IMG/VR virus record: IMGVR_UViG_3300021400_000046
Coordinates: 85,632-149,631 of that record
Reading direction: 5' to 3' (one strand)
Length of the DNA stretch: 64,000 nucleotides
Source of the DNA: a virus
Taxonomy: Duplodnaviria > Caudoviricetes
Made by a program: the position numbers and the translations under genes. Each line of letters begins with the position of its first letter. The first letter of the stretch is position 1. This document shows, piece after piece, positions 1-64,000 of this stretch. The notes under the pieces were generated by a model, which worked only from the letters and a program-made list of their open reading frames with translations, was not told the origin of the DNA and searched no databases.

Positions 1-591
1 TTCTTTTGGCGTTTCTCCATATAATTCTTTCACTGCATGGCAGTACAAATACATTTGCTTTTTATAGAGATTAAAACTGTGTTCTGATTTCTTTTTCACG
101 GTTTTACCATCTTGCTTAAATGGATATTCTGTGCTTTTGTGATCTAACACAACAATTCTGCCGTCTTTCTTATCTCTTAAAAGCAAATCTATGTAGCCTA
201 TGAAATTATAGTTATCAACCTTGAATTTGACTTCAAGTTCAACGCCAATTATCTCATAATCGTCTAACCAACTCAGATCAAGATTGTCAAAATAATCTAC
301 AACAGAATAAAATGTTTTGTCCATCGTGGCTTGTTTAACTTTATAGAAAACATTGTTATCATAGTTATCTATAAAATATTTCGTTGCATCTTCTGGCTTT
401 ATTTCGCCGGAGAATATTTTTGCAAGAATATCATGGACGAAACTACCAACTTCTGCGTAGTAGTTGTTTTCTGATAAGTAAAGATCATCGTCATTGATAA
501 CATAATCAAGGTAGTATTCATATTTACAATGAGAAAAACAGGTGGTGCGGGAGTACGACCAACGAGTTTTGTGTTCATTGTTCTGCGCCAT
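1..591 (-). CDS. PD-(D/E)XK (RecB-like) exonuclease, 3' end outside window
   Basis: Translated by hand from ATG at 591: WSYSR..C N-terminal motif, GSFVH, and E..GYIDLL..VLDHKS nuclease core. Confidence 0.85.
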   Translation of the reverse strand, partial: MAQNNEHKTRWSYSRTTCFSHCKYEYYLDYVINDDDLYLSENNYYAEVGSFVHDILAKIFSGEIKPEDATKYFIDNYDNNVFYKVKQATMDKTFYSVVDYFDNLDLSWLDDYEIIGVELEVKFKVDNYNFIGYIDLLLRDKKDGRIVVLDHKSTEYPFKQDGKTVKKKSEHSFNLYKKQMYLYCHAVKELYGETPKE

Positions 592-593
592 TC

Positions 594-1601
594 CTACACC
601 ACCTTTCTTTTATTAAGATAGAGTTCATTCCATATATCTAAACCGCAATCTGCGGGTGAGTTTTTAGCATCTTTACCGCCAAGCAGCCCATCTTTGTCCT
701 GGATGATATAGACATTCGTTATTCGTCTAAGGCGTTCTATATCTTCCCATACTTCTCCTTGCTTATAGTCAATATCTGAATCGTAGGCGAGTACAACGTC
801 TACTTTTAATTTAGCCAAAAGAGAAATCTGTTCAGGTGTTAGTGTGTGCTTTTCAGCAGATGCGCAGTTTTTGTAACCCCATCCATAGGCTTTCATAACG
901 CTCTTAATTGATTCAAATATAATGATCTCATTCTTTTCTTTTATATACGGCAATGTTATTTCCAGACCTTGAAAATAATCCATTGTACCAACTTTGTAGT
1001 AGTTCATATATTTAGCAAGTTTGAGCGCCTTATAGTTTGCGTACCTTGTTCTGCCTTTAATATTGATTAGGTTGCCGTCTATATCATAAACAGGGTAAAC
1101 AATCCTATTGCCGTATGTGTCTATCCTTATTCCAAATAAATCAAGAACATCTGGTTTAATACCCTCGCTTATCCATTCTGTTGCTTTCTCTGTTTTAGAG
1201 AATTTTTCTAATTCTTTTTTGGGTATAATCTCATGTTTGACTACTTCAATCTTTGGCATTAAAGCTGTTCTCCATCGTTTCAACATGGAGATCGTTCTTG
1301 ATTGACACATTTTTGACATATCAACATTTGCAAGAACAGAAGCCTTTTCAACTGCGCTATCAAAATCAAGACCCTCAAAGTCAATTAGAAAACCAATCAT
1401 TCCTCCTGATCTACCACAGGAAAAACAATAGTATGAATTTTTGGCGGGAGTAAACGACAATGATGCGGTTTTATCTTGATGCAGCGGGCAATGTGCGAAA
1501 TAGTCATTGCCGCGCTGTTCAAGTTCCATAGTTTGTTGGGCGTAGGCTAATAGGTCAGCGTTATCGTTGATTTCGCGGAGCATATCATCATCATATTCCA
1601 T
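594..1601 (-). CDS. DNA primase (CHC2 zinc finger + TOPRIM)
   Basis: CPLHQDKTASL..YYCFSC zinc finger; IIIFES and LAYDSD TOPRIM motifs; next to helicase. Confidence 0.92.
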   Translation of the reverse strand: MEYDDDMLREINDNADLLAYAQQTMELEQRGNDYFAHCPLHQDKTASLSFTPAKNSYYCFSCGRSGGMIGFLIDFEGLDFDSAVEKASVLANVDMSKMCQSRTISMLKRWRTALMPKIEVVKHEIIPKKELEKFSKTEKATEWISEGIKPDVLDLFGIRIDTYGNRIVYPVYDIDGNLINIKGRTRYANYKALKLAKYMNYYKVGTMDYFQGLEITLPYIKEKNEIIIFESIKSVMKAYGWGYKNCASAEKHTLTPEQISLLAKLKVDVVLAYDSDIDYKQGEVWEDIERLRRITNVYIIQDKDGLLGGKDAKNSPADCGLDIWNELYLNKRKVV

Positions 1602-1622
1602 CCAACCGTTTGCCTCCCGTCA

Positions 1623-2963
1623 TTAGAATGTGCTATCTTTTTTGTGTTGTGCAGCCTCAACAATTGTCATTGTGTCGCCCGAAAATACAAAGTCGATATA
1701 ATCATCTTCATCGAGCATCTGTTGCCCCAATCTGTTCACATAGATTTTTGCATAAGCATTACCACAAGCCATTCCGTCATTTGCTATCATTTCTTGTGTC
1801 TTATAACCCCACTTAATGCCAACAGATAGATAACGGTTGATCTTGTCTGAGTCTGCAACCTCACCAACACGGTTGAGCTGGCAAGCAGATAGGACGGCAA
1901 GATCAAGCTCACCGGCAATTCTATTCTTTAGGAAATCGCACTTCGCACCGAGGATATTGTAGTTATCGCTTGTGCTGGTTTCATTTGATTTGATATAGTC
2001 ATAAACCACAAATGCAAGCCCCATCTTGTATTTTAGCATTTTGCAGATCGAGTAAAGTTTTTCATTTGTCATGTTTGGATCATAAATATGAACAAATGGT
2101 TGGTCTTTGATCCATTTAATACACGCTTTAATCTTTTCTGCTTCTGCATCAGTGTAGTTACCGTTTTTGATGCGTTTAATTTCAATTCCGGTAATGTGTG
2201 AAATAAGTCTTTCTGTATAAAGCCGTGTTTGCATTTCTGTATCAATTACAAGAGTTGGTACACCATTTTTAAGTTTATGAACAACTTCATTCATAAGAAA
2301 AACAGTTTTGCCGTTTTTATATTTTGCTTGTAGAACAACTAATTCACCAGTTTCATATGAAAAGAAGTTATTAAACAAGCTATACTTTGATGGGATGCCA
2401 TATGTACCGTTATCATTTCGCCGGTCACATATTTCTTTCCAAATATCATCAATTTCTGAGCCAAGTGTATGCACTTCGTTAGAAGAAATGTATTTTTGAG
2501 TCAATTTGTCAAGTTCGTCATATACTTCATTGCTTAACGCATCTAAACTTTTATTCTTCTTAAAGCACTTAGCGGAAATGCCGTTTAATGTTTTAATCAG
2601 ATCACGCTTGAAGGCGAATGTTACAATGTTCTCTGCAAGCATGATATATTCTTCTAATGAATCTCGTGCAGTTTCTTTATATAGTTCTAAAAATTCTTGG
2701 ACAGATGGGAGGTTATATTTCTCAATGGTTTTAGAAACGCCTGGGTGACTTTGGAGCTTATTTGAAATGTTATAAGCATCAATATTTGTTATGCCCTCTT
2801 TGTATAACTCTTGTATCGCCCAATAAATGCAGCCGTTTTCTACACCATAAAAATAGTTAGGATGGAGATAATCAGTGTGTAGTATAAAATCTGGATGTTG
2901 AATCAGTGTCCCGATTACTCCGCTTTCAGATTGAATATCGGATAGTTCATTTATATCCATCAC
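1623..2963 (-). CDS. DnaB-like replicative helicase
   Basis: DnaB-like N-terminus (SESGVIGTL), Walker A variant AKYKNGKT, IDTEM, VVYDYI, CQLNR. Confidence 0.92.
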   Translation of the reverse strand: MMDINELSDIQSESGVIGTLIQHPDFILHTDYLHPNYFYGVENGCIYWAIQELYKEGITNIDAYNISNKLQSHPGVSKTIEKYNLPSVQEFLELYKETARDSLEEYIMLAENIVTFAFKRDLIKTLNGISAKCFKKNKSLDALSNEVYDELDKLTQKYISSNEVHTLGSEIDDIWKEICDRRNDNGTYGIPSKYSLFNNFFSYETGELVVLQAKYKNGKTVFLMNEVVHKLKNGVPTLVIDTEMQTRLYTERLISHITGIEIKRIKNGNYTDAEAEKIKACIKWIKDQPFVHIYDPNMTNEKLYSICKMLKYKMGLAFVVYDYIKSNETSTSDNYNILGAKCDFLKNRIAGELDLAVLSACQLNRVGEVADSDKINRYLSVGIKWGYKTQEMIANDGMACGNAYAKIYVNRLGQQMLDEDDYIDFVFSGDTMTIVEAAQHKKDSTF

Positions 2964-3472
2964 TTATCACCTCCAAATACACTACCGAAACCAAATTTCT
3001 TTTTTGGAAGATTAAATGATGGCGTATCGTCACTATCTTTAGCAGTAAAACCATTGAGATCAATTTTGTTCTCTTTTGCTTTCTGCTTCTGGTAAGCATC
3101 CTGGATTTCTTTCTTGTTTACGAAATACTTAAAGCCGCCAGGAAACCTTAATGGCATTTTGTTTTTAACTACATAATCAAAAACAAACACTAAATATTCG
3201 GATGAAATACCTCTTACGAGAAGATTGTTTAGCTCACGGAACAACTGACTAAAGACAACTGTTTGGTCGATATGTAATACCCATTGATTTTTGATATACT
3301 GAAGGTCGGACTTTGTTTTTTCGTCTTTCCATTCTCCGGCTCTCTTTTTCTTCAAGCATTCCGTATGGTAATACATTGATTTGCCAACAAGGGTATAATC
3401 ATCTTTTGTTATATCAATCGTCTTACATGGACACATTTCATATCTGCAAGTCTTAATGTCAGTTTTTCTCAC
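2960..3472 (-). CDS. hypothetical replication-associated protein with N-terminal Cys/His cluster
   Basis: 170-aa ORF coupled to helicase; CRY..C..YHTEC. Confidence 0.65.
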   Translation of the reverse strand: MRKTDIKTCRYEMCPCKTIDITKDDYTLVGKSMYYHTECLKKKRAGEWKDEKTKSDLQYIKNQWVLHIDQTVVFSQLFRELNNLLVRGISSEYLVFVFDYVVKNKMPLRFPGGFKYFVNKKEIQDAYQKQKAKENKIDLNGFTAKDSDDTPSFNLPKKKFGFGSVFGGDK

Positions 3473-3473
3473 T

Positions 3474-4091
3474 TTATTCCTCTCTTTCTAACAAATATGT
3501 TGATTCAAGATCGGATAAGTGTAATGCAAGAACAAGAGGGTATTTACGAATTGCAAGGCCAAGCGCATTCCAATTCTCTTTTGGCTCTGTAAAACCCATA
3601 TGCCAACGAATCGCATATCTCTCTGCTGGTTGCAATTTGATAAATTCTTCAATCATCATTACGGACTTTTCACCATGCCCATAAGGAATTTTATCGTCTA
3701 CGGTATAGCCAGGAACGGAAACCCAATCAAATCTACCGTTTGAGTCTGACTTCGCACCAGTTTCGCTATAAACCTTCTTATTTTTGAACTCCGTAACATA
3801 GTAATAGCATTTACACAAATCATGGAGCAATGCTGCAATAATTAAGCTATCTTCTGTCAGGTTTCCAAAAGAGTCCTTCCAAACACTATCTTTTACTTTT
3901 TCTATAAGACGGTCATAAACATTAAGCGTATGTTCTAACAAGCCACCTTCATGACAAGAGTGAAACCTTGTTGAAGCCGGGGCGGTATAGAAGTCTGACT
4001 TTCTAATAAACTCAATCAGACTATCTACACCGTCACGTTTTGTACTCTTTAATAAATGTTCAAACCGTTCTACATTTTTGTTCTCTACCAT
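3474..4091 (-). CDS. HD-domain phosphohydrolase
   Basis: APASTRFH, GGLLEH, LLHDLCK, GHGEKS, RWHMG, HLSD. Confidence 0.9.
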   Translation of the reverse strand: MVENKNVERFEHLLKSTKRDGVDSLIEFIRKSDFYTAPASTRFHSCHEGGLLEHTLNVYDRLIEKVKDSVWKDSFGNLTEDSLIIAALLHDLCKCYYYVTEFKNKKVYSETGAKSDSNGRFDWVSVPGYTVDDKIPYGHGEKSVMMIEEFIKLQPAERYAIRWHMGFTEPKENWNALGLAIRKYPLVLALHLSDLESTYLLEREE

Positions 4092-4096
4092 GATAA

Positions 4097-4585
4097 TTAG
4101 AACGGCAGATCGTTGTCGTCATCATCTTCTTCAACTTCCTTCTTCTTTTCCTTGGAAGCCTTTGAAGCGGCTGACTTCTTCGCAGAGCCAGACGAAGCGT
4201 TGCTATCAAGCAGATCGAAGTCATAAATCACATAATTGTTATAACCCTTCTTGGTTTCTGCGTTGTAAGGAGTGGTAGCTTCACAATTCGTAATCTGAAT
4301 ACCTACACCCTTTTCAGAAACTTCGATGTTCTGTGCCTTGTTATGTGCTTTGCCAACAAGACGAACAAAACCAGACTGGAAATCAGTCTCATAACCTTCG
4401 CCATCTCTGCGCTTTTTGCTCGTAGAAACCTTGGCAACGGAGTACCGCCCATTATCCTCAACACTCCAAATTCGCGCAAAGCCGCCAACTTGATTAGACT
4501 TTAGCGCAGCTTCTAACTTGTCCTGGTCAACCTTCAGCGCAGCGGCGGCCTTTTCAAGATTATAACTATTACTTCTAAATCCCAT
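4097..4585 (-). CDS. single-stranded DNA-binding protein
   Basis: Acidic tail EEDDDDNDLPF and OB-fold-like core; probable start ATG (MGFRSN) at 4585; next to annealase. Confidence 0.8.
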   Translation of the reverse strand: MGFRSNSYNLEKAAAALKVDQDKLEAALKSNQVGGFARIWSVEDNGRYSVAKVSTSKKRRDGEGYETDFQSGFVRLVGKAHNKAQNIEVSEKGVGIQITNCEATTPYNAETKKGYNNYVIYDFDLLDSNASSGSAKKSAASKASKEKKKEVEEDDDDNDLPF

Positions 4586-4592
4586 GTTTTTC

Positions 4593-5228
4593 TCACTTTC
4601 TAACAGCAAGAAGCTGTTTCCTTAACTTTTCAAGCACATCAGCATCATTGATGTTTGAAATCTTACCAGTAATAAATTCATCTTCCATATCGGGGTTTAC
4701 AGACTTCTCAGCAGCTTTACAAAGCTCAATAGCCTTTCCCTTCGCCTTTTCAGACAATGCAGACTTCTTCTTCGCAAGTTCTGCAACTTCATCCTGAAGG
4801 TCAATTACTCTCGAAACCAATTCAGGGAGTTCTTCGCCCTCAAAGAGATGGAGTGACAATCCGTGCATAGCACAGGCTTTAACAAGGCAACGCTTCATAC
4901 TCTTGTTAGCATCAACGCTTGTAATCTGATCTGCCGGAATAGATTTATTCTTAAAATCCATGATCGCAAGCGTTTCAACGATTTCAAGACCTTCAATAGT
5001 AACACCAACTTCAACCCAACCAGTACGGCCATCATCGTGCCAATAACGGGTGTTGCCATTTTCATCAACTTGTGGATAAACCTTGAATGTTGCATCTGGA
5101 TAAGCCTTTTTAACTTCTGCCCAAGCGGAAGCCCAAGCGAGGTATTTCAGGCCGTTCTTCTCTTTGAACTTGTCAGATAGGTCAATCTTGCTCAATGTTT
5201 CAAAGACATTTGTTTTATTTGCGTCCAT
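4593..5228 (-). CDS. Sak/Rad52-like single-strand annealing protein (DUF1071-like)
   Basis: LKYLAWASAW, MDFKNKSI, NKSMKRCLVKACAMHGL. Confidence 0.88.
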   Translation of the reverse strand: MDANKTNVFETLSKIDLSDKFKEKNGLKYLAWASAWAEVKKAYPDATFKVYPQVDENGNTRYWHDDGRTGWVEVGVTIEGLEIVETLAIMDFKNKSIPADQITSVDANKSMKRCLVKACAMHGLSLHLFEGEELPELVSRVIDLQDEVAELAKKKSALSEKAKGKAIELCKAAEKSVNPDMEDEFITGKISNINDADVLEKLRKQLLAVRK

Positions 5229-5238
5229 TAACTAACTC

Positions 5239-6027
5239 CTAATCATCTTCTATAATTTGGAAATGTAAATTACCTGTATGTTTCCTTTTACCATGACATA
5301 CCGCAGATATTTTACTCATACTACATCCAGTATCTATCGACGCTTCTTTAACTGTTTCATACACTTTGCCAGTATCTAAACAAATAACACGTCTTGCATT
5401 TGGATTTTGAGCGCCAGAATACCAGATTTTGTTTTTCTTCATCTTCTCTATCGCTTCTTTTGATTTTGAAGCATGATTCAATTTTTCAATATGCTCTTTT
5501 GACAGTTTCTTACCATACATAGGATTATTTTTACCAGAACAATCATAATGGTTGTCTTTCATTTTATCTTTGGTTTCCTTTGAGAAAACTCTACCTTTTA
5601 ATGCTGCGCTTATTTTTATCCCGAATCCGTCTGGTTTTGGTATACCTTTTCTGCTTTCGCTCATTTTTCTTTTCGCTTCTTCTGTGTGATGTTTACCAAA
5701 CCACGGGCTATCGCTACCAGAATAACCTTCGCCACCAGGAGTTACATTGTAGCCATAATCAGTATTTCTGGTTTTATATTGAGAAATCATTTCTATTTCT
5801 CTTTCTTTTGCAGTTTTTTCATCAAGATCAGAAAACAGTATTTCATGTTCAAAGTTACTCCACCCATATTTTTTAATTGCGTTATTAAAATGTGGAGAAC
5901 TCTTATATCCTTTACCGTTTCTAAACCTTTGATTTAATTCTTGGCAAGTAATCCCTATATACTTTTTGCCGTTTATCTTATTAGTATGGCAATAAACAAC
6001 ATATTTTTTATCTTCATTATGCTTCAT
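5239..6027 (-). mobile_element. free-standing GIY-YIG homing endonuclease with NUMOD3/NUMOD1 repeats
   Basis: VVYCHTNKINGKKYIGIT, GYNVTPGG, GKHHTEEAKRKMSE, NPMYGK, C-terminal VICLDTGKVY HTH. Confidence 0.9.
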
Positions 6028-6130
6028 AATAAATCACAGCCAATGCGGTATGCCGTTAATAAACAAACAAATTAACCACCTCCAAATAATTTGGTATCTA
6101 TATATCATCACTCAAAAGAGTGTAATTGTA

Positions 6131-7120
6131 TCAATGTGCCTGTTCATCTGCAAAATGAAGAAGCATAATATCATTCATCATATCTTCACCGAGCAAAGCA
6201 ACATCTCGTTTCTTTGCCTTTTCAGATTGTTTCCATTCCATATATGGAGCCATGTGATAATAGATAAGGTTTATTACTCTAACCATATCTTTATAAGCTC
6301 CGATCTGGTTTATGTAAAACATTGCATTATAAGCGCCTACATTTTGATGATTGTAGTAATGGTAATCTCCATCAAATTCACGCTTTGAATTTAGCCGCGT
6401 TTTCGTGTACAGTTTGCCATTATCATGTAATAATGCTGCCAGTTGCAAAGCATAATCATCTGGCCTTTGTTTCTTCACATACTCATAGGCTGCAATGCTA
6501 TGCCCACCAAGAGTAAGAGTATGATGCTTGTTATCCTGGCTAAAACCATTTGCTTTTTTCAAATACGATTGGAGATCAAATTCTTTTTGTGGTGTATGAG
6601 TAATGTTTTTATTCTCGTCAAGATATGAGAACACAAATTGAATATAGTCAAAGCCCTCGTTGAAATCAGGCGGTGCAAAGCTCATTTGCATACGTTTGAT
6701 AACGTCTACAGGAACCTTACGCTCTCTTTGATTGTTATTGTGCAAACAAGCGTCAAAAGTTGTTGCAAAACAAATACAGTATTTCTCGCAATTAATATTC
6801 TTTAATTCTGAAATGAACTGTATACGGGTTTTCTTTTTTAAGCAAGTTGCATCATAAACAACATCTTTACCAGAAGAAAGATCACGTTTAATTCTTGCAT
6901 GAAGTTCATTAAACAGTTTGCCATTATCGCCTTGGATTGCCTCGTCTCCATACAATTCTTTTCGTAGAGCATCGGACGAATGAATAACAGGTCGAGTTGT
7001 TCTTCCGTCTGGATTGGTAATCTCAATGTTCTTTGCGTATGTACTCTTTCCACTACCAGGCAAACCAATAGTCATAATCAAAATTGGGTTGTCATGGTAT
7101 TTATTGATAATATCACTCAT
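6131..7120 (-). CDS. polynucleotide kinase (P-loop) fused to HD phosphatase
   Basis: GLPGSGKST, SSDALR, VVYDAT; C-terminal H..H, LLHDNGK, YHM, ADEQAH. Confidence 0.88.
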   Translation of the reverse strand: MSDIINKYHDNPILIMTIGLPGSGKSTYAKNIEITNPDGRTTRPVIHSSDALRKELYGDEAIQGDNGKLFNELHARIKRDLSSGKDVVYDATCLKKKTRIQFISELKNINCEKYCICFATTFDACLHNNNQRERKVPVDVIKRMQMSFAPPDFNEGFDYIQFVFSYLDENKNITHTPQKEFDLQSYLKKANGFSQDNKHHTLTLGGHSIAAYEYVKKQRPDDYALQLAALLHDNGKLYTKTRLNSKREFDGDYHYYNHQNVGAYNAMFYINQIGAYKDMVRVINLIYYHMAPYMEWKQSEKAKKRDVALLGEDMMNDIMLLHFADEQAH

Positions 7121-7428
7121 TCTTCATCTTTCTTTGCACTTATGGGATTAATTTCTTCTTCTGTAACTTCACCGTTATTCTTTTCCTGTGGTGCTTGTTC
7201 TTGCTTTTCATCTTTGATAACAAGTTTACCGTTTTGTAGATTTCTACCGCAATACTTCTTCGCAGATTCAAGACGTTTCATAAGTGGAAGCGAACTGTCT
7301 GTAAGCAAATCATAAATAACTTTACTAACAGACTGTGCGCCAACAGACAACCCACGGTAAAATTGCTTTTTCATTGCGTCACGCAACACTTCATCAAATT
7401 TGTTTTCTTGTTCTTTAGTAAGTGCCAT
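7117..7428 (-). CDS. hypothetical protein
   Basis: ORF with GGAG RBS, coupled to neighbours. Confidence 0.6.
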   Translation of the reverse strand: MALTKEQENKFDEVLRDAMKKQFYRGLSVGAQSVSKVIYDLLTDSSLPLMKRLESAKKYCGRNLQNGKLVIKDEKQEQAPQEKNNGEVTEEEINPISAKKDEE

Positions 7429-7438
7429 TTTTCTCTCC

Positions 7439-8614
7439 TTAACCGTTGTGCTTCAAAAGATATTCTCTTGAAACATTTTTGAAACTAAAGTCATTTGTCG
7501 GATCACGAAGTACAACACCTTCGCGCATTACATTAGGATTGACAACAGACTTCGCCGTTGCATATTCCTTAAATTCCTCCATATCATTCGGCACATGATA
7601 ATCAACATCGAGAATTGGAACAAATTTCATACCAAAACCAACAATAATCTTCTCTGCATCTACCGATGATAAACGCCCTTTATCAGAACGAATGAAGTTA
7701 AACACATATAGATCATCTTCTTTTAGTTTTAGAGGATTACCTTGAACGCTACCTACGGACTCCCCCTGAATACACACATATTTCAGCTCTGGATTATCAA
7801 GTAAATATTGCTTCAACTTTGCCTCAATGTTGTATTTAAGTGCCATTTCCCAATAAATGTTCTTGTCGTGATAACACTTTTGGTCAATGGATTTCTGCCG
7901 GACGTTCCTGGAAAGAACATAGAACTCAAACTTCTTTCTCCCTTTGCGTTCCATGATATATGTAGATGAAGTTCCATCCAGCTTTTCAGTAACAATCAGA
8001 GGTCTTTCATAACCAAGTACCCACGGAATATTTTCGCAGCGTTCCTCGTCTGTCTTATGTACAAATGGAAAATGAGTAGGAAATGCAAGAGGCTTATCTT
8101 TCTTCTTACCAAAGAAAAAGAACATGATCTTTCTGCCGATTTTTGTTCTCATAATCTTGCGCACAATCGGCTTTCTGAAAATCTTTTGGTGACGAGCTGC
8201 CATTGCCTTATACTTATCATTTGGGTTTGCTGTATTTGACTTTCGCACATTATCTTCTGCAACAGCATAAGTCACTTTCAGCAGATCAGTAACATCGCTA
8301 CCAACTTCTAACCCGTCCAATTCAGGGAACATGGAAACTGGTAGGAGCAGCCCTTGTGAGTAGACCTTGCACATCTTCTGTGTTTTGATCTTGTAATGTT
8401 TTGCTTGAAGGAATGCAAATCTTTCATCAGTCTCAGGCACTTTGCTATCAACCTCGAAATACACAGCCTTTTCGCCAACCTTCAACTCACCAAGTCGAAT
8501 AACACACCACCAACCGTTAGTTCGTGCGTGTTCAACTCTGTCATAGTTTGGGATAGGCCGGACTTCATCAACGGTTACGATATAAGCCAACGCTCTTTTA
8601 TCGTTTATAATCAT
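7439..8614 (-). CDS. RNA ligase (DRB0094/Rnl2-like family)
   Basis: N-terminal RALAYI..VYFEVDS..YSQGL domain; KTDEER; TEKLDGTS motif I; QGES; REGVVLR..SFK. Confidence 0.9.
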   Translation of the reverse strand: MIINDKRALAYIVTVDEVRPIPNYDRVEHARTNGWWCVIRLGELKVGEKAVYFEVDSKVPETDERFAFLQAKHYKIKTQKMCKVYSQGLLLPVSMFPELDGLEVGSDVTDLLKVTYAVAEDNVRKSNTANPNDKYKAMAARHQKIFRKPIVRKIMRTKIGRKIMFFFFGKKKDKPLAFPTHFPFVHKTDEERCENIPWVLGYERPLIVTEKLDGTSSTYIMERKGRKKFEFYVLSRNVRQKSIDQKCYHDKNIYWEMALKYNIEAKLKQYLLDNPELKYVCIQGESVGSVQGNPLKLKEDDLYVFNFIRSDKGRLSSVDAEKIIVGFGMKFVPILDVDYHVPNDMEEFKEYATAKSVVNPNVMREGVVLRDPTNDFSFKNVSREYLLKHNG

Positions 8615-8825
8615 TTGATTTCCTCACAGTCTTATTTTTCTTTTTATTATTTGCTTTCTTTCTTGCCATCCTTGTTTTCATAACTATTTCTTGCGGAGTA
8701 AAAATTAGCGGAATTGGTTTTGTTTCTGAATAGCACTTCGGGCAACGATATAACTTATATGACTTTTTATTCGGCTCAAATCTCATAACTGATCGCATAA
8801 GCGTGTTGCAATGCTTACAAAACAT
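8598..8825 (-). CDS. small zinc-ribbon protein with basic tail
   Basis: CKHC..CPKC. Confidence 0.55.
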   Translation of the reverse strand: MFCKHCNTLMRSVMRFEPNKKSYKLYRCPKCYSETKPIPLIFTPQEIVMKTRMARKKANNKKKNKTVRKSNDYKR

Positions 8826-8827
8826 TT

Positions 8828-9400
8828 TTATCCCTCCTGTACAGGCATTTCATTTCCCCAAACATCGAAACCTGGATGCTCATAACGGGCATATAATTCA
8901 AGTTTTTTCAAGTTTGGATAAAGGCGATTGATAATTTCGTATGAAAGCTCTGGCTTTTGGCTATGCCGCCTAACTTGTTCTGTAAAAACAGTATGTATTT
9001 TACCGCGTTCATCTGGTGCAACTGGAATAAGTTTACCTTTGTACATATAAAGCAGATACTCATGCCCAAATCTAACCGTGAATGCTGCTGGAATACCAGT
9101 GACTTTATTCCAGACCATCCTTGCATGAAGTTTATAACCCAATTCTTCGGCTATTTGTTGTGCTTCAAATAGGTATTTATCAATAGTCCAAAGAAACAAA
9201 ATTGAGTTCTCCCCCGGAGCAAGGCTTGTAGCTTGCCGCAAATGATCTTTGATTTCTTCAAGTGAACACACCGGGTAATCAAGCTCTGTGCCACTGCTTT
9301 GTGGTCTAACACTTTTCTTCCCGCCTTTTGCTTGCCTCCAAGGTGGATCGGCAAGAATTAGATCATATTGCCTATCTGTTTTCCAAATATCAACTCGCAT
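8828..9400 (-). CDS. MT-A70 family adenine methyltransferase
   Basis: ILADPPW, LFLW, VWNK, RHSQKP, LELYAR..WGNE. Confidence 0.92.
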   Translation of the reverse strand: MRVDIWKTDRQYDLILADPPWRQAKGGKKSVRPQSSGTELDYPVCSLEEIKDHLRQATSLAPGENSILFLWTIDKYLFEAQQIAEELGYKLHARMVWNKVTGIPAAFTVRFGHEYLLYMYKGKLIPVAPDERGKIHTVFTEQVRRHSQKPELSYEIINRLYPNLKKLELYARYEHPGFDVWGNEMPVQEG

Positions 9401-9635
9401 GGTTTACTCCTGTGAATAGTTGAATTGCTGTGTAAATCAAAAACACAATTATTAAGATAAATATAGAGCAAAGTGAAAAGAACGAAACCGCAGCAAGTAT
9501 ATTTGACACTTTCTCATTCTTATTTTTGTTTCCTTTCGCTCTGTCTGAGAAATATCCGCAAAAGAAGAATGAAACAATGGTCATTAACGCCAATGCAATG
9601 AAAATCGCTAATGAAATATCAAATACTCTACTCAT
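9390..9635 (-). CDS. small two-TM membrane protein
   Basis: Two hydrophobic stretches. Confidence 0.55.
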   Translation of the reverse strand: MSRVFDISLAIFIALALMTIVSFFFCGYFSDRAKGNKNKNEKVSNILAAVSFFSLCSIFILIIVFLIYTAIQLFTGVNHAS

Positions 9636-10435
9636 TGTAATGCAATCCTTTTAACTGTGTTATATACTTCTTCCCATGAATTAACACGAATCATGTCATT
9701 TAATTCTGCATTATAACTTTTATTGTGTGGTGCAGACATTAAAATTTTGTGATAATCGCCGCCTTCTAAATTATGAGTCCCATCATCAATCAAGAAATCA
9801 GCTTTAATCATTTGCTTATTATGTGCTACAATAATTTTTCGCCAATCAATAAACGGGAAGTATCTCTTAATAATAGCTTCATATTTTGGTTTTACATTTC
9901 TGTAATCTGTAGAAGTGCAAAGATAAACATTAAAACCATCATTCACCATCATTTCCAAATACTTGATCGCCCCCGGTATCGGCTCAATCGTGTACCAGAA
10001 ATCATCATCATGCAGCGGTTCATAAACCTGTTCTTTTGTTAGAGAAGGAAAGAATTTAGATACATCCCAATCTGTAATATCCTCATGCTTGACGAATGTG
10101 CCATATCGTTCATTAAGCCATCTACACCAAGCACCGCACAAATCTTCAATCGTATCATCAATATCAACCAAGACGGTAAAATCTTCTGGTTTCTTACCAT
10201 CGTTATCAATCCACTTTCCCATATCAAGATAACCTTGCACATATGAAGTAGCCACAGTATAAATTCTTTGCCCGCAGCAATTACATATTCCATATATCTT
10301 TTCGCCGTCATATTCATAGTGGAACATATTAGAGCCGCATTCACACGGGTTCTTCTGACCTTCAATAAAGAACTGCCACAGTTCAGTCCCGTTATCATGG
10401 TATAATGTTTTCATCTTTGTATCACATCTTTTCAC
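9632..10435 (-). CDS. 5'(3')-deoxyribonucleotidase (HAD) with N-terminal Cys-rich extension
   Basis: VDIDDTI, LIDDGTHNL, APHN; N-terminal CECG..CNCC. Confidence 0.85.
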   Translation of the reverse strand: MKRCDTKMKTLYHDNGTELWQFFIEGQKNPCECGSNMFHYEYDGEKIYGICNCCGQRIYTVATSYVQGYLDMGKWIDNDGKKPEDFTVLVDIDDTIEDLCGAWCRWLNERYGTFVKHEDITDWDVSKFFPSLTKEQVYEPLHDDDFWYTIEPIPGAIKYLEMMVNDGFNVYLCTSTDYRNVKPKYEAIIKRYFPFIDWRKIIVAHNKQMIKADFLIDDGTHNLEGGDYHKILMSAPHNKSYNAELNDMIRVNSWEEVYNTVKRIALQ

Positions 10436-10644
10436 AACAGTATTTAATCATAAATAAAAACGTCAATCAACATTGACACCGATATATTCTAAATCTGTGT
10501 TCATTTGGTTATCCTTAATTATCTTTTTCAATATATGAATATGCTCCTGGGATTAACTGGACTTTATTCTTTACATCAAGAGCGTCATCATAATTAAGCC
10601 CACTTGCATAAACATAATCATCACCGTCTGCGCCAATCATAACT

Positions 10645-11751
10645 CTATATTTTACTTCTTCCATCAATTTGTTTCCTTTGCTTTACATACTCTCTAAAAC
10701 TTCGCGTGTACTGATAACTGTCCTTGAAAACAATATTCACAGCCTTTAACAGTTTTGGTTCATACTTTTCGATGATTGCCAATTCTTCTTCAAGATTTCT
10801 ACCGTAAGGGCAACCAACACAGCCGGTTCGTTTTAGACCATATTTTGCATAGCAATCTGAGTGTTGTACATTGAATAGCTTATCGTACAGTTCTTCATCA
10901 GCGTCAACATACCAGAAAAGCGGCCTGTACTGAGAGGCTTTCAATTTCTCGTCGTTGTTCGTAAAACAGTTTTTATAAGCAGATGATCTAACACCGCCTT
11001 CAGCCTTGCGGACTCCGATTATTGTCAGGTCACAACCCTCTTTTTCGTTAAATCTGTTGCCTACCTTTTTCTTTGCGTATGTGCAGCACTTCGAGCTGAT
11101 CTTAAATTTCGGTGGATTTTGGATGATAAACTCTTTGAGATATTTATTGTAGTCAATATTGAACTGGATGCTCTCAAAGTGGTTAGTCCACCAACCAATT
11201 GCCGTTTTGCATTTTGGGTATTTGGCAATTAGGTTTTCGTATGTATCATCTTCCCATTGGAAGTTATGGCGCTGAAGGCGCTCAATCATATCAGATACAC
11301 GCTTAGACAAAAACGGTTGCCCGTATTCTTTGCAAGAAATAGGAATTGGTTTAATTGCTTTTTCTCTGCAAATCTTAACTCCATACTTCTGTTCAAGATA
11401 ATCAAGGTGATCTTTCGTTGCCTGGTACTCAATGCCGGTATCAAACCATACATACTTTACTCTGTTTCTCTTATCAACGCGGGAAATCAGATCAAGCATA
11501 ATATCGCTATCCTTGCCACCGCTGATAGAGCAGCATGGTTTACTAAACCGGCTAATCACATTTCCAGCCTTTAGGAGACTATCATGGATCGCGTAACTAC
11601 CGTTTGTTCGCGCATAATCCAATAACTCTGTCAAGCTGGGAAATGAAGTAGATTTTTTATTAACATTTTCGTCCAATATTACTTCTATTCCTCCGATCTT
11701 ATGTGCTGAAAATAGTCGTTGATCTACTGTACTGAAAATACAAAACACCAA
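10645..11751 (-). CDS. PAPS-reductase family protein (true start probably near 11680)
   Basis: SISGGKDS, FDTGIEY, KCC..KK, GVRKAEGG, RTGCVGCP. Confidence 0.88.
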   Translation of the reverse strand: MVFCIFSTVDQRLFSAHKIGGIEVILDENVNKKSTSFPSLTELLDYARTNGSYAIHDSLLKAGNVISRFSKPCCSISGGKDSDIMLDLISRVDKRNRVKYVWFDTGIEYQATKDHLDYLEQKYGVKICREKAIKPIPISCKEYGQPFLSKRVSDMIERLQRHNFQWEDDTYENLIAKYPKCKTAIGWWTNHFESIQFNIDYNKYLKEFIIQNPPKFKISSKCCTYAKKKVGNRFNEKEGCDLTIIGVRKAEGGVRSSAYKNCFTNNDEKLKASQYRPLFWYVDADEELYDKLFNVQHSDCYAKYGLKRTGCVGCPYGRNLEEELAIIEKYEPKLLKAVNIVFKDSYQYTRSFREYVKQRKQIDGRSKI

Positions 11752-11790
11752 TAACTGCGGAGAAGCATTTTCAGATTTAAGATAAAAAAT

Positions 11791-11874
11791 CTATTTTAAT
11801 TCCTCCGCATTTTTTATAAATGCAATCCAATGCGTAGTCATGTGTTTACCACTTCTATGCCCGTACCTTTGGTT
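11791..11874 (-). pseudogene. C-terminal remnant of a phage SAM-dependent methyltransferase
   Basis: Start-less frame NQRYGHRSGKHMTTHWIAFIKNAEELK*, resembling the FG.RSGK..THW..F.K ending of a common phage MTase family. Confidence 0.5.
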
Positions 11875-12225
11875 TCACTCATTTGCAACACCAAGTTTTT
11901 CAAGAAGTTTTGAATATTCGCGATCTGCCGATTGGTAATTCTTTGCGTACCAAAAAGCAAACTTGATTCTACTCATTGGTTTCACTTTTCGGAGTTCACA
12001 AAGCGTTCTGTAAATGTAATAAGAATAACGCGGTGTATTGTCTTGCGAAATTTCGCCGGTCAAAAACCCAATACTATACAACAATTCAATGACTGAGGCA
12101 TACGCCTCTTGTATATTTCTTTGCCTTTTAACAAGAACACAGTTCGAGCATTTATCATTTACATTTCGCTGTTCTTCGCTCATTATCTGGATTAAACTGT
12201 TTATATCAAGCAGATCAATCACCAT
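11875..12225 (-). CDS. hypothetical protein
   Basis: ORF in operon orientation. Confidence 0.55.
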   Translation of the reverse strand: MVIDLLDINSLIQIMSEEQRNVNDKCSNCVLVKRQRNIQEAYASVIELLYSIGFLTGEISQDNTPRYSYYIYRTLCELRKVKPMSRIKFAFWYAKNYQSADREYSKLLEKLGVANE

Positions 12226-12387
12226 CCTTTTATGCCTTCAACATAGCCAGTAGCAGCCCAAACCAGGCAAGCAGACATTGAAACTACATATTGAATACCA
12301 ACATCCCAACTATTTTTAATTGCATAAAAGAGCAAACCAAGTGAGACAAATCTGAAAATATTTAACAAAAACTTCATTCTGTTTCTC

Positions 12388-12846
12388 CTATGTTAAAACT
12401 GTTCTGCATTTCTTGTTGCCGTAATCACTTAGTATTTCAGCTTCAAATAGCGCATCAATTACATCTGTTTCAATATCAAACAAGTTAGTAGAAAAGAAAA
12501 CATTACTGCCGCAAAAAGTCATAAGGCTTGTACTATTTTCTGTATATTGCATAACAACGATTTTCTTTCCTTTTGCGTAAGCGTAACCTTGTTCCCAATT
12601 CGTACCCGCTGTTCCATATCGTCCAGGGCTTATCATCAGAAACACATCACACTCATTGAGTGCTTCAATGTCTTTATCAAATACTTTCTTCGACCACGCC
12701 TCTTGACTCATACTCCAAGCATCAGGAATTTTAAGCTCAAATGGACAGTACACGGTGTAGTTTTCGCTTCTGAGTTTCGCCGCGATCCGCTGCATCATAG
12801 TACGCTGCTCTGAACTACAAGAACCGGCAAGATAGATTTTCTTCAT
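12388..12846 (-). CDS. nucleoside 2-deoxyribosyltransferase family protein
   Basis: KIYLAG, VYCP, FDKDIEALNECD, GTNWEQGYAYAKGK. Confidence 0.88.
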   Translation of the reverse strand: MKKIYLAGSCSSEQRTMMQRIAAKLRSENYTVYCPFELKIPDAWSMSQEAWSKKVFDKDIEALNECDVFLMISPGRYGTAGTNWEQGYAYAKGKKIVVMQYTENSTSLMTFCGSNVFFSTNLFDIETDVIDALFEAEILSDYGNKKCRTVLT

Positions 12847-13668
12847 TCTTTATCCTCTTGCTCTCTCATATCTGCCCCACAGAACGGGCAGAACATATCT
12901 TGCTGTTCATAATAAGTTTCATCAATATCAATATTTAATTTATAAGCATAGGCATCTTCGTTACCACAAACAGAACACTTACTATAACAACCACGCAGCC
13001 TAATCCAATGACCTCTAACAACTGGCCTAACATCTGCCGGAGTAGCATCTTTAATAAAGTGTTCAACATCACGATACCTAACCCATACGCCGCTATTATT
13101 TACGCCTTTCATAAACAGATCGTCGTACCAATTCAGCGCATCAACATCTATGTATTTAGCCATTTAGTTATCTACCTCGACCTTTTGTAAACTGCAATCT
13201 GTAAATACCGGACATTTGTTAGTATCATTACAAGCGATAGCGCGCAATGAGCAACCAATCCATGACACACCATTTCCATTTGTTCGTCGCATCGAATAAT
13301 CGCATTTTTCTGGTGTTTCTGGCATCTTATCTACAAGAATTTTCATTTTAGTTCCTTTATAATTCTATTTCTGTTGCGCTATAAATATATTTAAGTTCTG
13401 ATCCAGGCAAAATACAAAACCTTATAACATCATTGATAAATGTTTCATCAATAATATTTTTAATATCAATTAAAATATAGCCTTCTGAAAACTTATATCC
13501 TCTTGAACAATCCCTTGCCGGGACAAATCTTAAATATGATCCATCTATAAATTCAATACAAAGGTTTGACCGAAACACTTTTTTAATTTTATTATTTGGA
13601 ATTTGATTTATTAGTGCATTATATTCTTGAATTGCAAATGCTTTATTCGCGTACCAAATACCAATCAT
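12843..13668 (-). other. three small hypothetical phage ORFs (12843-13163 zinc-finger type, 13164-13346, 13357-13668)
   Basis: Abutting ORFs; first has typical phage ADVRPVVRGHW..CSVC..FCPFCGADM. Confidence 0.6.
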
Positions 13669-13724
13669 TCTTTTTCGTTTAGTGGTTTCTATATAAACAC
13701 CGCCTTATTATCGACTAAATTGTA

Positions 13725-13753
13725 TTGACAATTTGCCGCAATTTTGATAGAAT
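13725..13753 (+). promoter_or_regulatory. sigma-A promoter for the plus-strand small gene
   Basis: TTGACA-17 bp-TAGAAT, then AGGAGG RBS. Confidence 0.8.
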
Positions 13754-13785
13754 GAAATTACAAACTAAACATAGGAGGTTTTATC

Positions 13786-14013
13786 ATGGCTGAACGTAAA
13801 ACCAGAACCAAAGAGGAACGTATCGCTGAGATTGACAAAAAGATTGAAGCGCACAAGAAATCTATCGTAACTCTTGAAGCAAAGAAAGAAGCGATCTTGA
13901 ACCCGAAACCGAGGACACGCAAGGCTAAGAGCGTCGGCGCAATTATCGCAAAGGCGAAGGAAGCTGGCCTCACGCCGGAAGAAATCGCATCGAAACTCGG
14001 AGTAGAAATCTGA
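13786..14013 (+). CDS. small basic coiled-coil/HTH-like protein (moron-like unit)
   Basis: Own promoter, AGGAGG RBS and terminator; Lys/Glu-rich; GLTPEEIASKLG. Confidence 0.8.
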   Translation: MAERKTRTKEERIAEIDKKIEAHKKSIVTLEAKKEAILNPKPRTRKAKSVGAIIAKAKEAGLTPEEIASKLGVEI

Positions 14014-14022
14014 ACACCATTT

Positions 14023-14046
14023 AGGAGTGTGCTTCGGCGCACTCCT
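14023..14046. terminator. hairpin terminator between convergent genes
   Basis: AGGAGTGTGC-TTCG-GCGCACTCCT followed by T-rich tail. Confidence 0.75.
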
Positions 14047-14121
14047 TGTCTTTTAATTCGTTCCTAATTCTCATAAACGTTTCGCCTGAAAACACCACAA
14101 AACCCATCATTCAATTTGCCA

Positions 14122-14523
14122 TCATAATTGATTACAACACAAATTTTCTGGATGCCATTCCATAACGCAAAATGGGTAGTAATCGTCATAGTCTTTAGTC
14201 CCTACTCTCAAAACAACAAGATTAGTTTTGCAATCAGTAAGTACAAGCACATCATTATCACCAGATTCCATTGATGCTTCGACACGAACGTTTGGTAGCT
14301 TTATTTTGCAAGGAGTGATTTCTTTTACAAGTTCCTCACAGTATGATCTATAACCATCAGAAGGATTTTCAACTGCAACATAGGCACAATTATCAAGCTC
14401 AAATTTCACATACTGGCATTCTTCTGAACTCCAATCATCACGCCTTACAATCATTCCAGTTTCAATTCCACTAAAAATATGCTCACCGCAAAGGTCTTTT
14501 AACTCCATAATAACCTCCAACAT
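14122..14523 (-). CDS. hypothetical protein
   Basis: Phage-type ORF (ENPSDGYRS, GT..DDYYP). Confidence 0.6.
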   Translation of the reverse strand: MLEVIMELKDLCGEHIFSGIETGMIVRRDDWSSEECQYVKFELDNCAYVAVENPSDGYRSYCEELVKEITPCKIKLPNVRVEASMESGDNDVLVLTDCKTNLVVLRVGTKDYDDYYPFCVMEWHPENLCCNQL

Positions 14524-15267
14524 CTAAACAGAATAACTTTCCCACGGGATTTTGACTTTGAATTTGCTCTTGTAGTAAGTGCAACCCACACCAGAGTCAC
14601 GACACCATTCATCCAGGAAAGTTTGTAAGTCTTTCACACTTTCATCCGAAATCCGTTCAGAAGCATCTTCATACAAATCTTCTGTCGCACTGTCAATTAC
14701 ATCTTGTGCATCAATTCTGAACTGTTCGCCAATAGCAAGCCAAACATATTCAGGTCGCTCAGTATCATGCTCTTGATCGTCAAACCAATACTCAAAGAAA
14801 TCTTCCCAATCAAAGAAGTAACCATCGTTTTGTGGATAGCCTTCGAAGTAAAAGCCGTGAGGCTGCGCCAATTCTGCATCTGTTGCAATCGACGCATTAC
14901 TAAGCATTTTGGCAGACTTCTTCGCCTGTTCTACTGCGTCAAGCTCACGCTGCTTTTCACAGTTATGCTTTAAGTGGCCTTTTGGCAAAATATCGCCGCA
15001 CAGCTTACACCTATTAACAACGCCGTTGTAGCAATGCTGACAGAATGAAATCGCTTGATGTTTATATGGGAAGAAACCATGTGATCTATCTGGATCATCT
15101 GAAAGCCCATATGGGTTATCTTCAATGGTCATTCCAGTGCCGAAACAATACGGGCAGATTTCTTCATTGTCGTGTAAATCCTTACGAAGATTTGCACTGG
15201 TTAGTTTTTCAATGTATTCTTTTGCCGTAACAAATACAGTTGTTGGCTTTACAAATTCAGTTTTCAT
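14524..15267 (-). CDS. hypothetical Cys-rich protein
   Basis: CPYCFGTG..CQHCYNG..CKLCG. Confidence 0.65.
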   Translation of the reverse strand: MKTEFVKPTTVFVTAKEYIEKLTSANLRKDLHDNEEICPYCFGTGMTIEDNPYGLSDDPDRSHGFFPYKHQAISFCQHCYNGVVNRCKLCGDILPKGHLKHNCEKQRELDAVEQAKKSAKMLSNASIATDAELAQPHGFYFEGYPQNDGYFFDWEDFFEYWFDDQEHDTERPEYVWLAIGEQFRIDAQDVIDSATEDLYEDASERISDESVKDLQTFLDEWCRDSGVGCTYYKSKFKVKIPWESYSV

Positions 15268-16745
15268 TATGTCTTTAATCCCATTTCCATATACAGTTCA
15301 TCAACTGCGTTACCTTTACGCTGCACACAATCGTATATTCTTTCTTCGATTGAGTCATTAGCCTGAAGGAATATGTAGGTACATTTACTATCCTGACCGG
15401 CACGATGGATTCTATCTTGGCTCTGCTTGTATTCTTCGTAACTGTAACTGAGCGAATAATAGATGTTGTAAGTACAGTTCACAAATGTTAAGCCTTTACC
15501 GATCAGCTTCGGATGGGCGAACAGTAGATCAATTTCACCGTTCTTGAATTGCCGGATAATATCATCACGGTTCTTCGTTTTGGAAGTTAGGGCAACGCCG
15601 CCGAATTTAGCCGCAAGACTTTCACATTCATGGTTGAACTGACACCAGACGATAATTGGCCTATCCTTGATTTCTGCAATGGTTTCTTCAAGTAGTTTGT
15701 CTTTGTTGTTTTCAAAACAGTTTATCGAGCCGTCTTTTTGAATGGTAAAACCGCTTGCAACCTCACGGAGCTTCATCAGTTTTGCCGTAAACTCAAATTT
15801 GCTCCATTCGTTGATATGAGAAACAATATCATTCAAGAAACTATCGTAAATGACACGCTGTTCTTTTGCCATATCAAACTTGCGGATTTCAAAGACTTTA
15901 TCAGGCAGATCAATACAATCTTCTTTCTTAATGAAGATCGAGCTGCCGGACAATTTTGAGAAGTACCGTTCCTTGTCCTCGTCTGTCTGATACCAGACGT
16001 GCGGGTTAGCCATATCTTGATGAAAATACCTTGCAAGAAAACCGTAGTAGTTGTTGCCGAACACATTACCGACGAATTTCATCTGAGGATAAATCTCGCT
16101 GTTGTGGTTAGGAGTAGGGCAACCGCTCAAAACAAATCTGTGTGGGATAACTGTAGTAAAGTCAAGGATTGCAGAAGTGATCTGGCTTGACATATTTTTC
16201 ATTACGCTGCTTTCGTCAACGATCATGCAATCAAATCCGGCTTTCAAAATTCTGTTCTTCAAAATCTTGAAACTGTCGTAATTCATCACATAAATGTCAG
16301 CAGGAGTGTTCAACTTTTTAATGCGTCCAAGTTTCCCCTTATCCCAGCAGTTTATGATACTTTTTGATGGAAAAAACCGCCTACAATCGTCAATCCAGGC
16401 CGTTTCTATAACCGAAAGTGGACATAAAATGAGTGTTTTATTGTAGTGTCTTGCGAGTTCCAATCCCATCACAGTTTTGCCAGTTCCTGTATCTGCGAAG
16501 ATACCAAAGCTACCAGCATTCAGAGCTTTGTTGACAATGTTCTTTTGAAACGTCCAAAGGAAATCAGATAACTCAAATTGCTTTTCTTCTGCTTTTGTAA
16601 TGTCATGCTCTTTCGGCAACAAGCCAAATTGCATAAGCTGGTATCTCGTTGCCTCTGGAACCAACCATTTCCCATCGTGGAATTGACGGCCTTCGATAGT
16701 CCTTATGTAAGGGATTTTCTCAACGGGTACTTGCAACTCAATCAT
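15267..16745 (-). CDS. SNF2-family (SF2) helicase/ATPase
   Basis: DTGTGKT, IVDESS, LSGCPTPN, GKGLT, QSQDRIHRAGQ. Confidence 0.92.
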   Translation of the reverse strand: MIELQVPVEKIPYIRTIEGRQFHDGKWLVPEATRYQLMQFGLLPKEHDITKAEEKQFELSDFLWTFQKNIVNKALNAGSFGIFADTGTGKTVMGLELARHYNKTLILCPLSVIETAWIDDCRRFFPSKSIINCWDKGKLGRIKKLNTPADIYVMNYDSFKILKNRILKAGFDCMIVDESSVMKNMSSQITSAILDFTTVIPHRFVLSGCPTPNHNSEIYPQMKFVGNVFGNNYYGFLARYFHQDMANPHVWYQTDEDKERYFSKLSGSSIFIKKEDCIDLPDKVFEIRKFDMAKEQRVIYDSFLNDIVSHINEWSKFEFTAKLMKLREVASGFTIQKDGSINCFENNKDKLLEETIAEIKDRPIIVWCQFNHECESLAAKFGGVALTSKTKNRDDIIRQFKNGEIDLLFAHPKLIGKGLTFVNCTYNIYYSLSYSYEEYKQSQDRIHRAGQDSKCTYIFLQANDSIEERIYDCVQRKGNAVDELYMEMGLKT

Positions 16746-17676
16746 TTACTGATCCATCCGTCTGTTTCTTTGCGGCACGAGCTGCTTTCTTCGCTTCTTT
16801 TTCTGCCTTTGCTTTTGCAGATTGTTCTTTTCCAAGAATTAACTGCTCTGCAAACCGCTCTTTCATCTTCTCGATAGAATCATCTGTTTCAAGAACAGAA
16901 TCATCCCAAACAGAAAATCTCTTTTCATTTGCGAGATTATAGAAATCTTCATTTAGTTCAATACCGATTGCATTTCTATGGTTCTCAATAGCGACCTTAT
17001 TTACAGTTCCAGCTCCGGCGAAAGGATCAAGAACGGTATCGCCTGGGCAAGACCATAATTTAATGCAGCGTTTTACAAGTTCCTCTGCAAATGGGGTTGT
17101 ATGACCGATACCTGAGTTTGAGATAACCCACATACCGTCAGCCCAATCAGCCCATTCAGCAAGTGTAATATCAGAAGCCTTGATTACTTCACAATCTCCC
17201 GCCTTTTTGTAAACATAAACAAAACCAACATTGGCTGCGAGGATCGTATCTCTTGCCTTCATATTGCGGTAATAAAGGTTTCCTTGCGCAAGCATGGCTC
17301 TCTGTGCGCTGTACTTACGCCAAAACGCTTTTGTCCAAAGAGAAAAACCATTGTCAATGAAAATCTTGTTAATATCACCGGTAAGGCTTTCTTGCCCATT
17401 CTTGCCATCTCTACCCAACGTATAGTTGTAATCTTCATATTGGATTACAAACTTACCCCCTGGCACAAGAACTCTCTGGCACTCTGCAATCACAAGACCG
17501 AGAAGATAATAGTATTCTTCATAAGTCTCACAGTTTGATAGATCGCAAGGATCATTACTATAAACGCGAAGATTATGATAGGGAGGCGAAGTGATAACAA
17601 GATGCACACTTTCGTCCGGCAGTTTCTTTAACTCCTTCAGACAATCACCGTGGATCCATTTATTATCTAATCTCAT
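16738..17676 (-). CDS. beta-class amino-DNA methyltransferase (likely N4-C)
   Basis: HGDCL, VITSPPY motif IV before VLDPFAGAGT motif I, IGIEL. Confidence 0.92.
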   Translation of the reverse strand: MRLDNKWIHGDCLKELKKLPDESVHLVITSPPYHNLRVYSNDPCDLSNCETYEEYYYLLGLVIAECQRVLVPGGKFVIQYEDYNYTLGRDGKNGQESLTGDINKIFIDNGFSLWTKAFWRKYSAQRAMLAQGNLYYRNMKARDTILAANVGFVYVYKKAGDCEVIKASDITLAEWADWADGMWVISNSGIGHTTPFAEELVKRCIKLWSCPGDTVLDPFAGAGTVNKVAIENHRNAIGIELNEDFYNLANEKRFSVWDDSVLETDDSIEKMKERFAEQLILGKEQSAKAKAEKEAKKAARAAKKQTDGSVND

Positions 17677-17720
17677 TCAATCATTCCTTGTTTCAAGTTT
17701 TCAATACTGTTTTTAAGCGG

Positions 17721-18047
17721 TTAAAGTAATTCTCTCCCACAAGTAGGGCAGTATTTAGCATTAACTAAATCAAATTGACCTAATATTTTTGGGAAAGAAG
17801 AATTATATAAGAGGCAATCGCATTTTGAGCAGCGCATTGTTGTAATGCCTGTTCGCTTTATGATTTTTCTAAGCGCAACCTTATCGTTAAGTGGTTGGTT
17901 TTTCATTTCATCATAAATTGATTGCGCATTTTTGTAAGTACACCATGTAATCCATGTGTTGCAATCGGCGCAGTACACGCCCATTCTTCGACCATTTGGT
18001 TTTACATAAACTTTGTTGTGTCCACATTCAGGACAAATATATTCCAT
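17721..18047 (-). CDS. double zinc-ribbon hypothetical protein
   Basis: Four CxxC pairs. Confidence 0.6.
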   Translation of the reverse strand: MEYICPECGHNKVYVKPNGRRMGVYCADCNTWITWCTYKNAQSIYDEMKNQPLNDKVALRKIIKRTGITTMRCSKCDCLLYNSSFPKILGQFDLVNAKYCPTCGRELL

Positions 18048-18057
18048 TGTATCACCG

Positions 18058-19344
18058 TCATTCTAATTGAATTGTTTTTGCGGCGGCAAGCAATTCTTCT
18101 TTAACATTTCTTACCTGGTCATAAATTACTCTATCAAGCAGCCATGATAAAATATAACCAATTTCTTTCCCGCTATAACCTTCAGCAATCAGATCATTCC
18201 CATTAACGGCAAGGTATTTCAATGAATAAACATCTTGTTCATTTTTGCATCTGGAAATCTCAAGCCTTAAACTGTTCAAATTAATTCTTTTGTTTCGATC
18301 TTTACCAGAAATAATTAAAGCAAAATCACAAATACAATCAGCATCAAGATTTTTAATTTCACACAAAAGTTTTCTCGCAATATGTCGTAGCATTTTTGTG
18401 TCCATAAGATAAGCGAACATCATTTCGCAAATTTTATTACCATAATACACAGTTTTATAAGTAGAGAATACAATATCGTTTGAGAATTTGAAATGCTTCA
18501 ATATATTAATTACATTTGTGTTTCTGAAAATAATCGCCAACCGCAAAACAAGGTTGTTTCTCGTTCCAATCAGGTTAAGTGCAAGGTCTTTGTTATTGAT
18601 ATTTAGTGGCTCAATAGACAGAGATTTAACAATATCAATAAAGAATTGTAATGTGTCAAAATAAAATTCAGAATGAATTTGGTCGCAAAGCCTTTTATCA
18701 GAGAGAATTTTAGAAATTTCATCACAAACCCTCTCTTTTGATATATTTTTCAAAAGAACAAGATTGCGTTTCATGGCTGCAAATGTTTCATCTTCAATCC
18801 GAAAACCAAATCTCAAAGAGAAACGAACAGCACGAATAATACGCAGAGCATCTTCCTTAAAACGAGCATCTGGATTACCGACACATCTAATGACCATATT
18901 CTTAATGTCTTGTTCGCCGCCATATGGATCAACAATACCATTAATATTATAAGCCATAGCATTGATAGTGAAATCTCGTCTGGCAAGATCGAGTTCCAAA
19001 TTGCTTGTATAAGTCACTTGCTCTGGATGCCGGTTGTCTTTATACTCACCATCAATTCGATACGTGGTGATTTCAAATGAATCGCAACTATCGTCAATCT
19101 CAGACTTTAGTAGTACCGTAACAGTTCCATGTTTAATACCTGTCTCGATAACTTCACAATCACTAAAAATCTGAGTTACAACATCCGGCGTTGCAGAAGT
19201 GCAAATATCCCAATCGTGTGGTGTAATTTTTAATACACTATCTCTTACGCAACCTCCGACAACATATGCTTCATATCCGTTGTCGTGTAGTCTATTCAAA
19301 AGAAATTCTACTCGCATTGGGAGTTTAATCTTTACACAATCCAC
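18058..19344 (-). CDS. cca: CCA-adding enzyme / tRNA nucleotidyltransferase
   Basis: AYVVGGCVRD, DWDICT, EITTYR, DLARRDFTINAMA, RFKEDALRIIRAVRF, ISKER. Confidence 0.92.
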   Translation of the reverse strand: MDCVKIKLPMRVEFLLNRLHDNGYEAYVVGGCVRDSVLKITPHDWDICTSATPDVVTQIFSDCEVIETGIKHGTVTVLLKSEIDDSCDSFEITTYRIDGEYKDNRHPEQVTYTSNLELDLARRDFTINAMAYNINGIVDPYGGEQDIKNMVIRCVGNPDARFKEDALRIIRAVRFSLRFGFRIEDETFAAMKRNLVLLKNISKERVCDEISKILSDKRLCDQIHSEFYFDTLQFFIDIVKSLSIEPLNINNKDLALNLIGTRNNLVLRLAIIFRNTNVINILKHFKFSNDIVFSTYKTVYYGNKICEMMFAYLMDTKMLRHIARKLLCEIKNLDADCICDFALIISGKDRNKRINLNSLRLEISRCKNEQDVYSLKYLAVNGNDLIAEGYSGKEIGYILSWLLDRVIYDQVRNVKEELLAAAKTIQLE

Positions 19345-20282
19345 GGATTTTCAATCTCCTTTAGGAATTTTGCAAGCTGGCCGTTATGATAGAAAACAAG
19401 ATCATCTTCTGTGATTTCAATATCTTGATAATGCTTCCATAATTGGTGAAAAATTTCTGCATCAACACACTTAAAATCAAGCGGTTTATCTGAAAACGGG
19501 AAGGACTTAAACCATCCATAATTGCCAGCTTTATGTAAAGAAAAAATCTCAACTCTTACAAGAGATTTCAAATCATCTGGAATAGCATTTTTAAGTTCCG
19601 AAGTAGAAATTACATCAAGACCATTTGTATGTTTCTGAACTAATGGAATAATAATTTCATCTTCACCAAGACTGAAAACATTAAGCTGCTCAAACCGTTG
19701 TTTAATCTTATTGTAAATTCTCTCCATCAGATAAGACTCATATTTAATTTGACGCTTTGGGTTACACGCGCCAAAAATTACTTGCCGGATATATTTACTA
19801 CCAGCGAAATGCTGACTATCTGTAAATTGTCCAACAAATTCTTCCCATGTATCACATCCATTGAAAATCTCAGGAGAAAAATACCGCATTGAAGAAAAGT
19901 TTGCTTTCTTCATGTCGATTGAAATAAACAGTCCACCATTATTCGGCTCAATATAAAGGTTATTCTTGCTAACTTCCTGTGTTGTTTTTGAAAGAGTAAG
20001 AGCATTGAACTCCTGGTAAATTGGATGGTTTTTAATAGCGTTGATAATTGCATCCTTAGTCGCGTTATACCATTCCAAGTAACTTTGTTCTGAATCAAAT
20101 GCCGCTACTTCATCACAATATCTATCCCACTTCTTCAAACAATCAAAAAGAGGATTAATAGCTTCAAGTCGCTGAAGGAAATACGGGTTATCATAAACAG
20201 TAATTGGGAGGCTGCAATCCCTAATAAACCGTTTCTTCAAGATTGTAGAGTTAATAATCTGATCTCTTGTCATGGTTCTCAT
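19332..20282 (-). CDS. conserved hypothetical protein with polymerase-palm-like motifs
   Basis: ISIDMKKANF, SKYIRQVIFG, SLGEDEII. Confidence 0.6.
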   Translation of the reverse strand: MRTMTRDQIINSTILKKRFIRDCSLPITVYDNPYFLQRLEAINPLFDCLKKWDRYCDEVAAFDSEQSYLEWYNATKDAIINAIKNHPIYQEFNALTLSKTTQEVSKNNLYIEPNNGGLFISIDMKKANFSSMRYFSPEIFNGCDTWEEFVGQFTDSQHFAGSKYIRQVIFGACNPKRQIKYESYLMERIYNKIKQRFEQLNVFSLGEDEIIIPLVQKHTNGLDVISTSELKNAIPDDLKSLVRVEIFSLHKAGNYGWFKSFPFSDKPLDFKCVDAEIFHQLWKHYQDIEITEDDLVFYHNGQLAKFLKEIENPWIV

Positions 20283-21444
20283 TGCTCCAATCTAACTTCT
20301 GCCCACAATGTTCACAATGTTCTTGCTTAAAATGGTCAATGGCACATTTGCACTTAGGGCAAGTATATTCTGCCGGGTCATTCTTGTGTGGGCTTCCTGG
20401 ATCATATTCAACCTGTCTTGCATTACTGAAAACAATCATTTCATTGATACGCTCAACGAAATCATTTACCTTTGTCATATCCGCATTGTCAGGCAGATCA
20501 GTATGTGTTTTCAGATAGTCAAGGCGGGCTTCGCAATCATCTACAATTTCATAAAACGCCGCTGTCGGCTGTCTGTTATCATCCAGATATTCACCGTTTC
20601 TAATGCTCATAAGCAAGTCATGGTCTTTCTCTCTGAAGGTGATAATCTCGCCGCGTTCCAGAATATCAAACGCCATGAGATAGAGCCGAACAAGGTGTGC
20701 CATGTGCTTACCGAGTTTATCATGCGCAATAGCCTTTTCATTTCGCTTGCCAATCTTCGCATAAGAGCCGATAATCATTCCCATATCATTCATGCTGGCT
20801 CTAAACTCTCTGAGCGGGTAGTGCTGCAAAGAAATATCACAGAAAATTTCTGTGTCATAATCAGGGTTATTAGACTTATCAATATAGAGTCTAAGAGCAT
20901 CATCTGGTCTTGCAGTATATCTTTGCCGCAATTCATAAGAGGCGTGTTCAATGCTTTTGAGAATGTGTTGCTCTTGTTCTCCCTGACTTACAAGCCGCGC
21001 AGACTTATTTTCAAGCCGCCTCAACTGTGCATTTGCGTAGCCAGCAAATGAATGAATTACACGCTTAGATAAGAAGATGTGGCGGTTCTTGATAATCTCT
21101 CGCCCAATATCGGTAAGATAAATATAGTCTTGCGGCCTAAGTCCAAGCATTTCAATGGTATTCGGATTACAAGAACAGAACAACTTGATAATCTTGTCAA
21201 ATGAATAGATTGTTGTATCTGTCTCTGTCTCAACCACCTGTTCAAAGTCGTTCCCAATAAGGATATTTCTCTTTGAATTTGTTGCGATCCCCCGAATATC
21301 AATATCTGAGTTCTCATTGTTTAAGCCATAAGCATGGCTGCCGCCATAACCGAGAAGAACAATATTATCACCAAGATTCTGGTCTATGCGCAAAAAGTCA
21401 TATTTTGGTCTTGAAATAATCTGTGAAATATTATCGACGCTCAT
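20251..21444 (-). CDS. Pol-beta-superfamily nucleotidyltransferase (RlaP-like) with C-terminal zinc ribbon
   Basis: GGSHAYG..SDIDIRG, CNPNTIE, FAGYA..Q, KHMAHLVRL; CPKC..CEHCGQKLDW. Confidence 0.85.
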   Translation of the reverse strand: MSVDNISQIISRPKYDFLRIDQNLGDNIVLLGYGGSHAYGLNNENSDIDIRGIATNSKRNILIGNDFEQVVETETDTTIYSFDKIIKLFCSCNPNTIEMLGLRPQDYIYLTDIGREIIKNRHIFLSKRVIHSFAGYANAQLRRLENKSARLVSQGEQEQHILKSIEHASYELRQRYTARPDDALRLYIDKSNNPDYDTEIFCDISLQHYPLREFRASMNDMGMIIGSYAKIGKRNEKAIAHDKLGKHMAHLVRLYLMAFDILERGEIITFREKDHDLLMSIRNGEYLDDNRQPTAAFYEIVDDCEARLDYLKTHTDLPDNADMTKVNDFVERINEMIVFSNARQVEYDPGSPHKNDPAEYTCPKCKCAIDHFKQEHCEHCGQKLDWSNENHDKRSDY

Positions 21445-21475
21445 ATAAATTCACCGCCTTGTTTTCTTGGGTAAA

Positions 21476-21530
21476 GTATATCATAATTTCTATTTTATGT
21501 CAAGGTAGTTTTCACAACATATTCTAATCA
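21476..21530 (-). promoter_or_regulatory. sigma-A promoter with conserved TGTGAAAACTAC box upstream of -35
   Basis: TTGACA-17-TATACT on minus strand; the same box recurs at about 29888, 40652, 43602, 55635 and 58643. Confidence 0.75.
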
Positions 21531-21613
21531 TATAATTAAATGTCCTGTTTATGGGACATTTAATATAGTAGAATACCGGCAGAAGCAGAAATAGCCGCTG
21601 CCGATTATTTACT

Positions 21614-21901
21614 TTACCAATAGTTTCTTTGATCTTCTTCCTCAACATCAACCGTAAAACACTTAACAGTTGCCTCAGTAAACGATGCTACAATCCGTCT
21701 AAACTCGCTCAAAGAAAATCCAAGTTGATTTGTTTCTGGAATTTCAATAAGTAATTCTTCTTGATCCGTAAGCGTATTTGCGTTAGATAAGCTGCTAAAC
21801 ACCGTTTTTAACTGTGCAAGAAGATTGGAAGGTGATACTTTACTAATAATATGTACAGAAATAAACTGTCGGTTTTCATCTTTTTTAGAAAATTCAATCA
21901 T
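21614..21901 (-). CDS. hypothetical protein divergent from the repressor
   Basis: ORF with GGAGG RBS. Confidence 0.55.
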   Translation of the reverse strand: MIEFSKKDENRQFISVHIISKVSPSNLLAQLKTVFSSLSNANTLTDQEELLIEIPETNQLGFSLSEFRRIVASFTEATVKCFTVDVEEEDQRNYW

Positions 21902-22049
21902 TATTTCAACCTCCGGTATTGACTTTTATGACTATTTGCATTATGATTATGTGGAAGGATGACTTCTTTCATGCTTCACCGTCATTATATATGATTTTAG
22001 TCTTGTTGTCAAGCATTATTTTTGAAATTAATCTTAATGGAGGATTGTT

Positions 22050-22412
22050 ATGGAAGGCAGTGTTATTTACCAACGTATTAATGCGCTATGCTCTGAAAGA
22101 GGCATTACCATCAATAAACTCGAAAAGGAAATCGGTGTTGCCGTTGCAACAATCCAAAAATGGCAGGATTCAAAAAGATCGCCGTCAGTTGAAAATGTTG
22201 GAGCTGTGGCGCAATATTTCAATGTTTCTATTGAATATCTTTTAGGTACAACAGATGTTAGAAGTACGATTAACCAAATACTATCAGAAGATGATGGAGT
22301 TATTTCTTTGCAAAGAGCAATGGAGAAAATGACACCAGTGGATAAATCTCGTGTTATGGCTATGCTTCGAGCTGGCTATGATTATGCTTTCAGGGAGGAC
22401 AGTAACGATTAA
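22050..22412 (+). CDS. XRE-family HTH repressor (ImmR/CI-like)
   Basis: RINALCSERGITINKLEKEIGV..W..SPS..VAQYFNVSIEYLLG. Confidence 0.9.
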   Translation: MEGSVIYQRINALCSERGITINKLEKEIGVAVATIQKWQDSKRSPSVENVGAVAQYFNVSIEYLLGTTDVRSTINQILSEDDGVISLQRAMEKMTPVDKSRVMAMLRAGYDYAFREDSND

Positions 22413-23027
22413 ATGATTAGATACAACTACATCAACAGGCAAGTGTTACGAGTTTATGCTTTGTTGGATCATATTTCTTTCCCAATCAATCCAAAAGAGA
22501 TTATAAACCAATTCGTAAATTGTAGATATATGTCATATCAAACATTTGCGAAAATCAATGGTTGTACAGTTGATGAAGTTATAGAAATGTGTGAAAGTAA
22601 ATCCGGCTGCACTCATTATCAAATTGAAAATGATCGTTACCTTGTTCTTTGTAACGAATCTACTGATAACAATAACAATTATGGTAGACAACGGTGGACT
22701 TGTTTGCATGAGATTGGGCATATTCTATGTGGGCATCACAAAAAATCGGCTATTGATCTGCTTTCAGAAAACAGAATACCAGGAACAGAAAATAAAGAAT
22801 TTGAATCAGAAGCAGACTATTTTGCGGCAATGGTAGCAGCTCCGTTCCCACTTTTTGACATTCTCGGTATTAGGTCTGTAATTGATGTTCAAAACACATT
22901 TGGGCTTTCAAGTGAGGCATCACTTTACAGATTCACACAATATATCAAGTGGAAAAAAGACCACAGAAAAACAGCATGGGAAAATGACATGGTTCATTTA
23001 TATATGCAAAAAGGCAACAGTTTCTAA
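22413..23027 (+). CDS. ImmA/IrrE-family metallopeptidase
   Basis: RQRWTCLHEIGHI (HExxH), ESEADYFA, FGLSSEA..R. Confidence 0.9.
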   Translation: MIRYNYINRQVLRVYALLDHISFPINPKEIINQFVNCRYMSYQTFAKINGCTVDEVIEMCESKSGCTHYQIENDRYLVLCNESTDNNNNYGRQRWTCLHEIGHILCGHHKKSAIDLLSENRIPGTENKEFESEADYFAAMVAAPFPLFDILGIRSVIDVQNTFGLSSEASLYRFTQYIKWKKDHRKTAWENDMVHLYMQKGNSF

Positions 23028-23037
23028 CATATAAACC

Positions 23038-23065
23038 ACTCCGTAGGGAAAACTCTCTACGGAGT
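23038..23065. terminator. stem-loop between immA and its paralog
   Basis: ACTCCGTAGGG-AAAA-CTCTCTACGGAGT; covers the RBS/start of the next ORF. Confidence 0.5.
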
Positions 23066-23495
23066 GATTTTTATGACTGAACAAGAATACAAACACATTC
23101 GCAATCTTGCTTGGAGTATTCTCATTGAAATTGGCGCTAACTCTTTACCAGTTCAGCTTGATACAATAACAAACATCTATCAGATAAGCGTTAATGTAGA
23201 TAACTACTATAACAAAGCTATTCAGATTTCTTCCTGCTTGTTGTCTATATTTGGCTTAAATAAAGATTTGTCTGAAATGCTTGCTATCAGGTTGCTATCT
23301 CCGATGGTTGTGTTAAAAGAAATTGGTGTTCGTTCTGGTAAAGATATTGCAAAGTTGACAGGTCTGCCGATTTTTGTTGCAAATAAGAGATACGAGCGCC
23401 TTCAGATGCTTGTAAAGCGTAACGCATTTTGCACTTCACGACTTGAACAGATTGTGTTAAAGCAATTTGAACCGTGGATTATTGCTAACCGTTAA
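23064..23495 (+). CDS. ImmA-like protein lacking the HExxH catalytic core
   Basis: ImmA-like N-terminus (SLPVQL..I) and C-terminus (LAIRLLSP..DIAKLTGL..ANKR), no HExxH. Confidence 0.55.
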   Translation: MIFMTEQEYKHIRNLAWSILIEIGANSLPVQLDTITNIYQISVNVDNYYNKAIQISSCLLSIFGLNKDLSEMLAIRLLSPMVVLKEIGVRSGKDIAKLTGLPIFVANKRYERLQMLVKRNAFCTSRLEQIVLKQFEPWIIANR

Positions 23496-24193
23496 GCCTT
23501 TGTTGTGCAATATCAAAATATGTATTATCTATCTCTATTCCAATGAAATTGCGATTTAAGTTTTTGCAGGCCATACCTGTACTTCCAATACCCATAAATG
23601 GGTCTAATATAATTTGTCCTTCACGAGATGAATTATCAATCAATATCTCCATTAACTCAATTGGCTTTTCTGTATCATGAAGATTTTTACCAGAAGCATC
23701 TTTGCTCTTTTTGTTTGGAATAGAAAGAATATCACTTGTGCCACAATGGTTAATTTGAACACCTTTCCCTTTTCGGAAGAACAGAATATACTCATATTGC
23801 GACATATAAAACCTTCCCATAAGTTTATTGCCTTTATTCCAAATAAGACTTTTGATAAAATGAAAACCAACGCCAGTAAATGTGTTAAGCATATTTATCA
23901 AATTCACATGATTTGACATGACATAACAATGACTTCCATCCTTTAACAAACGGAAAAACTCAGGCGCATATTCTGAGCAATCAATACTGTTGTGTTCAAA
24001 TATCTTTCCTTGCATTGTTGCTTTTGTTGCCATCATACCACCAGTGTTACCAGCGCAGCCTTTCTTTGTAATTGGGTAAGGAGGATCAGTAACAATCAGA
24101 TCAATACTTTTATCAGGAAGTTTCTTTAATTCAGTAATACAATCTCCACAAATAAGATTTTGCCAGGGGGGTGATGGTAGTATCTATATTCAA
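23485..24193 (-). CDS. beta-class DNA adenine methyltransferase with a frameshift at a C6 tract near the start
   Basis: ICGDC..IVTDPPY lies upstream of the listed ORF in the same frame; HDTEKP, ILDPFMGIGSTG; the TTG start (24193, GGAG RBS) is out of frame across the C6 tract at 24166-24171. Confidence 0.85.
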
Positions 24194-24207
24194 TATTTCT
24201 CCTATGG

Positions 24208-25176
24208 TTAGCCAGCAGAAATCAAGGCGTTTCCGCAAGTAATTCTATCGCTATCTTCTTCAAGACTCGGCACAAATACAATCACTTGCCAACCTTCTTC
24301 TACAAGTGGCTTTTCAAATTCCCTGTAAACATCGTAATCTGTATAAGTTGTAGTAACATCAAACCCATTTTCAACAGCAGACTTAGTTTCATGAATAGGT
24401 GTAATCTTGACAATAAACTTATTCTTATCAAACAATTCAGAAAGCCGCTTTGCGTCAAGAATAGTCTTTGACGTTACTGCAAAATTCAAAGTATACTTTC
24501 TGCCAACCGGCATAGGAAGTTTTGAAGCAAGTTCTGAAATTTCTTCAAGACTTAAACTCATGCCATTAAACTGTTCATTTCGCTGGTTATCATCTGTGCT
24601 ATTAATACTAAACTGCAATCCAGCTTCGCCATTATAAGAATTGTTTTTAATATCGCACCACTTTAAGATAAACTGTTCAAGGTTTCCGTTAGATTTTGGC
24701 AACATCGTTGACACAACAGGATGAATTGTATCTGCTTTAATGTAATGATTTACAAGCGGCCTAAGACAATACTCGGCAAATATCAAAACATTCTTATTGA
24801 ATGTTGGTTCTCCCATTCTTGCGAAATGGACATTAAATCTTTCTGTATGCTGTACATCTTCACTTTTGACAATCGTAGCAATTTGTTCCCATAGATCATA
24901 TAAACTAACATTACCATAAAAACCATATTTCGGGCAATCGCAGAATTTACATTTCATAGGGCAACCATGCTGTGTGCTAATTGTTGCTACCCACTTTTCT
25001 GACAAATCCACGTCAGTATTCATTACCCCCGAAATTTCTTTAGTTAGTCCGAGAAAATCAGCTTTAATATTGTTTTCCTTGCCGTAATCGCCAACGGTCA
25101 GAAATTCAAGACGATTATCTTTATCAACAAAAATCTTCCCTGTATGTGTTTTAACGATCTCCATAGTAAACCTCAA
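24208..25176 (-). CDS. radical SAM protein, RlmN/Cfr-like
   Basis: ISTQHGCPMKCKFC (CxxxCxxC), ARMGEP, VST, LQFSINS, ITCGNA. Confidence 0.85.
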   Translation of the reverse strand: MRFTMEIVKTHTGKIFVDKDNRLEFLTVGDYGKENNIKADFLGLTKEISGVMNTDVDLSEKWVATISTQHGCPMKCKFCDCPKYGFYGNVSLYDLWEQIATIVKSEDVQHTERFNVHFARMGEPTFNKNVLIFAEYCLRPLVNHYIKADTIHPVVSTMLPKSNGNLEQFILKWCDIKNNSYNGEAGLQFSINSTDDNQRNEQFNGMSLSLEEISELASKLPMPVGRKYTLNFAVTSKTILDAKRLSELFDKNKFIVKITPIHETKSAVENGFDVTTTYTDYDVYREFEKPLVEEGWQVIVFVPSLEEDSDRITCGNALISAG

Positions 25177-25559
25177 TCAATATATTCTAATTCAGATAGA
25201 ATATCAGATGGCACATTCCCAATCCAAACATAACTGTTCTTCAAGATAAACTCATTATATGAACTTGCCGTTTTGTTGGCTCTCATTTTCGCTTGTTCAG
25301 CCCATGATTGCTTTTCTGGATTACCGCTATCTTTGTACTGCTCATATGTAAGTCGATCAGAATTATATGACGCAATCATAGATCGGCAAGTATCTTCTAC
25401 TTTTTTCTTTGTGTTGTAGTTTGTTGCATCATCAACTTTCTGCACAGTATAAAACCAACTGTTCCATACTGCTCTACCAGCAGGAGTAACAGCAAAGAAA
25501 AGAATGCTGCAAAGAACTACCACAACAACTACAATAGCAATCTTTTCGCCTTTGCTCAT
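25173..25559 (-). CDS. membrane-anchored hypothetical protein
   Basis: N-terminal hydrophobic helix. Confidence 0.65.
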   Translation of the reverse strand: MSKGEKIAIVVVVVVLCSILFFAVTPAGRAVWNSWFYTVQKVDDATNYNTKKKVEDTCRSMIASYNSDRLTYEQYKDSGNPEKQSWAEQAKMRANKTASSYNEFILKNSYVWIGNVPSDILSELEYID

Positions 25560-26143
25560 TAGCGTCCTCCATCAATATTCAAAACAGGGGACTCAACAAC
25601 AAACGGAATGTCAGAATACAGATAGTCGCCGCTCCACTCAATGTACTTGCCATCAGGAGTGAAAAAGAAAATGCCACTATCGTTTGTGCCGTATGAGCCG
25701 TCAACATCTGCAAGCCAATTATTTGTGTAGAGGTATCTGGACTCACCGGTTGCAGCCATTTCATAGTATTCGCTATCAGGTGTAAGGAATGAATTAAGGC
25801 TTGACACCTTGCCATCAACAACGAAGTTACCAACAACAACATTACCACTGAAAAGGACAATATAACCAAGAGGTTTTTCAATTTCACAGACAAGTGAATT
25901 TGCCTTCTCACGCTGACCGTTTACCCAATAAGCTCTACGGATAAGATTGTACCGTTCAAGCGAATAGTTCAGATCAGTAGGTGTTGGCTGATTAGACTGT
26001 AAAGTATCTGCCGCGACCTTAGTGTTGTTTACATCTTGTTTTGATCCACCTTCGTCTGTTCTTTCATCCAAATCGCATCCGGTCAGAAGCATCATGGAAA
26101 TAACAATTGTGATAACAAGAAAAATACTAACAATCTTCTTCAA
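25559..26143 (-). CDS. putative lipoprotein
   Basis: Signal peptide with LTGC lipobox. Confidence 0.75.
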   Translation of the reverse strand: MKKIVSIFLVITIVISMMLLTGCDLDERTDEGGSKQDVNNTKVAADTLQSNQPTPTDLNYSLERYNLIRRAYWVNGQREKANSLVCEIEKPLGYIVLFSGNVVVGNFVVDGKVSSLNSFLTPDSEYYEMAATGESRYLYTNNWLADVDGSYGTNDSGIFFFTPDGKYIEWSGDYLYSDIPFVVESPVLNIDGGR

Positions 26144-26145
26144 TT

Positions 26146-26556
26146 TTAGTTTCCTCCATTTTCAAATTTCAAGTAAATTGGTTTTGGATTAAGCATGGCG
26201 CTATCTTCGCCAGTGATGTACTGATCTATCGTTGGCTTAATCTCGTCTTTTATATATGTTTCTCTAATACGAGAATCCATAAAAATAACGTGCGACCAAA
26301 TACCAGGAACCATGTGTTCTTTTGAAATAATCCTGATTGTGCTGCCATTATAGAACTCGATCTTGATATTATCGGTCAAAGATACTTCCTTGATTACACC
26401 AGAGCCGTTATAGTAATCAGAAAGCTGGTTAAATAAATCGTTTGCAGTTTTGTTATCCTGTACATAAAAGGTAATGTCATAATTTGGATAAGTAGTGCAA
26501 CGATCAAGAAATTTCACTTTATCTTTAATATTCATCAATGGTTTTTCTCCCAACAT
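26146..26556 (-). CDS. hypothetical protein
   Basis: ORF; IEFYNGSTIRII. Confidence 0.55.
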   Translation of the reverse strand: MLGEKPLMNIKDKVKFLDRCTTYPNYDITFYVQDNKTANDLFNQLSDYYNGSGVIKEVSLTDNIKIEFYNGSTIRIISKEHMVPGIWSHVIFMDSRIRETYIKDEIKPTIDQYITGEDSAMLNPKPIYLKFENGGN

Positions 26557-26759
26557 TCAACAGCGTCAATAACTTTGTCATAATCTCCCGTACAATCACA
26601 AGCATACGTCATACACGCAACAAACCATTTGTTTTTTGGCGGGAAAATTGATCTTGATGAACCAACACGAACATCTGTGTTACCACAGTATTTGCATTTA
26701 TGTAATCGCTGTTTGTACTTTTGTGTGTACTTTTCTGCAAGTACAAATCTAATTGCCAT
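26535..26759 (-). CDS. Lar-like zinc-finger protein
   Basis: LHKCKYCG..WFVAC..C..AVECW. Confidence 0.5.
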   Translation of the reverse strand: MAIRFVLAEKYTQKYKQRLHKCKYCGNTDVRVGSSRSIFPPKNKWFVACMTYACDCTGDYDKVIDAVECWEKNH

Positions 26760-27226
26760 TATCTAATTCCAAGCATTTCAGCAAGATAATAGCCCATATC
26801 TTCAATAACAATGTGCTTAAACCCTGTTTCTGACATCAATTCTTTGATACTATCATCATAATTTCTTTTGATATATTCATATCTTAGGCGTTTTATATCC
26901 GGTATCGAAAAATGATAATTCATTGAAAGATTAAGACACCATTCATTCTTTAGATCAAGAGAAGGGTAAACGAGTATCTGTTCATCTGCTGGCTTTCTTA
27001 GCAGCTCTTTTCTAACTTCTTTATGTGCAGAAACACAAACTGTAAAACCGCATCGACACAACCACCGTGCCACATTGCAATATTGAATTTCCCAACCTTC
27101 AGGCTTTTTATCATTCACATTAAACAAACTGCTATCAAGATCAATTACATAATCATTATTGTACGCCAATGCTGATTTCCCAACGCCAGGGAAACCGACA
27201 ATCACTTTTCCGTATTCTGGTTTCAT
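26759..27226 (-). CDS. P-loop NTPase/kinase-like protein
   Basis: IVGFPGVGKS, IDLDSS. Confidence 0.7.
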   Translation of the reverse strand: MKPEYGKVIVGFPGVGKSALAYNNDYVIDLDSSLFNVNDKKPEGWEIQYCNVARWLCRCGFTVCVSAHKEVRKELLRKPADEQILVYPSLDLKNEWCLNLSMNYHFSIPDIKRLRYEYIKRNYDDSIKELMSETGFKHIVIEDMGYYLAEMLGIR

Positions 27227-27274
27227 TTTCTCTCCGTGTTTCTTGTTTTCAATACTGGTATATACGCATTAAAA

Positions 27275-27400
27275 TTATGGCTCAATTAGTTTGTAGCCAT
27301 TCCGAAAACATTTCTGTCCAATAGTTGTTGTAATTGTTCCTATTGTTTGCTGATCCAGCCTTACATTGCTATTGTAATCATCATATACAATTACATTTCT
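27275..27400 (-). CDS. extra C5-MTase TRD-like module reachable by +1 G at CGGGGG (27401-27406)
   Basis: RNVIVYDDYNSNVRLDQQTIGTITTTIGQKCFRNGYKLIEP* in the -1 frame after the G5 tract. Confidence 0.7.
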   Translation of the reverse strand, partial: RNVIVYDDYNSNVRLDQQTIGTITTTIGQKCFRNGYKLIEP

Positions 27401-27810
27401 CCCCCGGATTTAGCGCTGTTTTCATGTTCAGTGTTGTTAATCCATTCAAACAAACGATTTAATGCAATTTCAAAAGCACCAATTCCAGAGAAATAACTGC
27501 CGACTTTCAAATCATTAAATAAGTACGGCATTGCAACATAAAGGTTTTTTAATATGTAAAATAGAACATCGGTCACTATTGAATTACCGGCCTGTTTATA
27601 TAATTGCGAATCACTAACAACCTCATTTAGTGCAGCTTCAATACTCTGTTTTAGATCGTCATTTGGAAACATTGTGATTATTCGCTTTGCGGTTTCTCTA
27701 CTTCCAGTTTTCGCCGCATAAAAATCTTCATCAGTAAAACCCATCAATCGCCAGCATTCTTTTGGTGTTAATTTTCTAATTCTGTAACCATGCTCAGAAT
27801 TTTCAATCAC
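27391..27810 (-). CDS. C5-cytosine methyltransferase, C-terminal piece (motifs IX, X, then I; permuted)
   Basis: RIRKLTPKECWRLMGF (IX), QLYKQAGNSI (X), SYFSGIGAFE (I). Confidence 0.9.
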   Translation of the reverse strand: MIENSEHGYRIRKLTPKECWRLMGFTDEDFYAAKTGSRETAKRIITMFPNDDLKQSIEAALNEVVSDSQLYKQAGNSIVTDVLFYILKNLYVAMPYLFNDLKVGSYFSGIGAFEIALNRLFEWINNTEHENSAKSGGEM

Positions 27811-29028
27811 TCGTTTATCACCCCCGCATTGATAGTTCGGATTGTTCCTACTACATCGTCATTAAACAATCTCAAACCTTCATCGGTTCTTTGTTCGCAC
27901 ACAATATATTCTTTATCCATAACTACAACCATAGGTTGAAGATTACCCCCCTGACAAGTGTGCAAGGCAGGAGCAATACCGTCAACACTATAAACCCTTC
28001 CTTGATTTGGATTATCTCTTGTTTTTGTCGGGCAAACATTCCCAATCCATATAATCTCACTCATTATTTTTATCCATAGGCTCAATAACAAATATCATTT
28101 GGTTAGATGCTGTTAGTGTTGGACATATTTCTCCCCCGACTGAACACGGCCACGCCGAGTCTTAGACGTTGGATAGCTGAAATCTGCGATACCTGGAACA
28201 GCACACTCAATATAACCTGTTTTTGTAGCCTGTCTTATTCTTATTTTCATAATTTTCAACGATCATCACATGGTTTTTTATACCTAAACCAGCACATAGA
28301 GTTGGTGATAACCCCCGGATTCGTAGACAATATTTGATTGATGTTTACCCGTCCCTTTTTCTATGTGGCCGATTACTTTGATCTTCTTTTCTTTCATACG
28401 TTTTCACAACAATTTTTGGTGGGTCTTTGTAACATGAAGATGGGATAGTTGACATTAACCCATTTACTGAATAAATCCAACCTTGTTGTCCCCCGAACCT
28501 CGATGGATCAGCCGGTCAATCTCATTCTTTTTGTTCATCATTTGTAACCACCATAACTAAAATCTTTGGAGGGTCTTTATAGTGTGTTGATTTGATAGTA
28601 CACATTGAACACCCCCGGAAGTATCATACACTTCTTGATTTTGATGTATCTTACCGGAGTCTGGTATCAATCTCCCAAGAACTTTTGTTTCCAATATTAT
28701 TTTACCCTCTCAATTACTAATTGCCTTCTATGTGTTCGCAAGAAGTATTCAAATGTAATTCCCTTGTGATAGTTCGCATCAATACAATATGAATACTTGT
28801 CACACAATCCATACTTGAAATCTTTGTGTTCTTCGGAATCCCCCGGACGGAGAGATTATTTCTCTTTACGTCTGGCATTTAATAACTCCATTCATCGGTT
28901 GATTACCGAACACTTTGTAATCTCTTGCGAGAAGCGTGTTTGCTATATCTATTTCTCTATCAAACTTAGTGCATTGCTCTTAGAATAGCCCTGTTTTTAT
29001 ACCTGAACCATATCCCATTGGTGTCTGT
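27807..29028 (-). other. array of C5-MTase target-recognition (TRD)-like mini-modules, six split at CGGGGG
   Basis: Starts at 28878, 28694, 28541, 28397, 28250, 28064; one added G gives SYCIDANYHKG, CTIKSTHYKDPPK, STIPSSCYKDPPK, VYESGGLSPTLCAG, RRGRVQSGGEICPTL, GTIRTINAGGDKRVIE. Confidence 0.8.
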
Positions 29029-29769
29029 CTAAGCTCGATCTCCCACCTGCCTAATGGCGTTAGAGTTCTTCTTATCTAACTTGCCGGAGTCAATCAGTTC
29101 ATCAATAAGCTGTTTTGCCTTATCGGTATTTATGTAGTATTTTTCATCAACTTCTGTTTCCAAAACATCTTTTAAGCATTTGTCACTCTCAAAGCCTTCG
29201 GGGAATGAGAACAGGCCATTATCAAACTCTTTAAGAATAATAATCAAGAATACACGTTCTCTATTTTGCGGGACACCAAAATCCTTTGAATTTAGCACTT
29301 TGTAGTATGTGTTATAACCGTACTCATGTAGCTCGTCAATGAACATCTGGAATGTATCTTTGAATTTCTTACCTACAATGTTTTTGACGTTTTCATAGAT
29401 CCCCCACTTAGGTTTATTTGCTCGAATAACTCTAAGCCATTCAACAAGCAACGAGCTTCTTGACTTATCAAGATTCGTGCTTCCACATTTCGGACATCTA
29501 TTACGGACAGAATAATGAACTGTCAAAGGATTATATGTATGACCACAATCATTACACTTCCATCTGCTGCCCACTTGGTTTCCTGCCACACTGAAATCTT
29601 GGCATGGACTTCCACCACAGATCATATTAAATGGCTGCAAAGCGTGTTCATCAACAAGTGTAATGTCTCCAAGGTTTTTTGATGGATCAGCACCATGCAC
29701 AGCACAATAACTTTTAACTGCGAACTTATCAAACTCACAGAAGTTTACCAATTCATACGACTTATTCAA
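29029..29769 (-). CDS. C5-cytosine methyltransferase, N-terminal piece (motifs II-VIII, no motif I) with zinc-finger insert
   Basis: FCEFD, GDIT, GGSPCQDFS, YENV, VPQNRERVF; CNDC..CPKC insert; TTG start after GAGAGG. Confidence 0.92.
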   Translation of the reverse strand: MNKSYELVNFCEFDKFAVKSYCAVHGADPSKNLGDITLVDEHALQPFNMICGGSPCQDFSVAGNQVGSRWKCNDCGHTYNPLTVHYSVRNRCPKCGSTNLDKSRSSLLVEWLRVIRANKPKWGIYENVKNIVGKKFKDTFQMFIDELHEYGYNTYYKVLNSKDFGVPQNRERVFLIIILKEFDNGLFSFPEGFESDKCLKDVLETEVDEKYYINTDKAKQLIDELIDSGKLDKKNSNAIRQVGDRA

Positions 29770-30084
29770 TGAATACCTCTCATGCTTTTCTTGTTTTCAT
29801 TACTGTTCCTAAATCTAAAAGTACCGCCAGATGAATTGTTTATTTGTTTCATCTGACGGTGATAGTATAACGCAAACTCAATAGGTTGTCAAGGTAGTTT
29901 TCACAACAATTTATAGCGCAGAATTAATCAGGAACAGGAAGTGACTTTGTAACTACGCCACTATAAGCCTGTGCGCCGTCTTGCTGAACAATCACTACCA
30001 TATGCGGGTGTCCGTATTTGCAGAGCCATTCATGCAGCGGCATGATAGCATCCTGGAACTCTTTTCCCGCTTGTTCATCCATCT

Positions 30085-32058
30085 TTATTTCACCTGACCT
30101 CTCAATTCGATATACTCATTTTCACTTAATATTGTTGTTCCAAATTTTTCAGCAGCCTTGTTTTTCGAGCTACCAGAAGTCTTATCATTTGTTATCAGAT
30201 AATTCGTCTTTGCAGAAACGCCAGAAACAACAATGCCGCCATTTTCTTCAATATCAGCGACAAGCGCATCACGATTCTTGAACACTTCCAATTTGCCAGT
30301 AATACAAAACGTCTTACCGGAAAGAGTGCTATTTGTAGATACCTTCTTTGGTTCTTCAACATTCAAAATCGAAACCAATGGCACAATATCATTGATGTTC
30401 TCTCTGACATAATTATTGATACAATCGCTCGTTGTCTTGCCAATGGCAGGCATAACGCTCCAATCGCAGTTGCTCAAAGCAAGATCAATAAATGTCTGGA
30501 AGATGTTACCAGTTGTATGTGAAGTGCAATACTCTGTGATTGTTTTAGCAGCAGACTTACCAATCGTAGGAATACCAATGGCAACAATCACATTTTGTAG
30601 TTTGCAATCTCTACTCTGTTCAATTGCGTCAATCAAATGATCTACAACACTTTTACCAAAGCCGTATTCTTTAATGATTTTATCTCTGTGTTCATTCAGA
30701 TGATACAAACTTTCAAAGTCTGTAACATAACCTAAGTCCATAAGAGACTTTAATCGTTCTTCTGAGATACCAACGATATTCATGCCTTCTCTGGACGCAA
30801 AATTAGATATTTTGTCATGTTGAATCGCAGAGCAATGCTTGTTTGTGCAATACAGCATTTCACGCCCATTTTCGCACTTTATAACAGCTTTTTCGCCGCA
30901 ATTTGGACATAAAATGGGGATTTTATAACTACCGCTCCGAGTGAGGTTCTGAGTGACCTTTGGAATGATCTGATTGGCCTTAATTACCGTAATTGTATCT
31001 CCAATTCCAAGCTGTAACTCTTTTACGATACTTACATTATTAAGTGTCGCACGGTTGACAGTTGTACCATCAATCTCTACAGGATCAAAAACTGCAACAG
31101 GATTGATAAGCCCGGTTCTACTCACATTCCATTCAATATCAAGCAAAGTAGTTTCGTTTTCTTCCTGATAAAATTTGAACGCCAAAGAATGCTTTGGATG
31201 ATGTGCTGTAACTCCAAGGCTCTTACAATACGCAATATCATCAAACATACCTACAACACCATCAATCGGGATTTTAAGCCGCTCACAATCAGACTTTACA
31301 CTGTCAATAGCGATCTTAGAACCGACACGATAGGGGACTACATCAAAACCAAACGTTTGCAGTAGTAGCATTGCCTGAATATTGCTTTCAACCTTATAAA
31401 CACTTGGACATTCATATAACTTCCAAGCAATAAACTTTACATTTCTGCTTTTAACAATCTCTGGATTAAGCTGCCGGACAGTGCCACTAACAAGATTGCG
31501 TGGGTTTTTGTATTCTGTTCCTTCTCGTTCCTTGATCTGCTCGAAGTCAGAGTATGTAATAATACACTCGCCGTCCACAATTACCGTACCAGACGCAGGA
31601 ATGGTCAGAGGTACATTAGAAAACACTTTAGCGTTATGTGTAATATCTTCACCAATCTCGCCGTTACCACGGCTCTCGGCTCTGACAAGCCTACCGTCTT
31701 GATAAGTCAAAGAACAAGTCAGGCCATCCAACTTACCCATAAGGATAAATGGCTTGTTTTCAAAATAGGAAATAAACTCTGTTTCGTCTGTGGTTTTTGC
31801 AAGTGAAAGAAGCTGATGGTTGTGTTTAACCTTTTGAAGCTGGCTAACGCTTTCATATCCAACTGTATTTGTTGGCGAATTTGACATTACAATGCCGGTC
31901 TTTTCTTCAAGCCGCTCCAATTCATCAAACAGAGCATCGTATTCTCGATCAGAAATTAGGCTCTTATTCTGGTTATAATAAGCATCCCTGCATCTATTGA
32001 GCTGTTCTACAAGCTCTGTCATTCTGTTTCTGTCTTTGTTAAACCCCATAATTGTCAT
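30085..32058 (-). CDS. ligA: NAD-dependent DNA ligase
   Basis: ISDREYD, KLDG, RGNGEIGEDIT, NPRN, IDGVV, SRTG, ATLNN, Zn finger, BRCT (TFCITGK). Confidence 0.95.
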   Translation of the reverse strand: MTIMGFNKDRNRMTELVEQLNRCRDAYYNQNKSLISDREYDALFDELERLEEKTGIVMSNSPTNTVGYESVSQLQKVKHNHQLLSLAKTTDETEFISYFENKPFILMGKLDGLTCSLTYQDGRLVRAESRGNGEIGEDITHNAKVFSNVPLTIPASGTVIVDGECIITYSDFEQIKEREGTEYKNPRNLVSGTVRQLNPEIVKSRNVKFIAWKLYECPSVYKVESNIQAMLLLQTFGFDVVPYRVGSKIAIDSVKSDCERLKIPIDGVVGMFDDIAYCKSLGVTAHHPKHSLAFKFYQEENETTLLDIEWNVSRTGLINPVAVFDPVEIDGTTVNRATLNNVSIVKELQLGIGDTITVIKANQIIPKVTQNLTRSGSYKIPILCPNCGEKAVIKCENGREMLYCTNKHCSAIQHDKISNFASREGMNIVGISEERLKSLMDLGYVTDFESLYHLNEHRDKIIKEYGFGKSVVDHLIDAIEQSRDCKLQNVIVAIGIPTIGKSAAKTITEYCTSHTTGNIFQTFIDLALSNCDWSVMPAIGKTTSDCINNYVRENINDIVPLVSILNVEEPKKVSTNSTLSGKTFCITGKLEVFKNRDALVADIEENGGIVVSGVSAKTNYLITNDKTSGSSKNKAAEKFGTTILSENEYIELRGQVK

Positions 32059-32689
32059 GCCACCATTTAATCAATTCGTCTGCCGTCCGAGGCGTGTAAA
32101 CCATACACTCCATCATGCAGCCAACATTCACGATATGCCCCCTGTTCAGATAAGAAGGCTCTCCATATTTTGCAATATAATTTCGACGATCATAAACCAA
32201 TTTGCTCACAAAATCATTTCTCGCATATTCTTCTTCTGTTCGGTTGTGCGTATGACCGTGGAAATGCCACATGGCATCGTTATAGCTACCACGATAAAAG
32301 AGGATTGGATAATGGCACAAAATAATATGTCGATTACCGTCTTTAATCTCTTTGTAATCCTTAATATCATGGAACATATTCTTCAATTTTTGTGACATTT
32401 GACGCAAATCATGATTTCCTTTGATAAGGAATTTGCGGCCATTTAACCTATTCAAAATCCTGATCCATTCATCTTCCTTGTCCCAACAGAAATCACCAAG
32501 GATATACACGTCATCATCCCTTGTAACAACGTTATTCCAGTTCTTGACGATAACATCCTCCATTTCTTTAGTAGAAGAAAACGGTCTGTTGTCAAAATTG
32601 ATAATGTTTTTATGCCCGAAATGTGTATCTGCAATATAAAAAGTCTTACCCATTCTTTTCTCCAAAATCATATAGCATTGGTGTGCCAT
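32039..32689 (-). CDS. calcineurin-like metallophosphoesterase
   Basis: ADTHFGH, LGD, KGNHD, CHYP, HGHTH. Confidence 0.9.
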   Translation of the reverse strand: MAHQCYMILEKRMGKTFYIADTHFGHKNIINFDNRPFSSTKEMEDVIVKNWNNVVTRDDDVYILGDFCWDKEDEWIRILNRLNGRKFLIKGNHDLRQMSQKLKNMFHDIKDYKEIKDGNRHIILCHYPILFYRGSYNDAMWHFHGHTHNRTEEEYARNDFVSKLVYDRRNYIAKYGEPSYLNRGHIVNVGCMMECMVYTPRTADELIKWWHDNYGV

Positions 32690-32954
32690 CAGAATTTAGA
32701 ATTGCGCACATATACCCGCCATAACCAGACCACGCCATGAAATACATCACGCCGGTTTCTTTATCTGCGTAGATATAGTAATCACCATTTCTAAACTCTC
32801 CACTACCGATTTCGACAAGATTATCATAAAAATCGTAACAAGAATTATAATTTCTTTTTGTCTCTTTTGGTGGATAAGTACCGCAGCCAACAAAAACTAA
32901 TGAAAATGTAATAACTAAAGCAATAATTAAACTAAAAACTCTTACTCGTTTCAT
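32646..32954 (-). CDS. putative lipoprotein (DUF6440-like)
   Basis: FVGC lipobox; DKETGVMY..LNSDGTPMLY; start at ATG MKRVRV. Confidence 0.65.
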   Translation of the reverse strand: MKRVRVFSLIIALVITFSLVFVGCGTYPPKETKRNYNSCYDFYDNLVEIGSGEFRNGDYYIYADKETGVMYFMAWSGYGGYMCAILNSDGTPMLYDFGEKNG

Positions 32955-32964
32955 TATATTTCTC

Positions 32965-33426
32965 CTAACTAATCGGGCAAAATGACAACCCACGCTCCCT
33001 AAAGTATTCAATTACAAGGTCTGCCGGATATGCGCCCAATTCATTTATTTGTGGCGCTTTTGTAGACTTATAATCTACTTCTTCTTTTATTGTCTCAATC
33101 TGATCGAAGTAGATACGCGGCCTTGAATCAGAAAATCTACTCCAAAAACTTTGCTTGCCTTGTAAACATTTTGGTATATCAATACTATATGAACGGAAGT
33201 AACTTTCACAAATATATTTACCGCGTTTATCTTCGCTAAAAATAAAGTCATATTTCTTTAAGACATTCCAATCAGCACCTTGGATTATAAGCGTTTCATT
33301 TTTTGCATCTGCGTTATGAATTAGTTTAATATCTGAAAATCTGCAAATTGGATAATTGTTAATAAACAATTTATAGGTCACTTTATAAAAATCAATGTTC
33401 ATTTTGAGCTTATACCACTCTCTCAA
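32965..33426 (-). CDS. hypothetical protein
   Basis: ORF coupled to neighbours. Confidence 0.55.
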   Translation of the reverse strand: MREWYKLKMNIDFYKVTYKLFINNYPICRFSDIKLIHNADAKNETLIIQGADWNVLKKYDFIFSEDKRGKYICESYFRSYSIDIPKCLQGKQSFWSRFSDSRPRIYFDQIETIKEEVDYKSTKAPQINELGAYPADLVIEYFRERGLSFCPIS

Positions 33427-34177
33427 TCTCTCCGTATTTAATTATAAATTTTCCCATCACAACTTCATCTCTATGATAATGCCCACAATACCATCTATAA
33501 AATTTCAGTTTGTGTTCTAACACTAATTCGTTAAAATACATTGTCAATTTATCTGCTGATCTATAACCGGCAACAGTACAAACTTCTTGCGGCAAACAAT
33601 GCGATATAACAAAATCAACATCGAAATTTACCTTTTCAAGTTCTCTTATACCACGTTTCATCTCCGCACTTGTCGGCAGCTCGTCAGCCCACCAAGATAA
33701 ATGGTTAATTCGTAGCATTTCACCGCGTCTTGTCCTGGCATTGTAATCTCTGATACAATCATTGATCGACTGGTAATCTTCAAAATTCAAAATACCATCT
33801 TGAATATCATGGCTTCTTGCGCCGCCAAAAGCAAAGAATTTCTTACCTTGCAGATCGAATACATAGCCGCGCATCAAATGGTAAATATTATCCCTAATTT
33901 TGTGTGCCGTACCTCCGTGGAATTTTACTTTTGGGTATTCTTTTAGCCGGTCAAAATTCTCGTGATTGCCGTCAACAAAGAGCAACGTAAACGGTTTTTG
34001 GCTAAACCAATTTAACCAATAGTTTTCATCTTTGCTTGGAACCATAAAGTTCCATATGCCACCGAAGTCACCACATACAATAACATAATCATCACGAGTC
34101 ATGGTTTTTTGTTCTTGGAAATTTCTTGTTGAGAAACGTGTAAAATCGGCATGACAATCGCCCGTGATATAAACCAT
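33410..34177 (-). CDS. metallophosphoesterase
   Basis: ITGDCH, CGDFG, DGNHENF, GGARS, ISHC, YCGHYH. Confidence 0.9.
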   Translation of the reverse strand: MVYITGDCHADFTRFSTRNFQEQKTMTRDDYVIVCGDFGGIWNFMVPSKDENYWLNWFSQKPFTLLFVDGNHENFDRLKEYPKVKFHGGTAHKIRDNIYHLMRGYVFDLQGKKFFAFGGARSHDIQDGILNFEDYQSINDCIRDYNARTRRGEMLRINHLSWWADELPTSAEMKRGIRELEKVNFDVDFVISHCLPQEVCTVAGYRSADKLTMYFNELVLEHKLKFYRWYCGHYHRDEVVMGKFIIKYGEIERVV

Positions 34178-34342
34178 TTAGTAGACCCATCCTTAATTAT
34201 TTCTTTTGAGGCATTGGCGAGATCGCAAATAATATCATATTGATTTCTACAATTCCCATTTTCATCCATTACAGTTATCCCAATCTGTCTTAAAACGTCT
34301 AAATCTAAAAATGGATGATTAAGAATATATGGTTCTGTCATA

Positions 34343-34516
34343 TCATTCTTCATATTCTGGATGGATTGTCAAAATACAATCATAACAAATCCACCCATTT
34401 GGTGAATTGTAATCTCTCTCCATTTCGTGCTGTTCATGTCGCTCTCCACAAATGCCGCACTTGCGAATGTACTGTTTTCTCTTTTTGAATGTACTGTTTT
34501 CTCTTTCTTTAATCAT
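34343..34516 (-). CDS. 57-aa zinc-finger microprotein containing a 22-nt tandem duplication
   Basis: Hand translation MIKERENSTFKKRKQYIRKCGICG..WICYDC..*. Confidence 0.5.
   Translation of the reverse strand: MIKERENSTFKKRKQYIRKCGICGERHEQHEMERDYNSPNGWICYDCILTIHPEYEE
34465..34506. repeat. 22-bp tandem duplication
   Basis: GAATGTACTGTTTTCTCTTT(TT) twice. Confidence 0.9.
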
Positions 34517-36264
34517 ATTTATCTAATAAGAATTGAAAATAATCTCCGTTGTGTGTTTCCCTTGCTTCTTTGGAACAAAATTCAATACACTTTTCTTCGA
34601 TTGCTCCATCAAAATAATCAGCGTCATACCATACAAGACTATCACGGTGTTTACGCATCCATCCTAAGTCCAGCTTTTCGCAAGTCTGATAAAAGGCAAA
34701 TACCCATCCAGCCGTTCCAGAATTTAGCCCTGATACGTCAATCGTTTCTTTATTAAGTATGTATGTCCCAAAAACAGATACAAGCTCTCCAAGAAATGCT
34801 TGATAAAAATATTCCGGGATTTTCGATAATACTTCCGATTGATCTAAACGAATATCATCAAAAGTAGTTTCATTTCCAATCATTTTAGCCTCGTTAGTAT
34901 ATAGAAAAGAATTTTATAGATTGCATGAAAATGATGCGCAGCCCAAATAGCATTTTTCAAAGTCGCACTTTTTGGCATTCGCTCTGGAAATTGACGAAAT
35001 ATATCTTGCATTTCATCAATGCCATCAAGTGCTGTTTCCATAGCACAATACTTTTTATCGGCACACATTTCAAACCTCCATATTATTCTTGACAAATCTG
35101 CGTTCTCTCTTTTTAGCAACTTTCTTATTTAGCTTTTTCATTTTGCTCCAACCATTATGATTGTTCGCCCATGCAGCAAACAAGTGAGAAAATTCTGATT
35201 GATAGTTGAGAAACCCTTTATATGTCTGCGCTTTCTTCATCACCATCACCGTTCTTCCACCAGCCGATACTAACAGCGCCGGTTTTTGAATTGGTTAATA
35301 TCTGAACGGTACAATTTCTATGTACTTCTTCTTGATCGTAAAAACTAAATATGGATGTAATCTTCTCGCCGGAAGAACACCTTGATCCGCAATTCGGACA
35401 AAAATTGCTACCGCTGAAAATATTTGGATCAATTTCTGGATTATCAGATATATTTCTATTCGGCGTTTTGCATTGGCTGCATACCCAAGCTCCAACGCCC
35501 CAATCTATCGCGTTTTCATCCCAAACCCATTTTGCTTCTGTTCGTTCTTCGTTCATATCCTATAAGTTTGGGAGTGATGTTTCACACTCCCATTGCCTTT
35601 GCTCTTAATTCTTTTCTTGCTCCAACTGACGCATTGCACGGAGATAGGCTTCTGTCTGGATAGAAATTGCTTCTTCACGCTCTGCCGCACGTTTCTCCGC
35701 GAGGCGCTTTTCCTTCTTTGCATTCAGTTTTGCAATCTTGTGTTCAATACGCTTTGCCTCATGTTCAGCTTCGGCCTTTGCCTTCTTCTCAGCGGAACGA
35801 TTTTTGTTGTAAACACGCATGGCATAATTGACAAGTTTATTATACGCTTCATGCCCATGCCCGGAAGTCATGCCAGAAAGCAGTTTCTTTGTAATACAGA
35901 TTGAAACGCCTTGTTCAAGAGAAAACTGATCTTCGCCATTGGTTACTGCCTTTTCTTCTGTCCCATCATTAAACTGTACAATAACAACATTTCCATAAAC
36001 TTTAACATCATTGATTGTAGGGATAAGCATATCGGAAACATTATTACAACTAAAACCAGCCTCAGACTTTGAAATTAGGCGAATTTCATTATGAACTTTG
36101 TCAACCTTTAACGCTGTTTCTGTACCTTCTGGAAGTTTTTGAATCATATATTGAAATGGAAAATAACCTTCTGATGAAGCAATTGCAACCTTAAAATTAT
36201 TAAACCATCCAGGAATATAATTCTTATTTGAAATATCTGTAGTGTAATAATTATTTGAACTCAT
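34509..36264 (-). other. hypothetical ORFs 34509-34883, 34880-35119, 35218-35556 (zinc finger), 35605-36264 (coiled-coil tail)
   Basis: Consecutive minus-strand ORFs. Confidence 0.6.
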
Positions 36265-36277
36265 TTCAATAACCCTT

Positions 36278-37084
36278 TCAAATTTCTTCTATAAATACCA
36301 AATTATCAATATACTTTCTTCCCTCGCCTTTGAAAATCGGAATTTCAGTATCAATTACCCACTTACTGCGAGTAGAACCGTCGATATTCTTTCTAACACA
36401 ACAACTGCCGCGCTTATAATGTGTTGGATAATCGTTCCAGTTGATACCATACTGCGCGAACAGCATCTCTTGAATGCCATTACAAGACTTACCGTGTAAC
36501 TGACTATGAGAAAAATATGCTTGTCCAACCATTTCAACAGAGTTTCGTGTAGCGTCATTCTGTCGCCAGAGGATGCAGTTTGTTACTTCCTCTTTTGGGA
36601 TATTAAAAACTCGCGCATCAAACATAGCGCCGCGTTCCATAGCCTTGTCTAACGCATCAAGGTATTTTTCATCTTCATCAGAGTCAATATCTTCAAAGAA
36701 CTCTCCAAGCTGCTCTCTAATAATCTGCGGGAAATACTTATTAAATGCCATTGTCGCCATGCTTGCAGCAACACTACAACACTTCTGAATGTTGTAATCA
36801 AACCATGATGCACTATCAAGTTTCTTATAATCAACCAACACAAGTGTGATCTCGTCAGATTGAGTATAACCAAGCACACAACCCTGGATATTCTCACAAA
36901 GATATTTCATTGTCTGCTGCATTGTCTTAATAAGAATATTATCGAATGGGCGCTTAAAACCTCGCGTAAAAGTATGAAACGCCTTGCCGTCAATACGGAT
37001 TACAACGGGCATACGCGGAACAAGATGCGTTCTTGTAATGTACTCATACTTTTTCATCCGATTGCCGAGATCATCATTTTTCAT
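36278..37084 (-). CDS. tRNA(His) guanylyltransferase Thg1-like protein
   Basis: RMKKYE, IRIDGKAFHTFT, YTQSDEI, FDAR, WRQNDATRNS, GINWND..KRG. Confidence 0.93.
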   Translation of the reverse strand: MKNDDLGNRMKKYEYITRTHLVPRMPVVIRIDGKAFHTFTRGFKRPFDNILIKTMQQTMKYLCENIQGCVLGYTQSDEITLVLVDYKKLDSASWFDYNIQKCCSVAASMATMAFNKYFPQIIREQLGEFFEDIDSDEDEKYLDALDKAMERGAMFDARVFNIPKEEVTNCILWRQNDATRNSVEMVGQAYFSHSQLHGKSCNGIQEMLFAQYGINWNDYPTHYKRGSCCVRKNIDGSTRSKWVIDTEIPIFKGEGRKYIDNLVFIEEI

Positions 37085-37257
37085 TTAGAATACTCCTTTT
37101 GGGTATTTTCATTATCAACTATATATCAGGCCAAACCCATGAGCTATTCACTTCAACACCTGATTTGTGCGCCCCATCCGTACAGTCTTTCATTCACCCG
37201 AAACATGGGGACTCACTCAACTGATCTACTTATGCGCACGTTCCCTATGTACTAAAA

Positions 37258-37490
37258 ATGCGGGTGTGGATTTTCACCACACATACGAGCCTCACCAAAG
37301 CTCTACTCTCGCTGGTTCACCGCCGCTGCTTTGTTCTTGCGCCGGTTACTGTTCATCACTCCATGCGTCTACTGCCATACGCCAGTCTATGTGCGCAGTT
37401 TGCTCTTGTAATGATTACCATATCGAACCATTACGGACAAATGGCATGATCTGCTCCATCGTCCAGATCACTTTTATTTCGCCACCGCAT
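37258..37490 (-). ncRNA. tRNA-like structured RNA with large internal insertions
   Basis: Closing stem ATGCGG/CCGCAT, GGTGGCGAAAT..TAGACGC D-arm-like halves, T-arm GTGG-TGAAAAT-CCAC; no CCA. Confidence 0.55.
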
Positions 37491-37508
37491 TTTTAAGATT
37501 CTATTTAT

Positions 37509-37617
37509 TGTGCGGACAAGGATTTGCACCTTGTATGGCAACCCCCACTACTTTATTTCAGTTGCCTCACACCAACGTCAAAATTCTCGATGTGTCTACC
37601 TATTCCACCACCGCACA
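37509..37617 (-). ncRNA. Leu-type tRNA-like RNA with non-canonical anticodon arm
   Basis: TGTGCGG/CCGCACA stem, GTGGAATAGGTAGACAC D-arm, CAAGG-TGCAAAT-CCTTG T-arm, GGCAAC/GTTGCC extra stem. Confidence 0.6.
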
Positions 37618-37804
37618 TATTGATCGGAAACTATGGCAGTTTTACAACGACCTTGCCATGTCGTTGAGCCTTGTCCTACTGTCGGGTCAAGCCCGTAGGT
37701 TAGCCGAGAGTCGCCATCTGACTCGGCACAATCATCACCGATCCTGCCCGGTGAACCCCGTCACACCTGTCCTCTGCTATTGAGACGGAATTGAACCGCC
37801 CCTT

Positions 37805-37880
37805 TGGTCTGAGCGACTGGACTTGAACCAGCGGCCTCTGCATCCCAAATGCAGCGTTCTACCAACTGAACTACGCCCAG
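37805..37880 (-). tRNA. tRNA-Pro(UGG)
   Basis: Cloverleaf, CTGCA-tt-TGG-ga-TGCAG, CCA encoded. Confidence 0.95.
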
Positions 37881-38389
37881 ATATAATTGTTTAATACTTT
37901 ATGTAATTCATAATCACTCGCAATATGTATTCTTTTCTTTTGATTTGTTTTTGGGTATGTATATCGAAGTCTAAAAACGAATCCTGTTGCATCAGAAATT
38001 GGGACAAGATAACCTTTTCCATTAAACCATGTATAAAAGAAATCAACATCACTACTTTTATACTTATATCTTATCATCCGTTTTGTATTTACCGTTATGC
38101 TACTTGTAGCAATTTCAAATGCTTCGTTTTCATATCTCGTATCTTTGCACCATGTACTATGTTTGCATTGTATTTTAATAATCTTATTACCCATATCAAC
38201 TGCAATATCGTATTTACATGAATCATCAACTGGCGTTAAACACATATACCCTAATTCTGTAAAATCTTGTATACAATGCAGTTCTGTTAGTAATCCTTTT
38301 TGTTGTGTTGTACCTTCTAATTCCTTCACTTTTCCACCTATATAACAAATAGAATGGCAAACTGCTCGGCACTCTCTAATCAAATACAT
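37871..38389 (-). mobile_element. PD-(D/E)XK homing endonuclease (group I intron-associated type), free-standing in the tRNA array
   Basis: KGLLTE..GY..TP.DDSCKYDIAVD..KIQCK..YKSSDVDFF; true start probably GTG near 38330; stop lies inside tRNA-Pro. Confidence 0.8.
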
Positions 38390-38447
38390 GAGAAGTTTTT
38401 GTCAGCTTCTTTCGTCTTTCTTCCATACCGCCAAGAAAGAACCAAAC

Positions 38448-38523
38448 TGGTTGCGGGAGTAGGATTTGAACCTACGACCTTCGGCTTATGAGGCCGACAA
38501 GCTAACCGCTGCTCCATCCCGCA
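38448..38523 (-). tRNA. tRNA-Met(CAU), initiator-like
   Basis: TGCGGGATGGAGCAG..TCGGC-ct-CAT-aa-GCCGA..CCA. Confidence 0.93.
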
Positions 38524-38527
38524 ATAT

Positions 38528-38797
38528 TTACTCTCCAACAACAATAAACAACCGTTTCTTGCCCCACTTGATATTCAAACAGTCTGGCTTGTCTAACGTT
38601 ATAACCAAGTCTTTTCTGTTTCTGCGAACTTCACCAGTTGATGCAACAAGTCCAGCTTCTTTCATTACTGCCGGTAGAAAACGGGTTTCTGTGAACAGTG
38701 TAACCGGCTTTTCATTCTGTTCCCAATCTTCATTGTCAAAAGCAAGCACTTGTCGTATGTCAAATAACGGTTTGCCAATCACTACATTTTGAAACAT
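38528..38797 (-). CDS. small protein resembling the TyrRS C-terminal S4-like domain
   Basis: MKEAGLVASTGEVRR..IKWGKKRLFIV. Confidence 0.55.
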   Translation of the reverse strand: MFQNVVIGKPLFDIRQVLAFDNEDWEQNEKPVTLFTETRFLPAVMKEAGLVASTGEVRRNRKDLVITLDKPDCLNIKWGKKRLFIVVGE

Positions 38798-39339
38798 ATC
38801 TCTCTCCTTAAAACAATACAGGCCAGCCGATCAGATTTGCACTACTCAACGCCGTAACACTATGTATGAGAAGTTGGTTAGCGTTGCCTCTCCGCATCCG
38901 TATATTTTTTTTATTAACCCTCATGCGCCTCTAACCGGCTGTACCCATATCGCCGCATTCTGCAAATATCTCTTTTACCAACCTATAAACCACCGACAGA
39001 CCATTTGCACAATCAAATGTTAAGTTTCGTTGCAAAATGCTTTTTGTTTAATTTTCGATGATATACATTCATTTAGTAGCTCCTAATTGTGTCACCCGAT
39101 CTAACGTGTCGGTAGAGCCATAACGTCACATAAGCACCTAATACGTTTTAGTACGGCCAGCAGATATATCATTTCACCGCTCGGCAGGGCTGAGTACCCT
39201 TGCTTTATGTAATACCCAATAGCGGCCATCAGCCATAGGAGCAGCCGCCACGAGTGCTTGCTAACGAGGACTTTACTGTGAGTGTTTTGTTGTAGTGGTT
39301 TTGCCCCGCCTATATTCGTAACATTGGGTATCAATTTTA

Positions 39340-39427
39340 TGGAGGAAGGTGTGGGATTTGAACCCACGGACGTTTTACCGCCACTGGTTTTCAAGACCAG
39401 CACCATAAACCACTCGGTCAACCTTCC
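39340..39427 (-). tRNA. tRNA-Ser(UGA)
   Basis: CTGGT-ct-TGA-aa-ACCAG, long variable arm, CCA. Confidence 0.95.
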
Positions 39428-39430
39428 GTA

Positions 39431-39524
39431 TGGTACTCCCATAGGGACTCGAACCCTAATTTCGCACTAATCTGGTGCTGGGCGGATCATAAGGCCGCTG
39501 GCTTACCAATTAACCGATGGGAGC
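39431..39524 (-). tRNA. tRNA with UAU (Ile) anticodon and long variable arm
   Basis: GCTCCCA/TGGGAGT acceptor, GCGGC-ct-TAT-ga-TCCGC, GCAC/GTGC variable stem, TTCGAGT T-loop, CCA. Confidence 0.8.
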
Positions 39525-39529
39525 ATATC

Positions 39530-39614
39530 TGGTGTCGATGATCGGACTTGAACCGATATACCAAATGGCAGCAGATTTTGAGTCTACCGTGTCTGCCAAT
39601 TCCACCACATCGAC
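39530..39614 (-). tRNA. tRNA-Leu(CAA)
   Basis: GTAGA-ct-CAA-aa-TCTGC, CCA. Confidence 0.93.
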
Positions 39615-39687
39615 ATTTAGATGGCGGTTGTAACGTAATAACTGAGCCGCCGCAGTTATAAAAGGAGAATTTTATGAACAAGTACCG

Positions 39688-39764
39688 TGGTGACGCTACC
39701 GGGGATCGAACCCGGAAGTTCCACCTTGAAAGGGTGGTGACTTTACCAATTCGTCTATAGCGCC
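39688..39764 (-). tRNA. tRNA-Glu(UUC)
   Basis: CCACC-ct-TTC-aa-GGTGG, CCA. Confidence 0.95.
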
Positions 39765-39831
39765 ATATATAACTTGTGTTCCACAGGAAATAATGATTAT
39801 CGTGGCAGCTCTGTTATTTCCTCACAAGTTA

Positions 39832-39917
39832 TGGTGCCGCTGGCGGGACTCGAACCCGCACGGCTCGAAGCCGAGGGATTTTAAGTCCCTTGTGTCTACC
39901 GATTCCACCACAGCGGC
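39832..39917 (-). tRNA. tRNA-Leu(UAA)
   Basis: AGGGA-ct-TAA-aa-TCCCT, CCA. Confidence 0.95.
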
Positions 39918-39919
39918 AT

Positions 39920-40228
39920 TTATTCATTCAGCTTCTTACGAATTTCATATAGGAAATCAAGAATAGAGAAACTTTCGTCACCTTTTTCAACTCTATTAAT
40001 TGCAATTCCTACTTCTTTTTCAATTTCATAAAGAATATTATCAGCGTGTCCTTGCGCTTCAATAGTAATATCTTCAATTAATTGATCGAAAAAATCTGCG
40101 CTATCCTTCCCAAGCCTATCTTCGATTACTCGCCGGAAGTCATATTGTGGATTGATGATATACTCACGCGATCCATCTTCAAAATAAATAGTTGTCATTG
40201 TGCTGCGCTCCATGTTTTGTATATTCAC
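39920..40228 (-). CDS. hypothetical protein
   Basis: ORF directly upstream of tRNA-Leu. Confidence 0.55.
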   Translation of the reverse strand: MNIQNMERSTMTTIYFEDGSREYIINPQYDFRRVIEDRLGKDSADFFDQLIEDITIEAQGHADNILYEIEKEVGIAINRVEKGDESFSILDFLYEIRKKLNE

Positions 40229-40369
40229 AAAGACCTTTTACAAAATAACTTTGTGATCTGCTATGCAGTTTCAACCGAACGAAAAGAAAGGAGGGATAAT
40301 GAAATGGAGGTTTATCACATAAGCAACAACAGAACGGATGATAGTGTTCGGTTAGGTTTTGGTATGTAG

Positions 40370-40558
40370 TTAAGTTTTCTTTGAGGTTCCGAAAAAACCT
40401 TCAATATTGCGTGGGCTGGATGTACAGAAATCTTTAATATCTCGCTTCAATTCAGCTCCGCACTTATCACAGAAATGCCCGTTTGCCGTGTATTCAGAGG
40501 CCGGAATTGATATGGTCTTTTGTTTACCGCATTCAGGGCAGATAAATTGATAATTCAT
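40370..40558 (-). CDS. FmdB-like zinc-ribbon protein
   Basis: YQFICPECG..CDKCG. Confidence 0.7.
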   Translation of the reverse strand: MNYQFICPECGKQKTISIPASEYTANGHFCDKCGAELKRDIKDFCTSSPRNIEGFFGTSKKT

Positions 40559-40860
40559 TTGTTCCTCTTGCGTTTGTACTTTTCATTACTGTTTCTTAGG
40601 CTGTTTGATTACTTCATCTTACACGCAGATTGTACCATATAAACCACAGTTTGTCAAGGTAGTTTTCACAACATATTCTAATCTTTTAAGAAATCGTCTA
40701 TATCTTGTTCTGTAGTAGTTCCAATATGTTTCTCCCCCCGACTCATAGGCATCAAGCCGTTCAAGAGCTTTGTGCAACTCATAGAAAAAACTTTTGCTTG
40801 TTGGATTACCTTCAGAACTCGCAATCCTGGTTTCAATAATGCCAATTAGAGTTTTAGTTG

Positions 40861-42201
40861 TCATTGATAGTTCTCCTTAATGATACTGTCAATTTGATCT
40901 GCAATATTTACGAAAGATTGTTCTGTAAATCCTTTTGTAGTCATGGCTGCGGTTCCAATACGAATACCACTCGCCTCAGTTGGCTTACGTTTTTCTCCTG
41001 GTACACAATTCTTGTTTAGTGTAATACCATATTCATCAAGCAAATCCTGCACCATTGCACCAGTAACATTCGGTAGCGTTTTAGAGAGATCAATTAAGAA
41101 TAAATGATTATCAGTGCCGCCAGTTACAACATGATAACCAAGCCTGATAAATTCATTACACATTGCTTTGCAATTCTTTACGACTTGATGGATATATTTC
41201 TTGTATTCTTCTGTACACGCTTCTTCTGCTGCAACAGCTTTACCAGCAATAATGTTTTGCAATGCGCCGCCTTGAATACCAGGGAATACGGCACTATCAA
41301 TCTTCTTAGCCAACTCTGGCTTACAGAAAATCATACCTCCTCGTGGGCCTCGTAAAGTCTTATGAGTAGTGGTCGTGATAATATCTGCAATGCCAAATGG
41401 GGAAGGGTGATCTTCGGCAGCTATTAGGCCAGCAATGTGCGCCATATCAACCATAAAATATGGGTTATAATCTTCTGGTTCTACATATACATTGTAAACT
41501 CCTGCATTTTTCGCTTCATAGAAGTCTCGCGTAATTCTCCCACGAGCATTATCAATGATCTGTCTGATACGCTGAAAATCAATAACTCTGGAATAAGCAG
41601 ATGCACCGGCAAGAACCAGTTTCGGCTTATAACGCAAAATCTTTTCTTCAATATCCGCGTAATCAATAAACCCGTTCTGATCTACTCCATAGAAAACCAT
41701 CTTATAAGTTTTGCCTGAAAAGTTCACAGGAGAACCGTGCGTTAAATGTCCACCGTTTTCAAGGCTCATGGCAAGAATTGTGTCACCAGGTTTCAAAACT
41801 GCCATATAAGCCGCCATGTTCGCGTTAGAGCCACTGTGCGGCTGCACATTCACATGATAATCAGTGTTGAATACTTCGCGCCAATTGTTGCAACAGTATT
41901 CTTCAAGCTCGTCGATAATCTGGCATCCACCATAATATCGGCCTTTGTTGCCGGTAGTTCTAACTGCTGGGTAGCCTTCAGAATACTTGTTCATCATGCA
42001 AGAACCAACTGCTTGCAGTACGTTATTACTTACAAAATTCTCACTTGCAATCAGTTCAATAACACTTTCTTGTCTATGGTATTCAGCGTTTACCAACTGC
42101 AATGCGTAGCTGATCGGCTTATGTCTATTTCTTGCACTCATAAGTTTATTATAAATATCCTCTGCTTCTTCACTTGCAAATTTCTGGTTGCTTCTTTTCA
42201 T
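40861..42201 (-). CDS. glyA: serine hydroxymethyltransferase
   Basis: IELIASEN, NKYSEGYP, RYYGG, NVQPHSGS, GGHLTHG, TTTTHKTLRGPRGG, GGTDNH, SGIRIGT. Confidence 0.97.
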   Translation of the reverse strand: MKRSNQKFASEEAEDIYNKLMSARNRHKPISYALQLVNAEYHRQESVIELIASENFVSNNVLQAVGSCMMNKYSEGYPAVRTTGNKGRYYGGCQIIDELEEYCCNNWREVFNTDYHVNVQPHSGSNANMAAYMAVLKPGDTILAMSLENGGHLTHGSPVNFSGKTYKMVFYGVDQNGFIDYADIEEKILRYKPKLVLAGASAYSRVIDFQRIRQIIDNARGRITRDFYEAKNAGVYNVYVEPEDYNPYFMVDMAHIAGLIAAEDHPSPFGIADIITTTTHKTLRGPRGGMIFCKPELAKKIDSAVFPGIQGGALQNIIAGKAVAAEEACTEEYKKYIHQVVKNCKAMCNEFIRLGYHVVTGGTDNHLFLIDLSKTLPNVTGAMVQDLLDEYGITLNKNCVPGEKRKPTEASGIRIGTAAMTTKGFTEQSFVNIADQIDSIIKENYQ

Positions 42202-42307
42202 CTTGATCCTCGCTATCTGTTGTTACACAATCTGTACACGATGTTGCAATATCACAACAATCACAGTTATAATCACATTCAACTTCATTATTTACATTGT
42301 AAACCAT
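42170..42307 (-). CDS. 45-aa Cys-rich acidic microprotein overlapping the glyA start
   Basis: GGAGG RBS; MVYNVNNEVECDYNCDCCDIATSCTDC..ICK*. Confidence 0.5.
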   Translation of the reverse strand: MVYNVNNEVECDYNCDCCDIATSCTDCVTTDSEDQDEKKQPEICK

Positions 42308-42330
42308 TGCAACCTCCAAAGTGTTTTATT

Positions 42331-42406
42331 TGGTGCGCCCGACAAGAATCGAACTTGCGACCCACAGATTAAAAGTCTGCTGCTCTACCGACTGAGCTAC
42401 GGGCGC
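42331..42406 (-). tRNA. tRNA-Lys(UUU)
   Basis: GCAGA-ct-TTT-aa-TCTGT, CCA. Confidence 0.95.
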
Positions 42407-42470
42407 ATATAAGCCAGAGTCCAGATAAAAGAATTTTACAATATATAAGTGGTCTTTACGAACTTGGCTT

Positions 42471-42546
42471 TGGCAGAAGTGGGAAGATTTGAACTCGCCA
42501 TCTCACAGTTTTGGAGACTGTTGTTTTACCGTTAAACTACACTCCT
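42471..42546 (-). tRNA. tRNA-Trp(CCA)
   Basis: ACAGT-ct-CCA-aa-ACTGT, CCA. Confidence 0.9.
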
Positions 42547-42710
42547 ATGTGCGGCTTTTCCCTACGATTGGAGGATAAACCGTAACCCGTTTGCAAACTG
42601 GAAGGATTTATGCTTTCGTCAAAGTCCTTGCCTTACTGTGCCGTTGTTAGACCAAGTTTTAATTTCCAAAAAGGACGGAGTTCTGATAACAACACGATAA
42701 TCTCCGCTGC

Positions 42711-42785
42711 TGGCAGCGCAGGTTGGGATCGAACCAACGATGTAGGAGTCAAAGTCCTATGCCTTTACCGCTTGGCGACTGCGCT
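42711..42785 (-). tRNA. tRNA-Gln(UUG)
   Basis: TAGGA-ct-TTG-ac-TCCTA, CCA. Confidence 0.93.
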
Positions 42786-43010
42786 ATATTTGTGCCGCAG
42801 ATTTCATCCGTCAATAGAAACTCATAGATGCGTCCACCTATTATGCAGCACTTAATATCCAAGATCGGCTCTACAACACTAACGGGTTACTTGGTTCCCG
42901 TGGAATTACCAACTTCCAAAAGGTTCCACATCTTATTATGCGACATATTGGGATCACAGCCGCATCACACATATAAAGTCAAAGTAGAGAAGTCACAATA
43001 TATGCGCGAT

Positions 43011-43085
43011 TGGAGCGGGTGACGAGGCTCGAACTCGCACGGCCTGATCGGAGGTCAGGGATGCTACCAATTACATCACACCCGC
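43011..43085 (-). tRNA. tRNA-Gly(UCC) with C33
   Basis: CCTGA-cc-TCC-ga-TCAGG, U73, CCA. Confidence 0.88.
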
Positions 43086-43088
43086 GAA

Positions 43089-43173
43089 TGGTGCTGGCGA
43101 CAAGACTTGAACTTGCACGGTTTTCACCACGGGAACCTAAATCCAGCGTGTCTGCCAATTCCACCACGCCAGC
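43089..43173 (-). tRNA. tRNA-Leu(UAG)
   Basis: CTGGA-tt-TAG-gt-TCCCG, long variable arm, CCA. Confidence 0.92.
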
Positions 43174-43342
43174 ATTTGAAATTGAGCCACAGGACTTTCA
43201 CCTGTAGGAGCGGAAGCCGGATTTAGTCTGCGCATCACTACTACCGGCAAGCCATTTTGTTTTTACATTCTGTTTGGCTTAAACAGTCAACCATTCATTT
43301 TACCGCTTTTTCATATATCCTGTTTTTAAGAGATTTTCTTTT

Positions 43343-43411
43343 TGGCCGATGCTTGCGGAGTCGAACCGCTCCGGCACTAACTTGCCATGCTTTCCGTTAC
43401 ACCAAAGCATC
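43343..43411 (-). ncRNA. tRNA-like RNA with truncated anticodon arm
   Basis: GATGCTT/AAGCATC acceptor, TGGTGTAACGGAAAGCAT D-arm, GGCA-AGTTAG-TGCC mini arm, GCGG-TTCGACT-CCGC, ends in CCA. Confidence 0.65.
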
Positions 43412-43627
43412 TAATCCCTGCCGTACCACTTCCAGAGTTGTACAGGCTCTATTGGAAGTGGGTGTACGCTACGGCACATTCAATATGGCTTTATCCTCAC
43501 TACTCAATTATCTACTTTTCAATACTGTTTCTAAATCATTTTGTTTGGAGCCTTTGTTATTGGCTCCTTACATTATGGATTATATCATATGTTTGCAAAT
43601 TTGTCAAGGATGTTTTCACAACTATTT

Positions 43628-44482
43628 TTAATTATTTTTGAAATGCTTCACATCTACAATCATTCCATGTTTCTTCGCATTGTCAATCATGTGTCTTGTG
43701 CCTTTGCTTGACCCATCCCAAAATGCAATTAAGATGGATTTTTCTCCTTGCAGCGCAAAGTTCATCATCTCAATGTTTCGGAGATAACCAGCTTGTTTCC
43801 CATACAAATTCCATTGAGCAGGAAATCTTTTCAGTATAATGCCGTTCTCTCTTGCGAATTGTTCTCCAAGCTGGTCTGCGCCGATTGCGCCGCCGCTAAT
43901 GATTGTAATTGTCTCGTCAGGTTTTCGATAATCAGAAATGGCAGAGGATAACATCTTATAATCATTAAAGGTTCTACTACCGGCTACAATTATTCTTGTG
44001 TCCATTTTTGTTTCTCCAAACAGTTCATCGACAAACTTATCAGTCTCACAGATCAATTTGAAACAATTACCATGTGAAGCGTGGTTCTTCCAGGAAAGAT
44101 AACTTTCATCAAACTTTTCTCGCGTCATTTCTCCGGCCTGAACAAGTGCAACGTTTCTACGCAATCTCTTTTTCACTTGTCTTTTACAATCTCCGGTTAG
44201 TTTCCTAATTATTTTTCCATCTTCCGTAAGGTATGTATGAAACCCAAGAAATCTAATACCTTTACTCATTGGAACAATCTCAGTTTTGGAATTAAGAGTT
44301 AATTTCAGCCGATCAAGGTATGCCGTTATTTTCTGCAAACAATCTTTCAGATACTCTTTATCATCGGATAGCAAATAGAAATCGTCCATGAACCCACAAT
44401 CATAAGATGAAATACTTGATATTCCAAGTCCAGTTTTCTCCATATAACGAAGATCATCAATCAAATATGAATAGTCTGTCAT
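43628..44482 (-). CDS. fusion of a truncated DGR-type reverse transcriptase (from MDD onward) and a YspA/SLOG-family domain
   Basis: FMDDFYL..LTLNSKT..GIRFLGFHTY..SWKNHASHGN, then IIVAGSR..ISGGAIGAD..AGYLRN..AFWDGSSKGT; internal GGAG + ATG at 44005. Confidence 0.85.
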   Translation of the reverse strand: MTDYSYLIDDLRYMEKTGLGISSISSYDCGFMDDFYLLSDDKEYLKDCLQKITAYLDRLKLTLNSKTEIVPMSKGIRFLGFHTYLTEDGKIIRKLTGDCKRQVKKRLRRNVALVQAGEMTREKFDESYLSWKNHASHGNCFKLICETDKFVDELFGETKMDTRIIVAGSRTFNDYKMLSSAISDYRKPDETITIISGGAIGADQLGEQFARENGIILKRFPAQWNLYGKQAGYLRNIEMMNFALQGEKSILIAFWDGSSKGTRHMIDNAKKHGMIVDVKHFKNN

Positions 44483-46305
44483 TACTTTTCTTTCATTTGT
44501 TTCATAATATCAACAATCTGCGGGAAATGCCTGCCGGTCTTTTCAAGCCCAATATTTACATACCTAATGTATTCTCCTGTCGCTGTAAAGCCTCGAACAT
44601 AATCATCTCCAATTTCTGTAACTACAATATTTGGCGCATCATGTTCTCCTTTTGAATGATCTGCGATAGCACGAATTTCATCACCAATCGAAATTTCTGA
44701 TATAAGGTTTTCGTAATTTTCTATTCTTGTAATTGCATCTTGTGCGCTTTGTTTATTAAAGATTGCATCAAGAATAAATCCACCCCATTCACAATCAATC
44801 CCAAATCGTTTTAGCAAAGCATCATTTTCGGTTGAAGGCCACCAAGAAATGATTTTTCTCGCTGCATCCCAAGCTGCACTAAGACCCTTCTGATAAGCCT
44901 CTGCCTCGTGTCGTTTTGCCTCTTGACAGAGTAGTTCATCACAATCATAAGGCTCTAACTCACCAAGCCCTCCATCATCCAAAACAAGGTTTCTAAATCC
45001 CTTGAAACGATATAAGTAATCTGGCGAAGGTTGATCTAATGAGCGATTGTTTGTTAAGTATCTTTCGCCAATTTCAATTATAAATTTATCTCCAACATTA
45101 TGCATTCACTTTTCACCTCCAACTATTGCGGTATTGCAAACAGCACCACAATATATTGTAGTAAATATTTTTTCATACCACAATATATTGATTTTTTATG
45201 CTGATAAAACGACCATTTTATTGTTCTGCAAGCAACTTCTTGTATTCTTCAAGAAGTTCTGCAATTTCAGGGCTGCTTTCTGCAATAGTCTGATAGATAA
45301 CCAAATCAATCTTATCTTTTACTACACTATCGAGGCGTTTCTTGATTTCATTCATTCTTTCACGATTTTCTTTTCTATGGTTAAATGCAGAAAAATCAAC
45401 CTTGCAGACCACTTCCTTTGTTACGCATCCAGAGCATTCTTCTTTATTTACAATATTAATTACAGTCCCAATATTGAAGCCGTTTGTTGTATCGCAAACT
45501 ACATAATCTCCAACAGTAATATCGTTGTCAAACAAAGCAAAGTGATATACTTTTGTTGTATTATATCCGCTTAGAAATCTCACTTTTGCAATCTTATAAT
45601 TACCTTGAACGCCCATAATACCTCCATCAAAAAGCTAAATTTTTCTAATCATAGTTACTCACTCTTAAACAGTTCTGGAAATGCTCTTGGATGATACAGT
45701 TTGTTTGATACCTCTGCGATCTTCTCTGACAGGGAAGAAATTGAGTCATTATCAAACTTGCATTCCTTAATCATTTGCAAGACCTGGATTTCATTCTTGT
45801 ATTTGCGGCGCTGCCTTAACAACGTTTGTAACATTTTGAAACAACGCCAGCCTTGACAGGCGTTATAGTTTCCAAACTCTATGTAATGGTTAATATCCGA
45901 AATTTCTCTGTCTACTTCACTCAGCTTACCCAATAGTTCATCTTTTCTACTGCCGGAGCCAGACAGAACATCTCTAATTGTATTAATTTTTTCAAGCCAG
46001 TCTTTAATGTTATCATCTTCAATTGGCCTAAATGTGATTTCCTTTTGCCGATCTTCGATTGTTTGTTTCTCAACAGTTTCAGTTGTATCTACATAAGACA
46101 CTTCATAGAAACTGCGAATAGACGAAGATATAGAATTTTTCAGAATACACTTTGCTTTTTGCTCCGTGTCCCATTTCTTAGCTTGTTTCAAACTTCTGAC
46201 AGGGACGTACCGACCAGTCCCTTCATCATGCCGGATATAACTCCCGTGACCGTCTGTAATTACATATAAACCCATCTTCTGCATCTCCGTCTTTGATGTT
46301 TTCAT
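44482..46305 (-). other. hypothetical ORFs 44482-45105, 45218-45616, 45655-46305 (coiled coil)
   Basis: Long minus-strand ORFs in operon orientation. Confidence 0.65.
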
Positions 46306-46324
46306 TACTGTTTCTAATTATTTT

Positions 46325-46350
46325 AGAAAAGGCCGCATTGGAACGGCCTA
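46325..46350 (-). terminator. intrinsic terminator after the MrpR-like gene
   Basis: AGGCCGTT-CCA-ATGCGGCCT-TTT on the minus strand. Confidence 0.65.
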
Positions 46351-46359
46351 ATCAAATTG

Positions 46360-47349
46360 TTATAGTTTTACATATGGGTAAAGGTATTTCCTAACACTTG
46401 CAACTTGTTCAACCCTTACACCGTATTCACGAGCTGCTGCCATGAGTTCGCTTGAATCAACTGAATTGCGATAAGAAGTAATGGTCTCCGTTGCTCGCTG
46501 TTCTCCAAACTTATTGACAAGAAAATCAAAGAAACCAAGCCAATATAAATTGCGATAATTGAGTACAATACCGCCGTATTTCTGCGTGATATTCTTTGTA
46601 AGTTCCGCATTGATCTTATCACGCATAACGGATTCTGGTCTACTGTCAATATCGTCTGCCTTATTCTTCTGGACAAAGAATTTGTAATAACTGCCTCGAT
46701 AGGAGACAGCAAGATAATCGCGCCACCCATTTATCTCATGCATATTATGGAATTTCACAAGCAGATTATAGCAACGATCATTAAGCTGCACAATGCGACC
46801 AGGGAACATGATTGTCTTATTCTTGTGGTTAATCATATTTTCCTTGATTGCCAAAATATCCTCCGTCTTATCAATACCACAATAGTACAGAAGGATTATC
46901 AACTCAACATGATCCGCTCTGTCAGGCTCCAAATCGGCGTGGAGACGCATAATAATATTCTGCACATAATCATACCGCAAAACCTGTTTACCCTCTGACA
47001 ACTTGCGCATAGCCTCTTTGCTGCGCATACGCTTGTCAGTAAGCGGGTTACGAATAATATCAACAGTTTCAATGTAGAAATTGAATAATACTCTGAACGC
47101 AGATGCCGCCTTGTCATAGGCTTGCGGAGAAAGAAGATATTCCACTTGTTCGCCATTTCTTGTGTTAATCATACGATAAATCAGTTCTAAAAGCTCGTCA
47201 ACGTTCATATCAACAAGCTCTTTCCCAATTTCGATTTCGTACTGATAAAGCTCTGGCTTATCTATAAGGCGCATTGAGCGTTCTGCCGGTGTTCCGGCAT
47301 TTGCAGCATAGTAACGATCAAAAAGTTCCTTCGTTGTAATTTTTCCCAT
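46360..47349 (-). CDS. degenerate tyrosine-recombinase-fold protein, SPbeta MrpR(YopR)-like repressor
   Basis: YE.EIGKELVDMNVDEL N-terminus, LIILLYYCGI; catalytic R/HxxR not evident. Confidence 0.6.
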   Translation of the reverse strand: MGKITTKELFDRYYAANAGTPAERSMRLIDKPELYQYEIEIGKELVDMNVDELLELIYRMINTRNGEQVEYLLSPQAYDKAASAFRVLFNFYIETVDIIRNPLTDKRMRSKEAMRKLSEGKQVLRYDYVQNIIMRLHADLEPDRADHVELIILLYYCGIDKTEDILAIKENMINHKNKTIMFPGRIVQLNDRCYNLLVKFHNMHEINGWRDYLAVSYRGSYYKFFVQKNKADDIDSRPESVMRDKINAELTKNITQKYGGIVLNYRNLYWLGFFDFLVNKFGEQRATETITSYRNSVDSSELMAAAREYGVRVEQVASVRKYLYPYVKL

Positions 47350-47430
47350 ACCATTCCACTCCTATCAATGAAGTCATACAGATTATAGCACCAAATTAAA
47401 GATTTGTCAACAAGGTTTTCTATTCTGCTT

Positions 47431-47811
47431 TTAGCTCACTGACAAAACGGGAAACTGTACACTAATCGCCTTCTTGATATTTGACAATGTACTGCTATCC
47501 CGCACCGTTCCGATCTTCTTATCAAGACTTACAAGATCAATCGTAGTAATCTGCTCAACCATCATTGTGCTGGGAACAGGCAGGCCATACTTCTGATGGT
47601 TCCACAGCTCAACGTGTACCGGCAGTTTACGCTTGTTCATCTTAGATGTAATCGGAATAATGTTTATTGTTGTGCTATATGTATTATTCATGTCATTGGA
47701 CAGAATAAATACAGGCCGATAACCGCACTGGATGCTTCCTTCTCTTGCGGTAAGGTTACACATCCAAATCTCGCCAAAACGAGGACGGCTATTATTTGAA
47801 GTATTGAGCAT
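47431..47811 (-). CDS. MazF/PemK-family endoribonuclease toxin, no adjacent antitoxin
   Basis: RFGEIW..L..GSIQCGYRPVFILSND..N..IPITSK..LPVHV..EQITTID. Confidence 0.92.
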   Translation of the reverse strand: MLNTSNNSRPRFGEIWMCNLTAREGSIQCGYRPVFILSNDMNNTYSTTINIIPITSKMNKRKLPVHVELWNHQKYGLPVPSTMMVEQITTIDLVSLDKKIGTVRDSSTLSNIKKAISVQFPVLSVS

Positions 47812-47925
47812 ATTTCCACCACCTTTACTAAAGTATGTAAACTCATAAGGTGGGAATAAGGCTCTGTTTTTGATATGTCACTATGCTATTATCCGCATCA
47901 TCTCCTTCCTACCTTATGATTTATA

Positions 47926-47942
47926 CAGTAAATCATTTACCG
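47926..47942. promoter_or_regulatory. palindromic operator CAGTAAATCATTTAC(C/T)G (copy 1 of 5)
   Basis: Other copies at 49795, 53407, 59861, 60782, each just downstream of a minus-strand sigma-A -10. Confidence 0.8.
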
Positions 47943-48024
47943 TACATACATGATAGCATAAAAATGCGGATTTGTCAATACAATTTGATAACTTTTGTAA
48001 TTGCTTTGATACCTTTTAACTGCG

Positions 48025-48514
48025 TTATTCCTCGATATATTTTTCTTCCAGGGCAGCAGGATTTTTACCTTTTCCAAGTTTCATGACGTTCTCGCCATCT
48101 ACCTTGTAAATGAAATAAGTATCTCTATTGGTTTTCTTCGATGTAATATAGAAGTGTTCACCATTCTTGGATATGATATGTGTCCATATCCGTTCATCAT
48201 CTGGGATTGTATTTTTCTTGTTAGCCAAGGTAGTCACCTGAAATCTGCAATAGGTTTTCAATCTTTCCCCATCCTTCGCGGAGAATTGATTTCATACCAG
48301 ACAAAACGCCCTTGCAGTAAGTATAATTTTTACCAATGATTCGATAGTCAATAAAGTAAGCATTATCGTCCGAAGTGCCAAGATTAAACTCTAATCCTTT
48401 ACCTTCTGCATAGTCAAGTAACTCACAAATAACACTTTTGTGTCTTTCTTCATAGGCGGCAAGATCGTCCACATTTTTTGCAAGCAAAAACTGTCCTTTA
48501 ATAAACGTCCTCAT
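48025..48514 (-). other. two hypothetical ORFs (48025-48261, 48221-48514)
   Basis: Overlapping ORFs in operon. Confidence 0.5.
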
Positions 48515-48515
48515 A

Positions 48516-48830
48516 TCATACCTCCTTCCAACCGTTTTTCTGGATAATTGCTCTCATGTTCGCCACTCCAACAGGATTCATACTGTGAATGTGGATTGGG
48601 TAACTAATTTCATATTCTTCAAGCCAATCAAGCAACTTGATATAGTCACCGCCATCTACTGCATAGTCTCCTGCATCATGGTCAATATCAATCAGTTCTA
48701 TCGGCTCAAATTTCTTATGGTTCCGATCTATATTTCTGCTTCTTGTAATGCAATACTTCGCTTCATTTACGCTCCTGCACCAAACATACCCGTCTGGTGC
48801 AGGGCGCACATCATCAATCCATAGTCTCAT
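48516..48830 (-). CDS. cyclic-phosphate-processing receiver-domain protein
   Basis: RLWIDDVRPAP, IDIDHDAG, IHIHSMNPVG. Confidence 0.8.
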   Translation of the reverse strand: MRLWIDDVRPAPDGYVWCRSVNEAKYCITRSRNIDRNHKKFEPIELIDIDHDAGDYAVDGGDYIKLLDWLEEYEISYPIHIHSMNPVGVANMRAIIQKNGWKEV

Positions 48831-49777
48831 TTTGCAAGTTCCTCAATCATGCTCATAATGTTATTGATCGCATCAACATGAGCCATAGGATCAGTGTTGT
48901 CGGCGTTATCTGCGCCAGCCTTATAAGCCGCTGCGATAATCGAGCGAAGATCATTTGCGTCCAGGCTCACAACTGGCTTTTCAGAAACGTCCTCATAAAC
49001 CTTGTCGCCGGTCACATAATCAGTGAAGAACGTACCAAAATCATCATAATAAGCATCAATCTTCTTTTTCGTCAGGCCAATATAATGCTTAGTAGTCTTG
49101 GTGTCGCTATGGTTATAGATCGTCTGCAACAGTTCCATGCTGTCATAATCGCCAGGATGGAGCATACGGGACATCATACCAAAAGTCTTTCTCGGAGAAT
49201 GAGTGCCGATGTTATACTCAATGCCGATCTCAGCCGCAGCTTTCTTTAAGCCCTTGCGATACCCGTCAGCCGTGATAACTCTACCCTTGAAGTTGCCGCT
49301 GGTCTGTACAAACATATAATCCTTATAGCCATTGGCTGCGGGATTAACGCCTGTGCGCTTGATATAGAGGTTGATCGCATCACGGCAAGCAGAGTTGATA
49401 CGTGGATTTGCCAGCTTATCTGTCTTGTCCTCGACAATCTCCATAAGGTCGGTGCGGAGCTGGCCGGTGGAAGGGTTGAAAACGTGTTCCCACGTCAGTT
49501 CCAGCGTATCACCAATGCGCCGCGCCATGTTGCAGGAGAACACGAAGATTAGGTAGTGCTGCCACATTTCGTTCTGCTCGAAGTAGGCGATCAGTTTCTT
49601 CATGTCCTCGATCTGGATTGGATAGACCTCAGACTTCTTGCCGCGCTGCTTGTTGCACTTGACATTCTTCGGTGTACCGTCTTTCTTCATCTTCGGAAGC
49701 TCAGAAACGATAACCTGACCAGGGAACAGAGGGGAAGTGATCTGAATGATATTGTTAGTAGCTGTTGCAGTTTTCAT
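48827..49777 (-). CDS. tyrosine recombinase/integrase
   Basis: RRIGDTL, KTDK, GTHSPRKTF, YNHS..TKHYIG (R-K-HxxR-H-Y complete). Confidence 0.9.
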   Translation of the reverse strand: MKTATATNNIIQITSPLFPGQVIVSELPKMKKDGTPKNVKCNKQRGKKSEVYPIQIEDMKKLIAYFEQNEMWQHYLIFVFSCNMARRIGDTLELTWEHVFNPSTGQLRTDLMEIVEDKTDKLANPRINSACRDAINLYIKRTGVNPAANGYKDYMFVQTSGNFKGRVITADGYRKGLKKAAAEIGIEYNIGTHSPRKTFGMMSRMLHPGDYDSMELLQTIYNHSDTKTTKHYIGLTKKKIDAYYDDFGTFFTDYVTGDKVYEDVSEKPVVSLDANDLRSIIAAAYKAGADNADNTDPMAHVDAINNIMSMIEELAK

Positions 49778-49873
49778 TGGTATTACCTCCAGAACAGTAA
49801 TTCATTTACTGTAATCATTCTATCACAAGTTCCGTTCTTTGTCAAGCATCTTTTCAAAACTTTTTCTAATTTT

Positions 49874-51546
49874 TTATCCTTCTATGCTTGTATTCAATTT
49901 CTGCCATACAAGATGGGCAAACTGTTTCTTAAATTCAGGATTTGACTTCAACATTTCAGCGAAAATGTACATCAAAAACTGCTCTTTCATCTTAGACCAT
50001 TCTTCCGGTGTCAGATTGGGATTTGCTTCCTTTGCAGCATCGAGCAATTCAGACATAATTTGTTCGCCCTTTTTACTGTTTAGAGCTGCGACCTCTGCCT
50101 GGATTGCTTTCTTGATAAACTGCTCATAATTATTGGTAAATTCGCTCACTGCACAACATCTCCTTTATTAGACATTAATACTGTTCCATCGTTTATTCTT
50201 CCAATACTTCCATTCGATCCTTCCACTGAAAGACCTAACATCTACATCTTCCAAGTTATCAAGTTCCATCAAAAAGTTTCTTATCTTTTCTTTTTCGTAA
50301 TCTGAAACATGGTAAATTGCCGCCCAATGGTTCAGAGTTTGGTCAATTTCATAGACAGACCATTCAAGATCAGACATTGCTGCAATTGCCGCAAGCTGCG
50401 CATCATGCTCTGCAACCACCTTTTCAGCTTCTTCATAGGTTGCATAAACTTCTCTGAAATTCTCACTCGTCCAGTACGCCGGAGTATCATATTTTTTAAT
50501 TAATCTATAACCTTTATTATTGTCAATCTCTGACTCTATTCTGGAATGTTCATTGTCCTGGACTTTCACAAAAACACCATCGGAGATAGCGGCAAGAATA
50601 CCTTCCTCCGTTTTCAGATCATAGTCCTCACGCGGGTATGGGATAAATCCTTCTTCCCATAGTCGCGTATCGTAAGACCAGCCCTTCGGCAACTTTCGCC
50701 ACGGTGTAGGCGTTTCAAAATCCTTAATCGGAACACCATTTACTGTCCGCATATCTTTTGGCTCATATAACTGAATTGCAATCACATCTGGATAGTGTTC
50801 TTCAACTGTGCCAAACTCAACTCGCCATTGGCTATTTCTTGTTACCGGATGTTTTGCGTATTTGTTCACGAAAAAGCACACGCTCCCAACCGGCAATATT
50901 TTCCGATTTATGTCCAGTTTAGGCAATCTTAAACACCTCCATAAAAATGCGGCATTCTCTCTTTTGCTTCCTTCTCTTGCAGTTCAAGAAATTTCTCACG
51001 ATCCATACACCTAACTTTACCGCCGCCAGATCGGAGCTGCCGCGCCGTACTCGCCGCGTATTCCTTGCTTGTAACCGTGACAGAACCGATATAACCGGCA
51101 GTTGTAAAGCATACAACATACACATCTTCGCTTGGCTCGTGCAAATCCTTCAGATACTTTGCATAGTTTCTTGCGTCGCACCCAAAGTAATAGGCATTTT
51201 TGGAATAGAAATCATATCTTTCCTTGTCGTACTTTTTGAAAATTTCAAGGCACTCGTCCATTGTCAATAAGGTTGCCATCTATTATCAACCTACTTTCCC
51301 AAGAATTTGTCCATGTAAGATTAATTCTTTTTCTCCATCAATCCAATAACATGGCATTTTGTCAATGGTGGAAAACGCTTCAATAATTACGCCCGTTTTC
51401 TCAACTCCAAGCATCTCGCCACGGTTGATTGTTTTAATCGAGACAGTTTTGTAACGAACAGTATCATCACATTTGAACAAAATTTTCCACCTCCTAAAAT
51501 CCTGGCTTGTAGGTATTAATAATTGGCGTAATTCCTTGTGCTGCAA
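49874..51546 (-). other. hypothetical ORFs 49874-50149, 50168-50926, 50929-51279, 51286-51546
   Basis: Consecutive ORFs in operon orientation. Confidence 0.6.
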
Positions 51547-53395
51547 AGTAATTCAGAACATCGTCAAGCTGACGTTCATCACAAGAACCATAGCGTGATT
51601 TCTTTGTAGTAACAGCGTAACCGCCGACATTCTCATTGTTAATTTCAAAGAGCAAATCTTCCGGCACAGTGATATAACCATCGTAAATCAGCACGTTCCC
51701 ATGAAGATAGGCGTAATGATCCTGACGCTTGTTCTCAGGCCGTGCAATGAGTTTTACAGCATCATCGTACTGCGCCCACTTCGTATTTGTCGCGCTGCGG
51801 AATTTTCCGTGCGTGGTCGATACGCCGCCGAAATCACTAATTTTAATCATGGTGAATTTCTGATCGTAGACCATCATAGCACGTTCAAACTGAGATTGCA
51901 GACTGTTATACTTTGCAAGAACACGATACATAGCAACCTTAAAAGCCTCATTATTCTTGATTGCCCGAACAACATTAACGGTAAACGGGAATTTATTGTG
52001 TTCTACCCATTCAATCATGCTGGCTTGATAAAGCGGGAAATCCGCATTATCCCATGAACCGAACAAACTATTCTCACCGATAATAGATGCGCTAACATCC
52101 TCCAAATCATCAGCCAACTCGGAATACTTCTTAGCTTCTTCCTCAGAAATTCCGGTGTTGCCGGTGTAAGTGCTGACAATCTTGCTTTCTTCGTCTACAA
52201 GGAACACATAGCGGCAGTAAGAATAGCCCTGCGGATCAACGATAATTTTCAGTTCGTTCTCACAGTAGATCGCAACACAATCAACGCTATACCATTCAAC
52301 GGTTTCACGCTCTGCCTTTGTCATATGTTGATAATCTGCATCGGAATTGATGCGGAAATCATCGGTATGAGTACCACCCTTGCCAGCCACAAAACTGAAA
52401 TCGTGCATCAGAAGTCCAGCGAACAGGTCATAGTTTTCTTTGCTCATGTGGACAGTTCTGGAAACTCTGCACTTGATTCGCGTCATTTCTGCATCAGTAT
52501 AATCAGAAATACGGTTTAGTTTTCTGATATTAGGCTCCAAGCAATCCATCACAAAGAAATCTGCATCGGAGACAACCGCCCCAGCTTCAATCTTTGCAAC
52601 ATTGGATTCTTCTTCGGCTCTGATCCGTTCGGACTCTTGATGCTCAATCTCGCGCTGTCTTGCACGTTCTTCATATTCGCGCTGCTGGCGTTCTTCCTCG
52701 GCGGTTTCCCACGCTGCCTTGCTCTCTGCAAATCTGGCGCTCATGTTCATTTCGGAAACGGTCATTTCACGCTGTTCATAGTAATACTTGTCAAGAATAC
52801 TGGAAACGCCGTAAACACCATAGAAATTCACATCAAAGTAATCGGTCATGCTGTCGCTGTTGTCATAGTTGTAGCTGCTGGCGAAACGGTAGGCGTAATT
52901 TGCAATCGCCTGTGCTTCGTCGCTGTCGAAGCTCCAAGGGCTGCACTTCAAAGTCACATCAATACTGTGCAGATCAGAAGTGACAGACCACTTGCAGAAA
53001 GGGAACCGGCTGCGGAGATGCTTGCGAATGATCGCGGCGATCTCCTTGCAATCATGGATTCGATACAGAGAATAATTGTCAGGGATATTGTCGGTGCGGG
53101 TCATAGCCCAAAGATCATATTCGGCGTTTTCCTTGTTTTCAATACTGTTTTTATAGGCAACAGAAACAGTGCCGCCGCAGGGATTCTCATTTGCTTCCTT
53201 CTTGAAATACTCATTTACAAAAGCAAGAGCCGCTTCACTCTGCTTTGCGTACCACATCTTCTGCTTGCCGCTCCAACGGAAACCATTTTCCTTCAGGCCG
53301 GCCAGGATTTCAGTGCCGGGTTTGCTGTCAAATCTGATCTCAATGCCACTCTTTTCGGCGTTCATCGTAATAGTAGTCATTTCAGTTACCTCCAT
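51494..53395 (-). CDS. large polyvalent-type protein with LPD29-like domain
   Basis: GIEIRF..KP..LKENGFRWS..WY; AAIIRKHL..FP..WSV; YNYDNSDSMTDYFDVNFY. Confidence 0.7.
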   Translation of the reverse strand: MEVTEMTTITMNAEKSGIEIRFDSKPGTEILAGLKENGFRWSGKQKMWYAKQSEAALAFVNEYFKKEANENPCGGTVSVAYKNSIENKENAEYDLWAMTRTDNIPDNYSLYRIHDCKEIAAIIRKHLRSRFPFCKWSVTSDLHSIDVTLKCSPWSFDSDEAQAIANYAYRFASSYNYDNSDSMTDYFDVNFYGVYGVSSILDKYYYEQREMTVSEMNMSARFAESKAAWETAEEERQQREYEERARQREIEHQESERIRAEEESNVAKIEAGAVVSDADFFVMDCLEPNIRKLNRISDYTDAEMTRIKCRVSRTVHMSKENYDLFAGLLMHDFSFVAGKGGTHTDDFRINSDADYQHMTKAERETVEWYSVDCVAIYCENELKIIVDPQGYSYCRYVFLVDEESKIVSTYTGNTGISEEEAKKYSELADDLEDVSASIIGENSLFGSWDNADFPLYQASMIEWVEHNKFPFTVNVVRAIKNNEAFKVAMYRVLAKYNSLQSQFERAMMVYDQKFTMIKISDFGGVSTTHGKFRSATNTKWAQYDDAVKLIARPENKRQDHYAYLHGNVLIYDGYITVPEDLLFEINNENVGGYAVTTKKSRYGSCDERQLDDVLNYFAAQGITPIINTYKPGF

Positions 53396-53476
53396 GTTGT
53401 CGTTAGCAGTAAATCATTTACTGTAATCATTATAGCACAAAAATCAGATTTGTCAATAGGGTTTTCAAAACATTTT

Positions 53477-54945
53477 CTAATTTTTTGAAAAAAGTCTGCC
53501 GCAGATAGGGCAATTGTTAATCTGGATCGTATCAAGTAGGTCTATAACATCTGGCTGCGCGGCTAAAAACGTTCTTGCACGTAGCAATCCATGACAATTT
53601 ACAGCGATCTCAACACATGAAAATTGCGCCGTCTTATTCAGCGGAACAAAATCATTACTACCATTGTCACAAATAACGCACTTACTCATTCTTATTTACA
53701 CACCACGCTCTACGCTCGTCAGAAGGCAGTTCCTTCGGCGGCATTTCGTCACCGTGCATTTCACATAACCCAAAATCATCTGCAATATCATCAAGGCATT
53801 GCCCTAATGCCGTAGCAAATCGGCATTCAATTAGTTCTTTCCAACAATAATTACCCATTGCCACCTTAACTATCTCCGATGCAATCATCATAAATCAGTT
53901 TTGAGATTTTTGAAATTGTTTCAAATGACAGTTTACTTCTATAAAAAGAATTATCATGGAAATACATATAAATGTCTTGATATTGTGATCCTGCGATCTT
54001 GTACTTCTTATATTCTTCTTCCGTTTCAAACAAAAGATAACCATAGTTATAATCGTTTACACATTCGCCTGTTTCATTGTCAAATTTTTCAGACGAATAG
54101 TTACCTGTTTTAACATAGAAATACTTGTTCCCAATTTTTTCAACTACACCAGTTTTAATTGGATATTTACTATAGTTTCCAGTACCTACAAGGATCAATT
54201 CTTGTCCGACATGAATATGCTTGATTGTTCTGCAAGATTTCAAACTGATCTCCGTTTTCATTTTATCTACCTTCAACCCCATCGTCAAATTCGTTTATTG
54301 CACAAATAATTTCTTGGAGTAAATCGCGTGTTTCGATAATTGCTCCATCCTCATATAACACTGCTGCCTTTTTCAGATCAGCAATAATCAATTCGTCTTT
54401 TAATTCGCCACGCTTATAATACTTTGTTTCCATGATGTTCACTCCCAAAATATATTAAAAATTATTCATTTATCTTCTAAATACTTAACAAATTTATTGC
54501 ACAACAAACAATATAATTGGGTTTTCTTTCGATTTTTCGTAACATTTACAGGTCTTATACTATTACTTTTATTTTGGCTTAGAATTAAATAACCAGACGT
54601 TTGTTCTGAACCATCATAAGAATATCCTTTTGTTATAACAATCATCTTTTTAGTATATAAACCAAGTACACTACCACAATGGGGACAACATCTAATAGAA
54701 TCTTTTTGTGGCAAATTTGTATATTTGTAAATCAAATTTTTAACATATCTTGATAATTCTTCAAGAGATTCATTTCTACCGCCATCTGGATAATCTGGAC
54801 TTGCGTATACCATAATTGTTTTCAAATCATTATATTCATTTTCTGTAATTTGCCCTTTAATTTTTTCTAAACGGCTACACGCTTTCTGATAGTTCGCATA
54901 ATAAAATGCTTCTTGAAGCAATCTTTCTAATTGAAAACAAATCAT
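53477..54945 (-). other. small hypothetical ORFs 53477-53689, 53682-53891, 53866-54288, 54263-54448, 54466-54945
   Basis: Overlapping or abutting ORFs. Confidence 0.55.
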
Positions 54946-55118
54946 CGTTAATTTCCATCACTTTTTATTTATTAAAATCATATCGCTCTGGCGATACAGG
55001 CGAAGCGCCTGGGCTTTTGTGTAACCGTAGTATTGTTTTACTCCGTAGGCTCCATAAACAACCCAAGCGCCGCGCTCGTTTCTCTCAGTGAAATAGATGG
55101 TATTTTGATTGATTAACC

Positions 55119-55439
55119 TCATTCCGGCTTATATTCGTAATCCAGATCACCGGCTGCGTACTTCGCATAATCAACTCGGATCAGCTTTTTGCCGCCGACA
55201 TTTGCGGCAGCTCCGAAGGCCATTCTGCCAACTACACCGACAAAGTTGATCGTGTTGTCGCCATTTACTGCCATGATCTCGGAATACTCCCGACTTGTGG
55301 GCTTCTGCCCGTCGCAATAGGTGAAACCTTCGGCCTCTGCCTGTTCAAGAAACGCCTTACCCGTCTGATTGTCCTTCAGATACACATATACACGGTCATT
55401 CTCAAAAGGAAACTCTGTCAAATTCTTAATTGTTCTCAT
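55119..55439 (-). CDS. hypothetical protein under SAM-I riboswitch control
   Basis: 106-aa ORF with AAAGG RBS directly downstream of the riboswitch terminator. Confidence 0.75.
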   Translation of the reverse strand: MRTIKNLTEFPFENDRVYVYLKDNQTGKAFLEQAEAEGFTYCDGQKPTSREYSEIMAVNGDNTINFVGVVGRMAFGAAANVGGKKLIRVDYAKYAAGDLDYEYKPE

Positions 55440-55487
55440 ACTGCTTTCAAAACCTTTCTAATAGTTATTTCTATCAGACTGTATGAA

Positions 55488-55516
55488 AGAAAAAATCCCA
55501 TCGTCACCGATAGGAT
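55488..55516 (-). terminator. riboswitch expression-platform terminator
   Basis: ATCCTATCG-GTGA-CGATGGGAT followed by a U tract. Confidence 0.85.
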
Positions 55517-55521
55517 CAATG

Positions 55522-55604
55522 CCTATCGGTCAAGCATTACCACCTTGCCATCTGGTAGGTTGGTGTACGGTCAACGGGCTTGTCCCTCACGCACTCTTAA
55601 TAGG
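55522..55604 (-). ncRNA. SAM-I (S-box) riboswitch aptamer, P4-less variant
   Basis: P1 CCTATT/GATAGG, AAGAG, P2 GTGCG/CGTAC with GA kink-turn and GGG/CCC, P3 CC-AA-CCT/AGG-T-GG, pseudoknot CAAGC/GCTTG. Confidence 0.85.
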
Positions 55605-55611
55605 TGTCTAT

Positions 55612-55652
55612 ATTATAACACATCATGTATTATTTGTCAATGTAGTTTTCAC
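55612..55652 (-). promoter_or_regulatory. extended -10 sigma-A promoter driving the riboswitch
   Basis: TTGACA(55640-55635)-17-TATAAT(55617-55612), TG extension, TGTGAAAACTAC upstream box. Confidence 0.85.
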
Positions 55653-55668
55653 ATCAATTCTTGCGCAC

Positions 55669-55974
55669 TTACTCGCGCAGTAGTTCATAAATATCAACAT
55701 CAAGTGCCGCCGCGATTGCACACACTTTCAGAAACGGAGCTTTCACATTGCTGCGGCCTCGGTTGATCCAGGCGTAAACACTATCTCTCTTGCTTCCTGT
55801 AATTTCTACCAGCTTGTCAAGCCTTGTTGAATAGGTTACACAATCAGGAAATTTTATAGCAAGATAATTCTCTATGTTCTCGGCAAGTTTTACCTTATCT
55901 ATAGTTTCCCATTTCGCATTTAGTTCAAGTATTTGGGCGGCAAGATTGATCTCCATTCCTGTGTCCCTCCTCAT
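55669..55974 (-). CDS. XRE-like HTH protein
   Basis: LVEITGSKRDSVYAW..P..VCAIAAALDVDIYELL. Confidence 0.7.
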   Translation of the reverse strand: MRRDTGMEINLAAQILELNAKWETIDKVKLAENIENYLAIKFPDCVTYSTRLDKLVEITGSKRDSVYAWINRGRSNVKAPFLKVCAIAAALDVDIYELLRE

Positions 55975-56081
55975 AAAAGATTTCTTTTATTTTACAGGAA
56001 GGAGGAGCCTTTGTCAACTGCCATTCAGAGCAACCACCGTTGTTTTGCCAAACACACCGATTGCATTTGCCATAACAGGCT

Positions 56082-56624
56082 TTATGCTCTGTTTGCATAT
56101 CGCAATCCCATGTTCACAAAATGCTGGGGCATCTGCCTCTTGCCATTTAGGTAATGACTAAGCGTTGACGTGTTCATGCCAAGTTTATTTGCGCAATCGG
56201 AAAGAGAATTATATGTAATGCCATTGCAGACAATGGTTTTCTTTACGCCTCTGCTTGCCGCCGTCTTATGTTGTACCTTGATTTCCGGCTGATCTGAGAA
56301 ATTCGCGTACCTCTCAATATAAACAGGCTGACGGAATTGAGCTGGGTTATATGTATAGTCTCTGACGTACTGCAAGACGGCTTGACGGCCTTCATAATAG
56401 AACATCATGGTCATAACATAGTCCATGTATTCGGCTCTTATATCGGCTTCCTTGCCGCCTTGCGCAAGATATTTTTCTGTGATTTTGTCAATTGCCCGGT
56501 CAATAAATACGCTGTCCTTATCAGAAAGTTCGGGAATAAACTCGTCCATGTTGATCCTCCTTAATGTGCAAGATTGTAATAGATACCCGGTGTTCTTGAA
56601 ACGTTGTAGATATAACTGCCGCAT
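56082..56624 (-). CDS. hypothetical protein with C-terminal NUMOD1-like HTH (start probably 56549)
   Basis: IVCNGITYNSLSDCANKLGMNTSTLSHYLNG. Confidence 0.6.
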   Translation of the reverse strand: MRQLYLQRFKNTGYLLQSCTLRRINMDEFIPELSDKDSVFIDRAIDKITEKYLAQGGKEADIRAEYMDYVMTMMFYYEGRQAVLQYVRDYTYNPAQFRQPVYIERYANFSDQPEIKVQHKTAASRGVKKTIVCNGITYNSLSDCANKLGMNTSTLSHYLNGKRQMPQHFVNMGLRYANRA

Positions 56625-56744
56625 CGTACAAGGAGAGCATTTTCTCCATAATACAGTTTCTTCATTCCGGCGACGCTGCCGCTTGCATGGAAGTTCGGGT
56701 AATTGTCGATATGATATTTCTTTCCATCTTCAACTCGCAAATAT

Positions 56745-57077
56745 TTAACTCGCATTGCAGACCTCCAAGTGCATTCTCATTCCATTATCTTGCGGCAAAG
56801 TCCACGCCTTGCCATAACTTTTATAGTCATATTCATCGTCTCCGTACCACTTACCCCATAACAGCCTGATCTCTCCGGCCATTTCATCAAACAAAACAAT
56901 CCCTTTGTACGGCTTATATGTTAATTTAACATAATCACCAAACCTAATAACAGTACCGTTCTTGTCTTTTAATCCAGTGTCGGAACCAATATTTCGCGGG
57001 CATTTCTTGATTTTCCGATCAAAGTTATGCTCAATACCATCTTTTTTAGAAATCTTCTTAGGAATTATTCTGTGCAT
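56745..57077 (-). CDS. YopX-like protein
   Basis: TGLKDKNGTVIRFGDYV. Confidence 0.55.
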   Translation of the reverse strand: MHRIIPKKISKKDGIEHNFDRKIKKCPRNIGSDTGLKDKNGTVIRFGDYVKLTYKPYKGIVLFDEMAGEIRLLWGKWYGDDEYDYKSYGKAWTLPQDNGMRMHLEVCNAS

Positions 57078-57079
57078 TG

Positions 57080-58039
57080 TTATTTCCTTTCGTAAATTGG
57101 TTTACCTCTGAACAAAACACGGGTGATATTCTTGCAGTAAAGCAACTTGTTCTGGTCTTTCCACAAACTATCACTTGCGTCGATTGCTTTCATCATATCA
57201 GTACCCATCTTATCCGTCTGGAAGCTATAAGAATTGAAATAATGCCGATCTACAAGGTGACTAATAATCTGACATGGCTCGATTTTTGCGCTCGCTCTCT
57301 TACCGTCATGCTCAAACTCGGCCACAACAAATTTTGCGTCAATAGAATTAACTGCATTAGCAAGCTCAACTTCGTATTCTTCTATAATGGTTCCAGACTT
57401 GATAAGGTTTTCAAGCGCAATCTCATAAGACTTCGCTGCGTCAATCGTATCTTTTCTCTCGTCCAGTTTCTTCTTGCATTCTTCGCCCAAATCAAGGCCA
57501 AAGGCAAGAATCTTCATATACTCAGCTCGGCTAAATGCAATACCAAACTGTGTGACAATAGAATGGCTATTGTTTTTCTTTGTTTCTTTGCTGTCAAATA
57601 CTCGCGCCCTTGCATCACAAATAAGAGTATCTTCAACAAAATTTGTCCGCGTTGGCAGAATGGTATTGTAATATGCTGGGAAAGCAACTTCTCCCATATA
57701 TTGATTTAACGATTTCCAATACTCGGAAAGCGAATGCACATGACCGCCGCAGAAATCATCTGGAATGCCGTTTTCATAATGGGAATTTCCAAATTCATAG
57801 AGTTCTTCTGCGTAGATTTCATTGCCAACAACAACTGCCGCAAAACTATACTTCGTGTCGCTGCCAACATAGAAATCTTTTTCATATCCGGTTGCCATAT
57901 AGAAATAGATTGCTTTGCCAACCTCGCAGCTCATAAAATGAACATCATATTTGTCGCCATGCTCAATCAGAAATGATTTTTCTCCGTTTCTGACTCGCTC
58001 GACAAATTCCACAAATACATTCAATCTGTTATCAGTCAT
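57080..58039 (-). CDS. hypothetical protein
   Basis: 319-aa ORF with GGAGG RBS. Confidence 0.7.
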   Translation of the reverse strand: MTDNRLNVFVEFVERVRNGEKSFLIEHGDKYDVHFMSCEVGKAIYFYMATGYEKDFYVGSDTKYSFAAVVVGNEIYAEELYEFGNSHYENGIPDDFCGGHVHSLSEYWKSLNQYMGEVAFPAYYNTILPTRTNFVEDTLICDARARVFDSKETKKNNSHSIVTQFGIAFSRAEYMKILAFGLDLGEECKKKLDERKDTIDAAKSYEIALENLIKSGTIIEEYEVELANAVNSIDAKFVVAEFEHDGKRASAKIEPCQIISHLVDRHYFNSYSFQTDKMGTDMMKAIDASDSLWKDQNKLLYCKNITRVLFRGKPIYERK

Positions 58040-58117
58040 TGTTTTGCCTCCGTTGTTTTCATTACTGTTTTTAGTCTGTTATCTTTCGCCCATGCCGAAA
58101 CATGAGCGGAAGAAAGA

Positions 58118-58345
58118 TTACTTTTTTCTTTTCATATCTTCTCGAATCAGGTCTTTGATATAGCCTGATTTGTTCGGCTGCTTGTCCAACCAATCAACTA
58201 TATCATCCTCTTGTGGGCTGAACAATCGGAAAATGATTTGTTTTGATCGTTCTCGCAAGTATTTGTTTTGCGCTGCATAGCCGGTCTTTTTGTTGTATTC
58301 TTTGTTGTACTCTCGTTTATTCTGTTTTGCTTTCTCAGATGGCAT
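58118..58345 (-). CDS. small ribbon-helix-helix-like DNA-binding protein
   Basis: IIFRL..DIVDWLDKQPNKSGYIKDLIREDM. Confidence 0.6.
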   Translation of the reverse strand: MPSEKAKQNKREYNKEYNKKTGYAAQNKYLRERSKQIIFRLFSPQEDDIVDWLDKQPNKSGYIKDLIREDMKRKK

Positions 58346-58346
58346 A

Positions 58347-61300
58347 TTACTCTACCTCGATCCCAAGATAGGCCATATCCATAACAACAGGGTACAGATA
58401 TGTAACTCGTCTGTCAAGATCACCGTCTTGCAGCTTGCGCTTATCACACTCAAAATCGGTTGTTTCAAGGAGTACGATTTCGGTTTCGCCATCATCCTCA
58501 AAACGCTTGATAATTACACCGCCCTGGATTTCAATTTGCTCCATCAGATCACGTAAAGTCATATAAACAACCTCCTATTGTTTTTGCTCTGTTATTAATA
58601 CTGTTTACCATCTGATTGTATTGTACCATAGATATATAACTATGTCAAGAAGTTTTCACTATTTCAAGAATATTTTTCTCCTAAACCCAAGGCATAACCG
58701 GCAAGGAAATTCCATAGAGCATATTCACCGTAGAATGTAATGGTTCTATTTCCATCATAAAGATAGCAGATATTCTCGTCTACTCCATATCGAATTTCCC
58801 AATTTAGTTTTGAATGCTGATTTACAAGTTCTAATACCTCGTCAACATCTTTGAACAAATAATTTTGTTCTTTCATCTGCTTACACACCATCCAATGCCT
58901 CGCTGCTCGACGTTTAGGCCGCACTTAACAAGCAGATCATGGATAGATTGCTGGATAAATTCAGGCTTCTCACGCCTCACAAGCGCATTGTAAATATCGG
59001 CAAGAATATAGCAATCGCAAGGTGTAATTCCTCGTGGGAGTTTGCCTGTGTCCTGGATATTATCTAAAATCTTGCGCAGCTTTTGCATTGCATCGTACCT
59101 CCTGCAAAGAAGTTTAATCCACTATATAATTCCATGATTTCACAAATTCTATCACAGAATTGTTCCATCTGTTCTTTTGTGATTTTGCGGAATTTCCAGC
59201 ACCAATCAATCCGATTGCAAATCCAATCAATCGAATGCTGCTTATAGGGGCAATAGTCCTCATACTCTTTGATAGCATCATTGATCTGCGCCGCATAGTC
59301 AGTTCCTTTTCTCTGCTTTGCCATAACTACCACCCCTATAGTAATTTAGATTTGATATTCAATGTCGCCGGTGTCCTCGTTGATAACGCTGAACATCCGC
59401 TTTTCGTTCCGCTTCTTGTAGAGATCAGCACGATAGCAGGCTTCACTCAGCCGAAGTCCGTGGTCGTGCGGCATATCAATCATTCGCCCATCGAAGTGCA
59501 TCATAATTTTGAACATTGTATTCCTCCTGATCTAAAAACTGTCTACATAAGCAATGACTTTCTCTCTAACATATAAGCCAGCAGGGAAGGTCTTTTCTTT
59601 CAGCGTATTGCCACATCCAGTTATAACAATGAAATTCTCTGCAAGCCCTGTTGCCCAAAACACAACTTCACAACCGTTTGGAGTAAGATAACTATTACCA
59701 GACTTCACCCAATTTTTGGGAAACCTTACTTTCTTATATTCTGGTAAATCAACAACAATTGTTTTCGCCGCTGCATCATAATCTCTTGCTGGGAAATCTG
59801 TATAACCAGTTTTATAAAGCCAATATGGAATAATCTTTGTCATACTTAACAACTCCTTTGCGGTAATTCAATTACTGTAATCATTATACCACAAATCCGC
59901 GATTTGTCAAGCAAAATTTCATAACAGTTTCTAAAATTATTTTATACTGCTTTTACGGCTGCGATAAGCTGATTAATATAGCCATAAATCGCATTGGAGG
60001 CTGTTGCATTTTTGGTACGCTTATAATACTGTAACTGTTCACACTTACCATCCTTGATAATCAGGGTTGCCAAACTGTTGTTTACCCATCCGGCAGTACG
60101 AATTGGAAGTTTAATACCAAACTTACGGCAAAGATAGTTGACAATAGAGTATGTACTGCTGTCATATCTGCCTTTATAGATCGTTACATTATCATTAACA
60201 AGAATGCCGCCGTTGCAGAGGATTTCAATAGCTTTGTCAATAATCTTGTCGGCCTTCTCGTTTTCTACTCGAACGTATTCGGCTTCTTCTGCCTCTTGTT
60301 TTGCCCTACGCTCTGCGTTTTCTTTGGCCTTGCGCTCAGAATACAAGAGCCTGGACTCCATCATAGCGGGAAGCAACTCAGGCTTGATCTGATTGACAAA
60401 CTCAACCATAAGCAATGTAATATGGGTACTTTCTGCAATAAGATTGTTTACTGTTGAAAGAATACCGTCAACTGTATTGTGATTGCCAACTCTGTTGACA
60501 ACACGCTCAACTCCATCATCTTCTTCCAGATACCATCCAGGGCAAGAACCAGCCCAAACTCCACATTCTACACCATCAAATACCAGATAAACGGCAAAGC
60601 TCTTTTGACCATAGCAATCTTCTTCAACCTCTCCAACATAGATGTTATCGGCAACCTTGCGCATCTTCTTGTTATGCCGGACAACCTTGTTCCCGTCACT
60701 CGCGTACATGAAAACCTTATGCTGTTCGTACTCAGTGGTCAGCTCGTTCAATTTCATTTGTGTTACCTCCAAATCATTTTGCAGTAAATCATTTACCATC
60801 TGGCTACATTATAGCATAGGTATAACACTATGTCAAGAAGAAATTTCCAGCTTTTCAAAGTTTTTTATGTATCAGATCGCAATGTCATACCGTGCAATAT
60901 CGGCACATTGGAGCATAATGTTCGCGGCATTTGCTGCCGTATGGCAATTCCAATCGGTCAGATAGTCAATGACTTCCTTCGTCGGCTTGATATTCTGTTT
61001 TGCAATCTCCTTAATCAGATCACCGACAACAATCATCCACTTGTTGCCGAATGGGGAGCTATAACACTTGTGTTTCTTAAAAACCTTGTCCTGGATATGG
61101 GCGATTCTTCTTGCATCTTCTTTCGGTGTACTTTCTACAACGTTTTCAAAACTCGCAGTAAGAATATAATCAGTTGAATTAACCATTGTTATAAATCCTT
61201 TCCTTAATAGTTCCATCTGGATTTAGTCTATCGTAATATGCGCCGCCTCTGAAAAACAGTCCGATATTCCTAACTTCGTTAATCGTCAACAGTTTACCGG

Positions 61301-63037
61301 CATTTGCGCCGCCGACATACTGAAACCACATTCCAGCCATTGTGCCAGGAGGATTTTCCTTAATCCTCAGACCGATTTCCAAAGCGTTCACAATAGGCAA
61401 TGCACTGCCATCAAAGATATAATCCCTGATTTCTTTCGCCGCCTCAGTCAAATGCTCGTCGGTCAGAGCTACACCACAGAAAAGACGATTACACATTTTC
61501 TCATACTCAAAAGCATTGCATTTCATCTTGTTACACCCAATTCCAAGCAGTTTCCTCAAAAGAAATATCTCCCGGCGTACTGACAATATTTTCTTTTATC
61601 AACTCTGCGGCATACTTGTAAAACAAGCTGCCATGATAGCCGATCAAATACCCAGGCTGCGACGTGTAAATCTTCAATTTCTTTTCAGTATGACTCGACT
61701 CTGTTTCTTCATCATAGATTGTCTTGTTTGTGTATTTGAATTGAATAACCCTTGTCGCCTTTGCTTCCTTCTTCCATTCACGGAGGACTCTCTGGATAAT
61801 ATGGTTCATAGGATCACCACCTGTCACCGTTTACGCAATCTTCATAGAAATGATCTCTTGCCGTGCGAAATGCGCTGATAACCTCCGGCGAATATCCCAT
61901 CTCTTTCAGATAATCTCTATAATCTTTTTCTTCGCCGTAATCGCAACTTCCGAAACAAGAACACACATCCCAATCACCTTGATAAGTATTGATATGGTAT
62001 TCGTGATTTCCCATTTCGTAATAGAAAGCAGACTCGGCAAACTCTGGATCATTCATCAACTCACGGATAGGATCAGACTTGTTCATAAACTCTCTGATAA
62101 TCGGAGCATCCGATCTCAGATAAAAACCGCCGTTCCCAAATCTATAAATCTTGTCGGTATCATCCACAGTTAATCCACACTTTTCCATTTCCCTTGCAAA
62201 CTGCTCCATACTAAATGCGAAGAAGATGGGAAGTGCGTTAAACTCAGATTGCCGCTGGTTTTTGTATTCCTCATAGGTCATAGGATTTTCCTCCATATTA
62301 TCCGTAAATTATTTTTAGAAGCGGAGTATTTGCAACAACGAATGATCCACTATGAACAAGGTAAGCAGCACCGCACAATGGCTCAATCCATTGCAGTTCC
62401 TCGACGTGCTGATCTTCGCAAGACTTCCGAATGATTTGTCCACGATCAAGGTGAGACTTGAAATCGCACTGATAGAATGTTTCCGTTCCATATCCAGGTT
62501 CTATTGCTCTCAATTCTACCTTATATCCTTCATCGACCTTGTATCGGTTTTCTATAACCTCACACTCTACCCATGATTCTCTGTCCATAGAGCTTGTATA
62601 AGCAATCAGCCCAAGAACGCTATGAAGCGGGCGCATAGGAACAAAGTAATGAGCTTCCTTATTTACTCCGTATTCATTCGTCATAGCAATGACCTCCAAA
62701 TTTTCCGATATATGTATTAGGAACAGATTGCGACCTTTGCTTCTTCCTTTGACAAGGTAAAACAAACCTCCTCGTCGCCGTTGTTGTTGCGGAACGTCAT
62801 ATTGCCGTACTTATCAATATTGGCAATCTCGCATTCCTCGCCGTCCATACAGGCAAGTTCTCCGCTTGCCTGAAAATTCAGATCGTACCAATAATCAGAC
62901 GGCATACCATTCTTTACCTTGTTTTTCGGCACAACACAGATTTCCGTATTGCTCAGACGGAGGCCGAATGCGTGATAAAGAGCATGAACATTGATGACTA
63001 CAATTTCACCGTTCTTAAAATTCGCAAAATTTTCCAT
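58347..63037 (-). other. early-region cluster of small hypothetical ORFs (58347-58562, ~58664-58876, 58873-59088, 59064-59333, 59532-59852, 59942-60799, 60872-61216, 61179-61586, 61531-61827, 61814-62296, 62298-62765, 62717-63037)
   Basis: Dense minus-strand ORFs with GGAGG RBSs and TTGACA/-10 promoters near 58645, 59905 and 60830. Confidence 0.6.
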
Positions 63038-63058
63038 TATGTATTGCCTCCTGTCAGA

Positions 63059-63694
63059 TTAGGTATTGTCTACAAGTACCAAGATGGAAGAATCAAGAGT
63101 CAAAAACGGGCGCACCCCACGGGCATAGCCACAGCCAATCCAGCTCACAGTACCACCGGAGTCGACGAAGCAAACGCCACGCAAATAATCATTGCTCGGA
63201 GTAGAACAAGCAGTAATCAGCCACCACCAATCAGGATAGTTGGGTTTCAGGCCAAGAATCTTGTGATACTTCGCATACTCAGCAAAGGTCAGCATACTAA
63301 TCTTGTCGGTGCAGGAACCATAATCGTCAAGACCATCCATAGAAGTCAGATCACGAATCATCGGGATGATATTTTCCTCTCCGACATTTGCGGCAATCTT
63401 CTGGAGGTATTCATCGTGCAGCACACGACGAATATAAGATTCCTTCCAGTCGGAATTATCGCCAAACGTCATATCGGAATAGGCGAAATTCTCCGCAATC
63501 ACTCGCACACCATCACAGGTATGTTCAAGAACGATGAACCTTTCGTCGCCAATCAGGAACTTGTCGCCAGGATTCAGCGTGGAAAGCTCAACCTTTCTTT
63601 CTCCCATCAGATCGGCCAGCTTGTCAGCGTCAAACTCAATGTAAACCTTGCCATCCTTGATCTTCATGTTAGCATCGTCAATCGTAATCTTCAT
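63059..63694 (-). CDS. DUF6273-like protein, probable DGR target with C-terminal variable region
   Basis: W..S.IR..L, DKISMLTFAEY, WWWLIT..VCFVDSGG..GVRP C-terminus. Confidence 0.7.
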   Translation of the reverse strand: MKITIDDANMKIKDGKVYIEFDADKLADLMGERKVELSTLNPGDKFLIGDERFIVLEHTCDGVRVIAENFAYSDMTFGDNSDWKESYIRRVLHDEYLQKIAANVGEENIIPMIRDLTSMDGLDDYGSCTDKISMLTFAEYAKYHKILGLKPNYPDWWWLITACSTPSNDYLRGVCFVDSGGTVSWIGCGYARGVRPFLTLDSSILVLVDNT

Positions 63695-64000
63695 TTTTGT
63701 AGTTTCCTTTCAATTTTTGGTATTTTAGATTTTTTATCACTTGCAAACCACCTATTATTGGGGCTTTACTTTTGCATTTTTGACAATGAAATGCCCGTTT
63801 TATTTACTTTCATTCGGGCAGCAGATTCAGAAGCTCGGACACGTTTTCCGGGATGTTATCAGCATCACAATCCAGGATTGCGCCGCCAAAATACCCCGAT
63901 TCATCATCCTGCAAGCCGCGTTCACAATCGGCCTGCCCCATCATATAAACCCAATAGATGAAAGCTCTCATTTCTTCGCGGGTGAAATTTTTGATACGAT

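Follow-up and report, generated by a model that had tools for sequence, protein, structure and literature searches.

The methyltransferase array described here is best explained as a contingency locus at the DNA level, in which nearly all modules are off and seven sites are one step away from being on; we give this reading a probability of about 0.7. The array lies on the minus strand of a 64,000 nt stretch (the window) taken from a gut phage of approximately 150 kb (IMGVR_UViG_3300021400_000046). One operon would encode a permuted C5 DNA methyltransferase in pieces, namely a catalytic core ORF, overlapping TRD cistrons and an ORF with motifs IX, X and I, and each TRD cistron holds a G homopolymer in the middle of its module. 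Slipped-strand mispairing during DNA replication would change the length of the G runs within the phage family, and the modules would switch independently of each other, G6 or G9 being on and G5, G7 or G8 being off. The inferred outcome is a phage population that varies in the sequences it methylates, and the inferred purpose is a hedge between escape from host restriction and avoidance of methylation-dependent restriction. Switching inside the population of the window phage itself, the methylation specificities and the anti-restriction role are likewise inferences.

A first-pass annotation made from the sequence letters had proposed a split C5-methyltransferase with an array of TRD mini-genes, which is confirmed by the PF00145 matches, three-frame translation, the relatives and the conserved motif columns. 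The core ORF matches PF00145 with E=1.2e-43 over profile positions 82-212 and also matches zinc-ribbon families in Pfam, and the piece carrying motifs IX, X and I (C-piece) matches PF00145 with E=2.3e-10 over profile positions 270-300. The columns PCQ (motif IV), ENV (VI), and QxRxR (VIII) of the core ORF are invariant in 52 relatives, as are those of motifs IX, X (GNS), and I (FxGxG) of the C-piece in 33 relatives. Moreover, the C-piece profile matches residues 332-388 and 11-30 of M.MpeI as well as the X-to-I junction of DRM2, and profile matches are found to both M.MpeI and M.HhaI. Judged by its predicted proteins, the array enzyme meets the definition of the C5 cytosine DNA methyltransferases (PF00145) and is circularly permuted, with the order II-VIII, TRDs, IX, X, I, split into the core ORF, TRD mini-cistrons and the IX-X-I ORF.

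Both split and circularly permuted C5-methyltransferases are known. M.AquI and M.EcoHK31I are two-polypeptide C5-methyltransferases, in which the catalytic core and the IX-X part are located on separate, assembling chains. These consist of two fixed pieces in canonical order, whereas in the array a core and an IX-X-I piece are accompanied by as many as seven TRD mini-ORFs, and the state of the tracts sets which of these are fused. The natural circularly permuted C5-methyltransferases of "Type H" are M.BssHII, M.Alw26I, M2.Eco31I, M.Esp3I, and M2.BsaI. The array shares the permuted motif order with them; however, Type H enzymes begin in the variable region (IX, X, I-VIII), whereas the ends of the array enzyme fall between motifs I and II (II-X, I). 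As the core starts at motif II and motif I comes last in the C-piece, the Type H criterion of an N-terminus in the variable region is not met. In a 2018 survey of REBASE, the natural permuted enzymes were of Type H only (PMC5944983). Split permutants have, however, been engineered from M.MpeI/M.SssI, of which the pair Mpe[62-279] + Mpe[280-61], corresponding to [II-VIII] + [TRD-IX-X-I], is active (PMC5944983) and has nearly the same layout of pieces as the array.

The anatomy of the array can be read directly from the window, and all coordinates that follow refer to features of the minus strand. A promoter-like site (TTGACA, 17 nt, TATACT; 29864..29892) is located 5' of the array and is the best of the region with 11 of 12 consensus matches, and a scan of the region found no terminator-like sites on the minus strand inside the array. 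The core ORF (29029..29769, 246 aa) contains motifs II-VIII and a zinc-ribbon insert, is without motif I, and terminates at a degraded first tract. This T0 remnant (GGTGGG, 29042..29047) at the end of the core ORF is a ninth tract beyond the eight seen in the first pass; a DNA alignment of six relatives has G5-G11 here, and the equivalent tract of the relatives is at +717 nt. Behind it lies the dead module TRD0 (28866..29041) with an in-frame TAA at 28980-28982, where the relatives have TCA. Five mini-cistrons follow, each of them off and with a G5 tract: TRD1 (28697..28878, ATG 28878; T1 at 28840-28844, needs +1), TRD2 (28522..28694, TTG 28694; T2 at 28612-28616), TRD3 (28345..28541, ATG 28541; T3 at 28490-28494), TRD4 (28207..28397, ATG 28397; T4 at 28312-28316), and TRD5 (28057..28259, TTG 28259 or ATG 28250; T5 at 28133-28137). 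TRD6 and TRD7 share an ORF of 85 aa (27807..28064, ATG 28064), in which T6 is G6 at 27946-27951 and in frame, and T7 is G5 at 27821-27825 and off. The off-frame stop of this ORF (TGA, 27807-27809) adjoins the GTG at 27810 of the C-piece ORF (27391..27810, 139 aa), which carries motifs IX and X, then motif I (FSGIGAFE), and close to its end the G5 tract T8 at 27401-27405. Terminal module 8 (27275..27400) is read only after addition of one G at T8; in the related loci L014 and L015 the tract is G6 and the module is fused behind motif I. The module starts named in the first pass are present (28878, 28694, 28541, 28397, 28250, and 28064). In its current state the window has TRD6 in frame, seven modules one G short and TRD0 dead, and the TRDs are separate overlapping ORFs with intervening stops rather than one polypeptide. 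A Shine-Dalgarno-like motif, loosely defined, precedes only 20 of 54 module starts, which is weak support for separate translation of the individual modules. Unless the IX-X-I piece is initiated at GTG 27810, the entire enzyme is off in the current state.

The window contains 12 copies of CCCCCG on the plus strand, compared to an expectation of 5.0 +/- 2.4, and none of 100 shuffles reached this number. As noted in the first pass, seven copies are clustered within 1.45 kb (27401, 27821, 28133, 28312, 28490, 28612, and 28840) and five are elsewhere. Three-frame translation also bears out the frame break at each of these seven tracts, since a stop follows soon after and one additional G gives a coherent TRD-like peptide, and the G6 module at 27946-27951 is in frame as had been claimed. 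All eight tracts sit at frame junctions, which meets one criterion for a contingency locus.

Homopolymers are a classic source of error, and the sequencing platform behind this metagenome-assembled record is unknown, which raises the question whether the true sequence is G6 everywhere. However, nine of the 11 other G5/G6 runs in the window are inside intact ORFs, among them CGGGGGG at 40734-40740, and G5 runs at 9211, 9970, 21289, and 25026 are in frame, so that a general under-call of homopolymers is disfavored. One of the other runs breaks the frame at the start of a second methyltransferase gene, and the G run at 37542 is outside any listed ORF of at least 80 aa. Moreover, about 470 runs of A or T of at least six bases occur genome-wide alongside a dense, unbroken ORF map, the tract at 27946-27951 was called as G6, and tract polymorphism of this kind is also seen in independently assembled records from many samples. 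We therefore regard an assembly or sequencing artifact as very improbable.

Two further ideas on the tracts were rejected. Addition of one G at all seven sites does not restore one long ORF in three-frame translation, because the modules are separate overlapping cistrons and stops remain between them. Furthermore, CGGGGG is not the recurrent motif; the recurrent element is the G run, which is preceded by A, T, or C in relatives. C precedes all seven G5 tracts in the window, 20 of 39 G5 tracts in relatives and about one quarter of the longer ones. A route through the array via the third frame (G4 or G7 state) was sought in the window by three-frame translation, and none was found.

The homologous loci carry the argument for slippage in DNA, as conserved tract positions with variable length are observed there, a check that had been set beforehand. 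In about 30 related phages from IMG/VR, the same module positions carry G runs of 5 to 11, in a mixture of in-frame and out-of-frame states. On the coding strand of 31 distinct related loci, 140 runs of at least five G were found between +600 and +2500 nt, corresponding to 2.41 per kb compared to 0.23 per kb in the flanks. Of the G5 runs in these loci, 39 of 46 are off and need +1, whereas 23 of the 31 G6 runs are in frame and G7-G10 are mixed; overall, homologous tract sites range from G4 to G11 and show all three frame relations. L026 and L027 have no substitution over 2.9 kb, and their sole difference is G6 versus G11; L005 and L008, with 96% identity, have two G tracts of unequal length. 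At T2, L004, L011, L014, and L018 have an in-frame G6, but L041 has a G5 that is off; at T3, the length is G5 in L011 and G8 in L041, and L025 has an in-frame G6. Homologs of T4 are G7 (L012) or G9 (L024 and L026), those of T6 are G5, G6, G7, and G9 in L013, L012, L014, and L041, respectively, and those of T7 range from G4 to G8. T5 is G5 in L015, and intact single-chain relatives have no G run there and read through in frame. Comparison of sequences thus supports slippage at the DNA level, as proposed in the first pass, and makes it more likely than decay alone, frameshifting by the ribosome or an error of assembly, and the contingency-locus criterion of a length that differs between close relatives with conserved flanks is fulfilled.

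The first pass had also argued for slippage of nucleic acid from the fact that the tracts occur in all three codon phases. On its own this is not decisive, because a tRNA-Gly that slips back one base in the P-site on a G run would, by reasoning, yield the same peptide as insertion of a G in any phase. The G5 tracts could therefore be decoded at the RNA level with the DNA unchanged, either by such a tRNA or by an RNA polymerase that adds a G, and the phage does encode its own tRNA-Gly(UCC) at 43011-43085. As a possible frameshift suppressor this tRNA was set aside, given that variation in the DNA accounts for the data. However, homologous tracts from G4 to G11 in all three frame relations are the signature of DNA slippage and not of a fixed recoding signal, and the intact L029 and L038 are read straight through without any run of at least five G in the array. 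Programmed ribosomal frameshifting would call for a fixed slippery sequence conserved among homologs, a criterion that the array fails, as homologous tracts differ in length and frame relation and are absent from intact relatives. A run of five G is moreover short for transcriptional slippage, and the transcriptional G insertion offered as an alternative in the first pass finds no support in the data. Decoding at the RNA level is hence hardly to be expected.

Purifying selection is observed on both halves of each module, with pN of 0.07-0.27 and pS of 0.4-1.2. The half of TRD mini-cistron 1 behind the tract is homologous to segments of the variable region of the intact relatives L028, L029, and L038 (pN 0.20-0.26, pS 0.85-1.09); pN/pS is 0.05-0.2 for mini-cistron 2, mini-cistrons 3 and 4 are both under purifying selection (pN versus pS), and terminal module 8 has pN of 0.17-0.21 and pS of 0.75-1.17. 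These values bear on the possibility that a methyltransferase copy is being lost, in which an ancestral G6 contracted to G5 as the fastest inactivating mutation and the copy is now locked off and decaying. That all seven G5 tracts need +1, G5 having been called the shortest length in the family although some homologs are G4, is in agreement with loss, as are the degraded tract and nonsense codon of TRD0, the second methyltransferase gene that is also out of frame, and the shrinkage of homologous tracts to G4 in L005, L008, and L009. However, the on frames of seven modules are free of stops or lesions besides the missing G, and both halves are under strong purifying selection. To inactivate the gene one frameshift would suffice, but each of seven separate modules has exactly one, and always at the tract. 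Furthermore, TRD6 is in frame, and the tracts are likewise all G5 in L023/L042, a separate lineage with 71% identity in the core ORF. Loss of the copy is therefore unlikely, though less so than the artifact or RNA-level decoding.

Some features of the window phage count against switching. Switching of G/C runs at a high rate usually needs a length of 7 or more, which is not reached by the G5 tracts and the one G6 of the window; as G5 is short, switching in this phage may be slow, and seven tracts of only G5 imply far slower switching than the G8-G11 of relatives. All seven are off together, likewise all five tracts in L023/L042, which a copy that is locked off or decaying would also explain. 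In addition, TRD0 is truly dead, and the N6_N4 methyltransferase adjoining the array is frame-broken, too.

How modules that are not fused to a catalytic piece would act is inferred, both their role as separate subunits and the activity of free TRD mini-proteins. A three-chain fold of core, C-piece, and TRD6-7 scored 0.83, compared to 0.60 for the top of three controls; such a mark is reached by 58 of 80 solved complexes and by 2 of 110 mismatched pairs. Contact agreement in the three-chain runs was at least 61% and partner pLDDT at least 58, and predicted contacts place TRD6 on motif VIII and motifs IX/X. The model speaks for assembly of the separate chains, as in enzymes of the M.AquI type, but its score may merely reflect resemblance to solved single-chain C5-MTases, and activity is inferred. 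It is a tentative idea, which we consider possible but rather doubtful, that the TRD mini-cistrons are free, exchangeable specificity subunits, each gated by poly-G, which dock in trans between the shared core (II-VIII) and the IX-X-I piece. If true, a C5 methyltransferase would resemble Type I systems in its mode of action, with S subunits that can be interchanged.

Long G runs in the relatives are almost only found in DNA-modification genes. Seven of the eight runs of at least G7 in a complete 151-kb relative are within 3.3 kb, and these clustered runs are located in the C5-MTase, in a Dam gene and in two PAPS-reductase-like genes. Another relative has 14 long runs, of which eight are in the C5-MTase and four in methyltransferase genes of the D12 and N6_N4 kinds. 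If the TRDs act in trans, these Dam, D12, N6_N4, and PAPS-reductase-like switches together with them would give a programmable, heritable, and reversible epigenetic coat.

Tandem TRDs as such are known from the multispecific C5-MTases of Bacillus phages (SPbeta, phi3T, rho11s, H2), where they lie between motifs VIII and IX with one target each. The phi3T enzyme is a distant relative with 34% identity. This layout of tandem TRDs on one polypeptide is met in L029 and L038 but not in the window, and uninterrupted relatives of 535 and 625 aa are permuted single-chain multi-TRD enzymes without tracts. The Bacillus phage enzymes are single polypeptides of canonical motif order without repeats or switches, whereas the array has separate TRD cistrons with G tracts and is permuted. 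Phasevarions and phase-variable Type I/III and IIG systems are known from Haemophilus, Neisseria, Helicobacter, and Campylobacter. Such bacterial methyltransferases have a homopolymer or short repeat in the coding region that shifts the frame and leads to random on/off methylation (PMC11868660, PMC7383803). The array resembles them in that a repeat within the frame would gate methylation. However, the bacterial loci are host genes, mostly for N6-adenine enzymes, with one repeat switching a whole enzyme, whereas the phage array concerns a C5 enzyme in which every recognition module has its own tract, up to nine in total, so that a set of specificities would be switched and not just the presence of the enzyme. 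Campylobacter phages are reported to carry hypermutable poly-G tracts in receptor-binding protein genes (Sorensen et al., cited in PMC11868660). Common to both is a phage-encoded poly-G that diversifies, in the case of the array by inference, the phenotype of a phage population, but the Campylobacter phage tracts are in adsorption proteins and the host is known for poly-G variation, whereas the array tracts are in DNA-modification genes. Among cultured phage genomes, only short matches to conserved motifs were obtained at the DNA level, protein matches were at most 44% identical, and no account of phage methyltransferases with TRD arrays gated by poly-G was found in the open-access literature.

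Phase-variable methyltransferases have been known as bacterial devices, and the array would be the same trick in a phage at a finer grain, with a switch for each recognition module. It is also a natural C5 methyltransferase with a permutation topology that hitherto was only engineered, and its TRD modules are a natural portable recognition set that is useful for understanding and designing sequence specificity. Relatives of the window phage turn up in Clostridia genome bins; if the switching is confirmed, the methylation pattern of phages of gut Clostridia would become diverse inside one population, with consequences for host range, for the balance of classical versus methylation-dependent restriction, and for the interpretation of methylation motifs in viromes.

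The source phage genome is complete (149,631 bp with direct terminal repeats, IMG/VR), and the window represents its final 64 kb. A near-consensus promoter-like site (29892-29864, minus strand, 11 of 12 consensus matches) lies upstream of a 2.5-kb gene array, and a scan of this array found no terminator-like sites on the minus strand. The core ORF of 246 aa (29769-29029, minus strand) contains motifs II to VIII of a C5 cytosine methyltransferase together with a zinc-ribbon insert and is devoid of motif I, while the last large ORF, the C-piece of 139 aa (27810-27391, minus strand), carries motifs IX and X and then motif I. The insert, of the CxxC...CxxC type, is flanked in the core by motifs IV and VI (29460-29570) and is conserved in relatives. 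The recognition modules (TRDs) are encoded by cistrons of about 60 codons, each with its own ATG or TTG start, which overlap their neighbours by 10-30 nt, the next one being in the +1 frame.

Since motif I follows motifs IX and X in the C-piece and is missing from the core, and since the C-piece profile matches M.MpeI twice (residues 332-388 and residues 11-30) and aligns with the uninterrupted X-to-I junction of DRM2, a permuted enzyme from plants, the array enzyme is inferred from its sequence to be circularly permuted, with new ends between motifs I and II. The order IX, X, I is invariant across 33 relatives. A survey from 2018 found the M.BssHII-type permutation as the only one among natural C5 enzymes (PMC5944983). 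The II-X-then-I topology, present in the window (27391-29769) as well as in the related viral loci L029 (5977-7584) and L038 (5989-7866), is absent from the natural permutants listed there, and its closest counterpart is an engineered enzyme only, namely M.MpeI split into [II-VIII] and [TRD-IX-X-I], which has nearly the same layout and is active (PMC5944983).

The plus strand of the window contains 12 copies of CCCCCG, compared to 5.0 ± 2.4 expected, seven of which are found inside 1.45 kb. In three-frame translation each of the seven G5 tracts (T1-T5, T7, T8) is located where the upstream frame meets a stop, and one additional G at each of them gives a coherent recognition-module peptide, whereas tract T6 (27946-27951, minus strand) is a G6 run and reads in frame. 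Both the cluster at the broken modules and the in-frame G6 module had been noticed in the first-pass annotation and are borne out here. A single long ORF restored by one extra G everywhere can be ruled out, as the modules are separate small overlapping cistrons. A ninth tract position, where the core ORF ends, has decayed to GGTGGG, and the module behind it, TRD0, is dead because an in-frame TAA replaces the TCA of six relatives.

Such a series of broken frames could be an assembly artefact, and the other G5 and G6 runs of the window speak to this: nine of these 11 are inside intact ORFs, one is outside any listed ORF, and one disrupts the reading frame where the other methyltransferase gene begins. 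As the genome also has roughly 470 A or T runs of six or more and still shows a dense ORF map, homopolymer errors of a general kind are unlikely.

With the core protein as query, 79 related loci were retrieved from viral contigs, and tract statistics were obtained for the 31 distinct ones whose module region has at least two runs of five or more G. These contain 140 such runs there, nearly all with G on the coding strand (2.41 per kb compared to 0.23 per kb in the flanks), and their lengths range from 5 to 11. The frame state goes with tract length: G5 needs one additional G in 39 of 46 cases, 23 of 31 G6 tracts are in frame, and G7 to G10 are mixed. Homologues of the window modules in other phages have a tract of different length at the matching place: an in-frame G6 in four phages and a G5 in another for T2, G5, G6 and G8 across three phages for T3, G5, G6, G7 and G9 across four for T6, G4 to G8 for T7, and G5 or G6 for T8. 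Moreover, two records from sister samples differ over 2.9 kb solely by G6 versus G11 at the first tract, and a second pair of relatives, 96% identical, differs in the length of two G tracts. Conserved positions with variable length are what the first-pass annotation had proposed to look for in homologs to tell switching from plain decay. As tract length is not conserved, decoding of the G5 tracts by RNA-level or ribosomal means is not supported. The earlier preference for nucleotide-level slippage over ribosomal frameshifting gains support as far as slippage at the DNA level is concerned, but its original argument, the occurrence of the tract in all codon phases, would not by itself exclude such decoding.

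Both halves of each window module align with relatives at the protein level, with 0.07-0.27 non-synonymous and 0.4-1.2, often saturated, synonymous differences per site. It follows from this low non-synonymous divergence in both halves that the frames behind the tracts have stayed coding. It remains possible that the window copy is locked off or decaying, since the seven tracts all have the minimum length, the TRD0 module is dead and the same all-G5, all-off state is found in a second lineage (L023/L042); however, seven modules with exactly one lesion each, always at the tract, are otherwise conserved. Some relatives have a single uninterrupted ORF of 535 or 625 aa in the same permuted order, with several tandem modules and no G runs, the T5 position being read through. 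Tracts and cistron boundaries can therefore be regarded, on comparative grounds, as derived features added to an SPbeta/phi3T-like multispecific enzyme. Content and order of the modules vary from phage to phage. Downstream of the intact single-chain enzyme in L029, a separate 123-aa ORF (7695-8066) that contains two module-like repeats and has no match in Pfam may encode a stand-alone recognition protein.

Tract length changes at the DNA level would probably put every module independently in or out of frame, TRD6 being the only one in frame in the window. The G5 state of T7 makes the TRD6-7 ORF end at a TGA that directly adjoins GTG 27810, with which the IX-X-I ORF begins. The T7 G run is 8-12 nt upstream of this GTG, where its ribosome-binding site would be expected; without re-initiation there, T7 would act as a master switch and the enzyme would be off. 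The three actual products (core, IX-X-I piece and TRD6-7) were modelled together and reached a fold score of 0.83, compared to 0.60 for the best of three controls, with runs agreeing in at least 61% of contacts and a partner pLDDT of at least 58; 58 of 80 solved complexes reach this mark, as do two of 110 mismatched pairs. In the model TRD6 contacts core motif VIII (residues 167-171) as well as C-piece motifs IX and X, so that the free module is placed as the TRD is in single-chain enzymes of known structure, a likeness that may account for much of the score. The middle modules have no fusion to either catalytic piece and may act as free subunits; a ribosome-binding motif, loosely defined, precedes only 20 of 54 module starts.

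The phage ligase is closest to human-gut phage contigs and Clostridium phage c-st (37-45% identity). The permuted C-piece is also found in genomes and bins of Oscillospiraceae, Coprobacillaceae and Lachnospiraceae (Lacrimispora, Blautia, Faecalimonas, Coprococcus), a few of which have G7-G9 tracts. The window also has a cluster of 12 tRNA genes (37805-43173, minus strand), among them one for tRNA-Gly(UCC) and one for a tRNA with a long arm and anticodon UAU. A review on phase variation from 2025 cites one phage demonstration, poly-G switches in receptor-binding proteins (PMC11868660), and our search of open-access literature turned up no paper that describes phage methyltransferases with switchable recognition modules.

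Other tract arrangements occur as well. In L060, from a phage type of roughly 38 kb, a C5 enzyme of canonical motif order (2187-3548) has two G7-G9 tracts, one gating a core-fused module and the other a module fused to the IX-X piece, and represents a minimal two-module version. One G9 tract in L024 (7079-7336) picks between two different modules that share one start codon, each garbled in the frame of the other. Behind the first tract (L014 830-900 and homologous sites, window 28990-29047) two overlapping frames have a coding appearance. A full module is read in one of them and a short tail of about 17 codons in the other, and the third frame meets a stop early; this tract may be a three-way switch, the conservation alignment being gappy.

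The window has a second DNA methyltransferase gene, of the N6_N4 family (23485-24202, minus strand, E=4e-33), which loses its frame at a coding-strand C6 run (24166-24171) just after an RBS-linked TTG start (24193); C5 instead would join start and catalytic frame. An adenine or N4 methyltransferase-like ORF in L006 (8448-9932) has an apparent long insert right after its DPPY motif, seemingly an intein or homing endonuclease. G7-G9 tracts were seen in Dam, two D12-class, N6_N4 and two PAPS-reductase-like genes of L024 (3235-5855) and L083 (1067-3239). In a complete 151-kb relative, seven of the eight runs of G7 or longer fall within 3.3 kb: the C5 enzyme has four of them, a Dam gene one and PAPS-reductase-like genes two, with one of the latter genes split by its tract. 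Another relative, represented by a 53-kb fragment, has eight of its 14 long runs in the C5 enzyme, and four others are distributed over an N6_N4 methyltransferase gene and two adenine methyltransferase genes of the D12 class. The leftover runs, two in the fragment and one in the 151-kb genome, are located shortly before a start codon, within another ORF and in a gap between ORFs. Long G tracts therefore mark DNA-modification genes in these relatives, whose entire DNA-modification island appears to be switchable.

Follow-up and report, generated by a model that had tools for sequence, protein, structure and literature searches.

A P4-less SAM-I riboswitch in a phage cassette and the predicted binding of its target protein to the phage's own probable SAM lyase

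We describe a phage-borne cassette in which a promoter and a SAM-I riboswitch precede a 106-aa ORF of an unnamed protein family, in a phage that also encodes a predicted SAM lyase. The leader is very likely a real SAM-I OFF switch, with SAM binding predicted and the OFF logic in vivo read from its structure. As to what the switch controls, we give about an even chance to a scheme in which a fall in SAM turns on production of a protein that binds the lyase and probably inhibits it, allowing SAM to recover.

The phage genome is complete (149,631 bp, with direct terminal repeats), and the window, that is, the whole 64-kb stretch of DNA analysed here, is its final part. It is a gut or rumen phage of ~150 kb. 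Every element listed in the original prediction was found in its place on the minus strand, and the interval reads, in order, promoter, SAM-I match, terminator hairpin, 45-nt leader, 106-aa ORF and 54-aa ORF:

55612..55640, minus strand: sigma-70-type promoter, TTGACA, 17-nt spacer with TG, TATAAT
55522..55604, minus strand: P4-less SAM-I aptamer of 83 nt, by RF00162 match and covariation
55599-55604 (CCUAUU) with 55522-55527 (GAUAGG), minus strand: P1, by covariation
55565-55594, minus strand: P2 with kink-turn, by covariation
55539-55564, minus strand: P3, by covariation
55579..55582 (L2, CAAG) with 55531-55534 (J3/4, CUUG), minus strand: pseudoknot, 100% paired in 22 relatives
55506..55530, minus strand: antiterminator hairpin ACCGAUAGG / CCUAUCGGU, -13.3 kcal/mol
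55485..55517, minus strand: intrinsic terminator GAUCCUAUCG-GUGA-CGAUGGGAUU, with a 10-bp stem, a GUGA tetraloop (GNRA) and a U6CU3 tail, -14.0 kcal/mol
55440..55484, minus strand: post-terminator leader, by minimum-energy fold
55119..55439, minus strand: 106-aa ORF of an unnamed conserved ~100-aa family, predicted SAM-lyase-binding protein
54958..55122, minus strand: 54-aa ORF, overlapping the 106-aa ORF by ATGA

The promoter is predicted to be strong and constitutive. The claim of a consensus promoter proved exact, as TTGACA-17-TATAAT at 55640-55612 on the minus strand matches 12/12 consensus positions and carries an extended -10 TG; relatives have equivalent promoters at the same spacing. 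At the other end of the transcript, the 54-aa ORF is probably co-transcribed and translationally coupled with the 106-aa ORF. Its homologs were found at the same position in 11 related loci only, and searches of Pfam and PHROGs gave no family match for it.

The original prediction had described an 83-nt aptamer with P1, kink-turn P2, P3 and an L2-J3 pseudoknot, and all of these are present at 55522-55604. When the Rfam SAM-I model was run with Infernal, RF00162 matched at 55495-55606 on the minus strand with 59.6 bits (E 2.8e-11 over the whole window), above the gathering score of 44.4 bits. The SAM-I/IV model (RF01725) gave a lower-scoring clan match that was suppressed in favour of RF00162; the hallmarks of SAM-I/IV are the lack of a P2 kink-turn and a second pseudoknot of the P3 loop with the 3' tail, and the P2 kink-turn signature is present here.

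The Infernal alignment of this copy spans the full model, positions 1-108, and draws four helices: P4 is made of ACCGAUAGG/CCUAUCGGU, and the P1 3' strand is the GAUGGG that precedes the U-run. In the original prediction, ACCGAUAGG/CCUAUCGGU was instead the antiterminator, and P1 was closed by the GAUAGG immediately following J3/4. Since the two readings predict different logic, relatives were collected, 17 loci from a motif scan of viral contigs and two phage records from BLAST. All 18 loci that could be judged by Rfam exceeded the RF00162 cut-off, the scores of the relatives lying at 45-64 bits; L015, in which the motif sits at the locus end, gave no RF00162 match. For most relatives Infernal deletes P4 and puts the P1 3' strand (CGAUGGGAU) 2-3 nt past J3/4, and the relatives with P4 deleted have a separate antiterminator/terminator further downstream. 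The loop of a would-be P4 measures 17-25 nt in most of them.

The leader contains a series of elements a, a', a, a', namely the P1 5' strand, X1, X' and X2, for which reason simple complementarity cannot decide the partner of P1, whereas covariation can. The outer pair of P1 was followed through 71 distinct leaders of bacterial contigs. Its 5' base is C in 47, with G as its partner in X1. Among the 21 leaders that have A instead, X1 offers U in 15, while X2 keeps G at the equivalent position in 20, leaving A.G mismatches; the covarying U in X1 is unpaired in the antiterminator. Over the 71 leaders, outer-P1 pairing reaches 90% with X1 vs 61% with X2. P1 closes on X1, because its 5' strand covaries with X1 and not with X2, and in this copy the P1 3' strand starts 3 nt past J3/4 and the P4 helix is absent. 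Judged by this covariation, the P4 that Infernal draws here is an artefact of the repeated strands, and the aptamer is an 83-nt three-way junction. The lack of P4, as originally claimed, is settled by the covariation of the relatives alone and not by the Infernal alignment of this copy.

A four-way junction as in the Rfam alignment, with ACCGAUAGG/CCUAUCGGU as P4 and GAUGGG as the P1 3' strand, would make the element an ON switch in which SAM blocks the terminator hairpin, or would make P1 itself the terminator stem. We regard this arrangement as very improbable, although Infernal aligns all 108 model positions in this way, the P4-less and four-helix folds of this copy are isoenergetic (-32.4 vs -32.3 kcal/mol), and one sub-lineage (L026, L116, L117) seems to carry a true P4 followed by P1, with no terminator. 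The P1 5' strand covaries with the strand right after J3/4 and not with the later copy, most relatives have the long would-be P4 loop and lose P4 in the Infernal alignment, and the terminator stem runs 3-5 covarying pairs past what P1 needs; moreover, with P4 preformed, nothing would switch.

The three-way junction does not define a new riboswitch class, since P4-less SAM-I is a known natural variation. An Actinomycetota group in the RF00162 alignment consists of natural P4-less SAM-I aptamers, natural and designed P4-less aptamers respond to SAM, and the three-way-junction SAM-I is reported to function without P4, affinity falling as P4 shortens (PMC12714719). The Actinomycetota aptamers are likewise three-way junctions, but they belong to another phylum and another gene context. 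In the phage switch the strand after J3/4 serves both as the P1 3' strand and in the antiterminator, so a covariance model may mistake the antiterminator for P4.

The fold is conserved well beyond P1. In 22 unique phage leaders, 97.4% of the structure cells are paired, with 13 compensatory pairs distributed over P1/X1, P2, P3, the pseudoknot and the terminator, and the 71 bacterial-contig leaders show the same fold with 95.1% of cells paired and 21 compensatory pairs. Controls with slid partners were 32-47% paired, vs 95-97% for the real ones. By helix, compensatory pairs number 3-5 in P2, 3-4 in P3, 2 in the pseudoknot and 1-3 in P1. The covariation originally noticed in P3 (CCAAC/GGUGG for GCAAC/GGUGC) recurs in the family, where the pair is GC in 48 relatives and CG in 19. 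The pseudoknot reads CAAG/CUUG in this copy and cuGG/CCug in the consensus, and two compensatory pairs occur among the 22 relatives (CCGG/CCGG in L031).

This copy matches the consensus in J1/2 (AAGAG), in the P2 kink-turn signature (GA...UGA) and in P3 (CAACC/GGUG). The A-U and U-A pairs of P1 are invariant (69/69 relatives), and the other SAM-contacting positions, in J1/2 and P3, are likewise unvarying, which argues against a changed ligand and disfavours the ligand-variant switch that the original prediction had listed as an option. An aptamer drifted to, for example, SAH or a SAM breakdown product such as MTA would suit the missing P4 and the non-metabolic target gene, and the product of the lyase would be an attractive signal. 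We give such a drift hardly any credence, because the P1, J1/2 and P3 nucleotides that read SAM never vary in the 69 relatives, and aptamers without P4, both natural and designed, respond to SAM (PMC12714719).

The terminator was located by a terminator scan. It is present in 21 of 23 unique phage leaders (in L011 the stem was placed by hand), its stem is 96% paired among relatives, and 8/9 of its pairs have changed on both sides. The antiterminator has GAUAGG in common with the P1 3' strand, and CCUAUCG belongs both to it and to the terminator 5' strand; among 71 relatives, conservation of its X1:X' pairing is 90%. The terminator, at -14.0 kcal/mol, and the antiterminator, at -13.3 kcal/mol, are mutually exclusive. 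Both helices are real, and the P1 3' strand can pair alternatively as the antiterminator and exclude the terminator, as had been proposed. In minimum-energy folds of the nascent RNA, the first 86 nt form the closed three-way-junction aptamer, and at 102 nt the antiterminator appears. Nearest-neighbour folding without ligand already places the terminator in the minimum-energy structure, and the ON state, with its read-through, must therefore be kinetic; kinetic control of read-through is usual for such riboswitches. The whole switch, from P1 to the U-run, takes up ~112 nt. Its architecture indicates a classic S-box OFF relay with the gene off at high SAM, and this structural logic supports the earlier view that the ORF is induced when SAM is low.

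At high SAM, the aptamer would close P1 (CCUAUU with GAUAGG) once it is transcribed and sequester the 5' half of the antiterminator; the next segment would pair with CGAUGGGAU to form the terminator, and transcription would end at the U-run before the ORF. At low SAM, P1 would not be held, GAUAGG would pair with CCUAUCGG as the antiterminator, and RNA polymerase would continue through the 106-aa ORF and on into the 54-aa ORF coupled to it.

The post-terminator leader may add a further layer. Its minimum-energy fold contains a hairpin (CUUUCA/UGAAAG plus UCUGAUAG/CUAUUAGA) that buries a weak Shine-Dalgarno-like GAAAGG/GAAAG. For the 106-aa ORF, the Shine-Dalgarno sequence is poor and its spacing unusual. 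The stretch that follows the terminator (consensus CUCUUUAUAGG) complements the aptamer 5' end (CCUAUAAAGAG) in most relatives. For this duplex, the energies in 103 unique leaders average z -3.0 and lie below -2 in 64%, against z +0.26 and 3% below -2 in a coding-stretch control; in this copy the complementarity is weak (z -0.7). The Shine-Dalgarno sequence is paired in 71 of the 79 leaders with a clear site, in 51 of them with the post-terminator segment. The post-terminator element CUCUUUGUAGG has two alternative partners, and its complementarity is strong in, for example, L030. This pattern points to a possible second, translational lock on read-through transcripts, in which the ribosome site would be released when the aptamer 5' end is free; we put it forward for the family, the complementarity of this copy being weak.

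The 106-aa ORF belongs to a family of 111 homolog clusters of ~100 aa, none of which carries a Pfam domain. A chitobiase C-terminal identity was rejected, the Pfam match being sub-threshold. PHROGs gave no match, and a profile search of the family against PDB sequences returned nothing below E 0.4. The protein was modelled with a pLDDT of 92.8; Foldseek against PDB found nothing below E 2.6 with this model, and VIA-align wide reached a best Z of 3.0, with no solved fold match. An Atlas search recovered Pfam-less clusters at TM 0.84-0.88, which probably belong to the same family, and DUF1642 at TM 0.60. A language-model look-alike at 0.85, a cluster of phage translational regulators (RegA), is kept as a lead only.

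The tie between ORF and switch was examined from the protein side only, by searching ORF loci for the leader. All 11 viral ORF loci carry an RF00162 match above the cut-off just upstream, and the leader, searched with its own covariance model (R1), was found at 73 of 80 loci in bacterial genomes and 72 of 80 in metagenomes. Of the loci left over, five offer too little upstream sequence for a judgement and ~10 are truly without a leader, which brings the linkage to ~156 of 166 testable loci (~94%), in sets that are not de-duplicated across collections. The homologs thus nearly always carry the same S-box, and the counts do not fit a switch captured by chance; judged from them, the link between switch and gene is not accidental. 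Wherever a host is named, it belongs to the Clostridia of gut or rumen (Ruminococcus, Acutalibacteraceae, Oscillospiraceae, Lachnospiraceae). In a neighbourhood comparison the flanking genes varied widely, with no conserved partner beyond the closest relatives, and promoter, S-box and ORF therefore behave as an autonomous cassette. The same S-box type also precedes unrelated orphan genes in four loci (L002, L007, L011, L020), and these genes gave no informative family.

A second gene of the phage touches the same metabolite:

G000:C1:11278-11640, minus strand: predicted SAM lyase of 120 aa in the early operon, by Svi3-3-like profile, fold and active-site residues

The lyase gene lies ~20 kb from the cassette, across the genome ends, and just upstream of a hammerhead-like element, whose match indicates that the lyase operon reads on the minus strand. 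As a single sequence it scores 21.2 bits against PF23780, whose cut-off is 28; many of its homologs carry PF23780. Its family profile matches Svi3-3 (6ZM9) with E 9e-6, and the top Foldseek matches are 6ZM9 and 6ZNB (E 1.2e-5, TM 0.63). In Svi3-3, the SAM-binding residues Gly56, Tyr58, Glu69 and Gln104-Ser106 lie at the intersubunit active site of a trimer (PMC7877911). The profile alignment equates Y62, E73 and Q103-E104-S105 of the phage protein with Y58, E69 and Q104-E105-S106 of Svi3-3; Y62, E73, N102, Q103 and E104 are invariant in 32 lyase homologs, and G60 nearly so. Given the profile, fold and active-site matches to Svi3-3, early destruction of SAM by the infecting phage is very probable, a prediction by homology. 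The lyase had not been connected to the switch in the original prediction.

The phage is also a user of SAM. The original prediction had counted four methyltransferases and a radical SAM enzyme; three methyltransferases (two N6/N4 and one C5) score above their cut-offs, the radical-SAM-like ORF falls just below its own, and the general point that the phage uses SAM stands.

The genes under canonical S-boxes raise SAM, which led us to ask whether the ORF acts on the lyase. Three lyase copies and the 106-aa protein were modelled together with custom alignments. The complex scored 0.85, 0.84 and 0.82, the best of 3 controls 0.00; among solved complexes 58 of 80 attain this mark, among mismatched pairs 2 of 110, counts that are a rough guide here given the custom alignments and the trimer. 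The runs share at least 80% of their contacts, and the partner has a pLDDT of at least 92. On the lyase, the modelled interface takes in residues 18-27, 60-66, 71, 73, 75 and 102-107 of one subunit and residues 10, 12, 51-53, 81-83 and 117-120 of a second, that is, the active-site cleft between two subunits. The ORF contributes its most conserved loop (65-83), plus residues 41-54. We know of no solved complex like this one, so the prediction is unlikely to reproduce a known structure. On the strength of the model, we lean slightly towards the 106-aa protein binding the phage lyase, and we put its both binding and inhibiting the enzyme a little short of an even chance. The predicted binding lends support to one of the original options, that the ORF has an unrecognised SAM-related function.

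Co-occurrence of the two genes was surveyed as well. The lyase was found, by family profile or PF23780, in 9 of 10 records searched (G000-G009) and was absent from G009, a 50-kb provirus; where positions were compared, in nine records, lyase and cassette share a strand and are 10-20 kb apart. Conversely, of 23 viral records with the lyase, 13 have the ORF as well, in every case preceded by the leader. The ORF is missing from four lyase phages that are essentially complete, and the lyase from six cassette carriers, which are small phages or proviruses; with exceptions both ways, the pairing is frequent and not obligate. It is largely confined to one lineage of 65-170-kb phages and may reflect ancestry, and therefore carries little independent weight. 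Identity to the ORF of this phage is 0.58 both at the interface and elsewhere in lyase-bearing phages, and 0.27 at the interface and 0.40 elsewhere in lyase-less ones, a contrast that is weakly informative, the sample being small and confounded by ancestry.

These observations can be arranged into a feedback loop. The phage itself would make SAM scarce through the Svi3-3-type lyase of its early operon. The riboswitch would open as SAM falls, and the 106-aa protein would be made; most likely it would settle on the intersubunit active site of the lyase and inhibit the enzyme. SAM would then stop falling and be left for the phage's own methyltransferases. In lyase-less small phages and bacterial genomes, some of the latter marked as proviruses, the protein could weaken the SAM lyase that an infecting phage brings in. 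More tentatively, the ~100-aa family as a whole may be a proteinaceous SAM-lyase inhibitor under S-box control, acting as a SAM-stat in lytic phages and as an anti-counter-defence in lysogens. Large lytic phages would thus cap their own SAM destruction at the set point of the riboswitch, and in lysogens and bacterial genomes the SAM crash caused by an incoming SAMase phage would induce the inhibitor and keep SAM-dependent restriction or BREX working.

Two other readings of the target gene compete with this loop. The less likely but serious one keeps the riboswitch as real and makes the 106-aa protein unrelated to the lyase; the cassette would be a mobile accessory for which low SAM is a general sign of starvation, or of infection by a SAM-degrading phage, and its output might be defence, the exclusion of superinfecting phages, or control over lysogeny or over translation. 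The autonomy of the cassette and its highly variable neighbours fit this, as do its occurrence in lyase-less small phages and proviruses and in many lyase-less genomes of Clostridia, the orphan genes that follow the same S-box type in L002, L007, L011 and L020, and the RegA-cluster look-alike (0.85), as a lead only. Against it, the complex model passes where the controls score 0.00 and sets the most conserved loop of the ORF against the active site, cassette and lyase occur together in 13 viral records, and by S-box logic the regulated gene should raise SAM, as a lyase inhibitor would.

Improbable in our view is that the protein binds the lyase but activates, stabilises or retargets it, in a positive feedback towards full SAM depletion. 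The same complex model would apply, since a prediction of binding is silent on the sign of the effect. Yet the modelled contacts cover the substrate residues Y62, E73, S75 and Q103-S105 and should block the entry of SAM, and at least three SAM-dependent methyltransferases of the phage would be starved.

The phage switch is closest to the classical S-box leaders of Firmicutes (RF00162; B. subtilis yitJ and metI, T. tengcongensis metF). Both have the P1-P2(kink-turn)-P3 core, the pseudoknot and the SAM-contacting nucleotides, and both use the same relay, with one strand serving as P1 3' strand and antiterminator 5' strand, and another as antiterminator 3' strand and terminator 5' strand; OFF logic and a Clostridia host range are also common to them. 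The phage switch differs from the classical leaders in having no P4, in its ~112 nt from P1 to the U-run, in being carried by phages and mobile cassettes, and in its target, an unnamed ~100-aa protein instead of methionine, cysteine or SAM genes. Most members of the family further add the post-terminator element, which can pair with the aptamer 5' end or, alternatively, the Shine-Dalgarno region.

On the lyase side, the 120-aa phage protein resembles Svi3-3 (6ZM9) in its fold, its active-site residues at the trimer interface and its early expression context. Its predicted manipulation of host SAM is shared with T3, with its gp0.3 SAMase and the T3 SAMase-MetK complex. To our knowledge, host MetK is the sole known protein partner of a SAM lyase. 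Our search of a limited literature library returned nothing relevant on phage SAM riboswitches, on a SAMase combined with a riboswitch or on protein inhibitors of SAM lyases, and no report of a phage-encoded protein that binds a lyase active site or of a riboswitch that reads the effect of a lyase. Riboswitches reported from phages include c-di-GMP-I in C. difficile prophages and glutamine aptamers in cyanophages; the same 2017 survey found riboswitches to be rarely used by phages and lists no SAM class (McCown et al. 2017, PMC5473149). The present element is, like those, a metabolite riboswitch on a phage genome; unlike what was surveyed then, the SAM-I leader is repeated across dozens of records of phages and proviruses, coupled to a target gene dedicated to it.

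Overall, these results present the SAM-I leader as a recurrent, mobile module of phages and proviruses with a target gene of its own. Even without a link to the lyase, the ~94% linkage gives a large orphan protein family its first functional handle, predicted production at low SAM. If inhibition holds true, the family would contain the first known protein inhibitor of the SAM-lyase anti-restriction enzymes, and a virus would be using a host-type metabolite sensor for feedback on a metabolite that it destroys itself. Such a circuit would add a plausible new layer to the contest over SAM between restriction or BREX and phage SAMases.

The window's own copy of the P4-less SAM-I leader could form an additional local hairpin, in which J3/4 pairs with a segment overlapping the P1 3' strand:

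window 55518-55538, minus strand: local hairpin, J3/4 AAUGCUUG with UAGGCAUU, a pairing potential of this copy only

The hairpin is present in minimum-energy folds of the window leader, and as modelled it would compete against the antiterminator as well as the pseudoknot. Comparison by eye with one close relative (L021) did not find it there.

Directly upstream of the riboswitch promoter lies a helix-turn-helix (HTH) gene with a promoter of its own, and in 21 related loci this position is occupied by homologs of its product:

window 55669-55974, minus strand: 101-aa HTH protein, weak match to phrog_8 (transcriptional regulator)
window 56017-55989, minus strand: near-consensus promoter of the HTH gene

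On other phage contigs, the same type of S-box precedes four small, unrelated orphan genes, one with a weak MORN-repeat match and the other three with no family match:

L002:2496-2940, L007:8359-8946, L011:66-558 and L020:755-1533: P4-less S-box with small orphan gene

The remaining gene content of this 150-kb phage, which has direct terminal repeats, includes the following features, with the integrase, receiver and ProQ-C-like genes in the cassette's vicinity:

window 37808-43173, all minus strand: cluster of 12 tRNA genes
window 48516-49777 and 53866-54288, minus strand: tyrosine integrase (PF00589), cREC_REC receiver domain and phage ProQ-C-like protein
G000:C1:113331-115394 (window about 27700-29763), minus strand: C5 DNA methyltransferase match
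G000:C1:11192-11270 (locus L033, outside the window), minus strand: Hammerhead_1-like element

Were the phage strictly lytic, an integrase would not be expected. The methyltransferase match falls in three pieces, all inside a single 801-aa frame, which has an in-frame TAG; the gene may be broken, phase-variable or recoded. The Hammerhead_1-like element scores 29.6 bits against a cut-off of 34 bits (E 1.7e-6) and adjoins the SAM lyase gene of the early operon on its downstream side.

Among relatives, the leader itself varies:

L083:1280-1421 and L083:2762-2893: two leader copies on one Clostridia contig, ≤1.5 kb apart
L026:1336-1500, also L116, L117 and L129: leader sub-lineage with an apparent true P4

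The L083 pair may represent tandem S-box cassettes. In the L026 sub-lineage, the P1 3' strand comes after the apparent P4 hairpin UCUGUAUC/GAUAUAGA, and the leader seems to lack a terminator, carrying only a Shine-Dalgarno-sequestering hairpin. This arrangement suggests that antiterminator and P4 are interconvertible and that control in this sub-lineage is purely translational.
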